In this document: positions 1 through 9,382 of the stretch, one piece after another
Layout of the letters: every line of letters begins with the position of its first letter
Numbering within the stretch: position 1 is the stretch's first letter
DNA from: a virus
Taxonomy: Duplodnaviria > Heunggongvirae > Uroviricota > Caudoviricetes
Strand: one strand, 5' to 3'
DNA: 9,382 bases
IMG/VR virus record: IMGVR_UViG_2740892235_000008
Position numbers and translations under genes: made by a program
The notes under the pieces: model-generated
Seen by the model: only the letters and a program-made list of their open reading frames with translations
Database searches by the model: none
Told to the model about the DNA's origin: nothing

Positions 1-688
1 AGGTACGGCTGTATCGTTCGCGCTGCTCGACGATCCCCAGCTTCGCCATCTGGTGATATGCCTGATTAGCCGTAAGGCGGATACCATACTGTTTCAGCAG
101 TGCACTCAGCGACAGTGTCGGGCGACTTGAGCCATCAGGCGCGTCAGCAGGAGCATCAATGGCATAGCGCGGTGCCAGATTCGGTAAGCCAACAGCCTCC
201 TGGAGTTTCTGACAGGCACCAAGCACTGATGAGTTAGACAGATTTAACTCCCGGCGCATAAAGTCCAGCAGAATCACGCCAGCCTGCATCTTGTCAGCAG
301 CCTGCCCGGATAATTTTTCCGGTGCGCTGGTTACCATGTCGAAAGTGCGGATCACCTTCAGATGGAATGACGGGCTGATCCACATTGCATAGGCATACAC
401 CAGTTCCTTACAGACATATGTTCCGCCATTCCGCCCTTCTATTTTACTGACAGGTTTACTACCCAAATTTTGGGTAGTTTCATTGAATGAACCGACACCC
501 AGATTTTGGGTATCGATCAATTCCTGAACCAGCTCAGTAATCTGTTGGCTGGAAAGAAACTTTCCCGGCTCCTTGGTTCTGGCATTTGCACCAGATGCTA
601 CTGCTGCGCGATGCAGATCGTTCAGGCTGTAACGTCCATAAGCATCACGACGAACTTCAATACCATCAATGACCATCAGATTATTCAT
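1..688 (-). CDS. KilA-N/Bro-N-type antirepressor-like protein, 3' end runs off the window start
   Basis: Hand translation of the reverse complement from ATG (686-688) is open to position 1 (about 229 codons, MNNLMVIDGIEVRRDAYGRYSLNDLHRAA...). AAGAGGAG Shine-Dalgarno lies about 8 nt upstream (complement of 696-703). Not in the ORF track because there is no in-window stop. Family assignment is from N-terminal resemblance as remembered. Confidence 0.6.
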   Translation of the reverse strand, partial: MNNLMVIDGIEVRRDAYGRYSLNDLHRAAVASGANARTKEPGKFLSSQQITELVQELIDTQNLGVGSFNETTQNLGSKPVSKIEGRNGGTYVCKELVYAYAMWISPSFHLKVIRTFDMVTSAPEKLSGQAADKMQAGVILLDFMRRELNLSNSSVLGACQKLQEAVGLPNLAPRYAIDAPADAPDGSSRPTLSLSALLKQYGIRLTANQAYHQMAKLGIVEQRERYSRT

Positions 689-707
689 ACTTCGTTTCTC
701 CTCTTAA

Positions 708-890
708 TCAGGCGGCTGCACCCGCCGTTTTCTCGTACTTACTGATAGTGATCTCGACCTTCCCTTCCGGGATAACCGGTCCCCACTCCACCAGCATTCT
801 TTTCACCTGGCTGTCGTCTTCCCACACACCCGCGTGGGTCAGGGCGTCAAACAGCGCCTTGTTATAGTTGTCCAGATCGCGGATCCGGTT
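708..890 (-). CDS. rusA: RusA Holliday-junction resolvase, C-terminal part (5' side cut by N gap; N-terminal part is at 1514-1801)
   Basis: Translation NRIRDLDNYNKALFDALTHAGVWEDDSQVKRM... with stop at 708-710. The RDLDN / FDAL / DD motif is typical of RusA. Bases 821-890 repeat 1524-1594 with one SNP, so the two pieces are the same gene split by the scaffold join. Confidence 0.75.
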   Translation of the reverse strand, partial: NRIRDLDNYNKALFDALTHAGVWEDDSQVKRMLVEWGPVIPEGKVEITISKYEKTAGAAA

Positions 891-900
891 NNNNNNNNNN
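891..900. other. assembly gap (10 N)
   Basis: Run of n characters; flanking sequence repeats 1524-1594. Confidence 0.95.
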
Positions 901-1137
901 TTTGCAGACATACGTCCCCTGGTTATTTCCGCCACGAATAACGTTAACTGGCTCTATATTGACCGAGTTGCAAATCTGCAACTCGCTTATTAAACGTTCA
1001 GTTTGCTCATTGCGGAGCCAGAATGCAGGCTTATGCTTATCCAGAGAACCGGCAGCCCTGTGCAGATCGTTCAGGCTGTAACGCCCATAAGCATCACGAC
1101 GAACTTCAATACCATCAATGACCATCAGATTATTCAT
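901..1137 (-). CDS. KilA-N-domain protein, second allele, N-terminal fragment bounded by gaps
   Basis: ATG at 1135-1137. Translation MNNLMVIDGIEVRRDAYGRYSLNDLHRAAGSLDKHKPAFWLRNEQ...GTYVCK: first 29 aa identical to the 1-688 gene, then divergent, then reconverging at GTYVCK. 1063-1140 nearly repeats 606-690. Confidence 0.5.
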
Positions 1138-1140
1138 ACT

Positions 1141-1150
1141 NNNNNNNNNN
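1141..1150. other. assembly gap (10 N)
   Basis: Run of n characters. Confidence 0.95.
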
Positions 1151-1297
1151 GCGTAACTGCTCAACTATTGCTGCACACGCCGCGCTCTGGAATTTGCGCC
1201 CCGCTGCGCTTATCAGGCTCTTACCAGCAAACGCCCCTTTGTTGGGGTGTCGCCAGTACGTGTTCACGCTGGGCGGAAAAGGCAGAATCAGCTTCAT
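1151..1297 (-). CDS. rusA: RusA N-terminal fragment, second allele
   Basis: ATG at 1295-1297, translation MKLILPFPPSVNTYWRHPNKGAFAGKSLISAAGRKFQSAACAAIVEQLR. Near-identical with SNPs to 1660-1801. Confidence 0.55.
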
Positions 1298-1503
1298 ACT
1301 TTCAGGCCCCTCTCATGTAACCAGTGGGCTGCACGCAGCCTGGCGTTTTCCTCACCGGCAAGCAGTGCGCGGATAATCCCGACCGCCTCGCTGTCGTCGT
1401 CCTTCACCGCGGTATGAAGCGTTATCCCCCGGGCCACGCCACGCTTTATCGTGATGACGCCTTTTTTCTCCAGTGCGCGAAGATGCTCCACCGCTGCATT
1501 CAC
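1294..1503 (-). CDS. LexA-DBD-like regulator, C-terminal fragment, second allele
   Basis: Translation VNAAVEHLRALEKKGVITIKRGVARGITLHTAVKDDDSEAVGIIRALLAGEENARLRAAHWLHERGLKV, stop 1294-1296 overlapping the RusA ATG (ATGA). SNP variant of 1798-2003. Confidence 0.5.
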   Translation of the reverse strand: MNAAVEHLRALEKKGVITIKRGVARGITLHTAVKDDDSEAVGIIRALLAGEENARLRAAHWLHERGLKV

Positions 1504-1513
1504 NNNNNNNNNN
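1504..1513. other. assembly gap (10 N)
   Basis: Run of n characters. Confidence 0.95.
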
Positions 1514-1801
1514 ACTGTCGTCTTCCCACACACCCGCGTGGGTCAGGGCGTCAAACAGTGCCTTGTTATAGTTGTCCAGATCGCGGATCCGGTTATCCGG
1601 AGGAAACAACACGATCTCCACTGAAGCAGGTGCCGACGTTGGTTTCGGCAGACGACGTAACTGCTCAACTATTGCTGTGCACGCCGCACTCTGGAATTTT
1701 CGCCCCGCCGCGCTTATCAGGCTCTTACCAGCAAATGCCCCTTTGTTGGGGTGTCGCCAGTAGGTGTTCACGCTGGGTGGAAAAGGCAGAATCAGCTTCA
1801 T
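1514..1801 (-). CDS. rusA: RusA Holliday-junction resolvase, N-terminal part (cut by gap)
   Basis: ATG 1799-1801; translation MKLILPFPPSVNTYWRH...VEIVLFPPDNRIRDLDNYNKALFDALTHAGVWEDDS. Start overlaps the upstream gene stop as ATGA, indicating translational coupling. Confidence 0.8.
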
Positions 1802-2124
1802 ACTTTCAGCCCCCTCTCATGTAACCAGTGGGCTGCACGCAGCCTGGCGTTTTCCTCACCAGCAAGCAGTGCGCGGATAATCCCGGCCACCTCGCTGTCG
1901 TCGTCCTTCACCGCGGTATGAAGCGTGATGCCCCGGGCCACGCCACGCTTTATCGTGATGACGCCTTTTTTCTCCAGTGCGCGAAGATGCTCCACCGCTG
2001 CATTCACTGAACGGTATCCCAGCATGGTAGCCACCTCCTGATTGGTTGGCGGGAAGCCACGTTCTTTCTGGTAAGAAATCAGCATATCCAGCACCTGCTG
2101 CTGGCATTGAGTTAACGTCGTCAT
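1798..2124 (-). CDS. LexA N-terminal DNA-binding-domain homolog (winged helix), no S24 peptidase domain, about 108 aa
   Basis: Translation from ATG 2122-2124: MTTLTQCQQQVLDMLISYQKERGFPPTNQEVATMLGYRSVNAAVEHLRALEKKGVITIKRGVARGITL..., which aligns closely to the remembered LexA DBD (…[65 protein letters not shown]). ATG overlaps the upstream stop (TAATG). The ORF-track start at 2157 is an unsupported upstream extension. Confidence 0.75.
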   Translation of the reverse strand: MTTLTQCQQQVLDMLISYQKERGFPPTNQEVATMLGYRSVNAAVEHLRALEKKGVITIKRGVARGITLHTAVKDDDSEVAGIIRALLAGEENARLRAAHWLHERGLKV

Positions 2125-2612
2125 TAAGCCCCCACGTAATTCCCTGACAGATACCACTCTTCACCCGATACAGCGCGCTTGCTGCTTTTCCGTAAACACC
2201 GCTCACGACGCGCAAGAAAATTGTTTCGCTCTTGCTGGGAGTGGCTTTCACGGAATGCCGCCATCCACACCGTTGCAGCACGACGGTATAAGCCCCTGGA
2301 CTCCAGTTCTTCCGCCTGGCGGGTCAGGCACAAAATCACCCGGGGATCGTTAGTGCCGACATAGAAATTGCGCACAGGTCTGGATTCACGAACTGGTTGC
2401 GGTTCCGGCTCCTGCGGTATCTCAGTCAGCCGCGGGAAATGTCTGCGTGTATCCCCTTCACAACGGTGAGCCACACGCCCACTCTGACGTAACTTGCTTG
2501 CTGACTGCAGAACGCGCTGTCGTGAGTAACCTGCAAAAGCATCCGCAATGTCTCCGGAAGTACACCCCGGATGGGCTTCAATGAATTTCTGAACGTCATT
2601 CAAAAGACTCAT
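2124..2612 (-). CDS. PerC/ANR-family-like regulator with an additional N-terminal domain, about 162 aa
   Basis: ATG 2610-2612 preceded by AGGGGG with about 5 nt spacing (GTG at 2616-2618 is the alternative). C-terminal LESRGLYRRAATVWMAAF...RRERCL matches the remembered PerC/Pch signature (GLWRRAA..W...RR..CL). Stop overlaps the next ATG. Confidence 0.5.
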   Translation of the reverse strand: MSLLNDVQKFIEAHPGCTSGDIADAFAGYSRQRVLQSASKLRQSGRVAHRCEGDTRRHFPRLTEIPQEPEPQPVRESRPVRNFYVGTNDPRVILCLTRQAEELESRGLYRRAATVWMAAFRESHSQQERNNFLARRERCLRKSSKRAVSGEEWYLSGNYVGA

Positions 2613-2614
2613 GA

Positions 2615-3794
2615 TCACCCCCTGAATCCTGCCGGGATCTGGCTGTAGTCCACATTGTCGTAACTGGCTTTGAAGTACGGGTCTTCGCGTTTTTCTGTGT
2701 ACGTGCTGACGGACGGCGATAAGCGCAGGGAAAGCTCATCCCATTTTTCCCGCAGCTTCGACGGGCTGAGCACGTTNNNNNNNNNNATTTGAAGTACGGG
2801 TCTTCGCGTTTTTCGGTGTACGTGCTGACGGACGGCGATAAGCGCAGGGAAAGCTCATCCCATTTTTCCCGCAGCTTCGACGGGCTGAGCACGTTACGGC
2901 ACCAGAACGGATCGCGGCTGACGCGGCTGTACATCTCGCAGATTTGTTTATGAGTACGACCATCCTGCACACACATCAGGCGAATTTCGTTTGCCCAGGC
3001 TGTCCAGTTCGGTTCTTTGGGACGAACCACCTCGCCGTCACATTCGGCAGCCTGCTCGTACAGGGCGATGATTTTTTTCCAGAACCACTGTGCGCAGGTC
3101 AAATCATCCTGCGTCCCCCACTGGCGTTTTTTAGGGCTGAATACAACCGCATCAGGATGGCGAGTTAAAAAATCCTGTTCAGCCGTCTGCGTGTCCGGTT
3201 GCGAAGAGTCCGGACGAGAAGGTTTTTTATCTGACGGATCATGTTTTGATTTTACTGACGGATCCCCGCCAGATTCTGACGGGTGAAAACCCGCTTTTTT
3301 GCCAGATTTCGACGCATCAAATTTTGACGGGTCAGATTTTGATGCGTCAGATTTTGACGGGTCAGAATCTGACAGTTGAGAAAATGCCGCTGCCTGAAGC
3401 TTCGCAACGTTAAGCTGATAAACATTCGACGCATTGCGGTTACCCTGGCGACGCGCCTTACGCGTTAACCAGCCTTCTGCTTCCAGCCGTGCGATAGCCG
3501 TTCTGACGGTACTCATCCCCGCGCCAATCTGGCGTGCAATGGTTTCAATCGATGGCCAGCACACACCTTCGTCATTACTGAAATCAGCCAGGCGGGCCAT
3601 AATTGCCACGCTGGATAATTTCATGCCTGANNNNNNNNNNAGCCAATCTGACGGGCAATGGTTTCAATTGATGGCCAGCACACACCTTCGTCATTACTGA
3701 AATCAGCCAGGCGGGCCATAATTGCCACGCTGGATAATTTCATGCCTGACGCTGCGCAACCATCCCATACATAGCCGGTTAATTTAGTGCTCAT
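2615..3794 (-). CDS. phage replication initiator, O-like (N-terminal wHTH, Ser/Asp/Lys-rich repeat linker, C-terminal domain); spans two scaffold joins with duplicated flanks
   Basis: ATG 3792-3794 with GAGG Shine-Dalgarno 7 nt upstream; translation MSTKLTGYVWDGCAASGMKLSSVAIMARLADFSNDEGVCWPSIETIARQIG... In-frame through segment 2787-3630. True stop TGA at 2615-2617 found by hand translation (…DPYFKASYDNVDYSQIPAGFRG). The ORF-track frame after the 2777-2786 gap is an artefact. Real gene length is shorter than the coordinate span because 2672-2776 / 2789-2896 and 3520-3630 / 3641-3751 are duplicated overlaps. Confidence 0.6.
2777..2786. other. assembly gap (10 N)
   Basis: Run of n characters; about 105 bp either side are near-identical direct repeats. 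Confidence 0.95.
3224..3377. repeat. iteron-like tandem array (15-bp period; consensus CAGATTTTGACGNGT; 5 contiguous copies at 3303-3377 plus degenerate copies at 3224-3284); candidate replication origin inside the initiator gene
   Basis: Direct reading: cagatttcgacgcat / caaattttgacgggt / cagattttgatgcgt / cagattttgacgggt / cagaatctgacagtt, plus cagattctgacgggt at 3270-3284 and two CTGACGGATC-containing units at 3224-3265. They encode the SDxSK pentapeptide repeats of the linker. Lambda ori iterons lie inside O in the same way (established knowledge). Confidence 0.5.
3631..3640. other. assembly gap (10 N)
   Basis: Run of n characters; 3520-3630 and 3641-3751 are near-identical with 3 SNPs. 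Confidence 0.95.
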
Positions 3795-3803
3795 GACCGA
3801 CCT

Positions 3804-4142
3804 CTATTTCCCTGAATTTACGACGAAACTGTTCGAGCGGGCTGAAGCACTCATGCTCATAGCCTTCGCGGAGGTAGATAACACGTTGTGTTTCCGGCTC
3901 CCAACGAATGACTCTGACGGGCACTCCGTAGTGATCTTTGAACCAGCGGTTAACTTGTCGCAAAGGACTGTCTCCTTCTGCCGGTTGAAATCACCCACAG
4001 CCCACTCTGCAAAGCTGTGGGTTACAATTTCCCTGTCACCTGGTACATTTACTGCATAGCAATACTCCACCTTCGCTTTTCCACCCGGTACAGGAAGCGC
4101 AATCAGTTGCGAGCGACGGTAGTGTGTTGTTAAACTGTTCAT
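3804..4142 (-). CDS. hypothetical protein (112 aa) between cII-like and replication genes
   Basis: ORF-track ORF; ATG 4140-4142 overlaps the upstream stop as ATGA; stop is 9 nt before the replication gene ATG. Same strand as the whole operon. No recognisable family. Confidence 0.4.
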
Positions 4143-4690
4143 GCGTTAGTTTCTCCACAGTCACGACACGCCACGGCGCCCGGAGCTGCACACTCGCGGG
4201 CGTCACTACTTTCTGAAACGCAAAAGATTTTGTAGACCAGTGCTGCATGCTCCTGCAGCTTCGAAATTGAGAGGTACAGCTCATCGTTAATTGCTGTCTT
4301 CTCATGCGGTTCCACTACACCGTCTTCAATTGCTGAACGAATCTGTTTTGAATAACTGCCGATCTGTTCAATGACCTCCAGCAGGCGTTGGTTGATATCG
4401 GCGTTGTCCACATCCTCGACATCAGGAAGAGACACAAAGACGCCATTTGCAGACTGCGCCACAGCGTCAGCAATGAAGTGAGTTCCACCAGCACGTTGCA
4501 AAATCATTGCCCATCCCAGCGGGAAAATCTGATCGCCATCGGCACGAAGGCGGTTAAATAATGCGTTCTCTGTTACATCCAGCCAGTCAGCAGCTTCAGC
4601 GTACCCCCCCGGCAACGCTGCGATAGTTTTTCTGACAGCTTTCACGTACCACTCAGGCTGTTTTTCTACTTTCCAGTGATGCTTACCCAC
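4139..4690 (-). CDS. cII-like early regulator (HTH-containing, 183 aa)
   Basis: GTG start 4688-4690 preceded by a perfect AGGAGG with 6 nt spacing. Sits immediately downstream of the cro-like gene. Remote cII-like HTH pattern in …[19 protein letters not shown]. Function inferred from position and weak pattern. Confidence 0.55.
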
Positions 4691-4943
4691 GGTTCACCTC
4701 CTGTTCCTGTGGTTTAAACCCATTCTGGTTTTGGCTAGATTGAAAACGTGCCGGATAAAGAATCTGCATTTCGCTGACTTCACCCTTAAAAAAATTGGCT
4801 AAACGTTCTGCAAGCTCGATAGATGGAATCTGCTCCAGCCTCTCAATACGACTCAACGTCGCTGGATTGACTTGAACACCCGCAGCAACATGCTGCAAAG
4901 TGAAACCATGCGCCTTACGCACATTTCGTAATGGTGATTGCAT
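4683..4943 (-). CDS. cro: Cro-like XRE-family HTH repressor (86 aa), immunity module 1
   Basis: ATG 4941-4943 with GGAGGG Shine-Dalgarno; translation MQSPLRNVRKAHGFTLQHVAAGVQVNPATLSRIERLEQIPSIELAERLANFF is a typical HTH_3 fold. Divergent from the cI-like gene across a 97-bp operator region. Confidence 0.7.
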   Translation of the reverse strand: MQSPLRNVRKAHGFTLQHVAAGVQVNPATLSRIERLEQIPSIELAERLANFFKGEVSEMQILYPARFQSSQNQNGFKPQEQEVNRG

Positions 4944-5040
4944 ATGCCCTCCAAATATTGCGCGTTATGCATGTTATTTCACGCAATTATTTTGCGCAAG
5001 TTGATTTGCTTATCACGCAATAAAGAAATGTAATAAACGC
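4944..5040. promoter_or_regulatory. divergent promoter/operator region (OR/PR/PRM-like) of immunity module 1
   Basis: Between divergent cro-like and cI-like starts. Contains dyad TTGCTTATCACGCAA (5006-5020), a weaker TTGCGCGTTATGCAT (4958-4972) and the palindrome CGCAATTATTTTGCG (4982-4996). Possible PR toward cro: -35 TTGCGC, -10 TAACAT read on the minus strand. Confidence 0.55.
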
Positions 5041-5733
5041 ATGAACATAGGAAACCGAGTCAGACAACTTCGCCAAGCGAAGAACATGAAAATCGCCGAT
5101 CTCGCTGAAGCGATAGGAGTAGATGCGGCGAACATCTCGCGCTTAGAAACGGGTAAGCAAAAACAATTTACCGAACAAACACTGAGTAATATTGCCAGGA
5201 GCTTAGGTGTTGATATTGCTGATCTCTTTACCTCTGCCCACAAAAGTAATACTGTATATAAAAACAGTAATAATGAGGATGTTGCGCAGGTGAAGGATGT
5301 GTTCCGTATTGAAATGCTGGATATCAGTGCCAGTGCGGGAAATGGCCTTATCCAGGGCGGTGATGTCATTGATGTGATTCATGCCATCGAATACAGAACT
5401 GATAATGCTGTATCAATGTTCGGCGGACGACCAGCCAATCACATCAAAGTTATCAACGTTCGTGGGGACAGTATGTGTCCAACCATTGAGCCCGGAGATC
5501 TCATCTTCGTTGATGTCAGCATCAATCAGTTTGATGGTGATGGTATATATGTCTTTGGTTTTGATGACAAAATATACGTTAAAAGACTTCAAATGATTCC
5601 TGACAAACTGCTGGTGATTTCTGATAACCAGATTTACCGTGAATGGGGAATTACTAGCGAAAACGAACACCGATTCATGGTCTTTGGAAAGGTCTTAATC
5701 AGTCAGTCGCAAACCCTTAAGAGACATAATTAA
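5041..5733 (+). CDS. cI: CI-like phage repressor (N-terminal XRE HTH, C-terminal S24/LexA-type autopeptidase), 230 aa
   Basis: Translation has HTH (VRQLRQAKNMKIADLAEAIGVDAANISRLETGK), a candidate Ala-Gly cleavage site (ASAGNG) and the S24 catalytic motifs GDSM … KRL. Stop TAA 5731-5733. Confidence 0.9.
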   Translation: MNIGNRVRQLRQAKNMKIADLAEAIGVDAANISRLETGKQKQFTEQTLSNIARSLGVDIADLFTSAHKSNTVYKNSNNEDVAQVKDVFRIEMLDISASAGNGLIQGGDVIDVIHAIEYRTDNAVSMFGGRPANHIKVINVRGDSMCPTIEPGDLIFVDVSINQFDGDGIYVFGFDDKIYVKRLQMIPDKLLVISDNQIYREWGITSENEHRFMVFGKVLISQSQTLKRHN

Positions 5734-5742
5734 CCTCAATAT

Positions 5743-5765
5743 CCCATCCATCGGCCACCGAAAGG
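5743..5765 (+). terminator. rho-independent terminator downstream of cI-1
   Basis: GGCCACC-GAAA-GGTGGC hairpin followed by TTTTT (ggccaccgaaaggtggcttttt). Confidence 0.7.
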
Positions 5766-5777
5766 TGGCTTTTTATT

Positions 5778-5828
5778 ACCTATAAATTTGCATATCTCGC
5801 AAATATCACTTGCATATCTCGCAATTTA
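5778..5828 (+). promoter_or_regulatory. candidate OL/pL of module 1: two 15-bp direct repeats TTGCATATCTCGCAA (5778-5792, 5800-5814) overlapping a sigma70-like promoter (-35 TTGCAT 5800-5805, 17-bp spacer, -10 TATCTT 5823-5828)
   Basis: The repeats share the TTGC-N7-GCAA dyad and 13 of 15 bases with the OR site 5006-5020, consistent with the same repressor binding at both. Spacing of the two copies is 22 bp. Confidence 0.45.
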
Positions 5829-5920
5829 ATTTTATCTTTTGTTCCAGACCAACTACAGGATTACAACAAAATCTGGTTGCAACACGGTGCATGTGTCGTA
5901 AGCAGTCAGTAAATGTCAAA

Positions 5921-5985
5921 AACGAACAGGCAGGACGCCCACGAAGTAGCCGCCGGTGGCGTATGAATGACCGGATGATTCGTTA
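5921..5985 (+). ncRNA. conserved 65-nt structured element, copy 1 (candidate cis-acting leader RNA, nut/put-like, or small RNA)
   Basis: Same 65-nt sequence as 8186-8250 except in a 20-nt core. Outer inverted repeat AACGAA…TTCGTT. Inner stem CCGGT(N12)ACCGG here versus CCTGG(N12)CCAGG in copy 2, i.e. two compensatory base-pair changes preserve the stem. Confidence 0.4.
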
Positions 5986-6009
5986 AATACTATGTGTAAG
6001 AGAGCGCAA

Positions 6010-6213
6010 ATGAACCGTTATTTCACATGCTCGTTTTGTGGCGCAAACGAGCTGCAGGCAAAAAAAATCATCGCCAAAGGCGGAAAAGATGAAGTTGCTA
6101 TCTGCTCTGAGTGCGTAGTCTTGTGTGTCGGGGCATTAATCAATAGCAGCACAACTATTCGGTTCACACCAAATGAGAATGCGCCTTTAGATGCGCGGAA
6201 ATCTGGAGGTTAA
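6010..6213 (+). CDS. small ClpX-type C4 zinc-finger (ClpX N-terminal ZBD-like) protein, about 67 aa
   Basis: Translation MNRYFTCSFCGANELQAKKIIAKGGKDEVAICSECVVLC… matches the remembered ClpX N-terminal zinc-binding signature ([33 protein letters not shown]). Purine-rich AAGAGAG 5 nt before ATG 6010; the ORF-track ATG at 5992 has no Shine-Dalgarno. Confidence 0.55.
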   Translation: MNRYFTCSFCGANELQAKKIIAKGGKDEVAICSECVVLCVGALINSSTTIRFTPNENAPLDARKSGG

Positions 6214-6221
6214 AGAACAAA

Positions 6222-6497
6222 ATGAAAGTCCAGATTTTAAACAATAGTGGTGAAGTCGTTTGGTCATACGACATAGCCGCTCCTGTAGATCAGAGCGGCG
6301 ATAGCTGGACCAATGGGAAACATCAGATTATGGCTGGAGTTGTATTCTCTTTACGCCGTGCTTTGGAACAGGCTGAAGTCTTTCCATCAGACCCTGAATG
6401 GAAATGGCCTTTTTCTATTTGTCCAAATTCGGAGAGTACATTTCAGAAAATTGGTCAGAAAGTCGCACTCGAAGAGCATCAGCCAACTGTTTCCTGA
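6222..6497 (+). CDS. hypothetical protein (91 aa)
   Basis: ORF-track ORF. GGAGG at 6205-6209 but with 12-nt spacing to the ATG. Its 3' 83 nt overlap the convergent ORF at 6415-6660, so the true extent of one of the two is uncertain. Confidence 0.4.
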   Translation: MKVQILNNSGEVVWSYDIAAPVDQSGDSWTNGKHQIMAGVVFSLRRALEQAEVFPSDPEWKWPFSICPNSESTFQKIGQKVALEEHQPTVS

Positions 6498-6660
6498 TTT
6501 TTTCAGGTAACTCGTCGGCATCGCAGAAACAACAACGCTCGATCATGTTGAAAGCCGATTCGTAGAACTGTTTCTGCTGAGTGTCGCTGAGACAGGAAAA
6601 GAGCGACGTTACGATGATTTTATTAATTGCATTATCAAGTTCTTTTTCATCAAAAGTCAT
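6415..6660 (-). CDS. hypothetical protein (81 aa), convergent to the preceding ORFs
   Basis: ATG 6658-6660 with AAGGA Shine-Dalgarno about 7 nt upstream (revcomp of 6661-6680 is atacataaaaggaaaatcaa). Protein-like composition with a CCFCD motif. Confidence 0.45.
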   Translation of the reverse strand: MTFDEKELDNAINKIIVTSLFSCLSDTQQKQFYESAFNMIERCCFCDADELPEKIRKQLADALRVRLSDQFSEMYSPNLDK

Positions 6661-6689
6661 TTGATTTTCCTTTTATGTATACGGGCTTA

Positions 6690-6803
6690 AAAGGATACCA
6701 CCGAGCCTGAAGTGGTGAAAAGACAGGCACATAACAGCTAAGTATTTTCAACCAGAGAGAATCCTTAGCGTTGTGGTGAATGCGGCTCAGCGCACGCGGG
6801 TTA
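6690..6803. repeat. conserved right-flank element, copy A (6725-6803 identical to 8930-9008; 6690-6724 similar with SNPs to 8896-8929)
   Basis: Direct comparison of the two stretches; copy A is truncated by the gap at 6804. Confidence 0.6.
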
Positions 6804-6813
6804 NNNNNNNNNN
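6804..6813. other. assembly gap (10 N)
   Basis: Run of n characters. Confidence 0.95.
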
Positions 6814-7128
6814 TTCCAGCAGGCGTTGGTTGATATCGGCGTTGTCCACATCCTCGACGTCAGGAAGAGACACAAAGACGCCATTTGCAGACTGCGCCAC
6901 TGCGTCAGCAATGAAGTGAGTTCCACCAGCACGTTGCAAAATCATTGCCCATCCCAGCGGGAAAATCTGATCGCCATCGGCACGAAGGCGGTTAAATAAT
7001 GCGTTCTCTGTTACATCCAGCCAGTCAGCTGCTTCAGCGTAACCACCCGGCAACTTTGCGATAGTTTTTCTGACAGCTTTCACGTACCACTCAGGCTGTT
7101 TTTCTACTTTCCAGTGATGCTTACCCAC
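6814..7128 (-). CDS. cII-like regulator, second copy, N-terminal part (3' end cut by gap)
   Basis: GTG 7126-7128 with GAGG Shine-Dalgarno 6 nt upstream; translation nearly identical to 4139-4690 (one A to K change seen). 6814-7128 repeats 4376-4690. Confidence 0.55.
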
Positions 7129-7165
7129 GGTTAGCCTCATCGTTCTGTGGTTTCTGTTAATCGAT

Positions 7166-7366
7166 TTATCCATTAGATTTTTCATAAAGCTCAGGTTTAA
7201 ATGGCAACCGTCCGCAAGTTCTATATGCAGCTTCTGCTGCACGTCCTTTTGGAATTAACTGGCCCGGACGGTTTCGCCACTGATAAACGGCTTCAGTTGT
7301 TATGCCGAAAAAAGCAGCAACTTTCTCAATACTGCCGAAGTAGCTTTCGATATCGTCAGTTGTCAT
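7166..7366 (-). CDS. cro: Cro-like small HTH protein (66 aa), immunity module 2
   Basis: ATG 7364-7366 preceded by TTTGGAGGGCGT, the same leader as cro-1. Translation …SIEKVAAFFGITTEAVYQWRNRPGQLIPKGRAAEAAY is a Cro/YdaS-type HTH pattern. Divergent from cI-2. Confidence 0.65.
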   Translation of the reverse strand: MTTDDIESYFGSIEKVAAFFGITTEAVYQWRNRPGQLIPKGRAAEAAYRTCGRLPFKPELYEKSNG

Positions 7367-7463
7367 ACGCCCTCCAAACTAAGTTTTGTTAGATGCTAAT
7401 TACAAATCTATCTTTGGTCAATAAAAACTAAGATTACTTAGCAATTAAAGAAATGGTGCTCCT
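7367..7463. promoter_or_regulatory. divergent promoter/operator region of immunity module 2
   Basis: Contains 14-bp dyads CTAAGTTTTGTTAG (7379-7392) and CTAAGATTACTTAG (7428-7441); consensus CTAAG-N4-sTTAG, unrelated to the module 1 operator motif. Confidence 0.5.
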
Positions 7464-8090
7464 ATGGAAACGGTTGGTCAGCGTATAAAAGCTCTGAGAA
7501 GAGTTACCAGAACGTCCCAGAAAGAATTGGGTAAATTTTGTGGAGTAAGCGACGTTGCTGTGGGGTACTGGGAGAAAGACATCAATACCCCTGGCGGGGA
7601 GGCACTTTCGAAATTAGCGAAGTTCTTCAATACGTCAATAGATTACATTCTTTATGGTGCTGAGTTTGAAGGCAAACTCGTCACAAACATGCGCAGAGTT
7701 CCTGTAATATCGTGGGTTCAGGCTGGGCAGTTTACTGAGTGCAGGGCAGCAGAAGTGTTTAGTGAAGTGGACAAGTGGGTAGATACATCATTAAAGGTTG
7801 GTGATAACTCATTTGCATTAGAGGTTAAAGGTGACTCCATGACTAACCCTAATGGCCTCCCAACAATACCAGAAGGCGCAACAGTGATTGTAGATCCAGA
7901 TGCAGAACCTCGTCATGGAAAAATAGTCATCGCTCGACTTGATGGAACAAACGAAGCTACAGTAAAAAAATTAGTCATCGATGGCCCTCAAAAGTTTTTA
8001 GTGCCATTAAATCCTCGGTATCCCAACATCCCTATCAATGGTAATTGCCTTATCATTGGTGTAGTCAAAGGAGTTCAATACGAACTCTAA
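7464..8090 (+). CDS. cI: CI-like phage repressor 2 (HTH plus S24 autopeptidase), 208 aa
   Basis: Translation has HTH (IKALRRVTRTSQKELGKFCGVSDVAVGYWEKD) and the S24 motifs GDSM … KKL. Sequence is unrelated to cI-1 apart from fold-level motifs. Confidence 0.9.
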   Translation: METVGQRIKALRRVTRTSQKELGKFCGVSDVAVGYWEKDINTPGGEALSKLAKFFNTSIDYILYGAEFEGKLVTNMRRVPVISWVQAGQFTECRAAEVFSEVDKWVDTSLKVGDNSFALEVKGDSMTNPNGLPTIPEGATVIVDPDAEPRHGKIVIARLDGTNEATVKKLVIDGPQKFLVPLNPRYPNIPINGNCLIIGVVKGVQYEL

Positions 8091-8112
8091 GATCTCTCTT
8101 CTCTAACTAAGG

Positions 8113-8145
8113 CACCGAACTAAGAAAAGTTTGGTGTTTTCTCTT
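8113..8145 (+). terminator. rho-independent terminator downstream of cI-2
   Basis: CACCGAAC-(8-nt loop)-GTTTGGTG, an 8-bp stem with one G-U pair, followed by TTTTCTCTT. Confidence 0.55.
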
Positions 8146-8172
8146 GCCATGATAACTAAGTTAAGTTAGATT
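8144..8172 (+). promoter_or_regulatory. candidate OL/pL of module 2: -35 TTGCCA (8144-8149), 17-bp spacer containing operator CTAAGTTAAGTTAG (8156-8169), -10 TAGATT (8167-8172)
   Basis: The operator matches the module 2 OR dyad consensus; promoter hexamers read directly. Confidence 0.4.
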
Positions 8173-8185
8173 TTATATCAAAGAT

Positions 8186-8250
8186 AACGAACAGGCAGGA
8201 CGCCCACGAAGTAGCCGCCTGGGGCATATGAAGTCCAGGATGATTCGTTA
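8186..8250 (+). ncRNA. conserved 65-nt structured element, copy 2
   Basis: See copy 1; starts only about 6-8 nt after the predicted pL2 transcription start. Confidence 0.4.
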
Positions 8251-8254
8251 GCAA

Positions 8255-8279
8255 CAAAAAAGCGCCCTACAGGACGCTT
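8255..8279 (-). terminator. rho-independent terminator for the convergent cargo gene (possibly bidirectional)
   Basis: On the minus-strand RNA: AGCGUCC-UGUA-GGGCGCU (7-bp stem, one G-U) followed by UUUUUU. On the plus strand the same hairpin has one C-A mismatch. Confidence 0.65.
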
Positions 8280-8317
8280 AGCTCTTTAACAATCAGGATA
8301 TCCACAACAGTAGTAAT

Positions 8318-8809
8318 CTACAGATTGCCGTTAAGTTTTCTGGACAACTCCTCAATGGATGGAGGCGATACGTAATCCGGATTTTTATTCATCAGAAACT
8401 TATTTTCACAGTGGAGGCACCTGCTTTTATGAAAAAGCTCATCTTCGCTAACCGGGAATGGTTGAAGTATCGATACTATCTTTTGTCCAAAACATTTTGG
8501 GCAAAGATGCATGGTTATGCTGCCACCGTTCACGATTACCTCCTTCGAGTATACAAAAGTACCCGACTCAAGTTGGTTAAGGATATAGCCTTCCGTCTGA
8601 GCCTCAAAGTTTTCGAATTCTGCAATTTTAGCTTTGAGAGAAGCATTTATTTCTTGATAAGAGCCCACCAGTTCAACGAGAGACACGCATTCGCGCTGAA
8701 TAGACGCAAGCTTTGAGTTCAGCTCACCAATAGCCGCATTTACTTCAGCTTGAGTTTTTGCCTCGTTCATTAGTTTTGCAATCTGGGCTGTTTCACGAAT
8801 AGCCGTCAT
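8318..8809 (-). CDS. hypothetical cargo protein, about 163 aa: N-terminal predicted coiled coil, C-terminal CxxC…CxxC zinc-ribbon-like motif
   Basis: In-frame ATG 8807-8809 (MTAIRETAQIAKLMNEAKTQAEV…) is the first start downstream of the shared flank; the ORF-track start at 9097 would read through the shared flank. The Shine-Dalgarno is weak and a later ATG at 8768-8770 (MNEAK) is possible. C-terminal …HLCPKCFGQKIV…CLHCENKF…; stop 8318-8320; own terminator at 8255-8279. Confidence 0.5.
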   Translation of the reverse strand: MTAIRETAQIAKLMNEAKTQAEVNAAIGELNSKLASIQRECVSLVELVGSYQEINASLKAKIAEFENFEAQTEGYILNQLESGTFVYSKEVIVNGGSITMHLCPKCFGQKIVSILQPFPVSEDELFHKSRCLHCENKFLMNKNPDYVSPPSIEELSRKLNGNL

Positions 8810-8847
8810 TGCTGCCGTTAATTCAGCGATCACATTGAATACTCTTA

Positions 8848-8901
8848 TTGTTGTTGGGGATATCCAGATTAACCGAATCCTTGTTGTTGGGGAATAACCA
8901 G
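8848..8901. repeat. two about 20-bp direct repeats TTGTTGTTGGGGA(T/A)A(T/A)CCAG (8848-8867, 8881-8901) upstream of the cargo gene start
   Basis: Direct reading. Lies in the putative promoter region of the minus-strand gene, 33-bp period. Confidence 0.5.
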
Positions 8902-9008
8902 GTCCACCTCGCCTGATGTGGCTAAAAGCAGGCACATAACAGCTAAGTATTTTCAACCAGAGAGAATCCTTAGCGTTGTGGTGAATGCGGCTCAGCGCAC
9001 GCGGGTTA
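8896..9008. repeat. conserved right-flank element, copy B
   Basis: 8930-9008 identical to 6725-6803; preceding about 34 bp similar with SNPs. Confidence 0.6.
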
Positions 9009-9120
9009 AGGTTGAGGCTGACAGTCGACCTTCTGTGGATACCCACCCGCCTGGTGTGCAACCTTCGCCAGGCACCGGGAGGCACCCGGCACCACAACTT
9101 TATGCTGTGTGTAGTCCTGG

Positions 9121-9166
9121 CGGTACCAGTTTGTACCCTTGCTTCCGGCTGGTACCGTCCTTTTTT
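9121..9166 (+). terminator. large hairpin plus T-tract (CGGTACCAG-N19-CTGGTACCG then TCCTTTTTT); candidate plus-strand terminator
   Basis: 9-bp perfect inverted repeat followed by a T6 run. An allelic copy at 9258-9304 keeps the stem and carries a CTCTTTTT tract. Confidence 0.5.
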
Positions 9167-9247
9167 GCAAAACAGAGAAGAGCATCACCGGACGACGGGC
9201 TCATAACCCAATCCATCCGGGCGGCTGCCACCGCAGGTGTTCTTCTC

Positions 9248-9257
9248 NNNNNNNNNN
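9248..9257. other. assembly gap (10 N)
   Basis: Run of n characters; 9119-9247 and 9258-9382 are near-identical. Confidence 0.95.
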
Positions 9258-9382
9258 TGTACCAGTTTGTACCCTTGCTTCCGGCTGGTACCGCTCTTTT
9301 TACAAAACAGAGAAGAGCATCACCGGACGACGGGCTCATAACCCAATCCATCCGGGCGGCTGCCACCGCAGGTGTTCTTCTC

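Follow-up and report, generated by a model that had tools for sequence, protein, structure and literature searches.

Tandem repeats upstream of a lambdoid prophage cargo gene probably belong to a two-strand control module of the P22 sas/sieB type

Lambda OOP, P22 sar, hok/sok and CopA are short structured RNAs that lie opposite the translation start of their target, usually with loop-first recognition, and complementarity to the target is automatic for any such cis-antisense RNA. Closest to the locus considered here are the sas antisense RNA and the sieB/esc control region of phage P22, reportedly described by Ranade and Poteete in 1993 (Genes Dev 7:1498). According to reviews (PMC12197685, PMC10002423), sas is a 105-nt cis-antisense RNA that blocks the synthesis of SieB and permits that of Esc, thus enabling P22 to escape its own exclusion; in the same accounts sieB is expressed in the lysogen, and its translation is stopped by the antisense RNA of an infecting phage. 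Small-RNA sequencing has detected an RNA from this very region that accumulates during P22 infection (PMC13397905). The sas family is, then, already known, and the module described below is a further variant of it.

The window, by which we mean the entire 9,382-nucleotide stretch of viral DNA that was analysed, consists of three segments joined end to end, with 10 N between neighbours at 6804-6813 and 9248-9257, so that comparisons from segment to segment are comparisons between different genomes. Its last 125 bases (9258-9382) are a second copy of 9123-9247, apart from three differences. Segments 1 and 2 represent alternative alleles of one immunity region, that of an SfII/CPS-53-like lambdoid prophage, an assignment on which a P4-type satellite hotspot was rejected. 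Segment 2 encodes a cro-like gene (7166-7366, minus strand) and a cI-like gene (7464-8090, plus strand), beyond which a promoter scan placed a predicted PL (TTGCCA-17-TAGATT, 8144-8172, plus strand). An OL operator, CTAAGTTAAGTTAG at 8156-8169, overlaps this promoter, and its motif recurs at both OR sites (7379-7392 and 7428-7441). The plus strand carries cI, the predicted PL and the early-left genes from yfdP to int, and the cargo gene with which we are concerned is encoded on the minus strand. From 8926 onward, segment 2 matches segment 1 from 6720 onward.

The cargo gene (8318-8833, minus strand) begins with the GTG at 8833 assigned by PGAP, preceded by a Shine-Dalgarno sequence, AAGAG (8846-8842, minus strand), and a terminator-like hairpin (8260-8279, minus strand) stands at its 3' end. 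The 171-aa product (WP_000559922.1) has an N-terminal coiled coil and a Cys-rich C-terminal part and matches PHROG 1244 (E 9e-60); neither Pfam nor PADLOC gave a match above threshold. Distant relatives found by tblastn are hkaP of HK620 and orf25 of D3112/DMS3-like Pseudomonas phages, and a relative at 49% identity occurs in a Klebsiella phage. An in-frame N-terminal extension of the protein (ORF 8318-9097) was discarded, given that the PHROG profile and the PGAP start both point to the GTG at 8833; it is also contradicted by other cargos, which lie in other frames. At least one 173-aa member of the family shares the in-frame ATG that the cargo gene has at codon 9 (8809).

Two repeats precede this gene. 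Copy 1, TTGTTGTTGGGGATATCCAG, occupies 8848-8867 and copy 2, TTGTTGTTGGGGAATAACCAG, occupies 8881-8901 (both plus strand), with their starts 33 bp apart; the copies share an exact 13-nt core, TTGTTGTTGGGGA (at 8848 and 8881), and a terminal CCAG. A sequence-only reading of the window had described them as near-identical 20-bp repeats, which is accurate for copy 1, an exact fit to the proposed consensus, but not for copy 2, whose 21 nt include a one-base insertion, such that an ungapped match to the 20-nt consensus fails even with three mismatches allowed. The pair itself is solid: an exact direct repeat of at least 13 nt within 50 bp arose in only 4 of 2000 first-order Markov simulations of the segment, and the core pair is the sole repeat of this kind in segment 2. 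The repeats do lie, as that reading had placed them, between the cargo start (GTG 8833) and the flank in common with the other allele (8926 onward), a boundary that is valid just for the two alleles of the window, since across genomes the repeats are themselves part of the conserved flank. A small ORF running through both repeats (33 bp being 11 codons) was considered and dropped because variants have a spacing of 34-35 bp.

The distribution of the repeats is far wider than that of the cargo. The 97 bases from 8834 to 8930, comprising both copies and adjoining sequence, occur in 1513 of 5426 complete E. coli genomes, versus about 333 for this cargo gene. In other genomes, similarity to the window begins exactly at copy 1, within copy 1 or at copy 2, and a different gene lies to the left: in strain D2 it encodes a protein of the ECs1072 family, and in CFT073 an unrelated one of 170 aa. 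A Rac-like prophage of O157:H7 strain 86-24 has this cargo together with the repeats, next to a different right flank. The repeats, then, do not belong to this cargo gene in particular. Two scans of viral contigs yielded about 130 distinct contexts, in which both flanks vary freely around a conserved module of about 92 nt that consists of copy 1, a spacer, copy 2 and then CCACC..GCCTGA.GTGG..AAAAG.CAGGC. At least 31 unrelated minus-strand cargo families begin directly to the left of the module, their start codons at a fixed distance from CCACC (70-74 nt in modules with two hairpins, 37-42 nt in those with one).

Several module types can be distinguished by their repeats. Type A, the form in segment 2, is near-identical across 11 enterobacterial genera while both of its flanks diverge. 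Types B (CTGTAGGGG), C (TTGACTGTGGAA), D (TTGCATTGGGG) and E (TTGTGGGGG) each carry their own repeat twice, 34, 33, 34 and 33 nt apart, respectively. Copies 1 and 2 co-vary between types A-E, a pattern that fits either one recognition sequence common to both or a 33-34 bp unit that was duplicated again and again. The conserved 3' element, CCACCTCGCCTGATGTGGCTAAAAGCAGGC (8904-8933, plus strand), is near-invariant in about 80 variants and contains overlapping stems, CCAC/GTGG and GCCTG/CAGGC, which imply either a pseudoknot topology or alternative hairpins. Neither stem varies in an alignment of 41 two-hairpin modules; K-12 Rac has compensatory versions of them.

Single-hairpin forms of the module also exist, and one of them is found in segment 1 (6640-6734, plus strand; covariance model, 46 bits, E about 5e-11). 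The real match there is made up of a hairpin at about 6671-6698 and the 3' element, the 5' part adding little, and a minus-strand hexamer, TATCCT (6697-6692), abuts GGTGG. The cargo genes of segment 1 lie at 5992-6213 (plus strand), 6222-6497 (plus strand) and 6415-6660 (minus strand); they encode a 73-aa protein whose C4 zinc finger is of the ClpX type (Pfam E 1.4e-10) and members of two small PHROG families, and the minus-strand gene uses the single-hairpin module.

The relationship to sas was established with a covariance model (R1) whose training set comprised P22 sas, lambda, Rac and types B-E, and contained no type A sequence. This model matched the whole module of the window at 8849-8939 (plus strand) over its full length (1-92/92) with 63.5 bits and an E-value of about 7e-16. 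As the model was built free of type A, the match identifies the segment 2 module, by homology, as a variant of the sas/sieB control region. Lambda possesses a type B module at 34394-34480, directly upstream of sieB and before orf28/ral, and a diverged type B lies between sieB and the small RNA KilS in K-12 Rac. The P22 sas sequence (PMC13397905) is itself a type B module extended by about 25 nt into sieB and by 17 nt past CAGGC.

P22 sas and the window have in common two tandem YTGTNGGGG units 33-34 nt apart, followed by CCACC..GCCTGA.GTGG..AAAAG.CAGGC. Like sas, the window module lies immediately upstream of a gene that occupies the sieB slot and runs against the PL operon, and is antisense to that gene; a conserved stem-loop, which we call HP2, is found on the PL-sense strand of the module. 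The repeat motif differs, being TGTTGGGGA in the window and CTGTAGGGG in P22, and the stem of HP2 has changed in sequence with its pairing kept. The target differs too: the cargo has no SieB family match, and a PHROG 1244 protein takes the place of SieB. Lambda and Rac agree with the window in module, position and orientation but are of type B, with 3' stems GCCCGG/CCGGGC and CCACC/GGTGG in Rac; at one and the same aligned position on the minus strand, the lambda type reads TAAACT and Rac reads TAACAT.

Two other groups of systems deserve comparison. Unlike OOP, sar, hok/sok and CopA, the module appears to carry the core promoter of its target within its own DNA, and the cassette is reused for dozens of unrelated targets. 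Akin to lambdoid moron cassettes, the locus presents a cargo that has a promoter and a terminator to itself and is oriented against an early operon, although here promoter and leader are a conserved common module rather than each moron's own. The module matched no Rfam family and is annotated in none of the genome records examined. Its C/A-rich minus strand gave rise to the side idea of a GcvB target or an AgvB-like sponge, which found no backing: the AgvB/AsxR anti-sRNA families (RF02702, RF02703) had no match at E up to 10 over 8100-9248, and the supplements of Tree et al. do not contain the repeat motif.

On the minus strand, the comparison of variants supports an earlier suggestion that the repeats are part of the cargo promoter. 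A predicted -10 hexamer, TAATCT (8871-8866, minus strand), lies in the spacer between the repeats; TAnnnT occupies the aligned position in 40 of 41 variants, represented by 12 different hexamers, and its TA constitutes the sole invariant bases of the spacer in the 41-module alignment. Situated 17 bp upstream across variants is TTCCCC, TACCCC or TTTCCA, and the predicted -35 of the window, TTCCCC (8894-8889, minus strand), is a weak one (3/6) that coincides with the loop and 3' arm of HP2. Copy 2 would accordingly span the -35 position, and copy 1 the start of the 5'UTR. A simple scan for the sigma-70 consensus gave nothing at 8834-8960, the -10 having emerged from the comparison only. Together, the conserved TAnnnT and the weak -35 are the signature of a predicted sigma-70 promoter for the cargo, and the repeats, real and functional-looking, appear as part of that promoter region. 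The predicted 5'UTR is about 28 nt long, unstructured and C/A-rich, and starts with the complement of copy 1 (AUAUCCCCAACAACAA).

The position of the -10 differs between the two forms of the module. In 28 of 39 single-hairpin modules, TAnnCT abuts GGTGG, which it never does in two-hairpin modules, and the minus strand over the 3' element of single-hairpin variants reads TTTTCA-18 bp-TAnnCT. This relocation makes the two-hairpin form look like the product of a 33-34 bp duplication that shifted the -10 toward the gene.

On the plus strand, copy 2 is embedded in HP2 (8877-8903), a hairpin whose stem pairs 8877-8888 with 8893-8903 around a GGGG loop at 8889-8892. Its consensus was obtained with RNAalifold from 41 diverged two-hairpin modules (alignment A2), in which 93% of cells are paired and compensatory changes occur at 8 of 10 pairs. 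Covariation scores 0.312, compared with 0.156 for shuffles (0/500) and about 0.05 for slid controls, figures to be read with the knowledge that the alignment amounts to about 5-8 independent lineages, that shared descent inflates the covariation counts and that the structure was derived from the same sequences on which it was tested. The pairs include 74 G-U against 7 A-C, an excess that assigns the structure to the plus strand, in the direction of PL, and not to the cargo mRNA. The fold of the single window sequence is unremarkable (z = +0.52). For copy 1 (HP1), there is no consistent consensus fold across module types; on the plus strand it makes up the initial stem-loop region of the sas-like RNA, which is only weakly structured and in which a small UUGG/CCAG stem is kept, as judged by eye, through the wobble variants CCGG, UUAG and UCAG, and the fold depends on the type. 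By comparative analysis, HP2 is an RNA hairpin of the plus strand, borne on a transcript that we infer.

These observations can be united in a single model, which we consider probable: a hairpin unit occurs twice in tandem, as the two repeats, within a compact two-strand control module homologous to the sieB-early-left region of P22, lambda and Rac. On the minus strand, the module would supply the promoter and a short 5'UTR to whatever cargo occupies the sieB slot. Transcription would start near 8860, directed by the -35 TTCCCC in copy 2 and the -10 TAATCT in the spacer, and the leader would consist, in order, of the complement of copy 1, the Shine-Dalgarno AAGAG and the GTG at 8833; such a promoter would keep the cargo on in the lysogen. 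On the plus strand, the predicted PL (8144-8172) would be the source of transcription toward the module, and early-left transcription at infection or induction would give rise to a structured RNA of roughly 90-125 nt that contains the copy 1 region, HP2 with the GGGG loop of copy 2, and the conserved 3' element. The RNA may derive from PL read-through or from a promoter of its own; at 8840-8845 there is a weak TACTCT, similar to what P22 and lambda have at this position but missing upstream of other cargos. The 5' part of this RNA would be complementary to the 5'UTR and ribosome-binding site of the cargo, and, by analogy with P22 sas, the RNA would block translation of the cargo and so let the phage escape it. 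Co-variation of the two copies is to be expected if HP2 displays for recognition the very sequence with which the RNA would pair to the start of the mRNA; repeated duplication would have the same result. We propose expression of the cargo in the lysogen, a hairpin RNA in the PL direction and, after the example of sas and sieB, its pairing with the leader to block translation.

The chief competitor to this model grants only the minus-strand half. It holds that the module is no more than promoter and 5'UTR, that copy 2 is the leftover of a 33-bp tandem duplication which moved the -10 gene-ward and that the plus-strand RNA is functionless in this variant. The conservation of the -10 and the weak thermodynamic signal agree with such a view, as does the ancestral appearance of single-hairpin variants, from which two-hairpin variants differ by the loss of the TA beside GGTGG. 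We nevertheless regard it as unlikely: it does not accommodate the covariation of the HP2 stem with its plus-strand G-U bias, nor the retention of the 3' element in two-hairpin variants that have lost the -10 adjacent to it, nor the accumulation in P22 infection of RNA from exactly this region (PMC13397905).

Binding sites for a regulator, as the sequence-only reading had also suggested, would make the repeats operator-like DNA sites on the same helix face, three turns apart, through which a phage or host protein represses or activates the cargo promoter. Direct repeats at a spacing of 33-34 bp that is kept across types, copies that co-vary between types as sites for one protein would, and a placement straddling the predicted -35 and +1 positions are all in keeping with such sites. 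The repeats are, however, unlike the operators of either immunity type in the window, CTAAG-N4-CTTAG in segment 2 and, by eye, TTGC-N7-GCAA in segment 1, where a search with CACGCAA recovered just the two OR sites; CI operators of the OL kind had in any case been set aside, as the predicted OL/PL is at 8144-8172 and the motifs differ. Moreover, the same type A repeats accompany LexA-like, RacR and e14 YmfK repressor types alike, and a search, though not a systematic one, found no candidate protein co-varying with repeat type. A DNA site also leaves unexplained why copy 2 forms a hairpin that covaries and whose G-U pairs favour one strand, features that point to RNA. Nor does the proposal that the cargo is held off until infection sit well with the homologous P22 logic, which is the reverse, the gene being on in the lysogen and shut off by the antisense RNA of the infecting phage. 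We judge operator-like sites to be quite improbable, and the repeats to be better explained by a variant of the sas/sieB module than by repressor operators.

Least likely of all, and in our estimation very improbable, is a cis effect of the plus-strand structure on the early-left transcript that carries it, in place of an antisense effect on the cargo; the structure might, for example, be a processing site or an attenuator, or begin an STnc100/KilS-like small RNA located downstream. In favour of this, an STnc100-like match on the same strand begins at 8945, shortly after the end of the module at 8939, and has a terminator at 9120-9167, and the 3' element is devoid of a U-tract, which suggests processing. 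Against it, the right flank past CAGGC changes freely between loci, many of them devoid of STnc100-like sequence, and the left boundary keeps a constant distance from the start of the cargo.

If the sas/sieB-type model is true, a mechanism of P22 reported in 1993 from one phage extends to a cassette present, counting type A alone, in more than one quarter of complete E. coli genomes, and a single cassette controls at least 31 unrelated prophage cargo families. The model would further offer a testable answer to the question of how a temperate phage avoids harm by the cargo that its own lysogen expresses, and would help annotators to locate the cargo slot together with its promoter. Of particular interest are how widespread the module is, the number of its cargos and its double coding. 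More tentatively, and with rather less than an even chance of being right, we suggest that the sas-type module may be a general, portable 'antisense-gated socket', in which dozens of unrelated cargos that lambdoid prophages express in the lysogen would share one fixed promoter-leader cassette and, whichever is installed, would be silenced by the early-left hairpin RNA of the phage, with self-immunity built in. The repeats would represent a derived two-hairpin form of this socket: duplication of 33 bp would have shifted the promoter and provided a free recognition loop with the same sequence as the part of the RNA that is complementary to the start of the mRNA. Many of the cargos in such sockets would probably be exclusion or defence genes.

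Several further elements in the window merit description. Downstream of the module, a match to STnc100 (RF02076) extends over 8945-9168 (plus strand) with 40.3 bits, below the gathering score of 47. The region ends in a strong terminator hairpin (9120-9167), and toward the 3' end it is similar to KilS, a small RNA of K-12. The 'frameshifted hypothetical protein' that PGAP places here is probably this STnc100-like RNA gene instead. At the start of this region, a third, partial copy of the repeat context, GAATCCTTAGCGTTGTGG at 8964-8981, may be compared with GAATCCTTGTTGTTGGGG at 8875-8892, and may be what is left of one more copy of the duplicated unit.

Just downstream of the predicted PL, a separate conserved element is present in both alleles (8187-8250 and 5922-5990) and in K-12 e14 (L127, about 6110-6180). 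Its second hairpin covaries (CCTGG/CCAGG, CCGGT/ACCGG, CCCGGT/ACCGGG), and the element occurs in 51 phage records, including SfII, SfV, ST64B, ZF40 and mEp237. It has no Rfam match and no sequence similarity to HK022 at 24-30 kb, and could be a nut- or put-like antitermination signal.

Repeats of other kinds are found in segment 1. The sequence TTGCATATCTCGCAA occurs twice directly past the cI terminator of that segment (5788-5802 and 5810-5824, 22 bp apart), and the pair likely represents the OL operators of this immunity type, judging by the TTGC-N7-GCAA motif (compare OR at 4960-5020). A 16-nt exact direct repeat, ATTTTGACGGGTCAGA, lies at 3321-3336 and 3351-3366, 30 bp apart, within an O-like replication gene (2596-3624, minus strand), and its copies are probably origin iterons.
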